Shown here one piece after another: positions 1 through 64,000 of a DNA stretch of 64,000 bases (positions are counted from its first letter, which is position 1; every line of letters begins with the position of its first letter). Where the stretch lies: positions 248,001 through 312,000 of the IMG/VR virus record IMGVR_UViG_3300045996_002337. One strand, written 5' to 3'. The position numbers and the translations under genes are program-made. Below the pieces are notes generated by a model, which had not been told where the DNA came from, searched no databases, and was given only the letters and a program-made list of their open reading frames with translations.

Positions 1-76
<76 letters not shown>

Positions 77-112
77 AATGTTCTATTTAGCAATTATATT
101 ACATGTGCTTTG

Positions 113-188
113 TCTGGGCGACAGGATTCGAACCTGCGACCTCTCACTTCCAAGGCGAGCCGTCTGACCTGACTGACAATACGCCCAG
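113..188 (-). tRNA. tRNA-Pro(TGG) second copy, no encoded CCA, acceptor stem extended by flanking complementarity
   Basis: ctcgc-ct-TGG-aa-gtgag; acceptor ctgggcg/cgcccag; T-loop ttcgaat. Confidence 0.8.
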
Positions 189-360
189 ACAAAACACACA
201 TAAACAAAAGATTGTTGAAGCTTCCTCTTGAGGCTCTGGGCCGGTTTTATCGGGATCCCAGCTGGGCCTTGTACCCAGTCAACAAAACTTTATTGAAATC
301 GGCGGATCTAAACAGCCTCCTGGCGTCCTAAACCCCGGATAGGGGAACCGAAATATAACT

Positions 361-444
361 TGGTGCGCTCGGGGAGACTCGAACTCCCACGCCTTTCGGC
401 ATCAGTCCCTCAAACTGACGTGTCTACCGTTCCACCACGAGCGC
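361..444 (-). tRNA. tRNA-Leu(GAG)
   Basis: tcagt-tt-GAG-gg-actga, long variable arm, CCA encoded. Confidence 0.92.
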
Positions 445-663
445 TTTTACCTCTGAATTTTCCTTTTGAGAAGGTGTGCGTTGACAGTTTGGACAGAGCA
501 ACGCCCAGAAACACATGAGATGTTGAACGACGGGATTCGAACCCGCACATTGCGCCGGTGATTAGCCGGTGCTAAGTATACCAATTCCTCACGTTATGCA
601 AACACGTTCAACAAAATCAACCATGCGCGGCTACCAATTACGCCACGAGTGCATTAAAACAAG

Positions 664-794
664 AGCAACAAAGGGCGATAACGAAAAGCCTTTCGGCGAG
701 CCGGCTGCCTTACCACTTGGCGACTATCAATTGCTCGATAGGTAGGATTCGAACCTACGTTTAGCTGGATAGATAATCATCATCAACGGTTGCT
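664..794 (-). ncRNA. YrlA-like Y RNA (circularly permuted tRNA mimic)
   Basis: Order is T-arm (gtaggttcgaatcctac), acceptor-like stem closed by a GCAA loop (ctatcga-gcaa-ttgatag), D-arm (gccaagtggtaaggc); ends pair (agcaac/gttgct, gatgatga/tcgttatc). Confidence 0.7.
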
Positions 795-801
795 AATTCT
801 G

Positions 802-875
802 TGGTGCCCCGTGGGTGAATCGAACACCCGACACCGGGTTACAAAGCCAGTGTTATACCACTTAACTAACGGGGC
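802..875 (-). tRNA. tRNA-Thr(TGT)
   Basis: Loop tt-TGT-aa, cloverleaf, CCA. Confidence 0.9.
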
Positions 876-901
876 AAAATTTGATATGCAAAAGTGTAAC
901 C

Positions 902-978
902 TGGAGTGCGAGGCCGGAATTGAACCGATGCGTCTCTTGTTTTGCAGACAAGCGGAAGGACCACTCTCCCACTCGCAC
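902..978 (-). tRNA. tRNA-Cys(GCA)
   Basis: cttgt-ct-GCA-aa-acaag, U73 discriminator, CCA. Confidence 0.88.
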
Positions 979-1123
979 ATAAAAATTGATGATCGTGAAG
1001 AGCTTTCCGAGGTGCGTCCCATGTCTATTAGGTCTAAGCATTCCCCTCGGCAATTCGTGGATTCCCCTTGCAACTTTTCGAGGGTTGCAAGCTCTTCTTG
1101 GCGCCGTCACTTACGATCAAACT

Positions 1124-1216
1124 TGGCGGAGACGGTGAGACTCGAACTCACACACCCATTTCTGAGCCTTCTGCTTTCAAGGCAGCTGCCGCTATGCCGA
1201 TTCGGCTAACGTCTCC
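1124..1216 (-). tRNA. tRNA-Ser(TGA)
   Basis: ct-TGA-aa loop, long variable arm, G73, CCA. Confidence 0.9.
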
Positions 1217-1221
1217 ATATT

Positions 1222-1297
1222 TGGTGGAGGCGACAGGGATCGAACCTGCGACCTGATGCTTGCAAAGCACCTGCTCTCCCAGCTGAGCTACACCCCC
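1222..1297 (-). tRNA. tRNA-Ala(TGC)
   Basis: Canonical cloverleaf, G3-U70, CCA. Confidence 0.95.
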
Positions 1298-1781
1298 GTT
1301 ATTCATTGAACTCATTTGGATAGGACTCGAACCTACACGAGGACCTCGCGGTTTGCTCTGCTCCTACTACGGAGCCGCGTCTACCAATTCCGCCAGCTTC
1401 AGAGTTCGCCGGGGTAATTAAGCCCGACAGCTGCTAGAAGGAGCGACCCTCTTCGCGACATTTGTTTTGCTCTGAACTCCGGGTTTTCTCCGGCAAAGGT
1501 TCCAGCTTCGGCAGTAAAGATACTCTTTCCAACGTCAGGCCAGACAGCATTCAAGCTGAGGGGAATCGAACCCCCAATCGGATTTTTCTCACATAACGTG
1601 TCAGTTAGGTCCTAGTCCTGGACGACTGCTATTTCCCCTTCACGCTGATGTCTGCTAGTTCAGAGCAAAACAAACATGTTGAACAGTTTCATCCGTAGGA
1701 TAACTGAAAACCTACCACCGCGGGTTGCATCCCGTTTCTCTTCGTGTATGGTGACACTAGCTGATGCTAATCAGCACGTAT

Positions 1782-1871
1782 TGGTGGATGCTGTCCGAAT
1801 CGAACGGACCTTAATGCTCAAAGCATTCATAAGCAAGTAACTTATGCCCACTCGTACCAACTACCACATCC
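1782..1871 (-). tRNA. Atypical class-II tRNA-like gene (nominal anticodon ACT, aberrant D-arm and anticodon loop)
   Basis: T-arm gtccgttcgattcggac, ACCA end, long variable arm aatgct/agcatt, loop ttACTtg lacks purine 37. Confidence 0.45.
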
Positions 1872-1876
1872 AATAC

Positions 1877-1952
1877 TGGTGGACCTAGAGGGAATCGAAC
1901 CCTACCCACAGATCACTTGCAAGGCGATCCGGCAACCCCAATGCTTAAGCCC
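1877..1952 (-). tRNA. tRNA-Ala(TGC), divergent second copy
   Basis: atcgc-ct-TGC-aa-gtgat, G3-U70, CCA; short atypical D-arm. Confidence 0.75.
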
Positions 1953-2072
1953 ATGTTGAATCAGGAATTCTTGTCAGCGTCCCGACTGAATAGGCAAGAA
2001 ATCGAATCTTGCAATACCGATCCTTGTAGATCGTCGCTGTCCCATTCGCGTTCTATTCAGAACTCCTAAACT

Positions 2073-2156
2073 TGGTGGTGTCGGCTGGATTCGAACCAGC
2101 GCGTCCTAGGAATCGGGTTTACAATCCGACGGTTTCAGCCACTCACCCACGACACC
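2073..2156 (-). tRNA. tRNA-Tyr(GTA)
   Basis: tt-GTA-aa loop, variable arm, CCA. Confidence 0.92.
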
Positions 2157-2289
2157 AATATTCTTTCTACCATTTCTCTATGCACAGGGATAGGACTTGA
2201 ACCTATCATAACCCGTTCCGGGAATCGAACCCCTTCCGCGAGGATGCGTCCAAGCGTGTACCCCAGTACTGACTCTATGCACAGAAAAA

Positions 2290-2364
2290 TGGTACCTCCT
2301 GACGGTATCGAACCGCCGACCCGCTCCGTGTAAAGGAGCCGCTCTACCACTGAGCTAAGGAGGC
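2290..2364 (-). tRNA. tRNA-Val(TAC)
   Basis: Loop tt-TAC-ac, cloverleaf, CCA. Confidence 0.93.
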
Positions 2365-2628
2365 AATGTGGATCGGATATTGTGCCTTCGACAGTTCCTC
2401 CATTACAGAGGCAGTCTCATTTGCTTGATACCGATCCAGATTTTACGTTGAATTTACGACGAGTTAGTCCTTAGCCGATCGTACCTTGCGGTCTCCACGG
2501 TCTCTTACTGGTCCGCGAGCTCTGACGAGCATTACAGCGGCTGACAGCAGTGAGTCTTAGTCTCAACGGTTCGTCAGAACCTCAGAGAACTTTCGTCGCT
2601 TTCAACGTAAGTTGTTGGCATTCCAAAT

Positions 2629-2640
2629 TGTTAAAGAGCA
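2629..2640 (-). promoter_or_regulatory. BoxA antitermination element
   Basis: TGCTCTTTAACA, the rrn BoxA consensus, just upstream of the tRNA array. Confidence 0.8.
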
Positions 2641-2757
2641 CCTAATGCATAACAATCTACTGACTTTGCTTTTTCAGCAAGGACTTAGTTTAAGTCGTCC
2701 TAGTCTCCACATCTTTTTAACACAAGTCCTGTGGTTGCTTGTGAGTTATGCACTAAG

Positions 2758-2832
2758 TTTTAAAGAACGTTTCGGTTTGTTTAACCGATGAAGCTATTAT
2801 ACAACAGCTTCCGAATTTTGTACACTGATTTT
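2758..2832 (-). promoter_or_regulatory. Promoter + hairpin + BoxA-like module, copy 1 of a ~75 bp direct repeat
   Basis: TGTACA-N17-TATAAT then cggtt..aaccg hairpin and GTTCTTTAAAA; near-identical copy at 2974-3048. Confidence 0.8.
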
Positions 2833-2973
2833 GCAATCAGCATTGTTGAACTCTACCGGCTTTCACTGTTCCGATTTCTCGGCTTCAGCTTCCCCAATTT
2901 ATGGTTTTTCCGATTAGTTCCCCAATCCTTGGCTTTTGCTTCAGGCTCTAAGGGGAACTGTTGTCCAACAAAT

Positions 2974-3048
2974 TTTTAAAGAACATTTCGGTTTGTTTAA
3001 CCGATGAAGCTATTATACAACAGCTTCCGAATTTTGTACAATGATTTT
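2974..3048 (-). promoter_or_regulatory. Promoter + hairpin + BoxA-like module, copy 2
   Basis: Direct repeat of 2758-2832. Confidence 0.8.
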
Positions 3049-3188
3049 TCAATCATTGCGTTTTTATTCTGCCAGCTTCATCCACTCTCAAGGAACCCTA
3101 TCTGGCTGGAAGACCATGCGTACTAACGGGTGGCTCTCCGATCGTTTACCCACTTAAGGGATATTGTGATTTGGTTTCCCTCTTCTAC

Positions 3189-3229
3189 AACCGATGAAGC
3201 TATTGTATCACAGCCTTACGACTTGTACA
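3189..3229 (-). promoter_or_regulatory. Third tRNA-array promoter
   Basis: TGTACA-N17-TACAAT followed by the same agcttcatcggtt start region. Confidence 0.75.
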
Positions 3230-3253
3230 CAGCTAATTTGTAACCAGATACAA

Positions 3254-3285
3254 CAAAGGGTCCAATCTTTCGAGAGGACCCTTTG
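3254..3285 (-). terminator. Intrinsic terminator or attenuator hairpin
   Basis: caaagggtcc/ggaccctttg 10-bp stem with U-rich tail. Confidence 0.7.
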
Positions 3286-3304
3286 GAGTAAGTTCATTCA
3301 ACTT

Positions 3305-3403
3305 TTATCCTTGGGTCCCCTTACGTGTATACACGGCGGGCACGAGCGCGGAGCTACCTGATCCAGGTAGGCATACGGCGGTCAATGTAAGCAGTGCGTT
3401 CAC
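3305..3403 (-). CDS. Putative 32-aa leader peptide MNALLTLTAVCLPGSGSSALVPAVYTRKGTQG
   Basis: AAGGA then GTG...TAA; 3' end ggggaccc is complementary to the terminator 5' arm. Confidence 0.45.
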   Translation of the reverse strand: MNALLTLTAVCLPGSGSSALVPAVYTRKGTQG

Positions 3404-3479
3404 GGAAGTTTAATCCTTGGTTTGGTTGTGTAATTCTATATATGCGTTTCGCCAGAAAGGCGAAGTTTCATCAACCTGT

Positions 3480-4133
3480 TTAATCAAGTCGCAGGTCAAT
3501 GATGCGCCGCGACTTGAGCTTTGGATGGGCTCCACGGTAGAAGCCACCCTCGTAAGGCATGTCTTCGAAGGTGGCGTAGAAGTCTTCGTTCACTTCAACG
3601 ACGAGGCCCATGAATGAGTATTTTTGAAACTGCTCACGAGTTGCATTGAAGATCTTCTCATGGCCATCATCGTCCATGTCGAAGTCCAATCCGAACGTTT
3701 CTTCAAATTGTTTGTCAAAGTCTTGGTTGAAGATTTCTTCATCAAGCCACGCATCGAAACCGATGATGAGCTTGTTGCCACGCGCGCTGTAACCGACGTA
3801 AACTTCCTGGGCCTCAGTGACTGGATAGTCAACATCGTATTCACCGTGCTCGTCAATGTCGGCCACGGTGCCGTCAAGCTCAAGGCGGATATTAACCGTA
3901 CTCGATTCGTCCTTTAGAAGGGCTTCAGCTTCTGCGATGGCACGCTCGAGGGCGGGCCCGTATTCTCCGCTCTTCGTGAAGACAGCTTCGCCACCAAACA
4001 TCAGGCGACCACTCTTTGCCAGAGTTCTAGCTGCCTTCTCGTAGGTGTTGGGGAAGTACTTGGTCAGTTCCTTGAGCTCGATGGGTTGGCCAGCAGGAGC
4101 TTCTTCTCTGATGATAATGTCGGTAAGTTTCAT
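3480..4133 (-). CDS. Acidic hypothetical protein, possible internal virion protein
   Basis: 217 aa; TATAAATA late-type promoter upstream; MKLTDII..E N-terminus. Confidence 0.7.
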   Translation of the reverse strand: MKLTDIIIREEAPAGQPIELKELTKYFPNTYEKAARTLAKSGRLMFGGEAVFTKSGEYGPALERAIAEAEALLKDESSTVNIRLELDGTVADIDEHGEYDVDYPVTEAQEVYVGYSARGNKLIIGFDAWLDEEIFNQDFDKQFEETFGLDFDMDDDGHEKIFNATREQFQKYSFMGLVVEVNEDFYATFEDMPYEGGFYRGAHPKLKSRRIIDLRLD

Positions 4134-4148
4134 AGGTGTCCAATGAAG

Positions 4149-4185
4149 AAAGGGTCGATCAGTTATTTATACCGATCGACCCTTT
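4149..4185. terminator. Hairpin (12-bp stem) whose loop holds a TATAAATA late promoter
   Basis: aaagggtcgatc / gatcgacccttt; loop reads ggTATAAATAact on minus strand. Confidence 0.65.
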
Positions 4186-4430
4186 AGTTTCTAGAAAGCG
4201 TTCAGAACAACTGATTGGTGATCGCTTCCGGCAGCCGGTCAATAAGATCGAGCACCTTGTCATCGCCTGCATAGCCCACAGAGAAGCGGAGCTCTGTTGC
4301 CAGTTCCGTCGATGCCTTAAGCACCTCATCACGTGTTGGGTCCTTAGGGAGCTTTACCTGATTCAGGAGCTCCTCAAGTTGCAGAGCTACGTTTTGCGGG
4401 AGCGCGACGTAAATTTCAGCGAGATCCATT

Positions 4431-4733
4431 TTAGCCCTGCAGAATCTGTGAAGGTGCAGACGAGACGATCTGAAGGCCCGTGGTATTTTGGATGTAGTTG
4501 TCCTCAACGTCCTTGGGCACATCAAATCGTGCTACGATCGAATGCGCTTCCAAAGGAATCTTGCCTTCGGCGATGATCGTCCATGGGAAGAAGTTGACCA
4601 TCAGACCTTGTGGGCCTTGAGACATTCTCAGCACCAGTGGGTCCTTTACGAGAACTCGCCCAACGTGATCTGTTTCGATCACGTTGGCAACGAGCTCTTC
4701 ACCTGTTACGAGCTTGATTCCTTGGATTGGCAT
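4431..4733 (-). CDS. Sm/Lsm-like domain protein
   Basis: IKLVTGEELVA...KDPL...FFPW pattern typical of phage Sm-like proteins. Confidence 0.6.
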   Translation of the reverse strand: MPIQGIKLVTGEELVANVIETDHVGRVLVKDPLVLRMSQGPQGLMVNFFPWTIIAEGKIPLEAHSIVARFDVPKDVEDNYIQNTTGLQIVSSAPSQILQG

Positions 4734-4742
4734 ATTTCCTGC

Positions 4743-5327
4743 TTAGAAGTTATACGAAACGCCGGTCGTGAGACCGTTTGAAACGAGATCAGCCTGACGC
4801 GTGTGGGCGAAGCCAGCGCGGAGGGCGATGGTCTTTGTCACAGCGTAGTCAACGCCGACGGTGTAGCGGTTTTGGTTTGGTGTGTCGCTGTTCAGGCCAT
4901 TGCGGTGACGATAGCCAACGAAGCCGTTCAGCGTTGTGGAGACAGGCACGGCACCTTCAACACCGACGCTGGCGTACGATGCGTTGCCGGTGAAGCCACC
5001 ACCATTTGGATCGATTTGGTTCAGGCGGCCGTAAGCAACACGGGCCTTGACGCCGTATTGACCAAAGGCGAAACCGTTACCATAACCAAGTTCGAAGCCA
5101 TTGGCGTCGTCATGGTTGGATTCGCCCTGATAACGAGCGAGCAGCACTCCACCGTCAAAGGTGCCAAAACGGGTGTCTTGAGCAACCGAAAGTTTGACTT
5201 CATGTGCAGCATTGAAACCTTCGCCATTGGCGCGGTCAACGTCATATGAAAGGCCAACAACAGGGCCAGCAGCGGAGGCAGTAGCGGCGGCAAATGCCAG
5301 CGTAAAAAGCGCGAAAGTTTTCTTCAT
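4743..5327 (-). CDS. Outer-membrane beta-barrel protein
   Basis: Signal peptide, amphipathic strands, C-terminal GVSYNF (Bam signal). Confidence 0.8.
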   Translation of the reverse strand: MKKTFALFTLAFAAATASAAGPVVGLSYDVDRANGEGFNAAHEVKLSVAQDTRFGTFDGGVLLARYQGESNHDDANGFELGYGNGFAFGQYGVKARVAYGRLNQIDPNGGGFTGNASYASVGVEGAVPVSTTLNGFVGYRHRNGLNSDTPNQNRYTVGVDYAVTKTIALRAGFAHTRQADLVSNGLTTGVSYNF

Positions 5328-5348
5328 CGAGAGGTCCTCTTGTAGTTA

Positions 5349-5768
5349 TCATCCATAGAAATACCAGTCCAAAGCTTCACTGACGTTCAGCTCTTTTCCG
5401 GTGATTGATTCCTTAACGACAATAATGTCGCCAAGGCCAGTAGGGGTAAACGAGTAAGTCAACCCACCACCAACAGCACCATAATATGGAGTGTCAGGTG
5501 AAATTGTATCAAACTGTTTCCCCTGAGCAGCCATGATTTCAGGACGAAGTGATTCGACCCATTCATCAACCACGGCTTGTTCCGCTCTATTTAGCACAAA
5601 TCGCGTTGCTTCTTTCTTGAATGCAGCACCGTATTTGCGCTTGAGTTCAAGTTCCTTTACTTCGCATTCCTTATCAAGGTCTGCAAAGATATGTGCGTGT
5701 GCTTTGACGACTGCGCGGGCTCTGTCAAGAGCCGTGAGTTGCTCAGTGTCGGGCGGCTTCTTGCTCAC
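5349..5768 (-). CDS. Conserved phage hypothetical protein (YYGAVGGGLTYSFTPTGLG)
   Basis: ORF overlapping the upstream stop (GTGA). Confidence 0.7.
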   Translation of the reverse strand: MSKKPPDTEQLTALDRARAVVKAHAHIFADLDKECEVKELELKRKYGAAFKKEATRFVLNRAEQAVVDEWVESLRPEIMAAQGKQFDTISPDTPYYGAVGGGLTYSFTPTGLGDIIVVKESITGKELNVSEALDWYFYG

Positions 5769-6067
5769 AGCGCTTCTGGCTTCTTGTAGAAGGACTTGAC
5801 GTTTGCAACTGTGAACGACCGCCAGCCCTCGCGATCAACTGCGTAGACATGAAGCAGGTGTTCTTGTTCGGGTCTTGCCTTCGTACCATCCTTTGCTGGA
5901 GGTAGAAGCTTCGGATCGAGGGTGGCTTCCATGATGGCGGGAGTACCGTCAACCTTGTTGAACTCCACGACCCAAACGCCGTGCTCGAGCTTAGAACGGT
6001 AGTCTTCCTTCAGGCCGGCTGTGTTGCCTTGCCACTTGTCGAGTAGGATTTGGGCGATGCTGCTCAC
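5765..6067 (-). CDS. WYL/SH3-like beta-barrel protein
   Basis: VEFNKVDG..ATL..VYAVDREGWRSF motif; GTG start overlaps upstream TGA. Confidence 0.65.
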   Translation of the reverse strand: MSSIAQILLDKWQGNTAGLKEDYRSKLEHGVWVVEFNKVDGTPAIMEATLDPKLLPPAKDGTKARPEQEHLLHVYAVDREGWRSFTVANVKSFYKKPEAL

Positions 6068-6261
6068 AGCGACTTCCCGGCGGCCTCGAAGACTGCATTC
6101 GTGAACTCCTCGCACAGTGCGGCGAGTGCATCCTCGCTGAGGTCAGCAAGCTTAAGCGTCGGAAGAGGCTTCGCGCCGTCTTCCCTCTTACCAGCCGGCA
6201 TGTCGATCGTGACTTCAGTTGGTACTGGGAAGGGCTTCAGTGTTAGGTTGATCGTTGCCAT
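6064..6261 (-). CDS. Hypothetical protein
   Basis: Coupled ORF, 65 aa. Confidence 0.6.
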   Translation of the reverse strand: MATINLTLKPFPVPTEVTIDMPAGKREDGAKPLPTLKLADLSEDALAALCEEFTNAVFEAAGKSL

Positions 6262-6766
6262 TGGGTTCTTTCATTTCGTCGATGTTGAGGATTCGGCCTT
6301 TGACTTGAAGGTTGGGCCATTCGAATGTCTCATTGTATACCGCATCGTCGAGGAGAACAACCTCAACGGAGGTTTGACCACTCTTCCACATGTGACGCAT
6401 GTTCAAACGAAAGGCCTCGTGCTTTCCCCAGAAGTCGGACATGTCCGAGAAGGTCAAGCTGTCTTGTGCAAGCCCCAAGACCCTGCAACAGGTTGGTAGG
6501 ATTTCACCGTCAACAGTGGGAACTTCCGTGAAGCTCATCCCCAAAGCACGCTCAATCATTGCCCTAGTTCCCATGTTAAAGCGTTCGCGCTGGGCTTCAT
6601 CCCAGATCGCGAACGAAAACACATGCATGAAATGTGGCTTGAAATCGGCAATGAAGGATTTTATCTTTGCAACATTCTTGAGGCGCGTGTTGAACCAGCC
6701 ATCAATCACCGGCGAAATGATTGTATCTTCGAGATCGAGGAAAAGATGGCGTACCGGTTCAGTCAT
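6215..6766 (-). CDS. HAD-superfamily phosphatase-like protein
   Basis: LFLDLEDT motif I, LLDD motif IV. Confidence 0.6.
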   Translation of the reverse strand: MTEPVRHLFLDLEDTIISPVIDGWFNTRLKNVAKIKSFIADFKPHFMHVFSFAIWDEAQRERFNMGTRAMIERALGMSFTEVPTVDGEILPTCCRVLGLAQDSLTFSDMSDFWGKHEAFRLNMRHMWKSGQTSVEVVLLDDAVYNETFEWPNLQVKGRILNIDEMKEPNGNDQPNTEALPSTN

Positions 6767-7071
6767 TTCAAATTTGCAAATTTTCCATCAGCGATCGTGT
6801 CTTGACATTTCGAAAGTGAAATTTTTAGGCCTTCGATGATGGTTGATGCAATGTGCTCTATCAGCCCAGGGTGCTTCTGAAGTTCCGCATCCAGCCCGGC
6901 ATTTATGGCTGCCAATTGCGGACTTTCAAGGAACGCTTTTGCCGCTTCTTTCAATTCGCTGGCCGTCGCAGGGTTACGCTCAAGCAAAAAATGGCCCCAA
7001 ATCAGTGTCACCTCATCGTAAAAATTCACGATCGTTGCTTGGACACTTTTGATTTTTTCTTGATTTGTCAT
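6763..7071 (-). CDS. Hypothetical protein
   Basis: Coupled ORF. Confidence 0.6.
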   Translation of the reverse strand: MTNQEKIKSVQATIVNFYDEVTLIWGHFLLERNPATASELKEAAKAFLESPQLAAINAGLDAELQKHPGLIEHIASTIIEGLKISLSKCQDTIADGKFANLK

Positions 7072-7379
7072 TAAATCTTCAGGTTTTTACTCAGCTCATT
7101 GAGCTTGGCCATCTCAGCCTTCGTTGCCTTCTCACCGGGGATCAAGCACATTTGCGCAAGATCTTTTGTCATCATTCGAAGGCCAGCTTCGCTGAGCTTT
7201 GAAGCCACAACAACTTTTTGTGCCGTCGGGGTGGTGTCAATTTGCGTGAAGAAAACGTACTGTGCACCGCTCCCACGTTTGGGAGCTGGGTAGAAGGCCT
7301 CAGTGAAGAGGCCGTTCGCCATCGGTGTGAGCTTTGCACGGTACCAAAGTCGTTGTTCGATTTGCTTTTCGTGTTTCAT
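7071..7379 (-). CDS. Hypothetical protein
   Basis: ORF downstream of a TATAAT promoter. Confidence 0.6.
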   Translation of the reverse strand: MKHEKQIEQRLWYRAKLTPMANGLFTEAFYPAPKRGSGAQYVFFTQIDTTPTAQKVVVASKLSEAGLRMMTKDLAQMCLIPGEKATKAEMAKLNELSKNLKI

Positions 7380-7459
7380 TGTGAGGAGCCGTGTTGTTGA
7401 GAGGGCTCCTTATCACATGAGTTGATTATAACACAACCTGAGGGCGATTCGAGAGAAGT

Positions 7460-7948
7460 TTAATCAGGTTGTTTCTGCTCTTCAATCAGCGGGACCGCTT
7501 CCTTTGGAGCCGGCTCAGAGAGCTGAATTACCCGTGGGGCGTATGTCGACTGCGGCCGAGCCTCAATTTCAATGGTCAGGAGACCATACTTGAGTTCGGC
7601 ACGCTTTACATCAAGACCTTCAGCAAGTTTGAATAGACGCTTGAAGCTGCGCCCCGCAATGCCCTGCGTGATTGACTCACGTTCTTGTTTTTCTGCGGTG
7701 TTCTGTTGCCCCTTAATCGTGAGCTCGCGCTGGTGCTCATCGAACTCAATGGTGATGTCCTCTTCCTTGAAGCCCGCAACTGCGACCTCGATGGTGTAGT
7801 TGTCACCGTCTTTGAAGATATTGATTGGAGGAAAGTGGTCGCGTTGTCCGCCGAAGGCGGTACCTGGGTTCAGGAGGAAATCCAGCTCAGCAAAGAGCGG
7901 GTCAAAACCGAGGTGGGTGGAGGCGAGTTTGGAAAAAATTGGATGCAT
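7460..7948 (-). CDS. Small heat-shock protein Hsp20 (IbpA-like)
   Basis: FPPINI..YTIEVAVAGF..GIAGRSFKR.F.L..GLLTI motifs. Confidence 0.92.
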   Translation of the reverse strand: MHPIFSKLASTHLGFDPLFAELDFLLNPGTAFGGQRDHFPPINIFKDGDNYTIEVAVAGFKEEDITIEFDEHQRELTIKGQQNTAEKQERESITQGIAGRSFKRLFKLAEGLDVKRAELKYGLLTIEIEARPQSTYAPRVIQLSEPAPKEAVPLIEEQKQPD

Positions 7949-8033
7949 AGTACACTCCTTCTTTGAAGCAAGTTAATTACATGGGCCCCGAAGCGACCCT
8001 CTACCAATGCGGACCCGAAGCATCCGCATTGGT
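7949..8033 (-). promoter_or_regulatory. ROSE-like RNA thermometer leader of hsp20
   Basis: Two UUCG hairpins then cUUGCU opposite the AGGAG SD; TAAATA promoter upstream. Confidence 0.6.
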
Positions 8034-8057
8034 ATTTATAACATGAACGTTGGAATT

Positions 8058-16413: not shown

Positions 16414-17308
16414 TGCTGTTGCTGAAGGCGTAGCGCAGCTCGTTAGGGCAGGTGGATTCGGTCAACACCGTTTCAAAATCTGCACCGTTTGCGATGGCCA
16501 TCGTGGCGATCACAATTTCTGTCAGATACTTGCGATTGCGCAAGAAGATGGCGTTCGGACCTAGCATCTCTGTCCAGCTTTCGCGAACACCGCGGTTGCT
16601 AACACCGTGCTCAACGACGATGTGAAAGACCTTGAACTTTTGCTGGGCGGCTCGCAGACTGGCCTCAGGAGAAGCGCCTTCGTAATTACCTGGGCCAAAA
16701 ATGATCTCGAGGTCACGCTTCGAGACGTCCTGAAACGGAGCTGGCTCATCACCGAACGTGAAGAGGAAGCCCTTACGGCCCTGCTTTTCAAAGCCTTCGA
16801 GATATGTGTGGTGACCAGCAAAATACCAAGCAAGGTCGTACGACTCGGAGCCATTGCCACCGCCATTACCGACCAGCCACATTTGACGAAGCTGTTCGAC
16901 GATCCGCAGATCTGGTTCGAAGTACGAAACCTGCAGCGCTCCATGGCCCTGAGCGAAGACATCATCGATGCCCATGAACATGACATGCGGGTCAGATACG
17001 ATACCCGTTTCATGAATGCGCGTCATGAGCTTTGGGAGCTCTTCCTTCGCGATCTGCTCTGCAACCGAGCCCATCGAACCTGTCACGTCTAGACCGAGAA
17101 TGATCGGAGTCGGATTCGGGTTCGAGTCGCTGATGATGCTTTCGCGAAGCTGCAGCCCCGTGCGCTCGCCCTTGCCTACCTTGACATTGCGCGGATCAAG
17201 CTTCTCATTCACCCGGTGCGCAAAGACTTCATCGCGCGACTTCGATACGTAGTTTGTGCTACGCGCATACGACGTGTAGTCGTCATTGTTCCAGCGGCTG
17301 TTACCCAT
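16403..17308 (-). CDS. vWA-domain protein
   Basis: LDVTGSMG MIDAS motif, GGGNGSESY, FTFGDE. Confidence 0.85.
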   Translation of the reverse strand: MGNSRWNNDDYTSYARSTNYVSKSRDEVFAHRVNEKLDPRNVKVGKGERTGLQLRESIISDSNPNPTPIILGLDVTGSMGSVAEQIAKEELPKLMTRIHETGIVSDPHVMFMGIDDVFAQGHGALQVSYFEPDLRIVEQLRQMWLVGNGGGNGSESYDLAWYFAGHHTYLEGFEKQGRKGFLFTFGDEPAPFQDVSKRDLEIIFGPGNYEGASPEASLRAAQQKFKVFHIVVEHGVSNRGVRESWTEMLGPNAIFLRNRKYLTEIVIATMAIANGADFETVLTESTCPNELRYAFSNSIGV

Positions 17309-17310
17309 GT

Positions 17311-17775
17311 TTATTCCTTTTCGTTTTTTGCGGCAAACTTTCGCGCTAGCCGCTCATTCACACGTTGCATTCCGTGCACCTTGATGGTAGGAGCTCTCAT
17401 GAACTCGTCTTCTTGACTAGACCACACCTTCGATATCTTGCACACGACAACTGAATCTTGACCGTCTTCCTCTGACCACTTTTTCATCAGTTCCCTGATC
17501 TGGTGGCATTCTGTCGAAGTAACGCTTCCAAGCTTTTGTCGACCATTATGCAGCATCACCGCATGCGAGTCATACTTGTTATTGATGTCGGAGACGAGGT
17601 AAAGGTGCTGATCGAAGTAGTCGGGAAGTAGTGACGTGTTGTACAGTTCGCGATGTGCCCCTTTGTAGAACCGCATGCCGACGATTGTGACTGAGTTCAG
17701 AATTCGATGCTCTGACTCAGTCAGATCGCGAAGCCCACTGTGAAACTTCGCGTCTGCATCGCTGTCGTCGGTCAG
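17311..17775 (-). CDS. HIRAN-domain protein (start uncertain; CTG overlapping upstream stop, or ATG 17676)
   Basis: VTIVGMRFY...DINNKYDSHAV...KLG. Confidence 0.6.
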   Translation of the reverse strand: MTDDSDADAKFHSGLRDLTESEHRILNSVTIVGMRFYKGAHRELYNTSLLPDYFDQHLYLVSDINNKYDSHAVMLHNGRQKLGSVTSTECHQIRELMKKWSEEDGQDSVVVCKISKVWSSQEDEFMRAPTIKVHGMQRVNERLARKFAAKNEKE

Positions 17776-18509
17776 CCCCTGAAAGGGCCGTTGCCGCTCT
17801 TCTTGCCGAAAGGGCTGTTGCCGCCCATCATCTGCATCATCATCATGGCTTGCATCATGTTGCCGTTGCCGCCTTCACCGCCGCCCATAGCGGACATCAG
17901 CATGATTGGCATCAGCTTTTCCATGTCGATGTTGCCTTCGCCGCCGCTCATGGCCGACATCTGCATCATCATCATGAGGTTGCTTTGCATACCGCCCAGG
18001 GCCTTGTCGCCGCCAGGAAGCATGGTCATCAACGAGCGAATCACCATGACACCGTTGTCGCCCATGCCGAGCAGCGAGACCTTCGGTGGCTTCCAAGTGG
18101 TGCGCTGACCGTCGACCTTCATCAGGACGAATTGGACGTTGGTGCGGTCTTCTTCAGTCGAACCACCAGCAGGCTTGCGCTTCGCAACGGTTGATCCAGT
18201 TGGCTTGACGCCGTACTTGATGTCAATCACCCAGCCTGGCTTTTCAGAAGCACCGAAGAAGATCAGATCTCCAACGTTGACGCTCGACACTGGCGTCGAC
18301 TGTGCGAACGCAGGAACTTCCATGCCGAACTGGTCGAACATGTTGATCTGGACTTCAGCGTCATCGCCGCTGCCAACGAGGGTGGAGATGCCTTCTTTCG
18401 AAGAGACACCAACACTGCCCGACATCAGGTCCCACACGACACCTTCGGCACGGCGGAAAAGGCGGTTCATCATCTTGTCACTGCCAGGGAATTGCATACC
18501 GTTCATCAT
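17772..18509 (-). CDS. Hypothetical protein with Met/Gly-rich C-terminus
   Basis: AAGGAG SD; MMMMMQM repeats. Confidence 0.75.
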   Translation of the reverse strand: MMNGMQFPGSDKMMNRLFRRAEGVVWDLMSGSVGVSSKEGISTLVGSGDDAEVQINMFDQFGMEVPAFAQSTPVSSVNVGDLIFFGASEKPGWVIDIKYGVKPTGSTVAKRKPAGGSTEEDRTNVQFVLMKVDGQRTTWKPPKVSLLGMGDNGVMVIRSLMTMLPGGDKALGGMQSNLMMMMQMSAMSGGEGNIDMEKLMPIMLMSAMGGGEGGNGNMMQAMMMMQMMGGNSPFGKKSGNGPFRG

Positions 18510-18558
18510 TTTCTCCTTAAGTTGTCTCGAAAGTTGAGAGGGCTTCGAGGCGTTGCCC

Positions 18559-19668
18559 TTAGTCCTTAATCATGCCGAGCATGGTGTCCAAGATCGCGTG
18601 GTGATCTTCGAACCAGTTTTGGCTGTTGGCCCGCGCTTCATGAATAGGCAACCAGAAAGCTTTTGCGGTTTCTACCACTGCTTTGCCACCCGTTTCATGA
18701 AGCGGTGCATTCTGTCCCTTGACCTTTGGTAGTGGTTTTGTGTCATCGAGTCGAATCAGAAAGGCGGTAGTGATGGTGCGTCCGCGGAGACTTCGATCAG
18801 GGTGATCAAAGATTTCCTTTGCACGAATCGAGCCACGCAGAATACCTTCTGGTACCTTGATGCCAGTTTCTTCAACCAGCTCACGAATCGCCGCGCTTTG
18901 AAGACGTTCACTTTGATCCACGAAGCCACCAGGCAGCGCCCACAGGCCTTTGCCTGGCAGAGCACCGCGCTCAACAACCAGCACGTGACCAGATTGAATC
19001 ACAACGTTATCAACCGTCACGAAGGTCGGAGCATACGGTGCCGCCTTCCAAGCCGACTTGTACTTCTCGATGAAGTCGTATTCATCTTGAAGCTGATCGT
19101 ACGCCTCAGATTCAAGAAACTTGACAAGGAGGAATTTGTACGTGACAGGCGGTACATCTTTCCACGCCGGAGGTGACATATCCCAAATGCTGCTGCGCTC
19201 GAAGAGGCGTCTGCGAAGAGCAGTAGCGCTGAGGTCGCGGCCTTCTGGCACCTTCGGCAGCAGATCGCTCTTCCACTGCGGGAACGCGGAGAGGTACCAG
19301 GTCGAGTCGTCTCGATCAGAGCCGGTCAGCCGAATTTCAACTTCATCACGTTTAAGCCGGGCTTCATCAATGGCACGATAGACCTGCTCTTGAACCGATT
19401 GAATCCACTTCGCGTCGTTGTACGGCTGATCAGCCAATGGGCAGACCTTAAAATGACCATCGTAGTTCGCGCCAACTTTCCAGCGCTGAATCAATAATTC
19501 GCGTTCCTCATACGTGAATGGATTCTTGATCGTGCGCGCTTGGTGCGCGGAACCTACGAGAACGACGACGAGGTCCGATTGAGCCAGTGCGTGCTCAAGA
19601 ACGTGGACGTGTCCGAGGTGGAGAGGTTGGAAGCGACCGATGTAGACGGTCACGATTTTGTTTGCCAT
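18559..19668 (-). CDS. nadM: Bifunctional NMN adenylyltransferase / Nudix ADP-ribose pyrophosphatase
   Basis: GRFQPLHLGH, NPFT, SAT, Nudix box GGF..E...AAIRELVEETG, FEDH. Confidence 0.95.
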   Translation of the reverse strand: MANKIVTVYIGRFQPLHLGHVHVLEHALAQSDLVVVLVGSAHQARTIKNPFTYEERELLIQRWKVGANYDGHFKVCPLADQPYNDAKWIQSVQEQVYRAIDEARLKRDEVEIRLTGSDRDDSTWYLSAFPQWKSDLLPKVPEGRDLSATALRRRLFERSSIWDMSPPAWKDVPPVTYKFLLVKFLESEAYDQLQDEYDFIEKYKSAWKAAPYAPTFVTVDNVVIQSGHVLVVERGALPGKGLWALPGGFVDQSERLQSAAIRELVEETGIKVPEGILRGSIRAKEIFDHPDRSLRGRTITTAFLIRLDDTKPLPKVKGQNAPLHETGGKAVVETAKAFWLPIHEARANSQNWFEDHHAILDTMLGMIKD

Positions 19669-20019
19669 ATCGAACTCCTCGAATAGCGGTTTGAAAGAGT
19701 AGGCGTCTATCGCTTACTCGACTTTATTTATTGTAACTCCTAGTAGAGGTACAATTAAATTGTTGTAGGTTGAACGATGTTGGCAGCCTTGAGCAATCGA
19801 CCACGACCATCTTGAGAGTGATACACGTAGAAGGTGACTTCCTCACCAATCTTTGGCCACTTGGAATAATCAATCCAAGTGGCGTATTGCACGCCATCTA
19901 TCGTCATCACCTGATTTCCCGCCCCTCCAAACGTAAGGTCGATTTTCTCGAGCTTACCCATGAGGTACTTCGGCGCAGCTGGCTTCGTGCTAAACAGATT
20001 TCGGAGGAAGTTGATCATG

Positions 20020-20601
20020 TTACTCGGCCTGCAGCGTTTCGGTTGAAGCCTCGGTGCGGGTGACTGCAACTCGGCGGACGGTGGCGCCACCGGCAGTTTT
20101 CTGGATCGTGACGTTCGGGTCCTTCTTCACCGTCTTCTTGACAGTTCCGGCGGCTTTCTTGACCGTGGTCTTTGCCTTCGTCACCGTCTCTTGAATGCTG
20201 CCGGTTTTGTTGTTACCACGATTTGCCTTGGTGGGGACGCCACTCTTGCTCGTCAGGCGTCCACCGACGATGCGCGACAGCTCGATGAGTTCCTTCTTGA
20301 CCGAGCGGAAATTGCTGGAGGACTTGGCAGCTTGAGCGGCTGCAACAAGCTTGGCTTCATTCGGCTTGATGAAGTCTGGGTTGACGAAGTTGTAAAGGCG
20401 AGGAATGGTGAAGTCGACGGCCCCGAGTTGATCGGTTTCGCTGACAATGATCTCAACGTCATTCCATTGCGCGGCATGATCGGCAGGACGGTGATCTTTC
20501 CAATACCCGATGTGCATCTCGGGAATCAGCACGTCCTTGAGCAAGGCGGCTTGAACGATGGACGAGACATAAAGTTTTTTGGTGGTCATGGTAATCCTCA
20601 A
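20020..20601 (-). CDS. Hypothetical protein with Lys/Thr/Ala-rich basic tail
   Basis: ORF, KKAAGTVKKTVKK. Confidence 0.7.
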   Translation of the reverse strand: MRITMTTKKLYVSSIVQAALLKDVLIPEMHIGYWKDHRPADHAAQWNDVEIIVSETDQLGAVDFTIPRLYNFVNPDFIKPNEAKLVAAAQAAKSSSNFRSVKKELIELSRIVGGRLTSKSGVPTKANRGNNKTGSIQETVTKAKTTVKKAAGTVKKTVKKDPNVTIQKTAGGATVRRVAVTRTEASTETLQAE

Positions 20602-21142
20602 AGTTGGTGTTACGCAACCAGCTTGGTTGCTTGAGACAATTCTATCACGCTTTTACAGGTTAGTGTTGTTCAACCTGAATTAAGCGGTGCGGCCCAGCTT
20701 CTTGTCGATGTTCACCATCTTTCGGGCGAGGGCAAGAAGATCTTCTTGCCGACCTTGGATGGCCGCATTTGACTTGCCAACTGGAGAGCTCTTCAGCTCT
20801 TCAATTTGGAGCTGAATTCGCTCACGTTGTGTGAGAAGCTTCTCGCGTTCATTGGAAGCGGGTCGACCGTTTTGCGTGTCTGCGAGCCAGGTCATAGAAC
20901 TTCCAGTTTGTTTTGCATAAGCAATTATAACACAACCTGCATTTACTGTACATGCCATTTAATGCGAAGTGGCGCATTAAGCAGTGCAGGTCTATTACGA
21001 TTGAGAATCTTCTTTGCATCCTCCATCGCTGATTCGACGCTGTTGAAGCGCTGCGCCGAATCCATTTCCTCAATGCTCCATGTCCACTTCGTTTGATCCT
21101 TACTCTGGATCACCACTTCAACTTGCGGCACTCGGAACGTGA

Positions 21143-22213
21143 TCATTTGCGCTTTGCCTCCCGCTTGATAGCTGCCAGTGCAGATGGGTGCACCGCCCAT
21201 TTAACGCGTTCAATGTCCAGTGGATCTACATCACGCCACTTTGGGTGACCTGACGCTTGAAGTTGATCAATGTTCCGGGTGATGCAGGTAACGAGATTGC
21301 CAATTTCCTTCTGGTACTGATTCTTGTACGCGAAGGTAGCAAGCACGTTGTTCACCTTGTACGTCGAGATTGGTGTACCTTGCCAAGGATAGGTTCCTGT
21401 AGGGAGCATTGCCTTTGTGTAGAAGCCAAACTTATCGAGAGCGGGGTGTTGGATAGGAATCAACTTCACACCGTTTGCACCAGACAGAACGCGAATCGGT
21501 TGGCCAGCAACGATAAACTCCACATCCGCAGCACCGGTTTGGACGGCCTTCAGACCCGCAGCCTGTGATAGGTTACCTTCAACGGTTTCCCACTGAATGC
21601 CAGTTTGCTGCTTGATCAGCTGAACAGTCACCCAAGTTCCAGAACCTTCTGGACCTTCAACCACGCGCTTACCAGCGAGGTCGGCCAAGGAATTGATAGG
21701 AGAACCATTTGCAACAATTGCGTGCACCTCCACTGAAAAGAATGGAAAAACAGCAACTACGCGCGACATCATCTTTGGATCAATCTTCTGCTGATATGCG
21801 AGGGCGTCCTCTTGCGCGATACCAAACTGTGAGTTAGGATCAGTGTAGATCTTGTTGATGTTGTCGATTGAGCCGTCACTGATGACATTACGAAGCGGGT
21901 AGTCATCAGTAGAACAGGCTTTTACGATGTCCTCAGCCATGGGCCAATTCGTACCGGTTTTTTGACCCGAGGCAATGCCGGCGCCGGGAAGCTTGCCACC
22001 TGCGTTCAGGACCGGCATTTGCGGCTGAGGTTGCGGCTGAGGTTGCGGCTCGACGTTAGGCGCCACCATAATGGCTGGTGCTACCGGTGCAGTCGCGACG
22101 ATTGCAGCCGTGTCAGCTTGCGTTTTTGGCATGAACTTGTAAGCGACGAACCCAAGAAGGGCCACAACGCTTCCAACAATGATTGCCTTGGGAAGAGTCT
22201 TTAGCTTTGCCAT
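21143..22213 (-). CDS. TAXI-family TRAP solute-binding protein
   Basis: SDGSIDNI, GIAQED, LADLAGKRV..GPEGSGT; PQ-repeat linker. Confidence 0.8.
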   Translation of the reverse strand: MAKLKTLPKAIIVGSVVALLGFVAYKFMPKTQADTAAIVATAPVAPAIMVAPNVEPQPQPQPQPQMPVLNAGGKLPGAGIASGQKTGTNWPMAEDIVKACSTDDYPLRNVISDGSIDNINKIYTDPNSQFGIAQEDALAYQQKIDPKMMSRVVAVFPFFSVEVHAIVANGSPINSLADLAGKRVVEGPEGSGTWVTVQLIKQQTGIQWETVEGNLSQAAGLKAVQTGAADVEFIVAGQPIRVLSGANGVKLIPIQHPALDKFGFYTKAMLPTGTYPWQGTPISTYKVNNVLATFAYKNQYQKEIGNLVTCITRNIDQLQASGHPKWRDVDPLDIERVKWAVHPSALAAIKREAKRK

Positions 22214-22225
22214 ATTTCTCCTGTT

Positions 22226-23011
22226 TTACAAAGTTTTGAAAAGTTCTTTCAGCTCATGCACCGTCGGCCAGAACTGTGGGTGATTTTCAACATCAGGGTG
22301 CCAAGCAAGGCCTCGTTCGATGAGGTCAAACTGCTTGACAACCGTCGCACCAGGTTTTCCCTCTTCACGACCCATCACCCAAATGGTGTCTGCAATTTGA
22401 ACTGCAGATTCAAGATCGTGCGTGGTGAAGACAGTCGTGTTCAGCTCATCGACCAGATTCACTTCATTGATCAGCGCGCAGACCTTATCCTTCGCGACCA
22501 CGTCAAGACCTGAGAACGGTTCGTCCATCAGCAGGAAGTGCTTTGAGCCAAGCATCTGTTGAATGATCGCGATACGCTGGCGTTGACCACCAGACAGCTG
22601 GAGCGGGTATTTCTTTGCGTGTTGCTCAAGTCCAAAGCGGCTAAGCAGTTCATGAATTCGATCGTTGTCCTTCGACACCAGCTGCAGATTCCCCTCGATC
22701 GTCCGATGTTGAAGCAGCGGGTAGTTCTGCTGAACAACACCAACAACTCCAGCCGGAACAGGGTCCTTCGAGTCATGAATGCGCACCATACCAGCTGAGG
22801 GCCGCTGCATGCCAGCAATGCAGCGAAAGAGCTGGGTCTTACCGCAGCCCGATGGGCCGAGGAGGGCGATGCACTGGCCCTGATTCATACCAGGACGAAC
22901 GATGTTGTCGACCTGCAGATTAATGTCGCGAAGGATTTGTTTATCTCCGTACGACAGATTGAGACCTTCAACGGTGAGCAGGCGCTCTTTGCGTTCGTAT
23001 TGTTGTTTCAC
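22226..23011 (-). CDS. ABC transporter ATPase (NitT/TauT type)
   Basis: GPSGCGKT, LSGGQRQR, LLMDEPFSGLD, TTHD. Confidence 0.93.
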   Translation of the reverse strand: MKQQYERKERLLTVEGLNLSYGDKQILRDINLQVDNIVRPGMNQGQCIALLGPSGCGKTQLFRCIAGMQRPSAGMVRIHDSKDPVPAGVVGVVQQNYPLLQHRTIEGNLQLVSKDNDRIHELLSRFGLEQHAKKYPLQLSGGQRQRIAIIQQMLGSKHFLLMDEPFSGLDVVAKDKVCALINEVNLVDELNTTVFTTHDLESAVQIADTIWVMGREEGKPGATVVKQFDLIERGLAWHPDVENHPQFWPTVHELKELFKTL

Positions 23012-23526
23012 TTAACACCTCGTTGTTCCAAGTACACGACAAGCTTTTGCACCGTGTTGTGCTCCTCGAGGAAGAGGTATGGAGTGCAGGGGATGGCAAT
23101 GTCAAATTCGAATGCCAGATCTTCCACCAACTCACCATACGCGAAATAGTCACCTTCGAAGCCGGGCTTCATGTACTCGGTAAGATCTTCATCGGGCTTC
23201 ACGTCGCTGAGGCCGAGGCTGATCGCCACAGTTTCTGCAACGCGGTCAGTCAGAGACCGATCCTCATTCTCCACAGCTCCCATGTTCTGCATCAGGATGT
23301 AGCGAACAAGCGCCTGAATCACAACGCCCTTTTCTTGCGCCAGCTTTTGAAGCCGCTCGTGTTCCTGAGTCGTCACGTAGATCGGTGGCAGCTGCGCCAA
23401 ACCAAGAGCGGCGCCAATTTGTTCTTCAATCTCTTTCGACGCCCGTGTGGGGATAAGTCCCTTGAGCTTGTGAACTTCTTCAATGAGAGTGTCAAGCCGT
23501 TCGCCGATGGTAAGTTTCTTAGTCAT
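23008..23526 (-). CDS. Hypothetical protein with acyl-carrier-like C-terminal half
   Basis: ELVEDLAFEFDIAIP...TVQKLVVYLE resembles the ACP fold but lacks the DSL serine. Confidence 0.45.
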   Translation of the reverse strand: MTKKLTIGERLDTLIEEVHKLKGLIPTRASKEIEEQIGAALGLAQLPPIYVTTQEHERLQKLAQEKGVVIQALVRYILMQNMGAVENEDRSLTDRVAETVAISLGLSDVKPDEDLTEYMKPGFEGDYFAYGELVEDLAFEFDIAIPCTPYLFLEEHNTVQKLVVYLEQRGVK

Positions 23527-23562
23527 GATGAATTATAACCTACGTTGACACTAGCTTGTTGA

Positions 23563-24375
23563 TTACTTGCCAAGAACGACAGGGACCTGGCCAATAACGC
23601 AGGTGGATTTCGAGCACGCTTCACTGAACCGCTTGATCTGCTCAAGCTGAATGAACTGCTCGGGCGAGAGACCGATCGCATTGCGATATGCGTTGTCAGC
23701 ATCTGCCTTGGCAACCTGCTCCTTCTTCCGCTGAATTTCAGCAGCTTCTGCTTCAATGAGGGTCTTCTTGCGTTGCTGTTGCGCGGCCGTTTCATTCATC
23801 TGCGCGAGGACGTTCGCGTTAGGCTTTGCACGCCCGAGCGATACGCCGATGATTTTGAGCGGCAGTTTCGATTCGATGACGAGCTTCTGCAGAGCCAACG
23901 TAACTTCAGAGTCGACGTCATTTGCTGCAGCGACATCTGACATCATCTGGGTCATGGTCTTCTTCTTGACAGCTTCACGAACGATGGACATGTACTGTCG
24001 CTCGACGTTCGCCGCAAACCAATCTTGTGTACCGAAGTTCTTCACGAGAGAGACCGCATCTGTGAACTGATATTGAATAGTGGATTCAAAGTCGAGGAGA
24101 ATGTTGTCAGCCGATGACAGATCGTCGAACTGCACCTGCACGCCCTGCGGCGTCATGCGAACTGCCGTGAGGGACGAAGTTCGGAAAAGCAGAATGCGGC
24201 CGTCTTTCAGAACTTCGTCACGAACGCCAGAGTGGCCGAAGAAGTAGGGTTTGTCGACGATGACACCATGCTGACCAGGTTCAACGACCTCGGTGTGCAT
24301 GAAGAAGATCCACGTAAACACGAAGCCGATGATGGCAAGAGCTGCGACCGACAGAGCCGCGATAACGTATTTCAT
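23563..24375 (-). CDS. SPFH/band-7 membrane protein
   Basis: N-terminal TM, VEPGQHGV, coiled-coil C-terminus. Confidence 0.8.
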   Translation of the reverse strand: MKYVIAALSVAALAIIGFVFTWIFFMHTEVVEPGQHGVIVDKPYFFGHSGVRDEVLKDGRILLFRTSSLTAVRMTPQGVQVQFDDLSSADNILLDFESTIQYQFTDAVSLVKNFGTQDWFAANVERQYMSIVREAVKKKTMTQMMSDVAAANDVDSEVTLALQKLVIESKLPLKIIGVSLGRAKPNANVLAQMNETAAQQQRKKTLIEAEAAEIQRKKEQVAKADADNAYRNAIGLSPEQFIQLEQIKRFSEACSKSTCVIGQVPVVLGK

Positions 24376-24385
24376 TTATTTTCTT

Positions 24386-24685
24386 TCAGAGTTTAGGTTT
24401 GAACGTGTACATGGCAGAGCCGCTTTCATTAAAGGCGGGCTTATCAAAAGTCACCTTCCAACCATAGTTCCCATACAGCAACTCGAAATCAAGCCACTTT
24501 GGATTGAGATACTCAAAGTTGCCGAGCGAGTGCATTTTTTCAGCGACGCGCTCCTTCACTGACGTCAGGGTCAAACTGAACGAAGACGTACCGTTGAAGT
24601 TTTCGTTGATGAGCTCATTGACCGCGTCGATGACGAAATCGGGGATTGGGCGCGAGGCCTCTTGGGGCGTGATTGGTTTAGTCAT
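24386..24685 (-). CDS. Conserved phage hypothetical protein
   Basis: IPDFVIDAVNELI..WLDFE..Y..GWKV.FDKP. Confidence 0.7.
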   Translation of the reverse strand: MTKPITPQEASRPIPDFVIDAVNELINENFNGTSSFSLTLTSVKERVAEKMHSLGNFEYLNPKWLDFELLYGNYGWKVTFDKPAFNESGSAMYTFKPKL

Positions 24686-25077
24686 AATGCCATTATAACC
24701 TGTTCGGGTGAAAAAGGTTCACCAACGAATAACAATTGCGTAGTGCTGATAGAGAGGGCCAGGTTGAAAGCCATCTACGTCATCAACCGCCAACCCGCGT
24801 GGAACATACGCGTTACCGAGCTTTTCAAGGGTAGCGCCGTAGCCGAGTGCCTTCAGCTTCTCAATTAACACCTTCATGAATGGTGACACTTCGACGCTAT
24901 CATATGGCCCAGCATCAATGCTGATCTTGTCATAGGGCATTCCAACTACGTCTGAAAGCACGAGTAACGCAGCACCGGATTTTGCTGCTGCCTTGATAGG
25001 TGCGTCCAGTTTTTCAAGAACGTTCTGTACCGCCGCCTCAGAACGTTCAACAAGGCCACGTGCCTCTTTTGCGGTGA

Positions 25078-25866
25078 TCACCGGTCACTCCTTCCAAGTT
25101 CGCTGTATGGGCATACAAGAGCTCGAAGGAAGTTCAATGCCATGTCCTGTACGATGCCGTAGAACAGAATGGTGAGCTGAATAGCAAACACCGCGCTGAG
25201 GTTGAAGTATTTGGCTTGAACAGCCAACAGCGCACCGATTCCACCGTCACTGCGAACATATGATTCCACCATCACGATCAGCGTCCAACCGATTGCGGCG
25301 TTCTGGCGGAGAAGGTCAAGCATGACGTGAAGACGGCCGCGAACACCCATTTCCCACGTGATCTGCCAGCCGCTGAGACCCAAGCTACGTGCGTAGTCGA
25401 TGCTTTCCAGCGGGATCGATTTGATTTCGTCGACCGTCGACCGCATTAGGAATACCGTCATGCCGAAAGTGAGCATCGCCAGCTTGAGCATTTGACCATC
25501 ACCACCCACCCAGAGGGTAAAGAGGAAGGTGAGACCAGCAAAACCGAGGAAGCGCAGCGAGGCAATGAACGTTCCAGTCGGTTTGAAAATGTCGGCAGTG
25601 GTGAGATAGGCGACGCCAAAGGAAATTAGAGCTGACAGGATTAGAGCCTCCCAGATCACCACTACCGATTTGAAGAGCTCAAGCAGAAGACCGTTGTTGA
25701 GGGCCAACGAGTTCCATGCTTGCGCGATTGAAGAAGGCGAGGGAATGCCTGTGCCATTTGGCAACAGAGTCCAGATGATCGCCATAATGGCAAGCTGTGT
25801 GAGCGCCAGAAACTTCACGCTTAGCTTGCGACCTTGAGAAAAGGGGACGAACATGGATTTGATCAT
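25078..25866 (-). CDS. ABC transporter permease (NitT/TauT type)
   Basis: Multiple TMs, EAA-like IDYARSLG, GGIG. Confidence 0.85.
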   Translation of the reverse strand: MIKSMFVPFSQGRKLSVKFLALTQLAIMAIIWTLLPNGTGIPSPSSIAQAWNSLALNNGLLLELFKSVVVIWEALILSALISFGVAYLTTADIFKPTGTFIASLRFLGFAGLTFLFTLWVGGDGQMLKLAMLTFGMTVFLMRSTVDEIKSIPLESIDYARSLGLSGWQITWEMGVRGRLHVMLDLLRQNAAIGWTLIVMVESYVRSDGGIGALLAVQAKYFNLSAVFAIQLTILFYGIVQDMALNFLRALVCPYSELGRSDR

Positions 25867-26407
25867 TTCTTGCCTTTGAGAGATGCGAGCGTAATTTCAG
25901 GGTCCTTCTCCTGTTTCTTCAGTTGTTGCTGAACGCTCGGGGTGATGAAGCCACCTGGCTCTTCGAGGATGACGTGATTGCCGTCGACCTTCACGAGGCG
26001 GTATGGCTTCATGCTGTGACCCATACCAAACCTATCACCGAAGGCGCGTTGCTCAGCCGACTTCAGCGACTTGTACGCGGCGGCTTTCTGGATGTCGTTC
26101 GTAAAGCACCACTCATATGTGGGTTGATGTTTGGCGTAGTAGCCGCGATCAATCCATTCAACAACGTATTGAACAATCATTTCTTACTTTCGAATGTGCC
26201 CGAACGTACGTTCGAGGGCGATGATGAATACACAGAAAAACCAGCATCCGCCCACAACACCAAATGGAATCCGAATAAGGTCATTATGCGAAAAGATATC
26301 TGCGATGAAAAGCGGAATCATCCAGCCAAGCATTATGGCCAAGAAAATCAAGAACCTTTTTGGTTCCCGCAAGCTATCGAACCACATGTTGAATTTCTTC
26401 ACAGCAA

Positions 26408-26641
26408 CTATCCAACAATTTTCTTAGAACGCACCTGCGCATCTTGTTCTTTTTGTTGAGAGACCGCCGCAACAGCCTCATCGCGTGTTTTGAACCTAAG
26501 TGGATAGGGCAAGGACTCTGATGACGCGAACTGCGTTTCCCATGTTCTCCAAAATAGATAGAGTTCCCATGCGCCTTTTTCTTGCACTGTGTACCATACA
26601 CTTTCACCTTCGCGACGTTCCACAATTCGGTATTTCTTCAT
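26408..26641 (-). CDS. Hypothetical protein (ends in TAG)
   Basis: AAGGA SD; one of few TAG-terminated genes. Confidence 0.65.
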   Translation of the reverse strand: MKKYRIVERREGESVWYTVQEKGAWELYLFWRTWETQFASSESLPYPLRFKTRDEAVAAVSQQKEQDAQVRSKKIVG

Positions 26642-27001
26642 GATGATCCTTAAACGCGATTCACAAAACCGCAGTGCTTACACACATCTTCGAAGCGTGA
26701 ACCCATGAGTGACAGATCACCGCATTCAAAATCATGAGACTCAGTGTCATTACAGATACGCTGTTTGACAAGTGCATCTGCTGTTTCTTGAAGATTTTTA
26801 ATGCGCTCCTGCAGATCAATCAACGCTTTCTGAGTCAACCGAATCTGCTGTTGAACAAACACGGACGAATCTTCAATTTCGCGGGCGAACAGGTTCTTCA
26901 TCATTTGATCCATTGTCTTCCTTCGTTGACTTTCTTCGAGCTAGGCCACATTTGACCCACTTCGAAGAAGGAAGGAGACTTAAGTCTCCTTCCAGCGTCA
27001 C

Positions 27002-28699
27002 TTACTTCGTGGAGAAGAGGACGATTTCAACGCGACGGTTCTGTGCATCCGAACCAATAGGCTGGGTGTCGCCATAACCACGGGTCACGATGCGCTCTGT
27101 CGGGAAGTTCGAGCCGGCGTTGGTCATGAGGAACTGCTTCACTGCTTCAGCACGGGCCTTCGACAGAATCATGTTCGACGTAGGGTTACCCTTGGAGTCG
27201 GTGTGACCATTGATCTGGACCGAGAGACTCGACACCGCGATGTTGTCGAGAAGGTCATTCAGAACGGCGATGGAAGCGGGCTTGATCGTGGACTTACCGC
27301 TGTCGAACTCAACCGTGTACGACTTGTTGGCAACGACCTCAGCCTTTTGACCACCGTACGTAGGCACCGCAGCCGGAGCAACCGTGGTCGAGCCTGCCAG
27401 CAGCGCTTGAACATACGTCGTGTCGACCACATCTTCGTAGGGAATCAGCTTGTCGAGCATGTCAGGAAAGTACTTTACCGCGATGTTGCCATAGACGGTG
27501 TAGACCTTCTTGTACAGGTTATCGTTGCCATTCAGGCCAAAGAGAAACGCGTTGTCAGCGAGGCCGTTGGTCGTCGAACCACCCAAGAAGATCGGGTTGC
27601 CAGTCTTGTCGTTCTCAACGACACCACGGTGGTACTTCGCCCAGTATGCGGCGTCCTGTTCACCATAGACTTTGGCTTGAACTGCACCAGACTTGAGCAG
27701 TGCGTCAGAGTTGGAGCGAACTGCTTCACCACCTTCGAACGCTGCAGCCAAGAGGGCCTTCACGACTTCAGGGTTCTTCTGCATCCACTGCTTGTTGCCA
27801 ATGATGGTCGTCGGCATTTGCCATGCGTATTCCTTCGTCGAGGCGAGGACTTTGAGGTTACCACGTTCACGTGCCAGCTTCACATCGCCTGGGGTCCAGG
27901 TTGCAGAACCGTTCACGCAAACCTTTTGACTCTGTTTGGTAGCGGTGTTCGTGCGCGTTTCGCATGCACCTGCCATGAACTTTTCATCAGCTTCCGTGAA
28001 GGAGCCAGTGCCAGCAAAGTTCATGCCATTCGGGTCATACGTCTTCGGGTCAGAGTTCACGACGATGCCGTTATCCGCGGCGTACTTGATGCAGATGTTG
28101 ATGTCACCATCACCGAGGTAACCGGCAATCAGCGAGCCCTTTGCGGTCGCGTTCTTGTCGATGATGCACTTGTCTTCACCACGGCTGTAGCCGAGGGCAC
28201 CAACAACGGCAACCGACTGATTGAACGGAGCGAGTGCGTCATTTGCACCCTTGACGAAAGCAGGGTAACCGTCACCCATGATGATCACGAAGTGCGAGCC
28301 CTGCGAGTTGTCTTTTGCGAAGGTGGCGAGGTCAGCAATGAGCTTCGCGTAGTCGTCTTCACGCTTGATGTTGACCTTCAGGCCGCGCTTGGCCATCAGG
28401 GAACCAGATGCGGTCGTTGCATCGCCGTTCGCGAAGTGCAGACCGGCGGTGCCGTTCCACGGAATCGTCTTGATGCGGATCGTGTCGCTCGAAGAAACGG
28501 TGGTTGCAGCGATCGTGGTCGTTGCGGCAGGAGTGGCTGCAGCAGCCGTCGGCAGATCGATCTTGTCAGGCACGGAGGCCTCAATCGTTGCCTTCGGCTT
28601 GAAGTAGCCAGCGTTCATTGCGATGTGGGCGCCGTAGCCCAGGATACCGACAGCCGCAGCGATGAGAATCGCCTTCGGTGCCGCTTTCAGCTTTGCCAT
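27002..28699 (-). CDS. ABC substrate-binding protein fused to an OmpA-like peptidoglycan-binding domain
   Basis: Signal anchor, SRGED, TWTPGD; C-terminal GHTD..N..LS..RA..V, GYG, NRRVEI. Confidence 0.88.
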   Translation of the reverse strand: MAKLKAAPKAILIAAAVGILGYGAHIAMNAGYFKPKATIEASVPDKIDLPTAAAATPAATTTIAATTVSSSDTIRIKTIPWNGTAGLHFANGDATTASGSLMAKRGLKVNIKREDDYAKLIADLATFAKDNSQGSHFVIIMGDGYPAFVKGANDALAPFNQSVAVVGALGYSRGEDKCIIDKNATAKGSLIAGYLGDGDINICIKYAADNGIVVNSDPKTYDPNGMNFAGTGSFTEADEKFMAGACETRTNTATKQSQKVCVNGSATWTPGDVKLARERGNLKVLASTKEYAWQMPTTIIGNKQWMQKNPEVVKALLAAAFEGGEAVRSNSDALLKSGAVQAKVYGEQDAAYWAKYHRGVVENDKTGNPIFLGGSTTNGLADNAFLFGLNGNDNLYKKVYTVYGNIAVKYFPDMLDKLIPYEDVVDTTYVQALLAGSTTVAPAAVPTYGGQKAEVVANKSYTVEFDSGKSTIKPASIAVLNDLLDNIAVSSLSVQINGHTDSKGNPTSNMILSKARAEAVKQFLMTNAGSNFPTERIVTRGYGDTQPIGSDAQNRRVEIVLFSTK

Positions 28700-28807
28700 T
28701 TGTTTTCCTTCAAAGTTTCAAAATACAAACTAAGTCCTGTCAGACTTTTCTATCCAGTATGGACAGATGATGAATTATACACCACCTGTCCATACCTGTA
28801 CAACGCT

Positions 28808-29830
28808 TTACTTACGTGAGAGCAGTTCGCTGTAGTCAACTTGACCTGCAGCAGGGACACCGATTCCCATGTTGAGCGTGGAGTTCACGGTAGTGTGCTC
28901 GAGCATTTGTTGCTTGCTGTTGCCAAGCAGAATGCTGTCGGCTTTGTTTTCCCACTCTTGCAGACGCTTGAGCGCTTCTTCTTCATAAACGCCGTTCTGA
29001 AGATCAAGACCATCAACGAAACCCTTCGAGTTCTCAATGAAGTTCTCGATTTCACCAAGCTTCATGCCGTAGTCGTTCACTACGTATTCCATGGCTTGGT
29101 CGAACAGTTCCTTCTGGTCAGTACCGCCCATCAGAATCTTCTTCGCGGTCATCATCGCCGAGTGCGACTCAAGGATCAGATTGCGCTGGAGTTCCTGCGA
29201 CTTGACTTCGTTGTTGAGGTCAGCGATAACGGTGTCAGTTACCTCGCGGTACTTGCGAAGCGCTTTCAAGTGAACCTGCATTTGGAGAAGCAGCGGTTTC
29301 AGAGTTTCTTTGTTCAGCTTCTCCATGCGAATCGCCTGACGACCTGACACCTGCACCGCAGAAACGTTGTTGCGTTCGCGCGCCACTTTGGCGATGGACA
29401 TGTTGCGTTCGTACTCAGCTTCATTCGTCTGCACTGCTTTTTCACAGACCTTCACTTGACCTTGGAGCTTGGCGATGGATTCGTCCATTGTCTCTTGCTT
29501 TTTACGAAGGTCCTCAATGTAGGACTTCATGATGCCAATTGGATCGATTTCAACGAAAGCTCCAGTGACCTTTCGCATGGCGCTCTTGAACGCGTAGCTG
29601 ATGAGCGTTTGGAACTTCTTGTTCGACAGAATCATGATGATCGCGAAGAGAACTGCACCGAGCACCGTCAGCGTGATTGCTTGTCCGACCATCGTGATCG
29701 CCATACCGAAGATGTTGATCAGCGTAGGGCCAACGAAGAAGACGGTTGCGAGGACACCAAGCCCGATCGCAATCATACCCGTCGTACCCTCTGGCCGCTC
29801 CCAGAAGCTCTTTGGTTTAAAGTCGTTCAT
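28808..29830 (-). CDS. Membrane-anchored coiled-coil protein (PspA-like)
   Basis: Two TMs, IDPIGI, long coiled coil. Confidence 0.7.
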   Translation of the reverse strand: MNDFKPKSFWERPEGTTGMIAIGLGVLATVFFVGPTLINIFGMAITMVGQAITLTVLGAVLFAIIMILSNKKFQTLISYAFKSAMRKVTGAFVEIDPIGIMKSYIEDLRKKQETMDESIAKLQGQVKVCEKAVQTNEAEYERNMSIAKVARERNNVSAVQVSGRQAIRMEKLNKETLKPLLLQMQVHLKALRKYREVTDTVIADLNNEVKSQELQRNLILESHSAMMTAKKILMGGTDQKELFDQAMEYVVNDYGMKLGEIENFIENSKGFVDGLDLQNGVYEEEALKRLQEWENKADSILLGNSKQQMLEHTTVNSTLNMGIGVPAAGQVDYSELLSRK

Positions 29831-29851
29831 TTGTTTAGTTTCCTTTCCGGC

Positions 29852-30499
29852 TTAACCGAGGGTAGAGAGAATGGTGCTCTTGTGACCGTTGAGCGTTTCG
29901 CGCACGTGCTGAGCTGCTGCCTTGAACTCGACTTCTGCTTGGCGGAGCTCATGTTCTTTCGCTTGTGCTTCGCCACGAAGTTGGCTTGCCTTGGTCGTCT
30001 GCTCGAGAACTTGACCTTGCAGGGACGTGATGCGCTCAGTAAGGCGGCGAATTTCATCATTCGCCGCAGCGGTTGCTTGCTCGGCAGCGTCGGCTTGTCG
30101 CGTAAGACCACCAACCTCAGTTTGAATCTTCGCGTTCAGCGCTTGGCTGAACCGCATTTCTTCGCCATCGACGTCGCTCAAGTGAATCGCGACCGCGTCA
30201 GCAATCTCCTTTGGGGAACGACCGCCGCCCGCCTTGTGCGCGGCTTTCAGGCGCATTACCTGATCAGGAATGACGTCAGCAAGGTTGTCGCTTTGTGCCA
30301 GCAGCGCAGTCAGTGCGGTGTTTCGACCAAACGTCGCCTTTTCAATCGCTTGCACCATTGCTGGATTCAGCGTCGAGGAGGAAGCTGGCGAGGTAGACCC
30401 ATTGGTCGCTTGCGCTGCGACAGGCTTTTGGGTGGGAGTCGACGTAGTTTCGCCCTCCTCCTCGAGCACCAAACCCTTAATTGCTTTGAGAAAACTCAT
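29852..30499 (-). CDS. Coiled-coil hypothetical protein of the ABC/OmpA cluster
   Basis: MSFLKAIKGLVLEE start; helical. Confidence 0.7.
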   Translation of the reverse strand: MSFLKAIKGLVLEEEGETTSTPTQKPVAAQATNGSTSPASSSTLNPAMVQAIEKATFGRNTALTALLAQSDNLADVIPDQVMRLKAAHKAGGGRSPKEIADAVAIHLSDVDGEEMRFSQALNAKIQTEVGGLTRQADAAEQATAAANDEIRRLTERITSLQGQVLEQTTKASQLRGEAQAKEHELRQAEVEFKAAAQHVRETLNGHKSTILSTLG

Positions 30500-30745
30500 G
30501 TTCAGTCCTTAAAAATGATGTGTTATCGTATCACGCCGATGGCGGAATGTGAACTTTGTTGGTGGCGATATTCAGGTTGATGCGTCGTTCATGGACACTG
30601 ATCGCCCACTGTCGAACCTCCTTCAGCTCCGCTTCCCAGATCGCTTCCTCTGGGCTGCTCTTTGCAGGTTTGTTGTCATGCAAAAGGCAGAAGAGCTTGT
30701 TGATGGCCCGCAGTGCGGCATCAGTTTTCTCCCACGTATCGTAGT

Positions 30746-32107
30746 TCACTTCTCGCCTTCAAGCCACTTGTTGCTGATCACTTTGAACTGGTGCGAACCA
30801 TCCATCGCCTTGAACACGAGACCTTCGCGCACAGCAGCGACCATACTTGGACCATCAGCGAACTTGAGCAGATCGTCCATGTTGTGAATGCCGAGTTCGG
30901 CGAGGGTCACGTTGAAGTGCAGCACAGGCACATGCTCGATCATCTCGCAACCGAAGAGGTTCTTCGCGCATTCATTCGCGCTCTTGATCCAAGCAAGGCG
31001 TTGGTCAGGAGTCATGAACTCGCCATTCTTGATGTCGAAGATGTTGTACACGAAGAAGCGGTTTTCTGTGAAGCGTTCTTGGTTGCCCTGGATTCCGGGG
31101 CCCATCAGTTCGCCTTGAAGTGCAACGTCGCCACCTTGTTCCGCGATCAGCTCGAGGAGGTCAGGGCTGGCCATCTTGACAAACGCGTTGTCCTCGTTGC
31201 CTTCCAGCTTGAGGTCGAGATTGCGCGAGCACACGCCCTTGATCTCGAGGCCTTCATCGCACTCGGCGTTCTTCACGTAGGCGGTCATCGAGCTGCCGTC
31301 CATCTTCATGGTCACCTCGTAGCGGGTGTCGCGGCTGGCTTCAGCCTTGCGGACCTTGTGCCACTTGCTGGTCGATTCGTGCCACACGATGTCACCACGG
31401 GCGCACATGGCGTCGAGAGCTTCGTCGGGAATGTTCTCGACGCTGAACTCGTAGGTGACATCCTCGTAACCGAAGATTTGGTTGCCCATGTTCTGCGCAC
31501 GTTCTTGATCGCTCTTCTTCAGGAACGAGGGGAAGTTGCCCTTGGCCAGACCAACAAGCTGAGCGCTGGGCACAGGCGGTTCCCATTTCATGATGCCGAG
31601 AAGGCCCGTGAAGTTATACTGACGAATGTCTTCAAAGTCGTAAGTATGACGGCCGGCATCTCGCTCACGGTGAAACCCGTCGATGAATTCCTCGACTTCG
31701 GGGAAAAGGCTCAGCGGTAGCGCGAGACCTTGCGAGAGCTGCTTGCGGAGGCGGATCGTCTTCAGGCGAGCACCATCGATTCCGTTCCACGTGATCTTGT
31801 TCTTCGCGAGGAAGGCGTAACGTTCATCATCGAGCGGTAGGAAACTGTCGACCTCGAAGAACACGCATGAATCTCCAACCTGAAATTCTCCAGCCTTGAC
31901 CACGACCTTCCAGCCTTCAACTGAAGCAACCTTGATCAGGTCTGCACCAGGGATGTCGTCGATCGCATCGATGCGCCTGACGGTCACGAGCTTCCGGCCG
32001 TCAGCAACCGCGTCTTGGACGAGACGTTGACGGCGAACAGCTTGAAAAGCCGTATGGTCGCCAATGATTTGGGCATCTGCTTCATTGTATTCATTCATCG
32101 TCATCAT
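30746..32107 (-). CDS. RNA ligase, DRB0094 family
   Basis: RKLVTVRRI..IPGAD OB domain, SQGL, KSDQER.QN, KMDGSS, QGELMGPGIQGN, EGLVFK, FKVISNKWL. Confidence 0.93.
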   Translation of the reverse strand: MMTMNEYNEADAQIIGDHTAFQAVRRQRLVQDAVADGRKLVTVRRIDAIDDIPGADLIKVASVEGWKVVVKAGEFQVGDSCVFFEVDSFLPLDDERYAFLAKNKITWNGIDGARLKTIRLRKQLSQGLALPLSLFPEVEEFIDGFHRERDAGRHTYDFEDIRQYNFTGLLGIMKWEPPVPSAQLVGLAKGNFPSFLKKSDQERAQNMGNQIFGYEDVTYEFSVENIPDEALDAMCARGDIVWHESTSKWHKVRKAEASRDTRYEVTMKMDGSSMTAYVKNAECDEGLEIKGVCSRNLDLKLEGNEDNAFVKMASPDLLELIAEQGGDVALQGELMGPGIQGNQERFTENRFFVYNIFDIKNGEFMTPDQRLAWIKSANECAKNLFGCEMIEHVPVLHFNVTLAELGIHNMDDLLKFADGPSMVAAVREGLVFKAMDGSHQFKVISNKWLEGEK

Positions 32108-32174
32108 TTTCTCCTGGTATGTCTATGGTGTATTGTATCATTATCAGCGCAGGATGTACACCTTTTTTCGCGCC

Positions 32175-32204
32175 GCTATCTAGCAACTAATGCTATAATT
32201 GTTG
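32175..32204. repeat. 30-bp exact dispersed repeat, copy 2
   Basis: Identical to 8629-8658; supplies the HNH gene TAG stop. Confidence 0.9.
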
Positions 32205-32687
32205 CGCGTCGGGGGTCTTGACTCTGTGCTCTTCTGCTCGCTTCATTGCTGCCAGTCCTTTGACGACGCGAACCGGGTCGACGAGATGCGGGTGTGCGGC
32301 CATGAACTCCTGCTCTTGAGGAGTCATCTCATTCCCGCGGAGGCCATTGCAGTCAGAGCAGCACGGCCGAAGGTTCTCGACTGCATCCACCCCGCCGAGT
32401 GATTTGGGAATGATATGGTCGCGTGTCATCAGAACAGGCACCCCACAACGCCTCGCATAGAGGTTCAGGCAAGGTTTGCCCATATGGTTCTTGTGACGAT
32501 CTGCAATCCAACTGGTGGCTTCACAGCCGCAGTTGTAGCACTTGATGGGGTGTCCGCGGAGGGACAAGAAGAGAGCTGCACCGCTAGCCGCGGATACAGC
32601 TTGGCCTCTCACGAGGCGCTCAGCTTTCGGCTTTGAGAGAATATCGAAGCCGTCTTCCAGTGAAACCTCGTGATAGAAGATCAGCAT
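32193..32687 (-). CDS. HNH endonuclease
   Basis: CYNCG..TRDHIIPKSLGG.D..ENLRPCCSDCN. Confidence 0.88.
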   Translation of the reverse strand: MLIFYHEVSLEDGFDILSKPKAERLVRGQAVSAASGAALFLSLRGHPIKCYNCGCEATSWIADRHKNHMGKPCLNLYARRCGVPVLMTRDHIIPKSLGGVDAVENLRPCCSDCNGLRGNEMTPQEQEFMAAHPHLVDPVRVVKGLAAMKRAEEHRVKTPDAQQL

Positions 32688-33046
32688 TCAGGTCGGGGGT
32701 TCGTTTGCATAGAAGCATTTTAACACCGACCTGTAAGCTTGTACATCAGTCCGTCGCGCGGCGTCCGCCCTGCACCTTCACTTCTGGCTTGAACTCGCCA
32801 CGGTCCGTGCGCCGGCGCGGCTTGAAGGGCGCCGTAACTTGCGTGTTCTCTGCTGAGAGCGTCACAACGACCTCGACCATCTTTTCATCTGGGCGAAGAT
32901 TGATGTCAAATTTGTTGGTGAAGAGCTTCGCATTGAGGACGTCATCAACGATGATTGGTCCTTGCTTTTCTGGATCAAAGCCTCCGAAGAAGCGGCCGTC
33001 AGAATCTCTGACGATGGCGTACAGTGAAATGGTATTCATCTTGGTC

Positions 33047-33460
33047 TCAATTGATGGAAATACCGTGCTGCATAAGTTCACGGCTTAGTTTAAGGAAAAG
33101 AAGGATATTAAAGCAACGTGCGTATGCTTCTGAAAACATGAATGGCGTTTCAATCCTAATGCCATTCATGATAAAGGAGGCAACCCAGCCAATTTGTTTA
33201 TTGGACTGGCTAGGCGCCCTCAATTCAAGTGCCAACTTGATCTTCGCCTCAATTTGAGAGAGCGCGTTGAGGTCAGTCAAGTAGTTAACATTCGGCAGTA
33301 CCCACAGCGAAATGTTCGAAATAAAATAATCGTTGAGATGGTTGTTCCGAGCAAACTTCTCCCAGTTCGTTGAAATTTCATCCAACGAAGTTGCAGCAAG
33401 TTGTTCAAGTGTTGGCTTGACCTTCTTGTGATGATCTGCAAAGGAGATGATGTCAGCCAT
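33047..33460 (-). CDS. Hypothetical protein
   Basis: ORF, 137 aa. Confidence 0.6.
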   Translation of the reverse strand: MADIISFADHHKKVKPTLEQLAATSLDEISTNWEKFARNNHLNDYFISNISLWVLPNVNYLTDLNALSQIEAKIKLALELRAPSQSNKQIGWVASFIMNGIRIETPFMFSEAYARCFNILLFLKLSRELMQHGISIN

Positions 33461-33629
33461 TCAGCGTGTCCTTAATCGACACCAATGGAAGCCATTCAAC
33501 CCACTGATTCAGTCGCGTGCTGAAGATGAAGGCTTTACGGTGCTGGAACCAAATGACCAGCGTGTCATCTTCCAATTGCTTTGGCAAAACGGGCTGAAGT
33601 GGACATGAGTGGACATAGACCTTCTGCAT

Positions 33630-34445
33630 TTAGACCTCCACGAATTTTGGGCCATACTGATTAAACTCAGATGCATGTTCATTGTTGTACCCACTAGGGT
33701 TGCACACGACACGTGTGCCCCACATCTCAGTGTCAATCGAATCATGAGTATGGCCGTGAATCCATAGATCGATTTTTCCACCTGCAAGGAGGGCGTCACA
33801 GTTCGACGCAAAACCGCCGTTGATTTCATTACCAAAACGGGGGTGACACAGCCGATATGATGGCATGTGATGCGAGATGACCACTGTCCTACCTTCAAAT
33901 GGCTTCTCAAGGTGCTCCACGATCTTCGCCTTCTGCTTGCGGTGAATCTCGGCCATGTCAGGCACGGTGAACCGGCGAGGCGGATCGTTCAAATGTGATT
34001 GATCGATCTTGATGACGTAGAAGTCACGAAGAGATGAACCGACCATCCCGCGTTCCGCAATCGATTGACCGCCATCAGCCCACAGCGTGCTGAAGATGAA
34101 TCGCGCGTTCTCAAGCTCGAGGTAGCCAACGTCGCAGGTCGCGAACTCAGTCTTCTCGCTTACGCCCAACTCGAGGCTGAATTTCGTGGACCACTCCGTC
34201 ATGTTGTGGCCGTAAAATTCGTGGTTGCCGGGAATGTAGATGACCTTCAGAAACCGTTTCTCAATCTCGCGGAGAAAGGCAATGAGTTGATCGAACTTGG
34301 AGCTGATATCACCCGCCAAAACCAAAACGCTCTCAGCATCGCGCTCGTCGGGGGCAACGAATGTTTTCACCAGGAATTCAGCAGTTTGCCCGGTCCATTG
34401 CTCAAGATGCAGGTCGCTCGCGACACGAATGTATTTTGGTTTCAT
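33630..34445 (-). CDS. Calcineurin-like metallophosphoesterase
   Basis: SDLHLE, AGD, GNHE, SHH, HGHTH, CNP.GY. Confidence 0.93.
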   Translation of the reverse strand: MKPKYIRVASDLHLEQWTGQTAEFLVKTFVAPDERDAESVLVLAGDISSKFDQLIAFLREIEKRFLKVIYIPGNHEFYGHNMTEWSTKFSLELGVSEKTEFATCDVGYLELENARFIFSTLWADGGQSIAERGMVGSSLRDFYVIKIDQSHLNDPPRRFTVPDMAEIHRKQKAKIVEHLEKPFEGRTVVISHHMPSYRLCHPRFGNEINGGFASNCDALLAGGKIDLWIHGHTHDSIDTEMWGTRVVCNPSGYNNEHASEFNQYGPKFVEV

Positions 34446-35679
34446 CTTACTATTATAGCCTTAAATTAGGCTAAGTTGGCAACTTTTTTCAGAACTTCCT
34501 GATGGAGCATAAACCAGCCATCAACCTTTTGCTTAAGGTCACGCACGGCCCCGGGAGCTTCAATGTGGGCAATGACTTCTACTACCGCTTCACGAGCAGC
34601 ATTTTCCCTTTTAATCGCATCACGCCGTTCAGCGTATGCAGAAAAGTCATATAGCCTCACAAGAAAACTCCTTAAACTTCCGTGTTTCCTGGAGTATTTA
34701 TGTCGGCAGGCTGCGGTTCAGGGACAACTGTCGTCAATTGCCCGTCGATTACCAGGTCTTCACCATTAAGCATGCGCTGAACGCGTGCCATGATCGTCTG
34801 GTGACCTTGCTGCTTGATCTGGGGCGGCTCGTCCTTAAACAGATCTAGCGCTTGCTTAACGCGGTAGGCTGCCTGCTTGGCAATTTGGTCGTAGTCTTTT
34901 GCGCTCATGTCTGTTTAAAGATTTTTACGGTTACGAGTTCGGTGTACGGTCTGTAGTCTGAATAAAGGCGTTCGCACTTCATTGGGATGTCAAGAAGCGC
35001 TCGGAACCCAGTGTCCTCAATTTCGAGGTAGTAGTTGGTAAACAGCTTCCCGATCTTTTTAGCATTTAGCTTTTTGGAGAGCCGATTTGCATGGTTCCAG
35101 CTCATCAGATATTCATGAACGAGTACACTCATTTTAGCCACCCCGCAACCACAAGAACGGTTATGAAGATCCACGCGCACAGCGTGGCGAATTGATTAAT
35201 TTTCCATTTCCAAAAACCACCAGGGGTTTTCAGGATTTTCAAAACATCAAGAAAATACCACCCGATTGCGAAGCAAAGGATGTAGTGGAGAGCCAACAGC
35301 ATCAGAACAACCTCGCCACCCCGTAGGCCAAAAAGAAGGCGGCGATGATGAAGATGAAATAGAGCCAGCCTGGAAAAGGCACCCCACGCGGAAAGTCAGG
35401 CGGCGCATCACCCTCCAAGAAATTACGAGTAAGCCGATTGATGCCGTACATACCGCCAATGAAGATCACGAGAAAAATAAAAAGCGCCATGTTAAGCTCT
35501 CACTGCGATAAAAATGTTGTAAATGGTGACGATCAGCGTGGTAACCGCAACGGCTTCAAGAAACTCCATCGTGGCCCTGGCACCAATGTGCATGTTGTCA
35601 ATTGCTGGATTTCTATTGCCCTGGAAAAAGATAATCAGCCATGACGCAAAGAAGATACCGATGATGACTAATGCAGACA

Positions 35680-36981
35680 TCAGATTTCCACCAACTTATC
35701 AGTGCGGCTGTGATTGTAGGTGCAGAAGCGAAGGGAAGCGAACTCCTTGCCTTTGCTCTTCGACACTTCCTGGTAGGTGATCACGTGAGTACCAGCCAGC
35801 CACTTTTCGGGGTTGTTCTTCATGTCCTCACGCATTGCATCGGTGAAACCTGAGCCGACGTTGAAGCGAACTTCAGTGCCGTTCTCGAGGAAGGCGATGC
35901 AGTTGACGCCGCCGACAGTGTTCTCAAGGCGCGACTTGGGACGACCTGGGTAGAAGCCAACGATTCGGGCGTCGACGTCGTAGAAGCGCTTGACCTTCAC
36001 CCACGTGTAGGAGCGGCCCCATTCGTAAACAGCGTCCTCATTCTTGAGAATCAGGCCTTCACGTTCTGCCTTCTGCTTTGTCTCGTCGTCGATGCGCTCG
36101 TTGCAGTACGCGACCATGTCAGCGTAGTTCTGAACCTTGCGACCTTCGGTCAGCTTGATCTTCGTGAGACCTTCGAGGAGGGCGGTGAGTGTCTCGCGCG
36201 TCTTGCCGTTGGTGATCGTCGTCTTCTGTGCAACCCAGTCGGTGAGCGGCATGATGAAGAAGGCGCGGAACATCAGGGACTTCTTGGCGTCCACGTTCTT
36301 GCTGCCCTTGGCGTTCATCGTCTGCTCGAACGTCGTGCCGAGGGTTTCACCGTCCAACACGAAGTCTTGCCCGTAACGCTTGCGAATTTCGAGCAGCTCC
36401 TCGTCGAAGATGCCGTTGAGGTGGTCCGAAGGCTTGCCGCCACGCGCACGGTACTCTACGACGCCGTCCTTGACGAACGCGAATTGGCGGGTGCCGTCGT
36501 ACTTGATATCCGCTTGGCAGGGGAACGTGACGTACTTTTCGAACTCGTCTTCGTCCTCGCACTTTTCGGCGAGCTGTTGATCCCAGCTGGGGATCGGATC
36601 GTTGGGCCATACCTTGTTGAAGGTGTCAGCCGAGAAGCCTGCTTTGGGGTCCTGATCGATCACACGCTCGAGATAGTCGGCGGTGTCCTTCGTAAAGTAG
36701 CTCAGAATGTTGGTGACAGCGGAGCGGGCTGCATTGCCGCTCAGATCACGCGTAGCGAGCGCATCCAGAACGCTGAACACCGGCCCGAGAATGCCGTCCG
36801 TTTCGGCGTACTTTGCGGGACGATCGAACTTCTTGACGCCGAACGTGGTGTACGGGTCCATCGCGTAACGCATGAGCTTGCGGCCGTCGGCGTCCAGCGT
36901 GGCGAGCGCGGCTTGAATGGTCTTCTTCGAACCGGCGCCATTCGCGCTTTCGCAGGCTTTCAGGACTTCAACGAATTTCAT
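35680..36981 (-). CDS. ATP-dependent DNA ligase
   Basis: KYDG motif I, LDGE, EGLILK, WVKVK, VGSGF OB domain. Confidence 0.93.
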   Translation of the reverse strand: MKFVEVLKACESANGAGSKKTIQAALATLDADGRKLMRYAMDPYTTFGVKKFDRPAKYAETDGILGPVFSVLDALATRDLSGNAARSAVTNILSYFTKDTADYLERVIDQDPKAGFSADTFNKVWPNDPIPSWDQQLAEKCEDEDEFEKYVTFPCQADIKYDGTRQFAFVKDGVVEYRARGGKPSDHLNGIFDEELLEIRKRYGQDFVLDGETLGTTFEQTMNAKGSKNVDAKKSLMFRAFFIMPLTDWVAQKTTITNGKTRETLTALLEGLTKIKLTEGRKVQNYADMVAYCNERIDDETKQKAEREGLILKNEDAVYEWGRSYTWVKVKRFYDVDARIVGFYPGRPKSRLENTVGGVNCIAFLENGTEVRFNVGSGFTDAMREDMKNNPEKWLAGTHVITYQEVSKSKGKEFASLRFCTYNHSRTDKLVEI

Positions 36982-37094
36982 TAAGCTCTCCAGGATTTGA
37001 TAGGTTGATTATAACACAGCTGCACCGCCATGTTACTTTCGTTCATCATTTAGCTCAGATGTAGGAGCGTCGCATCGCTCCTACATCTCGCGTG

Positions 37095-37484
37095 TTAGGC
37101 GATCGGGTTCTTCATGTAGCGGGCCAGGGATTCGGCCGGGTACAGCATGACCTTGCCGTTGATCAGCACGCCGGCCTTGCTGTTCTTGAGACCAACGAAC
37201 TTGCACTTCACGAGACCCTTGGAGGTCGGCAGAACAACTTCCTTGTTCAACATCGATTCGTCGAGGCCGTAGCGGAAACCCTTCAGACGCAGATCACGAA
37301 GGTAGATCGGGTCGATTTCATTGGGATTGGCCGTCTTGTCGCCGAAGTTCACGGTGACCTTGAAATCCGTCGAGCCATAAAGGATCTTCGAAGCGCCAGC
37401 AACGAGACCGTTTTCTTCAGCGAATTCCTTCAGAGCGGCGTCAAGCTTGGCGTGGAGAGCGGCGATTTGTTGCTTGGTGTACAT
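37095..37484 (-). CDS. Early hypothetical protein
   Basis: Directly downstream of a TGTACA/TATAAT promoter. Confidence 0.7.
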   Translation of the reverse strand: MYTKQQIAALHAKLDAALKEFAEENGLVAGASKILYGSTDFKVTVNFGDKTANPNEIDPIYLRDLRLKGFRYGLDESMLNKEVVLPTSKGLVKCKFVGLKNSKAGVLINGKVMLYPAESLARYMKNPIA

Positions 37485-37502
37485 TTGAATTCCTTTGCAA
37501 GA

Positions 37503-37548
37503 TTGGTTGGTATGATGCTATTATACTCAACCTGCGCTAGATGTACAC
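37503..37548 (-). promoter_or_regulatory. Early promoter repeat GTGTACA..GCAGGTTG..TATAAT
   Basis: 46 bp nearly identical to 52693-52738; related motifs near 20930, 28790, 38660, 48180, 51210, 53925. Confidence 0.8.
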
Positions 37549-38113
37549 AACTAGATGTAGCTGTTACAACTTAGGCATCTTAAGCTTGCGCTTCGGAAGG
37601 TTGCCGCCCTTCAACACCACGTAGATCGTGAGGCACGGAAGGAAGTTGATGCACCAGCGCCGTTCATCCTTCGAGTAGTGTGCGCCAATCCAGATACCAC
37701 CGGCTTGGAACAGCGTGCCGATCGTAAGACGATCAACCTTGAGACTTGATATCATGGGCGAGATGCCGTGCGCCTTCTGGGCACCATGAACGAGAGCTTC
37801 CTGCGAGACGTCCCCAAGACGAGGACCTCCTTCAATCACCTTGAGGTTCGTCATCATTCGACCTTGCAACCGATAGGATGGCCTTCAGCATCAAGATCGA
37901 TCACGTAGCCGGCACCGTTCGAACGCCCAACGATCTCGACTAACACCTTGCCGTCCATGCAGTGACGGCGGAAGTTAAGCACATCGCGGTTGGCTGTCTT
38001 GCCTTCCACGCCCACGCGCCGGCTTTCCGTAGACACAGAGAATACGATGAGCGCGATGAACGCTACGGCGAACGCGATGAACCCTATGACGTTGAGAGCT
38101 TGCTTGAGGAATT

Positions 38114-38458
38114 TCATTGTTTGTTCCAAGAACGCAGGAAGTTGGCGCCGACATCAAGGCTGACATAGTTGAAGCCCTGCATCCCCTGTTCGGAGTAGGC
38201 TACGTCAGAGGCATCGTACCCCGCCCGGGTTAGATAGTCGCGAAGCTCGTCCATGAAGCCCTTGTCGGTGTAGATGAGACCGTGCTGATCCACATCCCAC
38301 GAGTCCATGGCGAAGTAGACGCGAAGCTCGCCGAACGAGGGTTCCGTTTCGCCGTCTTCCAGTTCTGCGACATACGCAACTACAAGACCGGTGCAGGCGA
38401 CTGCACGTTGTTCGTCCGTCCAGTAACCGACGCCGTTCGTGCTGAGAGATTCGTTCAT
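38114..38458 (-). CDS. Conserved phage hypothetical protein
   Basis: GELRVYF..W..GLIYTD..F..YSEQGMQG.NYVS.DV. Confidence 0.7.
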   Translation of the reverse strand: MNESLSTNGVGYWTDEQRAVACTGLVVAYVAELEDGETEPSFGELRVYFAMDSWDVDQHGLIYTDKGFMDELRDYLTRAGYDASDVAYSEQGMQGFNYVSLDVGANFLRSWNKQ

Positions 38459-38717
38459 TGAGCGCATTGTGCGTCCTGCTTTGTCTTCTCGCGGGCAAGC
38501 GTTGCTTCAACCTCCTTCTCAACAGCAAACTTATGACCGGCAACGATATGCGAGGTCACACTGTTCACTGTGATGCCCAGGATAAAAACCGCAAGAACGT
38601 AAGCTGTGCTGTTCGGCATGAAGTCTCCAAGAGTTTATAGATGAATTATATCCAACCTGCGCCCAATGTACACAACCTGACGGTAAATATGTGTAACGTT
38701 CTTCTTAAGGATTTCTA

Positions 38718-39179
38718 GTGGCAAAAAAACGCATCCCAAGCTTGGTGGTTGAACGAGCTGAAGACCAGGGCAATTACTTCTATTTGAGCGTGCTCGAATA
38801 TCGGCGCGAGAATTATCTCGTCATCATCGATAACATTACAGAAGATGGCATCGGGGCCTACGTACTTGATTACGCGCAGCAAGAAGGTCTTGATCTTCGC
38901 CAACTTATGAGCGTCGTGACCGAGTGGTTCTATCGCGGCTCATATCGTTACCCGCTCTCATTTGAGTTTTCACGTCGTGGCATGGCGCACATGACGAACA
39001 GGATTCACAAGAATTTTGAACTTGCGCACGTCACCCGATTGATCGGAAACGACTTTAGGTTTGACCTCACAGCCCCACCTAAAGTTCGTCGTCGTCGCGT
39101 TTCAATGATCCCGGCTGGAGTTGAGATCAAGCTCAGAAAATCAAGCGAGCGCGTAGAGGTTCTGAAGTTTCCGAAGTAG
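38718..39179 (+). CDS. Hypothetical protein; the only convincing plus-strand gene
   Basis: TAAATA at 38684, AAGGA SD, 153 aa, ends TAG. Confidence 0.75.
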   Translation: MAKKRIPSLVVERAEDQGNYFYLSVLEYRRENYLVIIDNITEDGIGAYVLDYAQQEGLDLRQLMSVVTEWFYRGSYRYPLSFEFSRRGMAHMTNRIHKNFELAHVTRLIGNDFRFDLTAPPKVRRRRVSMIPAGVEIKLRKSSERVEVLKFPK

Positions 39180-40163
39180 CCATTCTTCAGCGGCCGCCTC
39201 CAGTTCGGGGGTCCGCTTTTGCAGGGTGGTCTCCTTGAGCTTGCGCTGGACAGTGTCGTCCAGTTCACGTAGGTGGGCTTCGATCACCGGCATGTCAACA
39301 AGGCCCTTCTTCACAGAAAGAAGGTACTCGGCATTGCTGCGCGGGAATGTGATCGCTCCAGTGTCCAATAGCTCGATGGCCTGCTCATAAACGCGGATGG
39401 CGTGGGACATCGACTTGTAATCCACCGCTTTTTCAGCAGCTCCAGTCGTGCGTTCGCCATACCCTGCGATAAGCTTCTTCACAGCGGTGTTCAGCGTCTG
39501 CAGAGAAGAGGTCTCCAAGTAGCTACGTCCATTCAACTCAAGCGTACGAAGCACCCGGTTGTTGTTCGGCGTTTCAGAGGTGAGCAGCTCGGCTTCGCGT
39601 GCGATCACATCGATCACCTTTTCACCATCGATCAAGTCATCGAGCCGATACTCAGCTTTCTTTTCCTGCAAGGAAAGCTTAAGCTCTACAGCAGAGATAG
39701 CAGCGAGGACCTTGCGAGCTGCATTCAGACGCTCACCGCGTCGAACGTAGTCAAACGTCTGCTTCATCGCAAACCCGACCATCGAATAGACTTCGGCGTT
39801 CGTGAACTTTGCGATCAGTTCCTGAAGAAGCTCTTGCATCTCAGGAGGGGTGCTGGTATTCTTCACCCCGCCGAAGGCGATTTCAAGTGCGTAAGTTTGC
39901 CCTGCCACGAAGTCGCGAACGAACGTTTGAAGTGGGAAGTACTCCGTCTCGACACCATTATCAGGCATCGATTTATCGACTGCAACAGGTTCACCGTCAG
40001 CGTCAACCCGCGTCTTGAAGATGCGAGGAGCTTTGCCTAGCAGCAAACTGTCGAGTGAGGGGAGGTACACGACCTTGTTGTCGGTATCAGAAGTAGGCGT
40101 TGAGGTACCGTACAGCTTCGAGCCATATGTCACCTCAAAAAGATTCGTGGTTTGATCTGTCAA
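39141..40163 (-). CDS. Pol-beta-superfamily nucleotidyltransferase
   Basis: GSKLYGTSTPTSDTD motif, DYKSMSHAIR. Confidence 0.85.
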   Translation of the reverse strand: MTDQTTNLFEVTYGSKLYGTSTPTSDTDNKVVYLPSLDSLLLGKAPRIFKTRVDADGEPVAVDKSMPDNGVETEYFPLQTFVRDFVAGQTYALEIAFGGVKNTSTPPEMQELLQELIAKFTNAEVYSMVGFAMKQTFDYVRRGERLNAARKVLAAISAVELKLSLQEKKAEYRLDDLIDGEKVIDVIAREAELLTSETPNNNRVLRTLELNGRSYLETSSLQTLNTAVKKLIAGYGERTTGAAEKAVDYKSMSHAIRVYEQAIELLDTGAITFPRSNAEYLLSVKKGLVDMPVIEAHLRELDDTVQRKLKETTLQKRTPELEAAAEEWLLRKLQNLYALA

Positions 40164-40207
40164 CAGAAACTCCTAAATTAAGTGCAGCGAAACGTTGCAA
40201 GGCTTTT

Positions 40208-40708
40208 TCATTCGACCTCGAGCTCCTCGACGCGGTATGAGTTGTCACGTCTGCGTGAGTAGTCGTAGACGTAGTACGGTGCGGAGGCGTAGTGATTACG
40301 CTCTTCCACCGGCACGTTCAGCGCGTCGAAGACCTTTGTCGCTGCTTTGCCCAGGTCTTCGAAGTAGACCTGAAGCTTTGCCTCGTATTCGAAATGTACC
40401 GCCTTGTTGTACATCTCAACGCGCTCCTTCTCGTCCCAGTAGGTCTGCGGCCACAGATCTTTCTTCAAACCCTTCGGCTGCTTAGGTTGCAGTAACAGGT
40501 CTGGCCGTGGGGGTGGGCGGACGGCCACACTAATTGTGCTGAACATGACCGCGAACTTGTCGCGGATTTCCCAGTAGGCACGATCCGCCTCCTTGAGCAT
40601 GAGGATGGCGTACTCAGCTTTGGCATGGTCAAGGTAGCCTTTTATCAGCTCCTCACCAGCGTCCTCGTACTCTCCCCAGGATTCAATCACAACATAAATT
40701 TTGTTCAT
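40208..40708 (-). CDS. Hypothetical protein
   Basis: ORF, 166 aa. Confidence 0.65.
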   Translation of the reverse strand: MNKIYVVIESWGEYEDAGEELIKGYLDHAKAEYAILMLKEADRAYWEIRDKFAVMFSTISVAVRPPPRPDLLLQPKQPKGLKKDLWPQTYWDEKERVEMYNKAVHFEYEAKLQVYFEDLGKAATKVFDALNVPVEERNHYASAPYYVYDYSRRRDNSYRVEELEVE

Positions 40709-40727
40709 GCTGTGATTATATCACAAA

Positions 40728-41219
40728 TCAACTAACAGCGACTTCTTCGATCACACGATTGAACAGCTCATCCATGATGGCGATGAAGCGGGTCTTGATA
40801 CGCATTTCGTTCTTGATGCCGCGGAAGCCAGCCTCAAAATCAGTGATGGCTGCATCATCACCAAACTCTTGACGAATCTTCGCAATACCAACGGTGTAGA
40901 GCGGGGTCATCGTGGTGCCGGTGTTTGAGCGGGCGCCGTGATAGCCGATCGTATCGAGGAACTGCTGAGTGGCAATTGACATCATGCGGCCAAGCAGCTC
41001 CGGGCTCATGTGCTCCGGGCGATTGTAAAGCGTGGCGTCGTGAATGTACCCTTGAAACTTCGGGTTCTTGGTCTGCGCCGTGCGAGCACGGGCGCAGTGA
41101 CCACCCTGCGAAAGGGTTCCATCTTCACGAAGAATGGATGATGCAAAGAATTGCTTTTGCTCAGCAAGACCATTGCGTTCGAAATCGGCAGCGGAAACGG
41201 GGTTGACTTTAACGGACAT
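40728..41219 (-). CDS. Hypothetical protein
   Basis: GGAG SD, promoter upstream. Confidence 0.7.
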   Translation of the reverse strand: MSVKVNPVSAADFERNGLAEQKQFFASSILREDGTLSQGGHCARARTAQTKNPKFQGYIHDATLYNRPEHMSPELLGRMMSIATQQFLDTIGYHGARSNTGTTMTPLYTVGIAKIRQEFGDDAAITDFEAGFRGIKNEMRIKTRFIAIMDELFNRVIEEVAVS

Positions 41220-41371
41220 AGATTTCTCCAGGATAGCAGGTGGAAGATGCCAGCACTTTGGTATTCCCTAGGGGAAGTTCCTACTCATGTGGCGGTTTGA
41301 TATCGGTTACTCTTTGCAACCGATGAAGCTATTATAAGCTCCGGGTATTTATCGTGTTCAGCACGTTTAGG

Positions 41372-41944
41372 TTACACTCTACCTTGCTCGATCAAGTGTA
41401 ACTGAAGCCAGACGACGTACGAGTAGGCCAAGGCGTGTGACTTCTTGAAGGAGTAACCGGACTCATCCTTCGCGTACAGAATCCTTCGTGCAGCTTCGCG
41501 GTCCTTCTTGTAGAGGCCGATGAAGTTCTTCTTGCCAGGTCGAATGAGGGCCATGATGTCAGCAACCTCCATGATCGACGTTGGCTTCAGATCGCAGAGA
41601 AGATCGCCATGCTTGGCCAGCTGAAAAATCTTGTCATGGTTAGACGGAACGAGCAGCAGCTTCCAATCGGGTTCTTTCTTCAGCAGCTCGTCAATCTCGG
41701 CTCTGCTTGTAAAGTGCTTGTACACAGTGAGGTGGAGAAAGTCAACCTTCAGGTAGCCCAGGTCCTCTGCCTCTTCATATGGGATTGCCGCTAGGCCGGT
41801 CACCGGGTCCTTTGCAATTTTTTGTGGATACACTCCACATGGATGTGGAGTCAGCTTGCCGTCTTTCAGCAAACTGGCCCGCACCCACGTTTTAAAGAGG
41901 GTGGTTGGCTTGAAATCGGGGGTGATGTCAATATCGACGTCCAA
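41372..41944 (-). CDS. DNA polymerase III alpha-like, C-terminal piece (catalytic DxD and fingers)
   Basis: DVDID, HPCGV, GYLKVDFL, ALIRPG, YSFKKSHALAY. Confidence 0.85.
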   Translation of the reverse strand: MDVDIDITPDFKPTTLFKTWVRASLLKDGKLTPHPCGVYPQKIAKDPVTGLAAIPYEEAEDLGYLKVDFLHLTVYKHFTSRAEIDELLKKEPDWKLLLVPSNHDKIFQLAKHGDLLCDLKPTSIMEVADIMALIRPGKKNFIGLYKKDREAARRILYAKDESGYSFKKSHALAYSYVVWLQLHLIEQGRV

Positions 41945-42157
41945 ATTAAATGTCCCTCATGTTGTCAAGCTTAATCATCATTACGATCTGTGGTACCGCT
42001 TCTCGCCATCTTAACATGATCAGTGGGTCATCAGACTCACAAATCAGGATGTCAAAATATCCACGACGGACAGCATGGAGGTTCAGTAGCGCAGTATTGA
42101 ACACACGTGAATAGAAAGCCTTTGAATGCCCATCCATGCCCTCGAAGATCTTTCGAG

Positions 42158-42922
42158 TCATAGACCCAATTCCTTCGTCGCCTTGCAAAAATCGGTAAAC
42201 ATGTCGCGTGTCTTTTCAGACTGGTTGATCCGCGAGATCATTGCACCAACCTGAACGGCATCTTCAAGCCGCAGCGAATCATCAGGAGTTTGGTTCTTAA
42301 GCCACTCTCTAAACGCTGTTGATGCTACTAGAAACCACGCAGAGAGCTTTCTTCGTTGCACCAGGTCGAGCACCTTGTTCACACCAACCGCCGTAAAAAC
42401 ATCACGCAACGGGACCTCATGACTTTGTGAGAGCTCAGTCACCAAATCAATGCTATCAATGAACTGCTTCGTCGGTGGAACAACCTTGTCATACCCCTGC
42501 AGGTACAGGGCGTACACGTTGTCGCGACACCACAATGATGGCTGCACGTTACCATTGTCCACCATTGCCTTAACGAAAGCCATTGGCGTCGGCATGTTCA
42601 CGCGAAGAACGTGGTTAGCAAACTTGATGAACGTAGAAAAATACGACGAGGCGCTAAACGTTTCGATTGGTGGGACTGACCTTCTGTTGAGGCGCATCCA
42701 CTCGCTGTAATAGGCGTAAGCGGCTTGACCAATTGGGCTTCGTAGCTCGTCAAGCTTCTCACGTTCACGACAACGGTGATTCATGAACGTACGCTCACTC
42801 ACGAAGTCATGATTGCAAAACGTGCAGCCCCACTTCACCTTACGTTGCAGCGGAGCTTCGGCCTCAACGGTTTGGTTTCTTCTTGCTGCTGCTTGGTTTC
42901 TCAGTGCTTCCCGATCCATCAC
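42158..42922 (-). CDS. Zn-finger-containing hypothetical protein
   Basis: CTFC..F..E..F.NH.C. Confidence 0.7.
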   Translation of the reverse strand: MMDREALRNQAAARRNQTVEAEAPLQRKVKWGCTFCNHDFVSERTFMNHRCREREKLDELRSPIGQAAYAYYSEWMRLNRRSVPPIETFSASSYFSTFIKFANHVLRVNMPTPMAFVKAMVDNGNVQPSLWCRDNVYALYLQGYDKVVPPTKQFIDSIDLVTELSQSHEVPLRDVFTAVGVNKVLDLVQRRKLSAWFLVASTAFREWLKNQTPDDSLRLEDAVQVGAMISRINQSEKTRDMFTDFCKATKELGL

Positions 42923-43367
42923 CCACCTCTTTCTTGAGTTTCGTCAGTTCCTCTTTCTCCCACCCAAGTTCCTCCGCCATCTGCATGATCGTTTCACCAT
43001 CGATGTTAATCGCATAGAGGGTAGCTTCACGCGTGGACACGTCGTAATACTGCTTGATGGCTTCTAACCGCAGCTTGGTCGCGCTCTTGGCACCAGGGGC
43101 CTTCAGCCATTGATACCTACGACTCTTGCCCGTGGCCGCCGCGGCCAACAGCTTAAACAGCAGTGCCTTCTCTTGTCCCAGAGAAAACCCATAGGGGTTA
43201 ACAAACGTATTTAGCCGAATCAGCTGGGCGTGATCAGAAGTTCCAGTCATCCACCTCGCGATTACGAATGGTGAAGCTGCCTTCTTGTCCTCAGGGCTGA
43301 GGCGATCATACCACGTCATGTCCCGCCCGGAGATCTTTTCCAATCCGTCGAATAGATCAAACGCCAC
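42864..43367 (-). CDS. Putative clamp-loader small subunit (gp62-like)
   Basis: FDLF..SPFVIARWM..YQWLK..IKQYYDVSTREA; next to the RFC ATPase. Confidence 0.6.
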   Translation of the reverse strand: MAFDLFDGLEKISGRDMTWYDRLSPEDKKAASPFVIARWMTGTSDHAQLIRLNTFVNPYGFSLGQEKALLFKLLAAAATGKSRRYQWLKAPGAKSATKLRLEAIKQYYDVSTREATLYAINIDGETIMQMAEELGWEKEELTKLKKEVGDGSGSTEKPSSSKKKPNR

Positions 43368-43853
43368 GTGTAATTCTCCAACCTGTAGTCCAAAGATCAA
43401 CGCGAAAGAACCACTTGCCATCATGCTTTCCGAGACCAACCCGTATCATGCGGTTATTTTTATCAAGTGGTAGCTTTGTAATCATGCGAGCTCAACGATG
43501 TACGTAGTTGGTGATGTTTCAGTAATTTTAGCACGAACCTTCCACCCCGCGAAGCTGATGTAAGGACCCTCGGTTGCAGTGAAGTGAATCTTCAAATCTT
43601 CAGTTGCCTCAACAGCGCCATCAATGACGTGCTCCATGAGCGCGCTCTGAATTCCAGCAGGGAGCTGAGTGAAGAAGCAGGTGCCAATTGGCCATGTATC
43701 GGTAATCATAGTTGTTTTTCCTGTAGTTTTAGGCACCGCTGACAGCGACGCCGCGTAAACCAAAAAGAGCGTCTTCGCTTCTGAAAAGGATTCGACCATG
43801 GCGTCCACAAGTGAAAGCCGAGGCGACACCTCCAGTTCATGTCATCGTCTCAA

Positions 43854-44768
43854 TCACAGAAGCGCAGCAATCTCAATGAAGAGTGCGGCGATCTGCAGTT
43901 CAGGATCTGACACGAATGAGTGTTGATACTGATACTGTGCAATGAGGACGACGGCTTCATCTTGCGCCTTCAGCTTCTTGCAGCGGTGAAGATTGTCGTA
44001 GAGAAAGCGATAGACCTCCAACAGCTCTTCCTTCGTGGCGGTTTCACACACGAGTTTACGGCACGCGCGGATGTCTCCAGCTTCAAGTAGGGGTAGGAGC
44101 TGGAGCTTCCAGTCGTGTGCGGCCCCACCACCGTCGATCTGCAGTTTGCCACCAATAGAACCGCTCTCAAGGAGCTGGATGATCTTGCGGAAGTCTGGAT
44201 AACCGGCGGCGACAACCTTCTCGAGGTCTTCAACTTCAAACGTGATGTCCTCAGCAACAAGGATGTCGGCAGCCTTGAGCAGCACGTCATCTTTTGACGG
44301 AGCCGCGAACACGAACTCTTGAAACCGTGAACGAAGCGCCGGTGTGATCTTGTTGATGTAATTACACGTCGCGATGTAGCGGCAGGATGTTGAAGTAGAT
44401 TCAATGAGGTCACGGAGCAGGGCTTGTGCGTCATGACCAAGGTAATCAAACTCCTCTAGGCGGACCACCTTGAACTTACCAATCGCCATGGTCATGGCGA
44501 AGTTCTTCACCTTGTCCCGCATTGCATCAATTTTTTCGTCTGAGCAGTTGACCTTCAGGACATCACTTCGATCGACACCGAGGGACCTGATCAACGCCAG
44601 TGACATGGAACTTTTGCCAGTCCCTGGGCCCCCCTGCAGAAGCAGGTTTGGAATTTGGCCTTCTGACACATAGCTGTCAAATTTCTGACGGTCACGTTCA
44701 TTAGTAACGATGACATCACTGACCTCTTTAGGCCGATATTTTTCACACCAAAGTTTTTTCACAGTCAT
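43854..44768 (-). CDS. Clamp-loader AAA+ subunit (gp44/RFC-like)
   Basis: LWCEKYRP, GGPGTGKS, AQALLR, TCNY, SRF, PDFRK. Confidence 0.92.
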   Translation of the reverse strand: MTVKKLWCEKYRPKEVSDVIVTNERDRQKFDSYVSEGQIPNLLLQGGPGTGKSSMSLALIRSLGVDRSDVLKVNCSDEKIDAMRDKVKNFAMTMAIGKFKVVRLEEFDYLGHDAQALLRDLIESTSTSCRYIATCNYINKITPALRSRFQEFVFAAPSKDDVLLKAADILVAEDITFEVEDLEKVVAAGYPDFRKIIQLLESGSIGGKLQIDGGGAAHDWKLQLLPLLEAGDIRACRKLVCETATKEELLEVYRFLYDNLHRCKKLKAQDEAVVLIAQYQYQHSFVSDPELQIAALFIEIAALL

Positions 44769-44833
44769 GGTTCCAGATAAAACAAGGCACGACACCTTCT
44801 ATGGTGTCATTTTAACATGTAAGACGCGAGGTC

Positions 44834-46048
44834 TTACTTCTTTTCAGGGGTCGTAATTGACGAGGCTCGCTTGAACCCCGTTGTGGTGCGCGCGTCAACC
44901 ACAGTGTTCGGATCAGGCTTAATAAGACCTAATGAAGATTTCGTGATCTGCTCCCGAACCGGTGGGGCATCAACGCTCACCACGCTTGTTAAGCCAGTCT
45001 GTGGCGCTGGCTCTTCGGCCGGCGTAGGAAGGTCAACGTTATCCATTACCTGAACGTCTTCACGTTTTACCTCTGGCACTTCCGAGACCTCTAGAAACTC
45101 GTCCTCGGGTTCTGGCTGAGGAGGTTCTTCCTTTGATGACTCGACAGGAAAAACCACAGGTGGAAGAGAGTCCCCTTCTTTCACAGAAGGATAGAGACGT
45201 TCGAAAATTGGAGGCTGCGGGTCTTCATTCAGCTTTCGCTGTTGCTCCGCATGAAAGGCTTCTTCCTCTGGATCTGGAACGTAGTGCTGCGGGCCCAAAG
45301 GCTCCTCGACCACGCTGTGCTTCACGGGATCGTAGGCAGCCAGCTTCTCCTGAAGAGGGGTTTCCTTTTGAGACTTGCGATGGGCCCAGAGGAAGTTGCC
45401 AGCGATGATCAGGAAGATGGCCAACGGGTCGAACACGAAGATGATCATGAGGATCACCCACTTCACTGCCTGCTCTACTGGCACGTCAAAGGCCTTCGCA
45501 ACGTAGAGAATCGGGCCGGCTTTTGCTTCAGTGCCAATCTGGGTGATCTGCAAAGCGGGCAATTCCCGATCAATGGTCGCGAGTTGTTCAGTGACCGCCT
45601 TTTGCTCACCTTCAAACTGCTTCATCAGGGTGATTCGCGAACGAGAGTAGTTTGAAGGCAGCTTTGCGATCTGATCGTCAATCTGTTTCTTACGTTCAAG
45701 CAGTCGTGTTTGCTGTTCCTTCAACACGCTCACCTTCAGCTCACCTTCCTTCGTTCCAAGGATCGCCTTCTGAAACTCACCGGACAAATATCCGGCGGCG
45801 CCCGCAGAAGTAATCGTCATTGTCACCGCCGCGGCTACAAGAGCATACGACTTCATCAGCTTTGAAAGGTCCTTCCAGTAAGTGTATAGGAGGGACACAA
45901 CCACGATCTTGCCAACGTCTAGTGCGATAGCGAGTGCGATGATGATTGGATTGGCACCGAAAAGTGCCGAGATGCCAATGACAGAAACGAGAGAACCGAG
46001 CCCTTCGATAAAGAGGGCTGCGGCAAAGGTGAGAATGATGAAGAACAT
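44834..46048 (-). CDS. Membrane protein with coiled coil and acidic Pro-rich tail
   Basis: Several TMs, GYLS, GPILYVA, IFVFDPLAI. Confidence 0.75.
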   Translation of the reverse strand: MFFIILTFAAALFIEGLGSLVSVIGISALFGANPIIIALAIALDVGKIVVVSLLYTYWKDLSKLMKSYALVAAAVTMTITSAGAAGYLSGEFQKAILGTKEGELKVSVLKEQQTRLLERKKQIDDQIAKLPSNYSRSRITLMKQFEGEQKAVTEQLATIDRELPALQITQIGTEAKAGPILYVAKAFDVPVEQAVKWVILMIIFVFDPLAIFLIIAGNFLWAHRKSQKETPLQEKLAAYDPVKHSVVEEPLGPQHYVPDPEEEAFHAEQQRKLNEDPQPPIFERLYPSVKEGDSLPPVVFPVESSKEEPPQPEPEDEFLEVSEVPEVKREDVQVMDNVDLPTPAEEPAPQTGLTSVVSVDAPPVREQITKSSLGLIKPDPNTVVDARTTTGFKRASSITTPEKK

Positions 46049-46066
46049 TAGGGGTCTTTGTAAACT

Positions 46067-46627
46067 TTAGACGACGTGGGCGCCGAACTGCAGGGTGACA
46101 AAGGAACACTTCTCAATCATTTCAGCAGTCAACACGGTCGTGATACGACGGGGTTTCAATGTTTCTAGATCGAAGATCGTACTAACGACTTGATCACCAA
46201 TTGAGTAGTTTTCCAACACTTCACGGTGCGGCATCTCGAGCCGATACGGAAAAATTGTGACGGTCGAAAAGCTGTTATATCCCATGTCAAGCACCTCTTT
46301 CAGCGCTTGCATATTTGGTTCACCGCGCTCAATTGATTCCAAAACTGAAAGCGAAATTTTCAAGCGCAGGTTCGCTGTTAATGTTGTCACCTGCTCCTCG
46401 AAAGGAATTTCAAAGTCGATTGGGAGAGCCTCAGCCGGAATAAAATTTGGTGGGTTTGAGAATGCCGAATCGTCTTCACTCTTGATAATCTTACTTCCAC
46501 GAACAGTCTCGGCGGGCCCTCGCATCTGCTCACCAATTTGAATTTTTGGGTTGCACAGCTGAAGCCCACGGATGGATAGATCCATGAGGGCCTTATCCGT
46601 GTACTTGATAAGATTGGATTTTGACAT
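46067..46627 (-). CDS. Hypothetical protein
   Basis: Start MSKSNLI just after groES. Confidence 0.6.
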   Translation of the reverse strand: MSKSNLIKYTDKALMDLSIRGLQLCNPKIQIGEQMRGPAETVRGSKIIKSEDDSAFSNPPNFIPAEALPIDFEIPFEEQVTTLTANLRLKISLSVLESIERGEPNMQALKEVLDMGYNSFSTVTIFPYRLEMPHREVLENYSIGDQVVSTIFDLETLKPRRITTVLTAEMIEKCSFVTLQFGAHVV

Positions 46628-46628
46628 T

Positions 46629-46952
46629 TTAGAAGCTTGTCTTGTACGTTTCGGTGACGTCGTCCGTGACAAGCACAATCTTCGAGTCGTCGGTTTTCCA
46701 CATCTTCTCACCGTCAACTTCGGTGCCAAAGGACCACATGAGGGCCTCGATCAGAATGTATTCACCGACGGCGACTTGGGCGTCAGGTCCGACTGCGACG
46801 ACCTTACCCCAACGTGGGAGCTTCTGGCTTGAATCAAGGGTGGGCAAGATGATGCCACCTTCGGTCTTGCGGTCAGTAAACTTTCCCTTGGACCCTGCGG
46901 TCTCATCGAGAAATTTGAACATGACGTTGTTCTTGAGGGGAAGGATGTTCAT
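46629..46952 (-). CDS. groES: Co-chaperonin GroES-like
   Basis: ILPLKN, TEGGIILP, GKVVAVGPD, VGE. Confidence 0.85.
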   Translation of the reverse strand: MNILPLKNNVMFKFLDETAGSKGKFTDRKTEGGIILPTLDSSQKLPRWGKVVAVGPDAQVAVGEYILIEALMWSFGTEVDGEKMWKTDDSKIVLVTDDVTETYKTSF

Positions 46953-46975
46953 ATGAGTATGGTTATGTTAACGGA

Positions 46976-47206
46976 TTATTTCCGCTTGAGTTGCTTGGCT
47001 TGACCAGACGTGTTCGCAGCCTCGACTGAGACCGCAAGAAAATCAACATCTGCGACGACGTCAGATTTAACGCCGTCTTTTACGTCGATTGCATGCTTCC
47101 GCTGCTCGACTGCCTTTGGAATTGGTGCTGAGGCAAGTTGCTGCTTGATTGCAAGCAGTTCAAAATCGATCAGTTCACCGCGTGCGCTGCGAATGAGTTG
47201 TCCCAT
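46976..47206 (-). CDS. Conserved late hypothetical protein (RSARGELIDF)
   Basis: TATAAATA upstream. Confidence 0.65.
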   Translation of the reverse strand: MGQLIRSARGELIDFELLAIKQQLASAPIPKAVEQRKHAIDVKDGVKSDVVADVDFLAVSVEAANTSGQAKQLKRK

Positions 47207-47279
47207 TGTATCGTTCTCCGGAGATTTTTAGGCGTGCGTCTATATATTGCACTTCTATATTTATAGGCACCCGCGCAGC

Positions 47280-47831
47280 TTATTCGTGGAAAAATTCTTC
47301 AGCAGATACGTTCATCTTAACACAATCGACAACATGCAGCCCGATGATAAACAGGAGGTAACATGCACAGGATGAACCTCGACCAACACCCCAGACGACA
47401 TCATTTGCCCTGAGCTGATCCAGAATGTAAATGATGGTTCTCATGAACTCCACCATCCCGCGTTGGTTGACCTGATCCAGCTCAAAGGCGATGCGATCGA
47501 TTGCTTCTTCAACCTGCTCGGGCGTGTAATCCGTGGGGCAGCGTTCCTCGAACTGTGAAGCGATGTATTCTTCAAGATCGAGAGTTTGATACTTTTCGGG
47601 CAGTTCCCACCCCATGTCGAGCGCAATTGGTTCCTGCCCGCCGACTTGAATTTGATCCTCGGCCGGCACCTGCGCATTGAAGGTTACGACATCGGGAGTT
47701 TCTTGAAGGACTCGAAGCTTTGAGGGAGGGACGCCCAAAAGCAGAAACCGGCCCAACTGGTCCGGTTCCACTTCAGAAACTCCGTCGAAACGGAGTTTTC
47801 GGTTCGTCAGTTCAGATTGAAGTGAACGCAT
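47280..47831 (-). CDS. DNA polymerase III alpha-like, N-terminal piece
   Basis: RIAFEL, WGVGRGSS, IGLHVVD, EEFF. Confidence 0.85.
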   Translation of the reverse strand: MRSLQSELTNRKLRFDGVSEVEPDQLGRFLLLGVPPSKLRVLQETPDVVTFNAQVPAEDQIQVGGQEPIALDMGWELPEKYQTLDLEEYIASQFEERCPTDYTPEQVEEAIDRIAFELDQVNQRGMVEFMRTIIYILDQLRANDVVWGVGRGSSCACYLLFIIGLHVVDCVKMNVSAEEFFHE

Positions 47832-48470
47832 GATTCTCGGGTTGAGCTGCCAGGGTGGCAGCTTCTTCTTTCGAAACGCCAAGCACACTCCGTTCACTGA
47901 CCTGCAGTTGGTGACGTGCAAACTTCATCAGCACGGTCATCACGGCATCCGTGAACGGAAACTCAGCGAAGAACATCGTGTTCTTGTCCCACATGCCCGT
48001 TTCGATGTACTTTTTCAACGAGGCCAGGTGGGCCTCGTTCGTCGGGTCGAAGAAGGAGCGGGCCGAGCCATGGCGGCGAAGAATCGAAGAACGCGACATG
48101 AAATCAGTAGAACCAACATCGACGAATTCAGGCATTTGATTTCCAGTGGAGTTGCAATAGAAGAATTATACAATGAACCTGTGTTCTTGTACATCACTTC
48201 TTGCGAGGATAGCAAGGACCTTGCGGTAGATGGGTGATGTCGCCATAACGTGGCAACCAATTTGTCACGCCACACTTCACACACTCGTAGTCATACTCGC
48301 CGTTGTGGCCCCCGACTGCACGTGAAATGTCCTTCCACTCGTGCTGCTCAACCGCATCAGTCAAGGTTGGGATGACGTTAGCTTCGACCCACTTTTGGAC
48401 GCCCGCAGGCGTTCCGTCACTTCGATTGTCGTGCTGTTCCCGCATCAACTTGCCAAGCATCGAGGCACCA

Positions 48471-49028
48471 TCACCTTTGATCGTCACGCCTTCCAAAGTC
48501 GGGAAACGCTTCGGGCTGGACAGGTCCAAAAACGGGAGGCACCTCGACCTCACCGTGAGAACCGTCCTGGACCAGTTGATGACACTTAACCCCACGCTTT
48601 TCGAGCCGCTCAACACCTTCAGGTAGACGGTAGTGCTTGCGGTACACTACACGGGAAATCTTGGCCTGCACGATCAGTTTCGCACATTCTGGGCAGGGAG
48701 AATAGGTGGTGTAGAGTGTCGCCCCGCGAGAGCTCACCCCACCATTGGCTGCAAGTTTGAGAATTGCGTTGGCCTCAGCGTGGAGAACTTCCTGCTTGGT
48801 TCGAACATTGCCATCTTCGTCATACATCTCGCATACATCGTCTTCACCTTCTGCACCCGCAGGCATGCCATTGTAGCCATCCGAGATGATCTGACCATCC
48901 TTCACGATGAGGGCCCCCACCTGGGCACGGGTGGCTTTGGAGCGCTTTGACCAAACCTCAGCCATTTGCATGTAGGCCTCATCGAGCTCGATGCGATTTG
49001 TGTTAACTTTGAGAATTGGTTTGTTCAT
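48471..49028 (-). CDS. dCMP deaminase
   Basis: GYNG, HAEANA, SPCPECAK. Confidence 0.93.
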   Translation of the reverse strand: MNKPILKVNTNRIELDEAYMQMAEVWSKRSKATRAQVGALIVKDGQIISDGYNGMPAGAEGEDDVCEMYDEDGNVRTKQEVLHAEANAILKLAANGGVSSRGATLYTTYSPCPECAKLIVQAKISRVVYRKHYRLPEGVERLEKRGVKCHQLVQDGSHGEVEVPPVFGPVQPEAFPDFGRRDDQR

Positions 49029-49071
49029 GCTCCTATTTTAACACAGGAACATGAACGCAACATTTTCGTCT

Positions 49072-50301
49072 TCAGGTCGTTTTTGGCTTCTGATACACAC
49101 GAACCCAATCAACCTTCAGGGCCTGAGGAAAGACTGAATCATCAATCCCATGGCGACCTGCCCATTGTCCGCCCAAAGCAAGGTTCAAGATGATGTGGGC
49201 GGGCGCGCCAAGTGTACCATCAGAGTACTTCCAAGGTGATTTTCGGACGTAGATTGCTGTGCCATCTACGTAGACCTTTGCGTTGTCCCAGTCCCACTCT
49301 AGACCTACGGTATGCCACCCTTCAGTGAACTTGTAGTCTGCCGGCCAATAGGTCCACTGCTTGTTGAACTTTGGATGGGCCCAGTAGAATGGAGCTGGAT
49401 GTTTAGCGGTTCCAACCACGCCCGAATGAAGCATGTGCGGCCGATCCTCTACTCCGTTATTGACGAACTCGAAGATGTCGATTTCTGGAGGCCAGCTCAA
49501 CTTGCCTTTATCCGAAACATCTGAGTTGAGCCAGAACGCCGCTGAGCATCCAACGCCAGGTGGCATCCAAACTCGGGCTTCGTAGTAGCCCCAGTAGAAG
49601 GTTGCATCTGAGCGAATTAACCCAGATTCATAGTTGACGCCATCGGGGTGATCGTTACGAACCTTGTGAGCTGTTAGCTCGAGGGCCCCATCTTTAACGA
49701 TGTGGTTATTGTTGTCACGGTAGCGCTGCACCTCGTCGTTGAGGTAATCACCGGTCCCAGCAGAATAAATCGTGCGAGTGTGCCACTTGCTTCGATCAAG
49801 CTCAGTTCCATTAAACTCATCGTTAAACACGAGTTCGTACCCTGCAGGCACGAATGAACCTTCAGTGCTGGTGATTGGTTGCGTGAGAGAAATTGCTTCA
49901 CATTCCATGAGAGAAATGGAATCAACATGGCAGCGGCTGCCATTTGCGATAACTGCGACAACGCCTTTGGTAAAGATCGGCGCGATGAAGCGAACTTCAT
50001 AGTCCTTCCACTCAGTGCCCGTCATCTTCACTTCGTAGCTGCGGAATGTTTCATCGGCGGCTGTTTTGAATCTCACCATTCCAGTAGCAAAGCCAGTGGT
50101 GGCAGTCATTTTTGCGCGAATCTTCAGAACATATGACGCACGTGCCTTGAGCAGGCCATGATTAAAAAGCTGCTTGGCGAGATAGCCAATGTTGAGCGCC
50201 TTACCACCTGGTCGCTCCGTGCTAGAAATTACAGTTGCGGTGCTTAACGTCCAGTTTGCAGCAACGTTTTCAAAAGTTCCGTCCTTGACCATTTCAACCA
50301 T
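49072..50301 (-). CDS. GH16 glycoside hydrolase with N-terminal CBM-like domain
   Basis: LVFNDEFNG, WPPEIDIFE, ILNLALGG, VDWVRVYQ. Confidence 0.9.
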   Translation of the reverse strand: MVEMVKDGTFENVAANWTLSTATVISSTERPGGKALNIGYLAKQLFNHGLLKARASYVLKIRAKMTATTGFATGMVRFKTAADETFRSYEVKMTGTEWKDYEVRFIAPIFTKGVVAVIANGSRCHVDSISLMECEAISLTQPITSTEGSFVPAGYELVFNDEFNGTELDRSKWHTRTIYSAGTGDYLNDEVQRYRDNNNHIVKDGALELTAHKVRNDHPDGVNYESGLIRSDATFYWGYYEARVWMPPGVGCSAAFWLNSDVSDKGKLSWPPEIDIFEFVNNGVEDRPHMLHSGVVGTAKHPAPFYWAHPKFNKQWTYWPADYKFTEGWHTVGLEWDWDNAKVYVDGTAIYVRKSPWKYSDGTLGAPAHIILNLALGGQWAGRHGIDDSVFPQALKVDWVRVYQKPKTT

Positions 50302-50394
50302 TTCGTCTCCTTGAGGGGCTTCACAGCCAATATTTAAGAGACGATGACTGGGTGTCTGGTTTTTGATTACACTTTGGTCACTTTCTGTACTTGG

Positions 50395-51006
50395 TTAAAA
50401 ACTGTAGTTGGCGGCCGCGATACGGCATTTTACCTGCCACGTCTTGTTGCTGTCCGGCTTCAAGCAGGCTTTCAGAGTGGCGTTCGGGTCCTTGAGCACG
50501 AGACCTTCATCTTCAGCGCTAAGAGTGTCGAAGAGAGCCGTGAAACCACCGGTGAAGCACTTTGCCAGCGTGATGCGATCGGCGATGCGGTACTGATCGG
50601 ACTCTGCTTCACCGCCGAATTTTTGGCGCATTGCAAGAACGCGCGATGCGAAGGTAGTTCCAACGAGGGAAACGCCATCACGAACGAGCTGATCGAAGAT
50701 GAAGAGCTCATTCTTCGGCCCGCCGGTGACCTTGCTGTGGAGCAGCTCAGCCGTGTAGACGTTCCAGCCTTCGGAGCCAGAGAAGAACTTGATGTGGTCA
50801 GCTTGTGGGGTCCACAGCTTGTGATCGTCGTTGTGGCGGGTCTTGAAGATGACTTGGTCACCCTTCGCGAAGATCACCGTGCACGTGCCGTTCTTCTTTT
50901 TCTGCGCAACGAAGCCACGCTTCTGGTAAAAGCCAAGCATCGGTTTAGCGATTTTTTGTTCCGGACGAGGTGGCCACCAATACTGGTACTCGTTGTAATC
51001 CATCAC
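50395..51006 (-). CDS. Minimal ATP-dependent ligase/capping-type nucleotidyltransferase domain
   Basis: QKKKNG (motif I), AEL, FD, EGLVLK (motif IV), WQVKCR (motif V). Confidence 0.65.
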   Translation of the reverse strand: MMDYNEYQYWWPPRPEQKIAKPMLGFYQKRGFVAQKKKNGTCTVIFAKGDQVIFKTRHNDDHKLWTPQADHIKFFSGSEGWNVYTAELLHSKVTGGPKNELFIFDQLVRDGVSLVGTTFASRVLAMRQKFGGEAESDQYRIADRITLAKCFTGGFTALFDTLSAEDEGLVLKDPNATLKACLKPDSNKTWQVKCRIAAANYSF

Positions 51007-51405
51007 AGACCCTTCTTGAAGATTTCCGTGGCGAGTTCCATGACGAAATCATCCACGAGTTTCCGCTGCTCCATCATCTTCTCGATGCGTTCGGAAAGAT
51101 TGGAAGTGGATGCGCTCTCTACTCGCTTGATTGCGAGGTCAAGAGCAGTCCACATTTCAAGAAGTTGGTTGGCTTGTTCGGTGTGCATGATGCATTATAC
51201 TCCAACCTGCGGAGCGTGTACACTGATTATTTCTGTTTGCGCCGTTCCCACATCAGTACGTTGTGTAGGATATCTGACGCGCGCTGCCAGGGTTTTCGAT
51301 GATCTTGGCGCGTGAGTGTGCACTCAATCCATTCAAGAATTTCTTCATGCGTTAGCTGCTCGACAGTCTTCTCTTCCCAAGGTTTGAGCTTATCGATTTC
51401 GTTGG

Positions 51406-51867
51406 TCATTTCTGTTCGTCCATGTACTTCCAGGAGGCCACCAAGGAATCACCAAGTCGGTTCATGAAGACCTTGTCAAAGGACCAGAACACGTGGTTGT
51501 CAATGTCCCACCAGAGGTCCGTCACATGATACTTTGAAGGTCGACGACCCGCTTCAAAGTGTGAAGATTCCTTCAGTCGCAATTTGTTGGCACGCATGGC
51601 CACAAGGTGCTGGAAGTACTCCTCAAACTCTGCCTCATCAAAGGTATGAAGAACACGGAGCGATTTCTCACCTTCGAGGATGCGGTTGTCAACCGTCAGT
51701 TTGATCTTGTCGACGTTTGCCTGCAGCTGACGAAGCGACTGAGGGAGAGCACCGAATTCAAATTCGGCGCTGCCCATGTAATCGAGGTTTGCGACTTGAG
51801 AGAATCGACCTTCCGTCAGAGGACGGCGAATCTCGCAACGTTGAATGAGGTAGGGGGTCTTGATCAT
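51406..51867 (-). CDS. Conserved phage hypothetical protein (DYMGSAEFEFG)
   Basis: ORF, 153 aa. Confidence 0.7.
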   Translation of the reverse strand: MIKTPYLIQRCEIRRPLTEGRFSQVANLDYMGSAEFEFGALPQSLRQLQANVDKIKLTVDNRILEGEKSLRVLHTFDEAEFEEYFQHLVAMRANKLRLKESSHFEAGRRPSKYHVTDLWWDIDNHVFWSFDKVFMNRLGDSLVASWKYMDEQK

Positions 51868-51878
51868 TTTCTTTCCTT

Positions 51879-52289
51879 TCAGTAGCCGCGAACACGCTTC
51901 TGCAGTTCAGCAGAAACCAGGGTGGTGAGCACCGCGTGGGCGTTGAGCAGCACTTCCAGTTGTTCCTTTGTGAAGCTTGCCACGACTGCTTGCGCTGCTT
52001 CGCGCTTGCGCCGCTCTTCTTCGAAATGGGCCAACGCGGAGGTGAGGTTCTCGAGGAAGCTCTCGAATTCCCATGGCTCGCAGGCTTCGCCGACGGATTG
52101 ATCCACGTCGTATCGGTGGCCCGTGTAAGCGGGCATCGTGAGCCGTAGGGAGTCCGTGAGAGAAAGTTCGGCGTACATACCGTGCTTCTTCAGCTGACCA
52201 ACCAGACGCATGGCCTTCACGGCGCACTCATCGAATGTCAGGGGCGCCTCTTCAACAGTGACTTCAACTTGAGCTTTTGCTTTTGCCAT
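51879..52289 (-). CDS. Hypothetical protein
   Basis: GGAG SD. Confidence 0.65.
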   Translation of the reverse strand: MAKAKAQVEVTVEEAPLTFDECAVKAMRLVGQLKKHGMYAELSLTDSLRLTMPAYTGHRYDVDQSVGEACEPWEFESFLENLTSALAHFEEERRKREAAQAVVASFTKEQLEVLLNAHAVLTTLVSAELQKRVRGY

Positions 52290-53167
52290 TTTTCAGTTCT
52301 CCTTCAGCAATTGTCTTGAAAGTACTCGCGCACGACTTCAACAGCTTCTTCCATCCACGCTTCATCGATTCCCTTGGTCGCGAGGAAGGCGCGGATTCGG
52401 GAGTCGAGCTCTTCATCTTCGAAGCTTTCGTCGTCATTTTCGTCGTAGTTGGCGTCGAGGAAGTCGTCAGCGTATTCTTGAAATTTGTTGTTCATGCTCT
52501 TCACCGGCGGATCACGATGGTGAAGGTTTCGCCGTCGAGCGACTTCGGAGGATCAACTTCGAAACCGAGCATCGTGAAAACATCGGCTTGTTCGTACGCC
52601 TTGTAAGCATCGTCGAACGTCATTTCGGTTTCCTTGTTAACGTGTTGAAGGCAGGAAACGGTAACTGCGTTGAATTCCATGATCGTTCCAGTTTGGTTGG
52701 TATGATGCTATTATATCCAACCTGCGCTAGATGTACACTACTTTTTAGCGCGACAGGAACTCACGGTAGGTGAATGAATCATTTGCCTCCATCATCTTCC
52801 TTTTCGAGAGCATCCAGAAAGATCTTCTTGTACGAGTTAACGCTGCCAACAAAGTTGGTGTGTGGCTCAACCTTGTCCTTCTTGCCAAGTGGTTGAACCT
52901 CGTGGAGATGGGAGATGAACTTCTCCCAGAGTTCCCCAGCCTCTTCTCGCTTCACGCAATCACCAGCGAAGCGCGCTTTTGGCGGATGGCCTTGGCGACA
53001 AGTTCCTCAGCGACTTCGCGGGTCACTCCCTGGGCCACGATGGCCGAGTCCTTGCGCCGCATCACCGAGTACAGCTTGATGGCGACAGCCTTGGGTGCGG
53101 GGCGGCGAGCGAAGAGGGCGAGCTTGATTTGACGAATCTTCATGATGTTTCCTTTCGTTATGTGAGA

Positions 53168-53878
53168 TTAGGCGGCGACCTTCTTGGATTTGGCGATTTC
53201 TGCCACGCCTTCAGCTTCCAGTTCAGCGACTTCGTCGGTTTCCGGGACAAGGTAGCTTGCGACGTTCGTCTGGAGAGCTTCCATCGGGTATTCGGCGTTG
53301 AGCTTCGGCTTCAGCGCCATCGTGGTGACGATGCGGAGAGCGGTTTGACGTGCTTCACCTTCGAGCTTGAAGGCTGCGTCCATGAGTTCATCGCTGACAA
53401 CCATCTTGGAAACTTCTTCTTGCAGAACGATGAAGTCTTCGGGAACGATCTTCTCGAGGGCCTTCGAAACCTTTTCCATGAGCTTCTCATCACCTGCGTA
53501 CTTCGGGTTGATGCCGAACATTTCGGTGGTTACCACTTGCTTGAAAGCGGTAAGGCCGAGACTTTCGAGAACTTCGAGCTCGTCGGCGTTCAGCGCGGAA
53601 TTGGTGCCGCGCTTGCGCATTTCAACAGAGCAGGTTGCCATGCCATCGACACCCTTGAAGGATTCCGGACGAACGTTGGTTTCCATCGCGAGGAACTCGG
53701 AGAAACCGGCTTCCTTGATCTCGGTTGCGAGAGTGGACTTCACAGCCTCGAGGTTCTTGATCATCGCTTCGACTTCAGCGAGAGATTGGATACCAGCCAG
53801 AGCAATTTCCTGCTTCGTGGCCTTGGCCTTGGCGGTGGGCTTTGCGGAAACCTTGGCAGCTTTTGCGAAAATGCTCAT
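53168..53878 (-). CDS. Early hypothetical protein
   Basis: Early promoter and AAGGA SD, 236 aa. Confidence 0.75.
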   Translation of the reverse strand: MSIFAKAAKVSAKPTAKAKATKQEIALAGIQSLAEVEAMIKNLEAVKSTLATEIKEAGFSEFLAMETNVRPESFKGVDGMATCSVEMRKRGTNSALNADELEVLESLGLTAFKQVVTTEMFGINPKYAGDEKLMEKVSKALEKIVPEDFIVLQEEVSKMVVSDELMDAAFKLEGEARQTALRIVTTMALKPKLNAEYPMEALQTNVASYLVPETDEVAELEAEGVAEIAKSKKVAA

Positions 53879-54301
53879 TTGAATTCCTTCAAGTTTGGTT
53901 GGTATAGATGAATTATATTCAACCTGCGGTTTCTGTACACATCTAAAGTGTAACAGTTAGACATGCCCTTTCATTTGGCGCTCGAGTTGACAAGCTTGTA
54001 GCCCCTATCCGCGAGGTGGAGCACCAGCTCTTGATGGAAACCCTCGGCACGGTCGATGTGCGCGAACGTTTTCAAGTCACTTGCGTACCGCACCTTACCT
54101 TTCTTGAGAATGATTAGGCGGACCACGTACGATGGCCAAGTTTCGTGATGTACGTACCTTGAATGAACTGTGACATCGCGCCCAGTTTTTTCAAGTTTAG
54201 AAAATGAATAGTGGGTAGCCATGTGTCTATTGTAGCTCGAGTTCTTCAACCTGTACAACGTTGAAGTGTAACACCCCACAAAGGACCCGCAGGTCCTTTG
54301 T

Positions 54302-56398
54302 TTAACTTACTCCGTGACCGAAGCTTGTGAGTCGCATTCGCGTTGCGTCTCCACCTACGTACATCGCGAGACCTGGTGAACCACCGGTGAGAGGCGTTCC
54401 ATCAGTATAATCAATAGCTGCTGTCGTGCTACCGTTTAGATAGACTCGAATCCGTCCGTTCAAGCTAGTGATCTTAACCGTGTTTGGCCCAGTGAATGTC
54501 AAGCCGTGGGCCGTCGTGTCACTTACCTGTGCGCTTGCTCTGTAAAGCAAGATCGACGAAGAATTAAGGCGCACGTGGTATCCCTCACCTGCACCGCTCC
54601 GATGAATGTACAAGTATAAGGTTTCACCGTTAGCCGTGAACGTCGTACCACCAGCAAGCGTAGCTTGAGCTGCTTGGTTTGTGCCCGTCACTGAGCTTAG
54701 ATATGGAGGATCGTTATGCTCAACATAGCCGTTGCCAGTTACCTGCAGCGCCGAGTTTGTTACCGCGTAGCGAGCGTCGCCACTCCAGTTTGAATCAATC
54801 TGCTCAAGTGTTGTGCCATTAGCTTGATTGAAGAGGATGGATGTGCCGATGGTCGGTTCAGTTCCATTTGGTTCCCCACCACCAGGTTCCCCACCACCAG
54901 GTTCCCCACCACCAGGTTCCTCTACTGGTGTGACTCCTGTTTCACCGAGCGCCCAAGATGGCAACGCAATCATGTACGATGATTTATCTGAGCGACTGCC
55001 TCCTTGGGTCAGTGGCATGTCAGATGCAAACAACACACGCGTAAAGTCGTTGTTTACAGTGCCGTGCGGTTCAGAGAAGTAATCCTCCTCGTCGGGCCGA
55101 ACCTCAGTGTACGTGTATGCAAGGCGCTTTGGCGTTTCTGGCGTAGGAGTAAGCTTAGCTGCCATGATAACGCCATCTTTCCAAATCATTCCGGTGTTGT
55201 TTGGAAGATACCAATCTTTGGTGTAAGAACCAACTAAAACCCAGCCAGGGCGTTTAGTAGCAGTCCCACACATGTGCCACGCATAATCAGTACCGCCATA
55301 ACCAGAGAACATTGGATATGCAACGCCATTGTCGAGGCGACGGTAGAAGAGATATCCATCGGGAACATCAGGCATATTACCGTCATTATAGTTCACGGAT
55401 ACATACACCTCGTTACCTTCAGCATCAATTGCCGTATCGGCGTGCTCGCCGTAGTAGCTAAGCTGGGTGAAGTTGCCGGTGTCCTTGTCGTAAGCTCGCG
55501 TTCCATCTGTAGTGTTGATGCCTTGTGCAGCTGCTTGCGCCATGGTGTAGCCTGATGCATTTGACCAAGACACGATGGCGTACTTGCCCTTAGGGCTCGT
55601 AGAAATGTTGTTTGGCTTATTGGTAGTTGGCCAGCTTCTAGCAATTGTGTTTGTTTGACGATCATACATGATAAAGCCAATCATGTTGAACTGTTCATCT
55701 TGACACGCAAGAGCCCACCAACGACCATCGTCACTCGGCCGACCTTCACCCTGAAATGAAATTCGAGTTACGTTGTTCCAACCAAGAGCCGCCATGTGAG
55801 ACGTAAAATCAAATGCTATCGTGCGAACTTTTGTTGACACATTGAAATCGTAAAAAACTAACCCGCCATTGATATCGGTGCATGTGATGATGTTTGGATC
55901 TGTTGGATGCCACATCGGCTCACAGTCACCTGTTAGCTGCCATGTGTTGCTTGGAAGACCGAGCGCATTGGCTGCTGGTGAGGCGGTGCGCCCTCCGGGC
56001 AAGCGCACGAATGTGTTCGCATCGTAAAGATACCAAGCGCCACGTGACGACTGCGAAATGAATAGGGTGTTATTGCAGTTGAATGCCTGCCGGCGACTGT
56101 ACTCATGGCGATTATGGGTAGCATCTCCGTCAACATCTGCTAAGGAAGTAGCTCTGAAAATCTTTGTTCCAAAGGTGGGTTCAGTGAAACTTGGAACCGT
56201 GATGGAGCTTGCCTTCGATGCTGGCTTTAGCACCTGCTGTCGCGTGAGATACGTCTGATTCTGAACAGGGCGCCAAGAAGTATCATAGAGCGCGTCGAAG
56301 GTTTTAGCCACATTGCCACGAACCACGGGGGGTGCAACTCGCGGCAACGCATTTCTTACCGCGCGTTGGATCTGAGAAAACATGAAGCGCTTTGTCAT
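54302..56398 (-). CDS. Putative virion surface protein: beta-propeller + EPGGG linker + C-terminal beta-sandwich
   Basis: Paralogous domains shared with 59870-63178. Confidence 0.7.
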   Translation of the reverse strand: MTKRFMFSQIQRAVRNALPRVAPPVVRGNVAKTFDALYDTSWRPVQNQTYLTRQQVLKPASKASSITVPSFTEPTFGTKIFRATSLADVDGDATHNRHEYSRRQAFNCNNTLFISQSSRGAWYLYDANTFVRLPGGRTASPAANALGLPSNTWQLTGDCEPMWHPTDPNIITCTDINGGLVFYDFNVSTKVRTIAFDFTSHMAALGWNNVTRISFQGEGRPSDDGRWWALACQDEQFNMIGFIMYDRQTNTIARSWPTTNKPNNISTSPKGKYAIVSWSNASGYTMAQAAAQGINTTDGTRAYDKDTGNFTQLSYYGEHADTAIDAEGNEVYVSVNYNDGNMPDVPDGYLFYRRLDNGVAYPMFSGYGGTDYAWHMCGTATKRPGWVLVGSYTKDWYLPNNTGMIWKDGVIMAAKLTPTPETPKRLAYTYTEVRPDEEDYFSEPHGTVNNDFTRVLFASDMPLTQGGSRSDKSSYMIALPSWALGETGVTPVEEPGGGEPGGGEPGGGEPNGTEPTIGTSILFNQANGTTLEQIDSNWSGDARYAVTNSALQVTGNGYVEHNDPPYLSSVTGTNQAAQATLAGGTTFTANGETLYLYIHRSGAGEGYHVRLNSSSILLYRASAQVSDTTAHGLTFTGPNTVKITSLNGRIRVYLNGSTTAAIDYTDGTPLTGGSPGLAMYVGGDATRMRLTSFGHGVS
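54870..54920. repeat. 15-bp tandem repeat encoding (EPGGG)3
   Basis: ggttccccaccacca x3. Confidence 0.9.
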
Positions 56399-57837
56399 AC
56401 GTTCTTACCTTTGATTGCGAAGGCAATGCCACCCACGGGGGTTCCGTTATTACTTTGACCCGTGAATGCTGGTGTATATGTTCCGGTAGATGTTACTTGT
56501 TTGCCAACCACGATGATTTGATTCTGCATGTTAGAACCGTTGTTGCTGTTTGGCGCACCCGTACCTTCAATGAGCGGCCATGCTGCGTCATACACCATCA
56601 TGTCTGCACTTTCGTACCAGCTGCCAAAGTAAAGAATCAGATCATGGGAATATGTGGTCGGCTCAAGAGCAACAGAGACGGGTAGACTATCCCCGTTGTA
56701 ATACGTGTCTACAAATCCTGGGGTTCCATCAAAAATGGCCGCGTCGTAGTTCTGCACGCGCATTGCCACAAGCCCTTTGTAATCACCTGAAGAGCCAGTG
56801 ATCGTAATAGAGCCTGCTTGCGTCGCAACACCGGTAAAGCAGTTGAATGCGAGATCTGCATCAATGCCAACATCGGTGGCAATCGCCTTGTTGAATGTGA
56901 TACCTGGGGCCGTAATCGCTGTCGTTGGCATGTTGCCCGCCGCGTATGTGCTAAAGCCCGCAACGATCAAATCGCCAACTTGAACATCAGCGAGGGTTAC
57001 GGTTGCTGGCGTGCCAACTCCATTCACATAGTTAACTTGAGGCGTGCCTACGATAGAAGGGGCCGTTGGGGCTGTAGCTGGTGGTTCAGCAACTGGTGCA
57101 ACGGGGATTGGACGGACGCGCTTCACTGCCTCTGCCGCCATACCACCAATAACAGCGTAACCTGCATTTCCCGGGTGGGTGTAATCATCTGCTGTACCAT
57201 CCGAGCGCGCCCAAAGACCAGTCGCAATGAAAGCCTCAGGCGTCCATACGTTTGCAGCGAACATGTTTGCAAACACCGGATACGCCGCCACATCACAGAG
57301 AATGTCTGCGTACTCTGCCCAATGTGTACGCATTAGATTATTTGCTTGGATAATTGCTGCATTGCGACTATCAGCCCACGCCTGACCTTCGCCTGCAGGA
57401 ACAGCACCAGCAGGCGTGGTTGTCATCGTGATGATGGTCAGCTTTGCGCCCTTTGTTTTGGCAGCAGCTTTTCTAGCAAGGCAGTAGTTTGCCCACGCTG
57501 TATGTGATGCCGTTGCATTGAAGTTGTTTGCCTTGAGGTCATTAATGAACTCGTGAACAATCAGAATGTTGTGCTTCGTCGCGTCTACATCTGCGTCAAT
57601 TGTTGCTGCTTGCGCCAGCATAGTACCAGCGCCTGCATTAGTGGCGATGCTCATGCCCGCCACCGCTCTATTAACAAGGGTGATCCCCTTGCCGTTGAGC
57701 GGCTGCTTGGTCTGCATAACGCCTTGCCAGCGGGTTGAGGTACCGCTCGCACCAACTCCAGCACCAAGGCTGTTGCCAGCCGTGACGATCTTGAAGTCGG
57801 TGGAAGAGAGCTTAGCTCTCGGAAAAAGGCGTCTCAT
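56395..57837 (-). CDS. SGNH/GDSL hydrolase-domain virion protein
   Basis: AGNSL block I, G block II, ND block III, DYTHP..GY block V. Confidence 0.8.
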   Translation of the reverse strand: MRRLFPRAKLSSTDFKIVTAGNSLGAGVGASGTSTRWQGVMQTKQPLNGKGITLVNRAVAGMSIATNAGAGTMLAQAATIDADVDATKHNILIVHEFINDLKANNFNATASHTAWANYCLARKAAAKTKGAKLTIITMTTTPAGAVPAGEGQAWADSRNAAIIQANNLMRTHWAEYADILCDVAAYPVFANMFAANVWTPEAFIATGLWARSDGTADDYTHPGNAGYAVIGGMAAEAVKRVRPIPVAPVAEPPATAPTAPSIVGTPQVNYVNGVGTPATVTLADVQVGDLIVAGFSTYAAGNMPTTAITAPGITFNKAIATDVGIDADLAFNCFTGVATQAGSITITGSSGDYKGLVAMRVQNYDAAIFDGTPGFVDTYYNGDSLPVSVALEPTTYSHDLILYFGSWYESADMMVYDAAWPLIEGTGAPNSNNGSNMQNQIIVVGKQVTSTGTYTPAFTGQSNNGTPVGGIAFAIKGKNV

Positions 57838-57838
57838 A

Positions 57839-59839
57839 TTATGCGAATCCAGTTACACGTGGCTGGCAGACGCGGCGTGCAGTTGTGCTGTACGTGGTGT
57901 GGAAGTTGAGCGACAAGGTTGCAGCAGTGGTGGTGCCAAACGTGTGACGCACGGTGCTTGTTGCCCAGTCGTCAGTGGTTGTCTCAATTGTGAGCGTACT
58001 GCCAACTCGACGAACACCAACTCGTGTTGTTGGGCTGGCTGTTAGAGTAGTGAGCGCAGCGCTCATGGTGATACTGTTCTGAGCCCATGTAACGGTGCCA
58101 GTGCTTCCAAGTTGAACAAGGAAGTCAGCTTGACCATAAGGACGAGATGCCGGTGCGGTTGCATCAAGGGCAAGCATCGAGCTCGTGCTTGTTGCTTCAG
58201 GGAACTGCATTTCGGCGAAGAAGTCACCTGCCGCGGTACCAGTAACGACACCCAGCGCGGTGTTGCTTGTACCTGCTGAAGTCGCCGCGTAAATTTCATC
58301 ACCCAATGAGGTCATGTTGACCATCGATGAGAATACTACTGGAGTTCCCGTAGTGCTGCCGCCGGCCGCTGCGGCTGTTGAGACGTTCAGCAGGTCAGCA
58401 TAAGGGCCAGTGCCGGCCGAATTAACTGCGGCCACGCGAACGTCATACGCCGTTGAAGCAGTAAGACCCGTGATTGTTGCCGTTGTGGCCGTGCTTGTGC
58501 CATCTGCGAACGTTGTCGGGCTGGCAAAAGAAGTGCCCGCGGTTGCGTATTGAATAACGTAGTCAGTCATCGTTCCAGCTGGTGCTGTCCACGATAGAGA
58601 GATGGTGTTCGCGGTCGTACCGGTTGAAGCCAGGTTCGTTACTGCGTCAGGAGCTGTCGCTGGAGCGGGTGCGGGCGGTGTTGGGGCCGGGGCTGGTGGT
58701 GCAGGAGTTGGGGCGACAGCATCTTGAGCTTGCGACCAAGCAAAGTGATTTGCGTCGCCATTATGCCAGAAATCCAACTGGTTTCGAACGCCTGCAGTGT
58801 TAAGGTATCCAGCGTTGCTATCCCACGCGGTCGCGCCCACGATCGTCGGAATATTGACACCATCGGCAATCACAAGCATTTCAGATTTTGCACCAAGCGC
58901 TCCGCCGGAAATTGTCAGCGTTGTGGGCCCTGTTACAGTGAACGGCGCGTAAACTGTTGATTGCGCAAGTGAGAGAGAAGTTCCTGCTGCCGCCGTAGCA
59001 AATGGTGTGGCAGCAATAGTGAGTGTGTTACCAGCATCATTATATGTGAGCGTGATGTTCGCACCCGCCTGCAAGAGCGCGGCGATGCGGTCGTCAATCG
59101 TCTCTGACTTGACTGTCCAGGTTGCTCCAGAGGCCGAAACAATAACATCGCCCTTGTCACCATCCGTTACGCCAGCACCGCCCCCACCAGCTTCCACGTT
59201 TGGTTGAAGCCAGACTGCAGCACCACCGACTGGATTTGAAAGCACAAACAGCTTGCTGTTCGCAGTATTCAACCAAATAGATCCAAGAGCATAGCCTTTT
59301 GTTTCATCGTCGGTAACTGTCGGATCAGTTGTTGCGCTGAAGTTGTTAAGCGCCTGCGTCTCTCCAACTACCCAGTAATCAGTGCCGTCAAAGATAAACG
59401 AAATTTTCAAGCGGGCATTGGGCAGCAGCTTAAATGAAGTGATGGACGCGTTCTGCGCCAATGAAATGCATGGAGGAATTGTAATGGTGCGAATTGTAGC
59501 ACCACCGTTCGTGATCGTCCAATTGAACTGTTGGCCCGGCGAGGGAGTTCCACCAAACGTGAACTCGGTATCTGCTGCAACGTCGAGTGTTTGATTCTCA
59601 CCAACTGCAACTTGAATAACGTTGCCGGCAGTGTTCACCGGAGCACTAACAGTTGCGCCTGGCATCGTCACAACACCAGTGAACTGTGGCGAGGCCGAGT
59701 TGGCCTTTAGCGCCAACGCTGCAGTGACTGCTGTACTGACTGGTTTATTTGCGTCAGATGTGTTATCAACGTTGGCAAGACCCACAGCGGCCTTAGTAGC
59801 AACTGTGGTCTCAATTGGAAATGATGTAATGGTAGCCAA
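57839..59839 (-). CDS. Fibre-like protein with Fn3 domain
   Basis: VGLANVDNTSDANKPVS fibre repeat, Pro-rich linker, ISLSW..TITGLTASTAYDVRVAAVN. Confidence 0.8.
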   Translation of the reverse strand: MATITSFPIETTVATKAAVGLANVDNTSDANKPVSTAVTAALALKANSASPQFTGVVTMPGATVSAPVNTAGNVIQVAVGENQTLDVAADTEFTFGGTPSPGQQFNWTITNGGATIRTITIPPCISLAQNASITSFKLLPNARLKISFIFDGTDYWVVGETQALNNFSATTDPTVTDDETKGYALGSIWLNTANSKLFVLSNPVGGAAVWLQPNVEAGGGGAGVTDGDKGDVIVSASGATWTVKSETIDDRIAALLQAGANITLTYNDAGNTLTIAATPFATAAAGTSLSLAQSTVYAPFTVTGPTTLTISGGALGAKSEMLVIADGVNIPTIVGATAWDSNAGYLNTAGVRNQLDFWHNGDANHFAWSQAQDAVAPTPAPPAPAPTPPAPAPATAPDAVTNLASTGTTANTISLSWTAPAGTMTDYVIQYATAGTSFASPTTFADGTSTATTATITGLTASTAYDVRVAAVNSAGTGPYADLLNVSTAAAAGGSTTGTPVVFSSMVNMTSLGDEIYAATSAGTSNTALGVVTGTAAGDFFAEMQFPEATSTSSMLALDATAPASRPYGQADFLVQLGSTGTVTWAQNSITMSAALTTLTASPTTRVGVRRVGSTLTIETTTDDWATSTVRHTFGTTTAATLSLNFHTTYSTTARRVCQPRVTGFA

Positions 59840-59869
59840 ATTATTCTCCTGAGAACGCTCTATTTAAGG

Positions 59870-62800
59870 TTACTGCTGTGTGGTCAAGAAGTTTCCGTTT
59901 GAATCAGTTAGGAAGTTTCCGTTTGAATCTGTCAAGAAGACTTCATCACTCGGCGCTCCTGTGCTTGCTTCACCATTATGGCGGAAGTCTGAAATTGTTA
60001 CGTTCGCTGGTACGCCGTTTGCAAAGATTCCAAAACCCGGATATCCACCAGTTAATGGTGTCGTATCAGTATAGTCAATGCTCGGCGTGCTAGATCCATT
60101 GAGATAAACGCGAACACGGCCAGCGAAGGTAGTCATACGAACGGTGATGCCAGACGCGGGGATATCAAAGCCGTGTGATTGAGAGCCTGAGAGTGTGGTT
60201 CCACGGTAAAGCTGAATGGAACCTGGGAGCACACGAACTTGATAAAAGTTATTGCCACCTGAGTTGTTAGCATACAAATATGCTTGCTCTCCACCTTCCG
60301 CCCAAGCACCACCACCAGCTGCCAGTGTAAACTGCGCAGCTTGATTATTGCCGATAGTTTTTCCAAGCAGGACGGTTCCTTCGGTGTACCCGTTTCCAGC
60401 GGCCCGCATTGTCGAATCTGTTACCGCATAGGATGTAGAGTCGCCAAACCAATCGGCGTCAATTGCTTCAAGCGTAGTTCCATTTGCTTGGTTAAACGTT
60501 ACGATGGTCGTTGGCGTTGGCTCTGAGGCTGGAAGCTCGACGGTAGAAGTGTTTGAGTACGCAACAACATCAGGCCCTTGGTTGTTGGAACCAGTGACCC
60601 GTAAACGCCACTCACCTGCAACATCGAGTGTTGGACTAAGCACCGTAAAGCTGCTGTCGGTCCAAGTGCCAGAGACATTTCGCTGCCACATGAAGGCGAG
60701 AGTTGGCGCCGGGTTTCCAGTCCAAGTTCCTGCATCACCAACCATTGCAGTGCCGACGTTTCCAGTTGGATTAATCGACGGGGCGACAGTGTTTGCGGTG
60801 GCTGACAACGGCGCGGTTACGATAACATTCGACGCGGTGCTGAGTGTTCCACCAACGTTTGTCGCGCTTTCAAACCAACGATAATAAACGCCGTTCGGCG
60901 TGCCGCTCGGGATAACGTATGTTGACCCAGTTGCTGCTGGTGCAATCGCTGTCCAAGTCGTTCCATCGGCTGAAGTTTCCCATGCCCCGCTAACTATTGG
61001 AGTCGGCACGCCGACATAGGATCCAAGAACTCGTGAAATGGTTCCATCAGCGGCGTAAGTGCCAGATACACTCGGTGAAGCGGTGCGCTGTGGCGCAGAG
61101 CTTCCAGCCACAGGGAATGCGTCTGACGGCAGGATAAGGGCGTATGAAACTAGCTCGTTAGACCCATCAAAGTTGCTGGCAAAAACGATGCGTGTCAAGT
61201 CTTGGTTTGGCGTTGCATGAGGTTCGGCTTCATATGGCGAACCAGTGGAGCGGTGATGGGCAAGACGATAGAGCTTAGCTGGACGCTCCATTGTAGGTGG
61301 TTGAATTTCAGCAACAACGATTTGACCGTCATATGAACCGTTACCAACGCCGGAGTATTTGGAAAGAACAACAAAGCCTGGGCGCGAGGTGCAGGTACCG
61401 GAAATGTGGAAGCCGTCGCCTGTTCCACCGTTAAACGGTAGGAACGGAATTTCCCAAGTGCCACCACCATCAAGACGGCGCACAAAAATAGTGTCGCGCG
61501 TTAGACCATCTGCGGTTCCATGAAGCGAAATGGCAACAAGAACTTCAACAATCTCGTCATTTTCATCGATATAATAAGCAAGGTCGCTATGTTCACCTAG
61601 AACGCTCAGCGCGGTGAACGAAGAAAAATCTGCAGTATACGCTCTTGCGCCTCGGGCCTGTGTAATCGGTGCTGCTTGTTCATCTGCCATGTTGGCAGCT
61701 GCGCTCGTGTACCACGATGGCACCGCATATTCGCCAGTAAATGACGTGCTAATGTGGTCAGGTGGGTTAGTTCCGCCAACAACAACGCTGCCAATGATTT
61801 GGTCAAGACCAAGATCATACATGATCAGGCCAATGTGAATATCATTCTGGTCATTGACCATCAGCGCCCAACGATTCCAATCATGTGAAGGGCGCCCTTC
61901 ACCTTTGAAATAGGCCTTTCGCGCATTTAACCAGACGCCGCCCATTTCTTGAAATTTTGGCGTAAGATCAAAAAGCACGGACGTTGTGTGGGTGAAGACG
62001 TCACGCACATACCAGATCAATCCACCATTTCTCGCAGTGTACGCAAGCTTTGCGCGATCCGTTGGATGCCAAATTGGATCACAGCCGCCCGCCAATCCAG
62101 GAATCGCTCCGTTTCCTGGAGGTCCAATACGGCCAGAATAAATTAACTCGAGTGAAATCGCGTCAAATTGGTACCAGAAACCATTTGACGCCTTCATCAA
62201 CATGCGAGACCCATCAGCATTGTATACCTGACGCCGGGAATAATCATGCCGGAAATTGGTAACGGTTGCATCGGGGGCGTCGACGATAGAAACTAGCTTA
62301 CGGACCTCGACATTAAATGCTGGATCTGTGTAACCGCCCACAAACAGGTTTTCACTTTTAGCAGGTGCCGTCACCGCGGGTTGGGTGACCGCTGCAGTGC
62401 CCTCATCAGCTACCCAGCTCACGTCATAGAGGTGGTCAAAAATTGGAGAGCCAAGGCCCCGGGCCGGGTTAGTCACCTGCAAATGAAAATATGAGGTCGA
62501 CATCAACGCGCCGTCTGACAACGTGTAAGGTACCGTGAAATCACCAACGAAGTCAAGCGTTGGCATAAATGTGAAGCTTTGGTTAGCGTTTAACGTCAAC
62601 GAGCCATTGGCCAGCGTAATTGATTCGCCGACAGAAATACCAATACCATTCACCTCTACAATTGAAATACTTGAGCCAGCATCAATATCTGAATCGTTTT
62701 CTAGTGGCCAAAATACTACCGGGGTATTGATGATCGTTGTCGCAAAGTCGCCAATTGATCGAGGCGCGTCATTGACTGCGATGATTGTGATTGTCAGAGT

Positions 62801-63178
62801 TGATTGCTTTACGTCTGTGCCGTTTGTCGCTTGATAGGTGATCAGCGGCACCTCACCATTCCAGTCAGGAGATGGGGTGAACGTCCATGCCCCCGTTGCG
62901 GCCAACGTAAAACGGCCGGTGCTTGGAATGTCACATGGCTGCCCCACCGCAAAAATGCCAGTCACGCCGGCCACGGTAAACTGCGTGGCCGTCAGTGTGC
63001 CAGTTGTTGCAATGTCGTTTTGAAGTACATTTCCTGAAAGAGCGTTGTCTTCGAAACCAGAGGCGACGTCGGGGTTCAAAGTTAGACTTGATGGAGGCGT
63101 TAGATTATATGCATCTAAAACCGTCGTTGCACCGTAATGAATTTTACCCTCACGGTTGTTAAATCTAAAACCTGGCAT
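59870..63178 (-). CDS. Large virion surface/adhesin protein: tandem Ig (cadherin-like) + beta-propeller + Ig + beta-sandwich
   Basis: EDN..GNVL.ND, FTP..DWNG, VNDAP repeats; C-terminal (FLTDSNGN)x2. Confidence 0.8.
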   Translation of the reverse strand: MPGFRFNNREGKIHYGATTVLDAYNLTPPSSLTLNPDVASGFEDNALSGNVLQNDIATTGTLTATQFTVAGVTGIFAVGQPCDIPSTGRFTLAATGAWTFTPSPDWNGEVPLITYQATNGTDVKQSTLTITIIAVNDAPRSIGDFATTIINTPVVFWPLENDSDIDAGSSISIVEVNGIGISVGESITLANGSLTLNANQSFTFMPTLDFVGDFTVPYTLSDGALMSTSYFHLQVTNPARGLGSPIFDHLYDVSWVADEGTAAVTQPAVTAPAKSENLFVGGYTDPAFNVEVRKLVSIVDAPDATVTNFRHDYSRRQVYNADGSRMLMKASNGFWYQFDAISLELIYSGRIGPPGNGAIPGLAGGCDPIWHPTDRAKLAYTARNGGLIWYVRDVFTHTTSVLFDLTPKFQEMGGVWLNARKAYFKGEGRPSHDWNRWALMVNDQNDIHIGLIMYDLGLDQIIGSVVVGGTNPPDHISTSFTGEYAVPSWYTSAAANMADEQAAPITQARGARAYTADFSSFTALSVLGEHSDLAYYIDENDEIVEVLVAISLHGTADGLTRDTIFVRRLDGGGTWEIPFLPFNGGTGDGFHISGTCTSRPGFVVLSKYSGVGNGSYDGQIVVAEIQPPTMERPAKLYRLAHHRSTGSPYEAEPHATPNQDLTRIVFASNFDGSNELVSYALILPSDAFPVAGSSAPQRTASPSVSGTYAADGTISRVLGSYVGVPTPIVSGAWETSADGTTWTAIAPAATGSTYVIPSGTPNGVYYRWFESATNVGGTLSTASNVIVTAPLSATANTVAPSINPTGNVGTAMVGDAGTWTGNPAPTLAFMWQRNVSGTWTDSSFTVLSPTLDVAGEWRLRVTGSNNQGPDVVAYSNTSTVELPASEPTPTTIVTFNQANGTTLEAIDADWFGDSTSYAVTDSTMRAAGNGYTEGTVLLGKTIGNNQAAQFTLAAGGGAWAEGGEQAYLYANNSGGNNFYQVRVLPGSIQLYRGTTLSGSQSHGFDIPASGITVRMTTFAGRVRVYLNGSSTPSIDYTDTTPLTGGYPGFGIFANGVPANVTISDFRHNGEASTGAPSDEVFLTDSNGNFLTDSNGNFLTTQQ

Positions 63179-63242
63179 CAGAAGTTCCCTGTTATTTTCA
63201 GTGTGTATTTAGGATTCTGAACGGCTTTCGCCGTTCAGAATT

Positions 63243-64000
63243 TTAGGATACGCCGTGCGCGATGTGACTGATTCTGACTCTGCTTGAATCCGCACCAGGG
63301 TACGAGAACAGGCCAACATATCCGCCAGTGATTGGATCTGCATCTGTGTAATCAATGATCGGTGTTGCGGAACCATTGATGTACGCCCTGATTCTACCGT
63401 AATAACTCGTCATGCGAAGAGTCATGTCTGTGGTGAGCAGGTCTACGTTGTGAGCAAGTGGGCCAACAGCCGGCTCTCCAAAATTGTCCGCGCGGTAGAG
63501 ACGCAGCTGGGTGTCACGAATTTCAATCTTGTATCCAGTTGTAGACACACCTGTCGTGTGAATCATAATCGTCAAGTGGTTGCCACCCGGTCCAATGTTT
63601 GCTGGCGCAGCAAGCGTAACTTCAAACGCTTGATTGTTTCCTCCGGACGTTGTGAGCCAGATAGGACCGGTGTTATAGCCCTCCGTTGTGCCGTTACGAA
63701 GCATGTTGTCGACGATGACATAGTTGCTTGTAATGCCGTCCCAGTTAGGATCAATCATCTCAATTGACGTGTCATTGGCGGCGGTCAAGTTCACAACGTT
63801 TGTTGGAATAGGCTCAAAAACCGGCTCAGAAATTGTTGCGTTGTTTGAGAATGCAACAATCGGCCCACCCTCGCTATTCGAAGCTGAAACGCGAAGGCGC
63901 CAAACGCCCGCCGGTGAAAGCAACGCGCTCCTCGTTGTGAACGCCGTGTCAGTCCATGATGCGGCGACGTCACGCTGCCACATGTATGTGAATGTCGGTG
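63243..64000 (-). CDS. Paralogous virion surface protein, C-terminal part (5' truncated by window)
   Basis: MWQR..W and IDYTDADPITGGY motifs match the C-terminus of 59870-63178. Confidence 0.75.
   Translation of the reverse strand, partial: PTFTYMWQRDVAASWTDTAFTTRSALLSPAGVWRLRVSASNSEGGPIVAFSNNATISEPVFEPIPTNVVNLTAANDTSIEMIDPNWDGITSNYVIVDNMLRNGTTEGYNTGPIWLTTSGGNNQAFEVTLAAPANIGPGGNHLTIMIHTTGVSTTGYKIEIRDTQLRLYRADNFGEPAVGPLAHNVDLLTTDMTLRMTSYYGRIRAYINGSATPIIDYTDADPITGGYVGLFSYPGADSSRVRISHIAHGVS

What the first reader, a model, noticed from the sequence alone, without database searches (positions are those of the whole stretch)
664..794. Circularly permuted tRNA mimic (YrlA/Y-RNA-like) inside the tRNA array
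Seen: T-arm, then an acceptor-like stem capped by a GCAA tetraloop, then a Gln-type D-arm, all on a long stem formed by the RNA ends. Known: bacterial YrlA RNAs have this T-AS-D order and bind Ro60/Rsr. No Ro gene is in this window. Inference: it partners a Ro protein encoded elsewhere, or acts as a decoy.
Basis: partly seen in the sequence, partly recalled or inferred. Interest (0 to 1): 0.65.

Follow-up and report, generated by a model that had tools for sequence, protein, structure and literature searches.

The report
Phage Y RNA mimicking a tRNA
A 131-base gene inside a giant phage's tRNA cluster encodes a small RNA shaped like a tRNA turned inside out, mounted on the kind of bulged stem that binds Ro60, a protein this phage encodes 66 kb away; it is a divergent member of the known YrlA/Y-RNA class, and related phages carry the same RNA in normal tRNA gene order.

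Summary
On the minus strand of window 664-794 lie a T arm, a closed 7-bp acceptor stem with a GCAA loop, a D arm, and a long stem formed by the two RNA ends.

The window is part of a 349,660-bp jumbo-phage record. That phage encodes a full-length Ro60 (TROVE plus Ro60-vWA, 566 aa) 65.7 kb away on the same strand.

Rfam's YrlA model matches the element end to end but scores only 21.3 bits against a gathering score of 69, the same level as tandem-tRNA artefacts. Decisive evidence came from elsewhere:
- A paralogue lies 3.2 kb away (YrlA 39.1 bits).
- Four orthologues occur in related phages.
- A covariance model built without this element finds exactly 664-794 (77.3 bits, E 2e-19).
- Across the six sequences, 14 base pairs carry compensatory double changes.

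The terminal stem carries a Y-RNA-type signature (helix, bulged C, G.U). Two Y-like RNAs directly upstream of the phage's Ro gene have the same signature.

Related phages, and this phage itself, also carry the same RNA in unpermuted order: an open acceptor stem, often with encoded CCA, and the Ro-type stem capped by a loop where the anticodon loop would be.

Verdict: a divergent YrlA-class Y RNA, most likely a partner of the phage Ro60. Binding and expression are untested.

The parts
664..794 (-). Whole RNA gene 'E1', 131 nt, from the first base of the 5' terminal-stem strand to the last base of the 3' strand.
   Evidence: Leave-one-out covariance model R1 matches exactly 664-794(-), 77.3 bits, E 1.9e-19. 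Rfam YrlA matches 675-783(-) over the full model at 21.3 bits. No minus-strand ORF of 100 aa or more overlaps it.
789..794 (-). Terminal stem, 5' strand AGCAAC. It is followed by bulged C (788) and G (787).
   Evidence: It pairs with 664-669. The pairs are conserved, with compensatory changes in G006 (GACAGC/GCUGUC). The bulged C and the G.U pair are invariant in 6 of 6 sequences.
664..671 (-). Terminal stem, 3' strand UU-GUUGCU. U670 lies opposite G787.
   Evidence: The same 'UU + stem' ending is found in the Ro-adjacent Y-like RNAs of this genome.
777..785 (-). Upper helix, 5' strand UGAUGAUGA. It runs into the conserved (A/G)UUAUC hexamer at 772-777.
   Evidence: It pairs with 676-684 (9 bp in E1; the 7-bp core is conserved). 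Three pairs show double compensatory changes. The hexamer is conserved in all E-type and U-type members.
676..684 (-). Upper helix, 3' strand UCGUUAUCG.
759..768 (-). 3' strand of the anticodon-stem-like helix, CCAGC (764-768), and the variable loop UAAAC (759-763).
   Evidence: CCAGC pairs with GCCGG at 701-705: 4 of 5 pairs with a central C.A. The same 5-bp helix with a central mismatch is seen in E2 and L014-B (read). C48 of the loop can pair with G15.
742..758 (-). T arm: GUAGG / UUCGAAU / CCUAC.
   Evidence: All cells are paired, and two pairs show compensatory changes across the family.
724..741 (-). Closed acceptor-like stem: CUAUCGA, GCAA loop, UUGAUAG (7 bp). The predicted RNase P site lies between 731 and 730.
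   Evidence: All 7 pairs form. This helix has a completely different sequence in every family member yet stays paired, with 6 pairs showing double changes. The RNase P site is inferred from the M. smegmatis YrlA precedent (PMC4201824).
707..721 (-). D arm: GCC(A) / AGUGGUA / (A)GGC.
   Evidence: The D stem covaries between E1 (GCC/GGC) and E2 (GUC/GAC).
701..705 (-). 5' strand of the anticodon-stem-like helix, GCCGG.
   Evidence: See 759-768.
688..697 (-). Extra hairpin GCC-GAAA-GGC, lying between the tRNA-like domain and the upper helix.
   Evidence: Present in E1, E2 and L014-B. It covaries to CCC-GAAA-GGG, CCC-GCAA-GGG and GUC-GAAA-GAC in orthologues. It also occurs in short Y-like RNAs that lack a tRNA domain.

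Best explanation
E1 is a YrlA-class Y RNA of a jumbo phage.

Its two ends pair to form a Y-RNA-type module that I take to be the Ro60-binding site: a 6-bp helix, a bulged C, a G.U pair, an internal loop, then a 7-9-bp upper helix. The rest folds as a tRNA body (anticodon-stem-like helix, variable loop, T arm, D arm). Its acceptor stem is closed by a GCAA loop, and it has no anticodon loop, so it cannot decode.

Inferred steps:
- It is most likely cut out of the long tRNA-array transcript.
- It is then bound through the bulged stem by the phage's own Ro60.
- By analogy with the Deinococcus, Salmonella and Thermus-phage systems, the RNA would gate the Ro60 ring and tether it to another factor. 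That factor is probably a host 3'-5' exonuclease such as PNPase, since the phage encodes none.
- The complex would then act on structured RNAs such as tRNAs during infection.

Secondary prediction (about 45% likely): E1 has a 7-bp acceptor stem followed by G and CAA. RNase P may therefore cut it before U65 (window 731/730), and the new 3' end may be trimmed and CCA-tailed. The result would be a two-piece RNA with a tRNA-like free end.

Shown here: the structure, its conservation, and its co-occurrence with Ro60. Inferred: expression, processing, Ro60 binding, and the downstream effector.
For: (1) Anatomy at the exact coordinates. Rfam YrlA aligns to it over model positions 1-114.

(2) The same genome encodes a full-length Ro60 on the same strand.

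(3) Paralogue E2 lies at G000 245438-245568(-): YrlA 39.1 bits, E 5.7e-8. Its scaffold is nearly identical to E1's, but its T, acceptor and D stems have different sequences that still pair.

(4) A model built from E2 and two orthologues, without E1, finds E1 at 77.3 bits, E 1.9e-19. It finds further members in G036 and G006. It also finds the YrlA-like RNAs next to Ro in G023 and an element in G016.

(5) Covariation. With 4 sequences aligned by MAFFT: 97.2% of cells paired and 11 pairs with double changes, against 0-2 in slid controls and 0 of 500 shuffles. With 6 sequences: 96.4% paired and 14 such pairs, against 1-2.

(6) The scaffold signature is a stem, bulged C, CG, then xUUAUC, ending in UU plus the stem complement. 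It recurs in two RNAs immediately 5' of the Ro gene, at G000 183365-183261 and 183227-182934. It also recurs in short Y-like RNAs inside the tRNA arrays.

(7) In more distant Ro-encoding phages, closed-acceptor YrlA-like RNAs sit directly upstream of Ro (G031, G023, G019, G027).

(8) Complete genome G034 was found through the RNA pattern, not through Ro. It nevertheless encodes Ro60.

(9) Evidence for the RNase P prediction:
- M. smegmatis YrlA, the one studied YrlA with a 7-bp stem, is cleaved by RNase P and CCA-tailed in vivo and stays bound to Rsr (PMC4201824).
- The phage encodes a CCA-adding-type nucleotidyltransferase.
- Natural unpermuted relatives have an open 7-bp acceptor stem, and 7 of 10 have an encoded CCA.
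Against: - The Rfam score (21.3 bits) is far below the gathering score of 69. It equals that of tandem-tRNA artefacts.
- E1 lies 65.7 kb from the Ro gene. Published YrlA genes were defined as lying within 4 kb (PMC4201824).
- The published 5' motif GNCGAAN0-1G is only partly matched. E1 reads AACCGUUG, with U where four of its five relatives have A, so the pair next to the G.U pair is lost.
- No RtcB and no PNPase/RNase PH domain were found in the phage.
- There is no expression evidence. The public runs held only short tRNA-like pieces as contigs.
- E-type elements were not found in two large close relatives (G001, G020).
Confidence: 0.8

Rival explanations
1. Ro-independent tRNA mimic. The RNA would act as a decoy or sponge for proteins that recognise the tRNA elbow or acceptor end. 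Candidates are RNase P, the CCA-adding enzyme, modification enzymes, synthetases, and host anti-phage nucleases or toxins aimed at tRNA. On this view the terminal stem is only a stabilising clamp.
For: - It sits among tRNA genes, not beside Ro.
- Family members carry different tRNA-type bodies on one scaffold: class I-like in E1 and E2, and Leu-like with a long variable arm in four orthologues. That pattern looks like type-specific mimicry.
- Some close Ro-encoding relatives lack E-type elements.
Against: - The scaffold is the most conserved part of the RNA, not the tRNA body.
- The scaffold is shared with tRNA-less Y-like RNAs and with the RNAs directly upstream of Ro.
- Every complete genome found to carry the scaffold also encodes Ro60.
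- Without an anticodon loop it cannot be bait for anticodon nucleases.
- The two ideas are not exclusive. A Ro-bound decoy is possible.
Confidence: 0.13
2. A circularly permuted tRNA gene, as in the red alga Cyanidioschyzon merolae. Its transcript would be circularised and reopened to give a normal decoding tRNA, perhaps tRNA-Gln.
For: - The gene order (3' half, short linker, 5' half) is that of permuted tRNA genes.
- The stem is 7 bp with U1-A72 and G73.
- This resemblance has been discussed for YrlA before (bioRxiv 10.1101/312249).
Against: - Nothing can form a 7-nt anticodon loop. Where the loop should be there are 26 nt on one side and 37 nt on the other of conserved scaffold, including a helix that covaries and a GNRA hairpin.
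- The unpermuted relatives also lack an anticodon loop.
- The phage already has tRNA-Gln(CUG) and tRNA-Gln(UUG).
- No bacterial or phage splicing endonuclease for such genes is known (general knowledge; also noted).
Confidence: 0.03
3. No function: a chance fusion or decaying remnant of two neighbouring tRNA genes. Alternatively, it is the 5' exon of an intron-containing tRNA, as ARAGORN suggests in intron mode (tRNA-Ala, complement 522-730, with a 126-nt intron).
For: - The array is full of non-canonical tRNA-like pieces.
- Tandem tRNAs score the same as E1 with the Rfam YrlA model.
- ARAGORN with introns allowed joins E1's 5' acceptor strand and D arm to the T arm of the next element.
Against: - The two acceptor strands of E1 pair perfectly with each other across a 4-nt loop, which is not expected of two separate tRNAs.
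- The whole architecture is conserved with compensatory changes in six sequences from five phage records.
- ARAGORN's model needs an acceptor stem with only 5 of 7 pairs, an intron at the non-canonical position 29/30, and an oversized variable region.
Confidence: 0.03

Closest known systems
YrlA RNAs (Rfam RF02553; S. Typhimurium, M. smegmatis, mycobacteriophage ET08; Chen et al. 2014, PMC4201824; structure in bioRxiv 10.1101/312249)
   Same: - The order is T arm, closed acceptor-like stem-loop, D arm, all on a stem made by the RNA ends.
- tRNA tertiary nucleotides are present.
- There is no anticodon loop.
- A Ro60 gene is in the same genome on the same strand.
- Like M. smegmatis YrlA, E1 has a 7-bp acceptor stem.
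   Different: - It scores 21.3 bits against the gathering score of 69.
- It lies 65.7 kb from Ro, inside a tRNA array, instead of within 4 kb.
- The Ro-type helix is recognisable on both strands. By the paper's account this is more like Deinococcus or animal Y RNAs; in the Salmonella and M. smegmatis RNAs only the 5' strand is recognisable.
- It has an extra GNRA hairpin and a conserved xUUAUC hexamer.
- The GNCGAAN0-1G motif is only partly matched.
M. smegmatis YrlA after processing (two pieces, CCA-tailed)
   Same: The unpermuted relatives of E1 and E2 have exactly the topology of the processed mycobacterial RNA at the acceptor end: an open 7-bp stem, a discriminator base and CCA.
   Different: In the phage relatives this form is written directly in the gene, and the Ro-type stem is closed by a loop, giving one piece instead of two. 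Whether E1 itself is cleaved is unknown.
D. radiodurans Yrn1 and animal Y RNAs
   Same: They share a bulged terminal helix with a bulged C followed by G and A, and a 3' strand ending in UU plus stem. The comparison with the human Y RNA sequence is from memory.
   Different: - Rfam's animal Y_RNA model gives no hit at E up to 10.
- In Yrn1 the T and D arms are oriented differently relative to the RNA ends (PMC4201824).
Thermus phage phiLo Ro60 with Yrl1 and Yrl2 (PMC12135203)
   Same: A phage-encoded Ro60 with phage-encoded Y-like RNAs. These were shown in vitro to form a complex with the host PNPase.
   Different: - The phiLo RNAs lie beside the Ro gene. The paper's text mentions tRNA only twice and YrlA never, and I did not check whether Yrl1 or Yrl2 has a tRNA-like domain.
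- The phiLo protein is only distantly similar to this one (E 6e-5, against 4e-102 for D. radiodurans Rsr).
One-piece and two-piece (circularly permuted) tmRNA genes
   Same: The logic is the same: a tRNA-like RNA whose gene exists in a normal and a permuted order in related genomes. A permuted tmRNA gene lies in this very window.
   Different: This is a different RNA, with no mRNA-like part and no evidence of charging.
Circularly permuted tRNA genes of Cyanidioschyzon merolae and some archaea
   Same: The 3' half precedes the 5' half, and the acceptor stem is initially closed.
   Different: Those mature into decoding tRNAs. E1 has no anticodon loop and carries a conserved Ro-type scaffold instead.

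Membership tests
YrlA (Chen et al. 2014; Rfam RF02553) | T stem-loop with tRNA-like conserved nucleotides | tested here: met
   GUAGG/UUCGAAU/CCUAC at 758-742. It aligns to the model's T arm, and all cells are paired across the family.
YrlA (Chen et al. 2014; Rfam RF02553) | D stem-loop with tRNA-like conserved nucleotides | tested here: met
   GCCAAGUGGUAAGGC at 721-707, with A14, G18, G19 and A21. It aligns to the model's D arm.
YrlA (Chen et al. 2014; Rfam RF02553) | [quoted passage not shown] | tested here: met
   7 bp plus a GCAA loop at 741-724. Six pairs show double compensatory changes in the family.
YrlA (Chen et al. 2014; Rfam RF02553) | 5' motif GNCGAAN0-1G in the stem formed by the RNA ends (the likely Ro60 contact) | tested here: inconclusive
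   E1 reads AAC-C-GU-UG and E2 reads AAC-C-GA-UAG. The C-CG core with the bulged C is invariant in 6 of 6 sequences, but the first G and the AA are not kept.
YrlA (Chen et al. 2014; Rfam RF02553) | Encoded within 4 kb of the Ro60 gene on the same strand | tested here: not met
   Same strand, but 65.7 kb away: E1 at G000 248664-248794, the Ro ORF at 181253-182953. Two other Y-like RNAs do lie directly upstream of Ro.
YrlA (Chen et al. 2014; Rfam RF02553) | Score at or above the Rfam gathering score (69 bits) | tested here: not met
   21.3 bits for E1 and 39.1 for E2. Even the phage YrlA-like RNAs next to Ro reach only 30-45 bits.
YrlA (Chen et al. 2014; Rfam RF02553) | Bound by Ro60/Rsr in vivo; modified by TruB and DusA | not testable with these tools
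   This needs co-immunoprecipitation and modification mapping.
Phage 'E-type' family defined here (model R1) | Match to a covariance model built from relatives only | tested here: met
   77.3 bits, E 1.9e-19, model positions 1-147 on window 664-794(-).
Canonical tRNA (RF00005; ARAGORN) | Cloverleaf in 5'-3' order with an anticodon loop | tested here: not met
   ARAGORN's default run makes no call here. RF00005 gives only a 13-bit partial hit. No 7-nt anticodon loop can be drawn.
Circularly permuted tRNA gene (C. merolae type) | The ends of the precursor can be joined to restore an anticodon stem-loop | tested here: not met
   The ends form a conserved, covarying Y-type scaffold of 26 nt plus 37 nt in place of a loop.
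Animal Y RNA (RF00019) | Match to the family model | tested here: not met
   The family does not appear among the hits at E up to 10 on window 640-801.

The most novel reading that the evidence does not exclude
E1 may belong to an undescribed phage family of Ro-scaffold/tRNA chimeras whose working form presents a free, CCA-ended acceptor arm while docked on Ro60.

The gene exists in two circular permutations:
- Closed acceptor stem and open Ro-type stem: E1, E2 and four orthologues.
- Open acceptor stem, often with encoded CCA, and the Ro-type stem capped by a loop where the anticodon loop should be: ten examples, including a direct orthologue of E2 and one copy in this genome.

If both forms converge on one active shape, E1 would be opened by RNase P and CCA-tailed. 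These RNAs, with Gln-like, Leu-like and other bodies, could then be charged or engaged by type-specific tRNA enzymes. That would couple Ro60 surveillance to the state of particular tRNAs during infection.
Probability: 0.3. Interest if true: 0.8.

Novelty: new variant of a known kind. Interest (0 to 1): 0.6.

Why it matters
Y RNAs with tRNA-like domains are known from bacteria and 22 phages. They were found by looking within 4 kb of Ro genes, and their tRNA-like half has no known partner.

This case matters for three reasons.
- A jumbo phage with its own Ro60 spreads at least eight Y-like genes through its tRNA arrays, far from Ro. Both tRNA finders and the Rfam model miss them.
- One scaffold carries different tRNA-type bodies.
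- The same RNA occurs in permuted and unpermuted gene order in related phages. To my knowledge and in the papers I read, the unpermuted form has not been described.

The unpermuted form bears directly on two open questions: how YrlA arose from tRNA, and whether a free CCA end is part of its function. It also offers a simple experimental handle, since the one-piece and two-piece forms can be compared with the cognate phage Ro60.

Tried and rejected
- **Public reads.** No run held more than 12% of the sampled words. All runs were contigs, and the pieces laid were mostly generic tRNA parts. Nothing can be said about E1 expression or its ends.
- **blastn of the E1 D-arm stretch against E. coli genomes.** No match. 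The 'Gln-type' label stays untested.
- **Exact-pattern scans.** AGCCGNCTCGCCGAAAGGC in IMG/VR found one true relative. In metagenome contigs it gave 65 hits, of which only two were true, both from that same phage; the rest were chance hits in GC-rich DNA.
- **blastn of E1 against 27 related records.** It matched only T arms, apart from the known relative.
- **Comparison of E1 and E2 tRNA-like halves with all 51 phage tRNAs.** No close donor, so neither is a recent copy of a phage tRNA.
- **ARAGORN with introns.** Its 'tRNA-Ala with a 126-nt intron' was judged spurious.
- **RtcB and RNase PH/PNPase domains.** Absent from the phage, so there is no phage-encoded repair ligase or exonuclease partner.
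- **Stop-codon recoding as a reason for the two CUA-anticodon tRNAs.** No sign of it.
- **Complex prediction** was not used, because it does not take RNA.
Full report
**Setting.** The window is bases 248001-312000 of a single 349,660-bp IMG/VR virus record (51% G+C, estimated 97% complete). This is a jumbo phage, and in the window nearly all plausible genes lie on the minus strand. ARAGORN finds 51 tRNA genes and a permuted tmRNA gene in the genome. They are grouped in arrays at about 195-199.5 kb, 241-250.4 kb and 258.6 kb. The finding lies in the second array, between tRNA-Thr (window 802-875) and a non-canonical tRNA-like element (522-611).

**The observation.** The minus strand of 664-794 reads as a 131-nt RNA, here called E1. 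Its parts, in order:
- terminal stem 5' strand AGCAAC, then a bulged C, then G and U
- upper-helix strand UGAUGAUGA, running into AUUAUC
- CCAGC, then the variable loop UAAAC
- T arm GUAGG/UUCGAAU/CCUAC
- acceptor strand CUAUCGA, loop GCAA, acceptor strand UUGAUAG
- UC, then D arm GCCAAGUGGUAAGGC, then A
- GCCGG, then CUC
- hairpin GCC-GAAA-GGC, then UUU
- upper-helix strand UCGUUAUCG, then CCCU, UU, and terminal strand GUUGCU

The tRNA tertiary-contact nucleotides are all present. The 'Gln-type' label for the D arm could not be tested, and the phage's own tRNA-Gln genes look different.

**Rfam alone does not settle it.** The YrlA model RF02553 aligns over its full length to 675-783(-), but at only 21.3 bits against a gathering score of 69. 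Most of that score comes from the T, acceptor and D parts. Hits of 20-27 bits also arise where the T arm of one tRNA is followed by the D arm of the next. The authors of the family warned about this artefact (PMC4201824). The thermodynamic fold is not exceptional either (z = -1.26).

**The Ro gene.** A search of the whole genome with Pfam TROVE finds one open frame at G000 181253-182953(-).
- It has a TROVE domain and a Ro60-type vWA domain.
- It matches D. radiodurans Rsr (2NVO) at E 4e-102 over its full length, and human and Xenopus Ro60 almost as well.
- It lies 65.7 kb from E1 on the same strand.
- The phage has no RtcB and no RNase PH/PNPase domain, but it does have a CCA-adding-type nucleotidyltransferase.

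**Relatives of E1.**
- The genome-wide YrlA scan gave a better hit, E2, at G000 245438-245568(-): 39.1 bits, E 5.7e-8. It is also 131 nt.
- E1 and E2 share an almost identical scaffold (both ends plus the GAAA hairpin). Their T, acceptor and D stems differ in sequence yet all pair.
- A simple scaffold search in related Ro-encoding phage records found orthologues in G034 and G033.
- A covariance model (R1) built from E2 and those two, leaving E1 out, recovers window 664-794(-) at 77.3 bits, E 1.9e-19. The next best hit in the window scores 13.8 bits.
- R1 found two more members, G036 (124.8 bits) and G006 (109.2 bits). It also hits the YrlA-like RNA directly upstream of Ro in G023 (38.5 bits, E 9e-9) and an element in G016.
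- Four of the six members have a Leu-like body with a long variable arm. E1 and E2 have class I-like bodies.

**Covariation.** For terminal stem, upper helix, T stem and acceptor stem together (29 pairs):

| Alignment | Cells paired | Pairs with changes on both sides | Slid controls: cells paired | Slid controls: such pairs | Shuffles reaching observed |
|---|---|---|---|---|---|
| MAFFT, 4 sequences | 97.2% | 11 | 36-65% | 0-2 | 0 of 500 |
| Model-fitted, 6 sequences | 96.4% | 14 | 36-64% | 1-2 | 0 of 500 |

The shuffle figures refer to the percentage of cells paired and the number of pairs changed on both sides.

- In the 6-sequence alignment the terminal stem itself shows compensatory changes (GACAGC/GCUGUC in G006).
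- The bulged C and the G.U pair after it never vary.
- The extra hairpin also covaries: GCC/GGC, CCC/GGG and GUC/GAC.
- The 6-sequence alignment was fitted to the model and therefore leans towards the structure. The MAFFT result does not have that bias.

**Link to Ro within this genome.** The scaffold signature is a 5-9-bp stem, a bulged C, CG, the hexamer xUUAUC within about 30 nt, and an ending of UU plus the stem complement. It occurs on the minus strand at eight intergenic places in the genome:

| G000 coordinates (minus strand) | What it is |
|---|---|
| 183365-183261 | Y-like RNA directly upstream of the Ro frame |
| 183227-182934 | Y-like RNA with a perfect 9-bp terminal stem, running into the annotated start of the Ro frame |
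| 196190-196108 | Short Y-like RNA in a tRNA array |
| 199246-199172 | Short Y-like RNA in a tRNA array |
| 247320-247262 | Short Y-like RNA in a tRNA array |
| 245568-245438 | E2 |
| 248794-248664 | E1 |
| 195879-195753 | Unpermuted copy |

The first two occupy the classical position for Y RNAs. The search rule itself is loose: it also gave eight plus-strand hits and two overlapping minus-strand hits near 50.4 kb. I took these for chance because they lack a clean xUUAUC hexamer and the GNRA hairpin; I did not check whether they lie in ORFs. The listed sites stand out by location and by these extra shared motifs, not by the rule alone.

In more distant Ro-encoding phages, closed-acceptor YrlA-like RNAs lie immediately upstream of Ro (G031, G023, G019, G027). 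G023 has two further tRNA-less RNAs with the same CCGAAGG...GGUUAUC...CACUUG signature beside it. G034 is a complete genome that was reached through the RNA pattern. It also encodes Ro60, about 166 kb from its E-type gene.

**The permutation.** The only close database relative of E2 is on IMG/VR contig 3300025597_000014 (L014). It has the same modules in normal tRNA order:
- acceptor strand GGAGAUG, then the D arm
- the same AGCCGCCUC-GCCGAAAGGC stretch and the upper-helix 3' strand
- the terminal stem closed as GUUG-AGACC-CAAC
- bulged C, GA, the upper-helix 5' strand, GGUUAUC
- the T arm, acceptor strand CAUCUCC, then U and CCA

blastn shows the swap directly. L014 4201-4267 matches G000 245505-245440 at 84%, and L014 4273-4325 matches G000 245566-245514 at 85%.

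A search for scaffolds closed by a loop found this 'U-type' repeatedly. Ten examples come from eight phage records, one of them in this genome. In those ten:
- the acceptor stem has 7 bp, fully paired in nine
- CCA is encoded in seven
- the closing stem has 4-6 bp, often under a GAAA, GAGA or UUCG loop
- the bulged C followed by G is kept
- the 7-bp upper helix changes sequence while staying paired, for example GUAAUUG/CGAUUGC, GUGGAUG/CGUCUAC and GAAAAUG/CGUUUUC

The same contig also holds a third topology, in which a complete tRNA-Phe-like body sits on a Y-type stem through its acceptor stem. This arrangement recalls what is described for Deinococcus Yrn1.

**How it most likely works.**

Shown here:
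- a conserved RNA structure made of a Y-type bulged stem and a tRNA body with no anticodon loop
- its co-occurrence with a canonical Ro60 gene

From the literature:
- Ro60 binds the bulged stem of Y RNAs.
- Y RNA gates the Ro60 ring and tethers it to PNPase in Deinococcus and Salmonella (PMC4201824).
- A Thermus-phage Ro60 with its Y-like RNAs assembles with host PNPase in vitro (PMC12135203).

Inferred:
- E1 is released from the array transcript. Three repeated promoter-like units lie upstream at 2796-3229.
- It then binds the phage Ro60 and directs it, with a host nuclease, to structured RNAs during infection.

A further prediction: because E1 has a 7-bp acceptor stem followed by G and CAA, RNase P may open it and CCA may be added. 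This happens to M. smegmatis YrlA. The existence of unpermuted genes with an encoded CCA makes a functional free end plausible. I rate this at roughly 45%.

**Rivals.**
- A Ro-independent decoy cannot be excluded. It explains the conservation of the scaffold less well.
- A permuted gene for a decoding tRNA fails because no anticodon loop can form.
- A tRNA remnant fails on covariation.
- ARAGORN's intron model needs a poor acceptor stem and a non-canonical intron site.

**Novelty.** YrlA RNAs, their likeness to circularly permuted tRNAs, and their presence in phages are all published. Ro-like proteins are annotated in 352 cultured phage records, all under 40% identical to this one. So the class is known.

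What differs here:
- a subfamily that the Rfam model cannot call
- its dispersal in tRNA arrays far from Ro
- several tRNA-type bodies on one scaffold
- natural unpermuted versions

I did not find these points in the papers searched. That is a limited search and not proof of absence.

**Limits.**
- There is no expression or binding data.
- The family alignments hold few sequences (six and ten).
- The comparison with the human Y RNA sequence and the tRNA-Gln resemblance rest on memory.
- The census used simple pattern rules, not a calibrated model.

Noticed in passing
G000 245438-245568 (-), outside the window (locus L004 1492-1622): A paralogue (E2) of the finding, also 131 nt. It is the best YrlA hit in the genome (39.1 bits). 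Its scaffold is nearly identical to E1's, but its tRNA-like body is different.
   Followed up: yes
L014 4200-4346 (+) (= L365 2102-2237); G000 195753-195879 (-) (= L222 1144-1270); eight further loci in alignment A5: Unpermuted 'tRNA with a Ro-type stem-loop in place of the anticodon loop'. It has an open 7-bp acceptor stem, often an encoded CCA, a bulged-C scaffold closed by a small loop, and a covarying upper helix. tRNA finders do not call it.
   Followed up: partly
G000 183365-183261 and 183227-182934 (-), outside the window: Two Y-like RNAs directly upstream of the phage Ro60 frame. The second (about 294 nt) has a perfect 9-bp terminal stem that overlaps the TTG start proposed for the frame, so the real start codon is probably further downstream.
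   Followed up: partly
G000 196190-196108, 199246-199172, 247320-247262 (-); L014 4052-4196 (+): Short Y-like RNAs (59-83 nt) without a tRNA body lie between tRNA genes. In the related contig, a Y-type stem carries a whole tRNA-Phe(GAA)-like body through its acceptor stem.
   Followed up: partly
window 10611-10686 and 10693-10769 (-): Two adjacent tRNAs with anticodon CUA (amber suppressors; ARAGORN labels them Pyl). Stop-to-stop frame statistics give no sign that TAG is read as sense. TAG ends 51 of 418 long frames.
   Followed up: partly
window 11276-11719 (-): A circularly permuted (two-piece) tmRNA gene with tag ANEANYRMAA*. Rfam tmRNA_permuted scores 129 bits and beta_tmRNA 110.9 bits.
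   Followed up: no
window 522-611, 615-655, 253-344, 1313-1404, 1986-2059, 2182-2267 (-): Many non-canonical tRNA-like pieces appear only at relaxed ARAGORN settings. One is a tRNA-Ile(AAU)-like gene with a 14-nt hairpin inserted between the acceptor stem and the D arm (522-611). Just upstream of it lies what looks like a lone 5' half of a tRNA (615-655).
   Followed up: partly
window 1461-1478 with 1657-1674: A perfect 18-nt inverted repeat encloses a 178-nt stretch that contains a T-arm-like element (about 1552-1631). It is probably another structured RNA of unknown kind. Contigs from a wastewater metatranscriptome cover the neighbouring 1306-1491 at over 90% identity.
   Followed up: no
window 99-120 with 182-203: A 22-nt inverted repeat (86% complementary) extends the acceptor stem of the second tRNA-Pro(UGG) gene (112-188) by about 15 further pairs.
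   Followed up: no
window 2752-2862, 2968-3078, 3189-3214: Tandem repeat units (111 nt, 86% identical, 216 nt apart). Each carries a minus-strand promoter-like TGTACA-17-TATAAT followed by a small hairpin, just upstream of the tRNA array. They are probably the array's promoters.
   Followed up: no
window 1782-1871 (-): ARAGORN calls a tRNA-Ser with anticodon ACU, an unusual A at the wobble position. Rfam's tRNA model did not report it at the gathering score.
   Followed up: no
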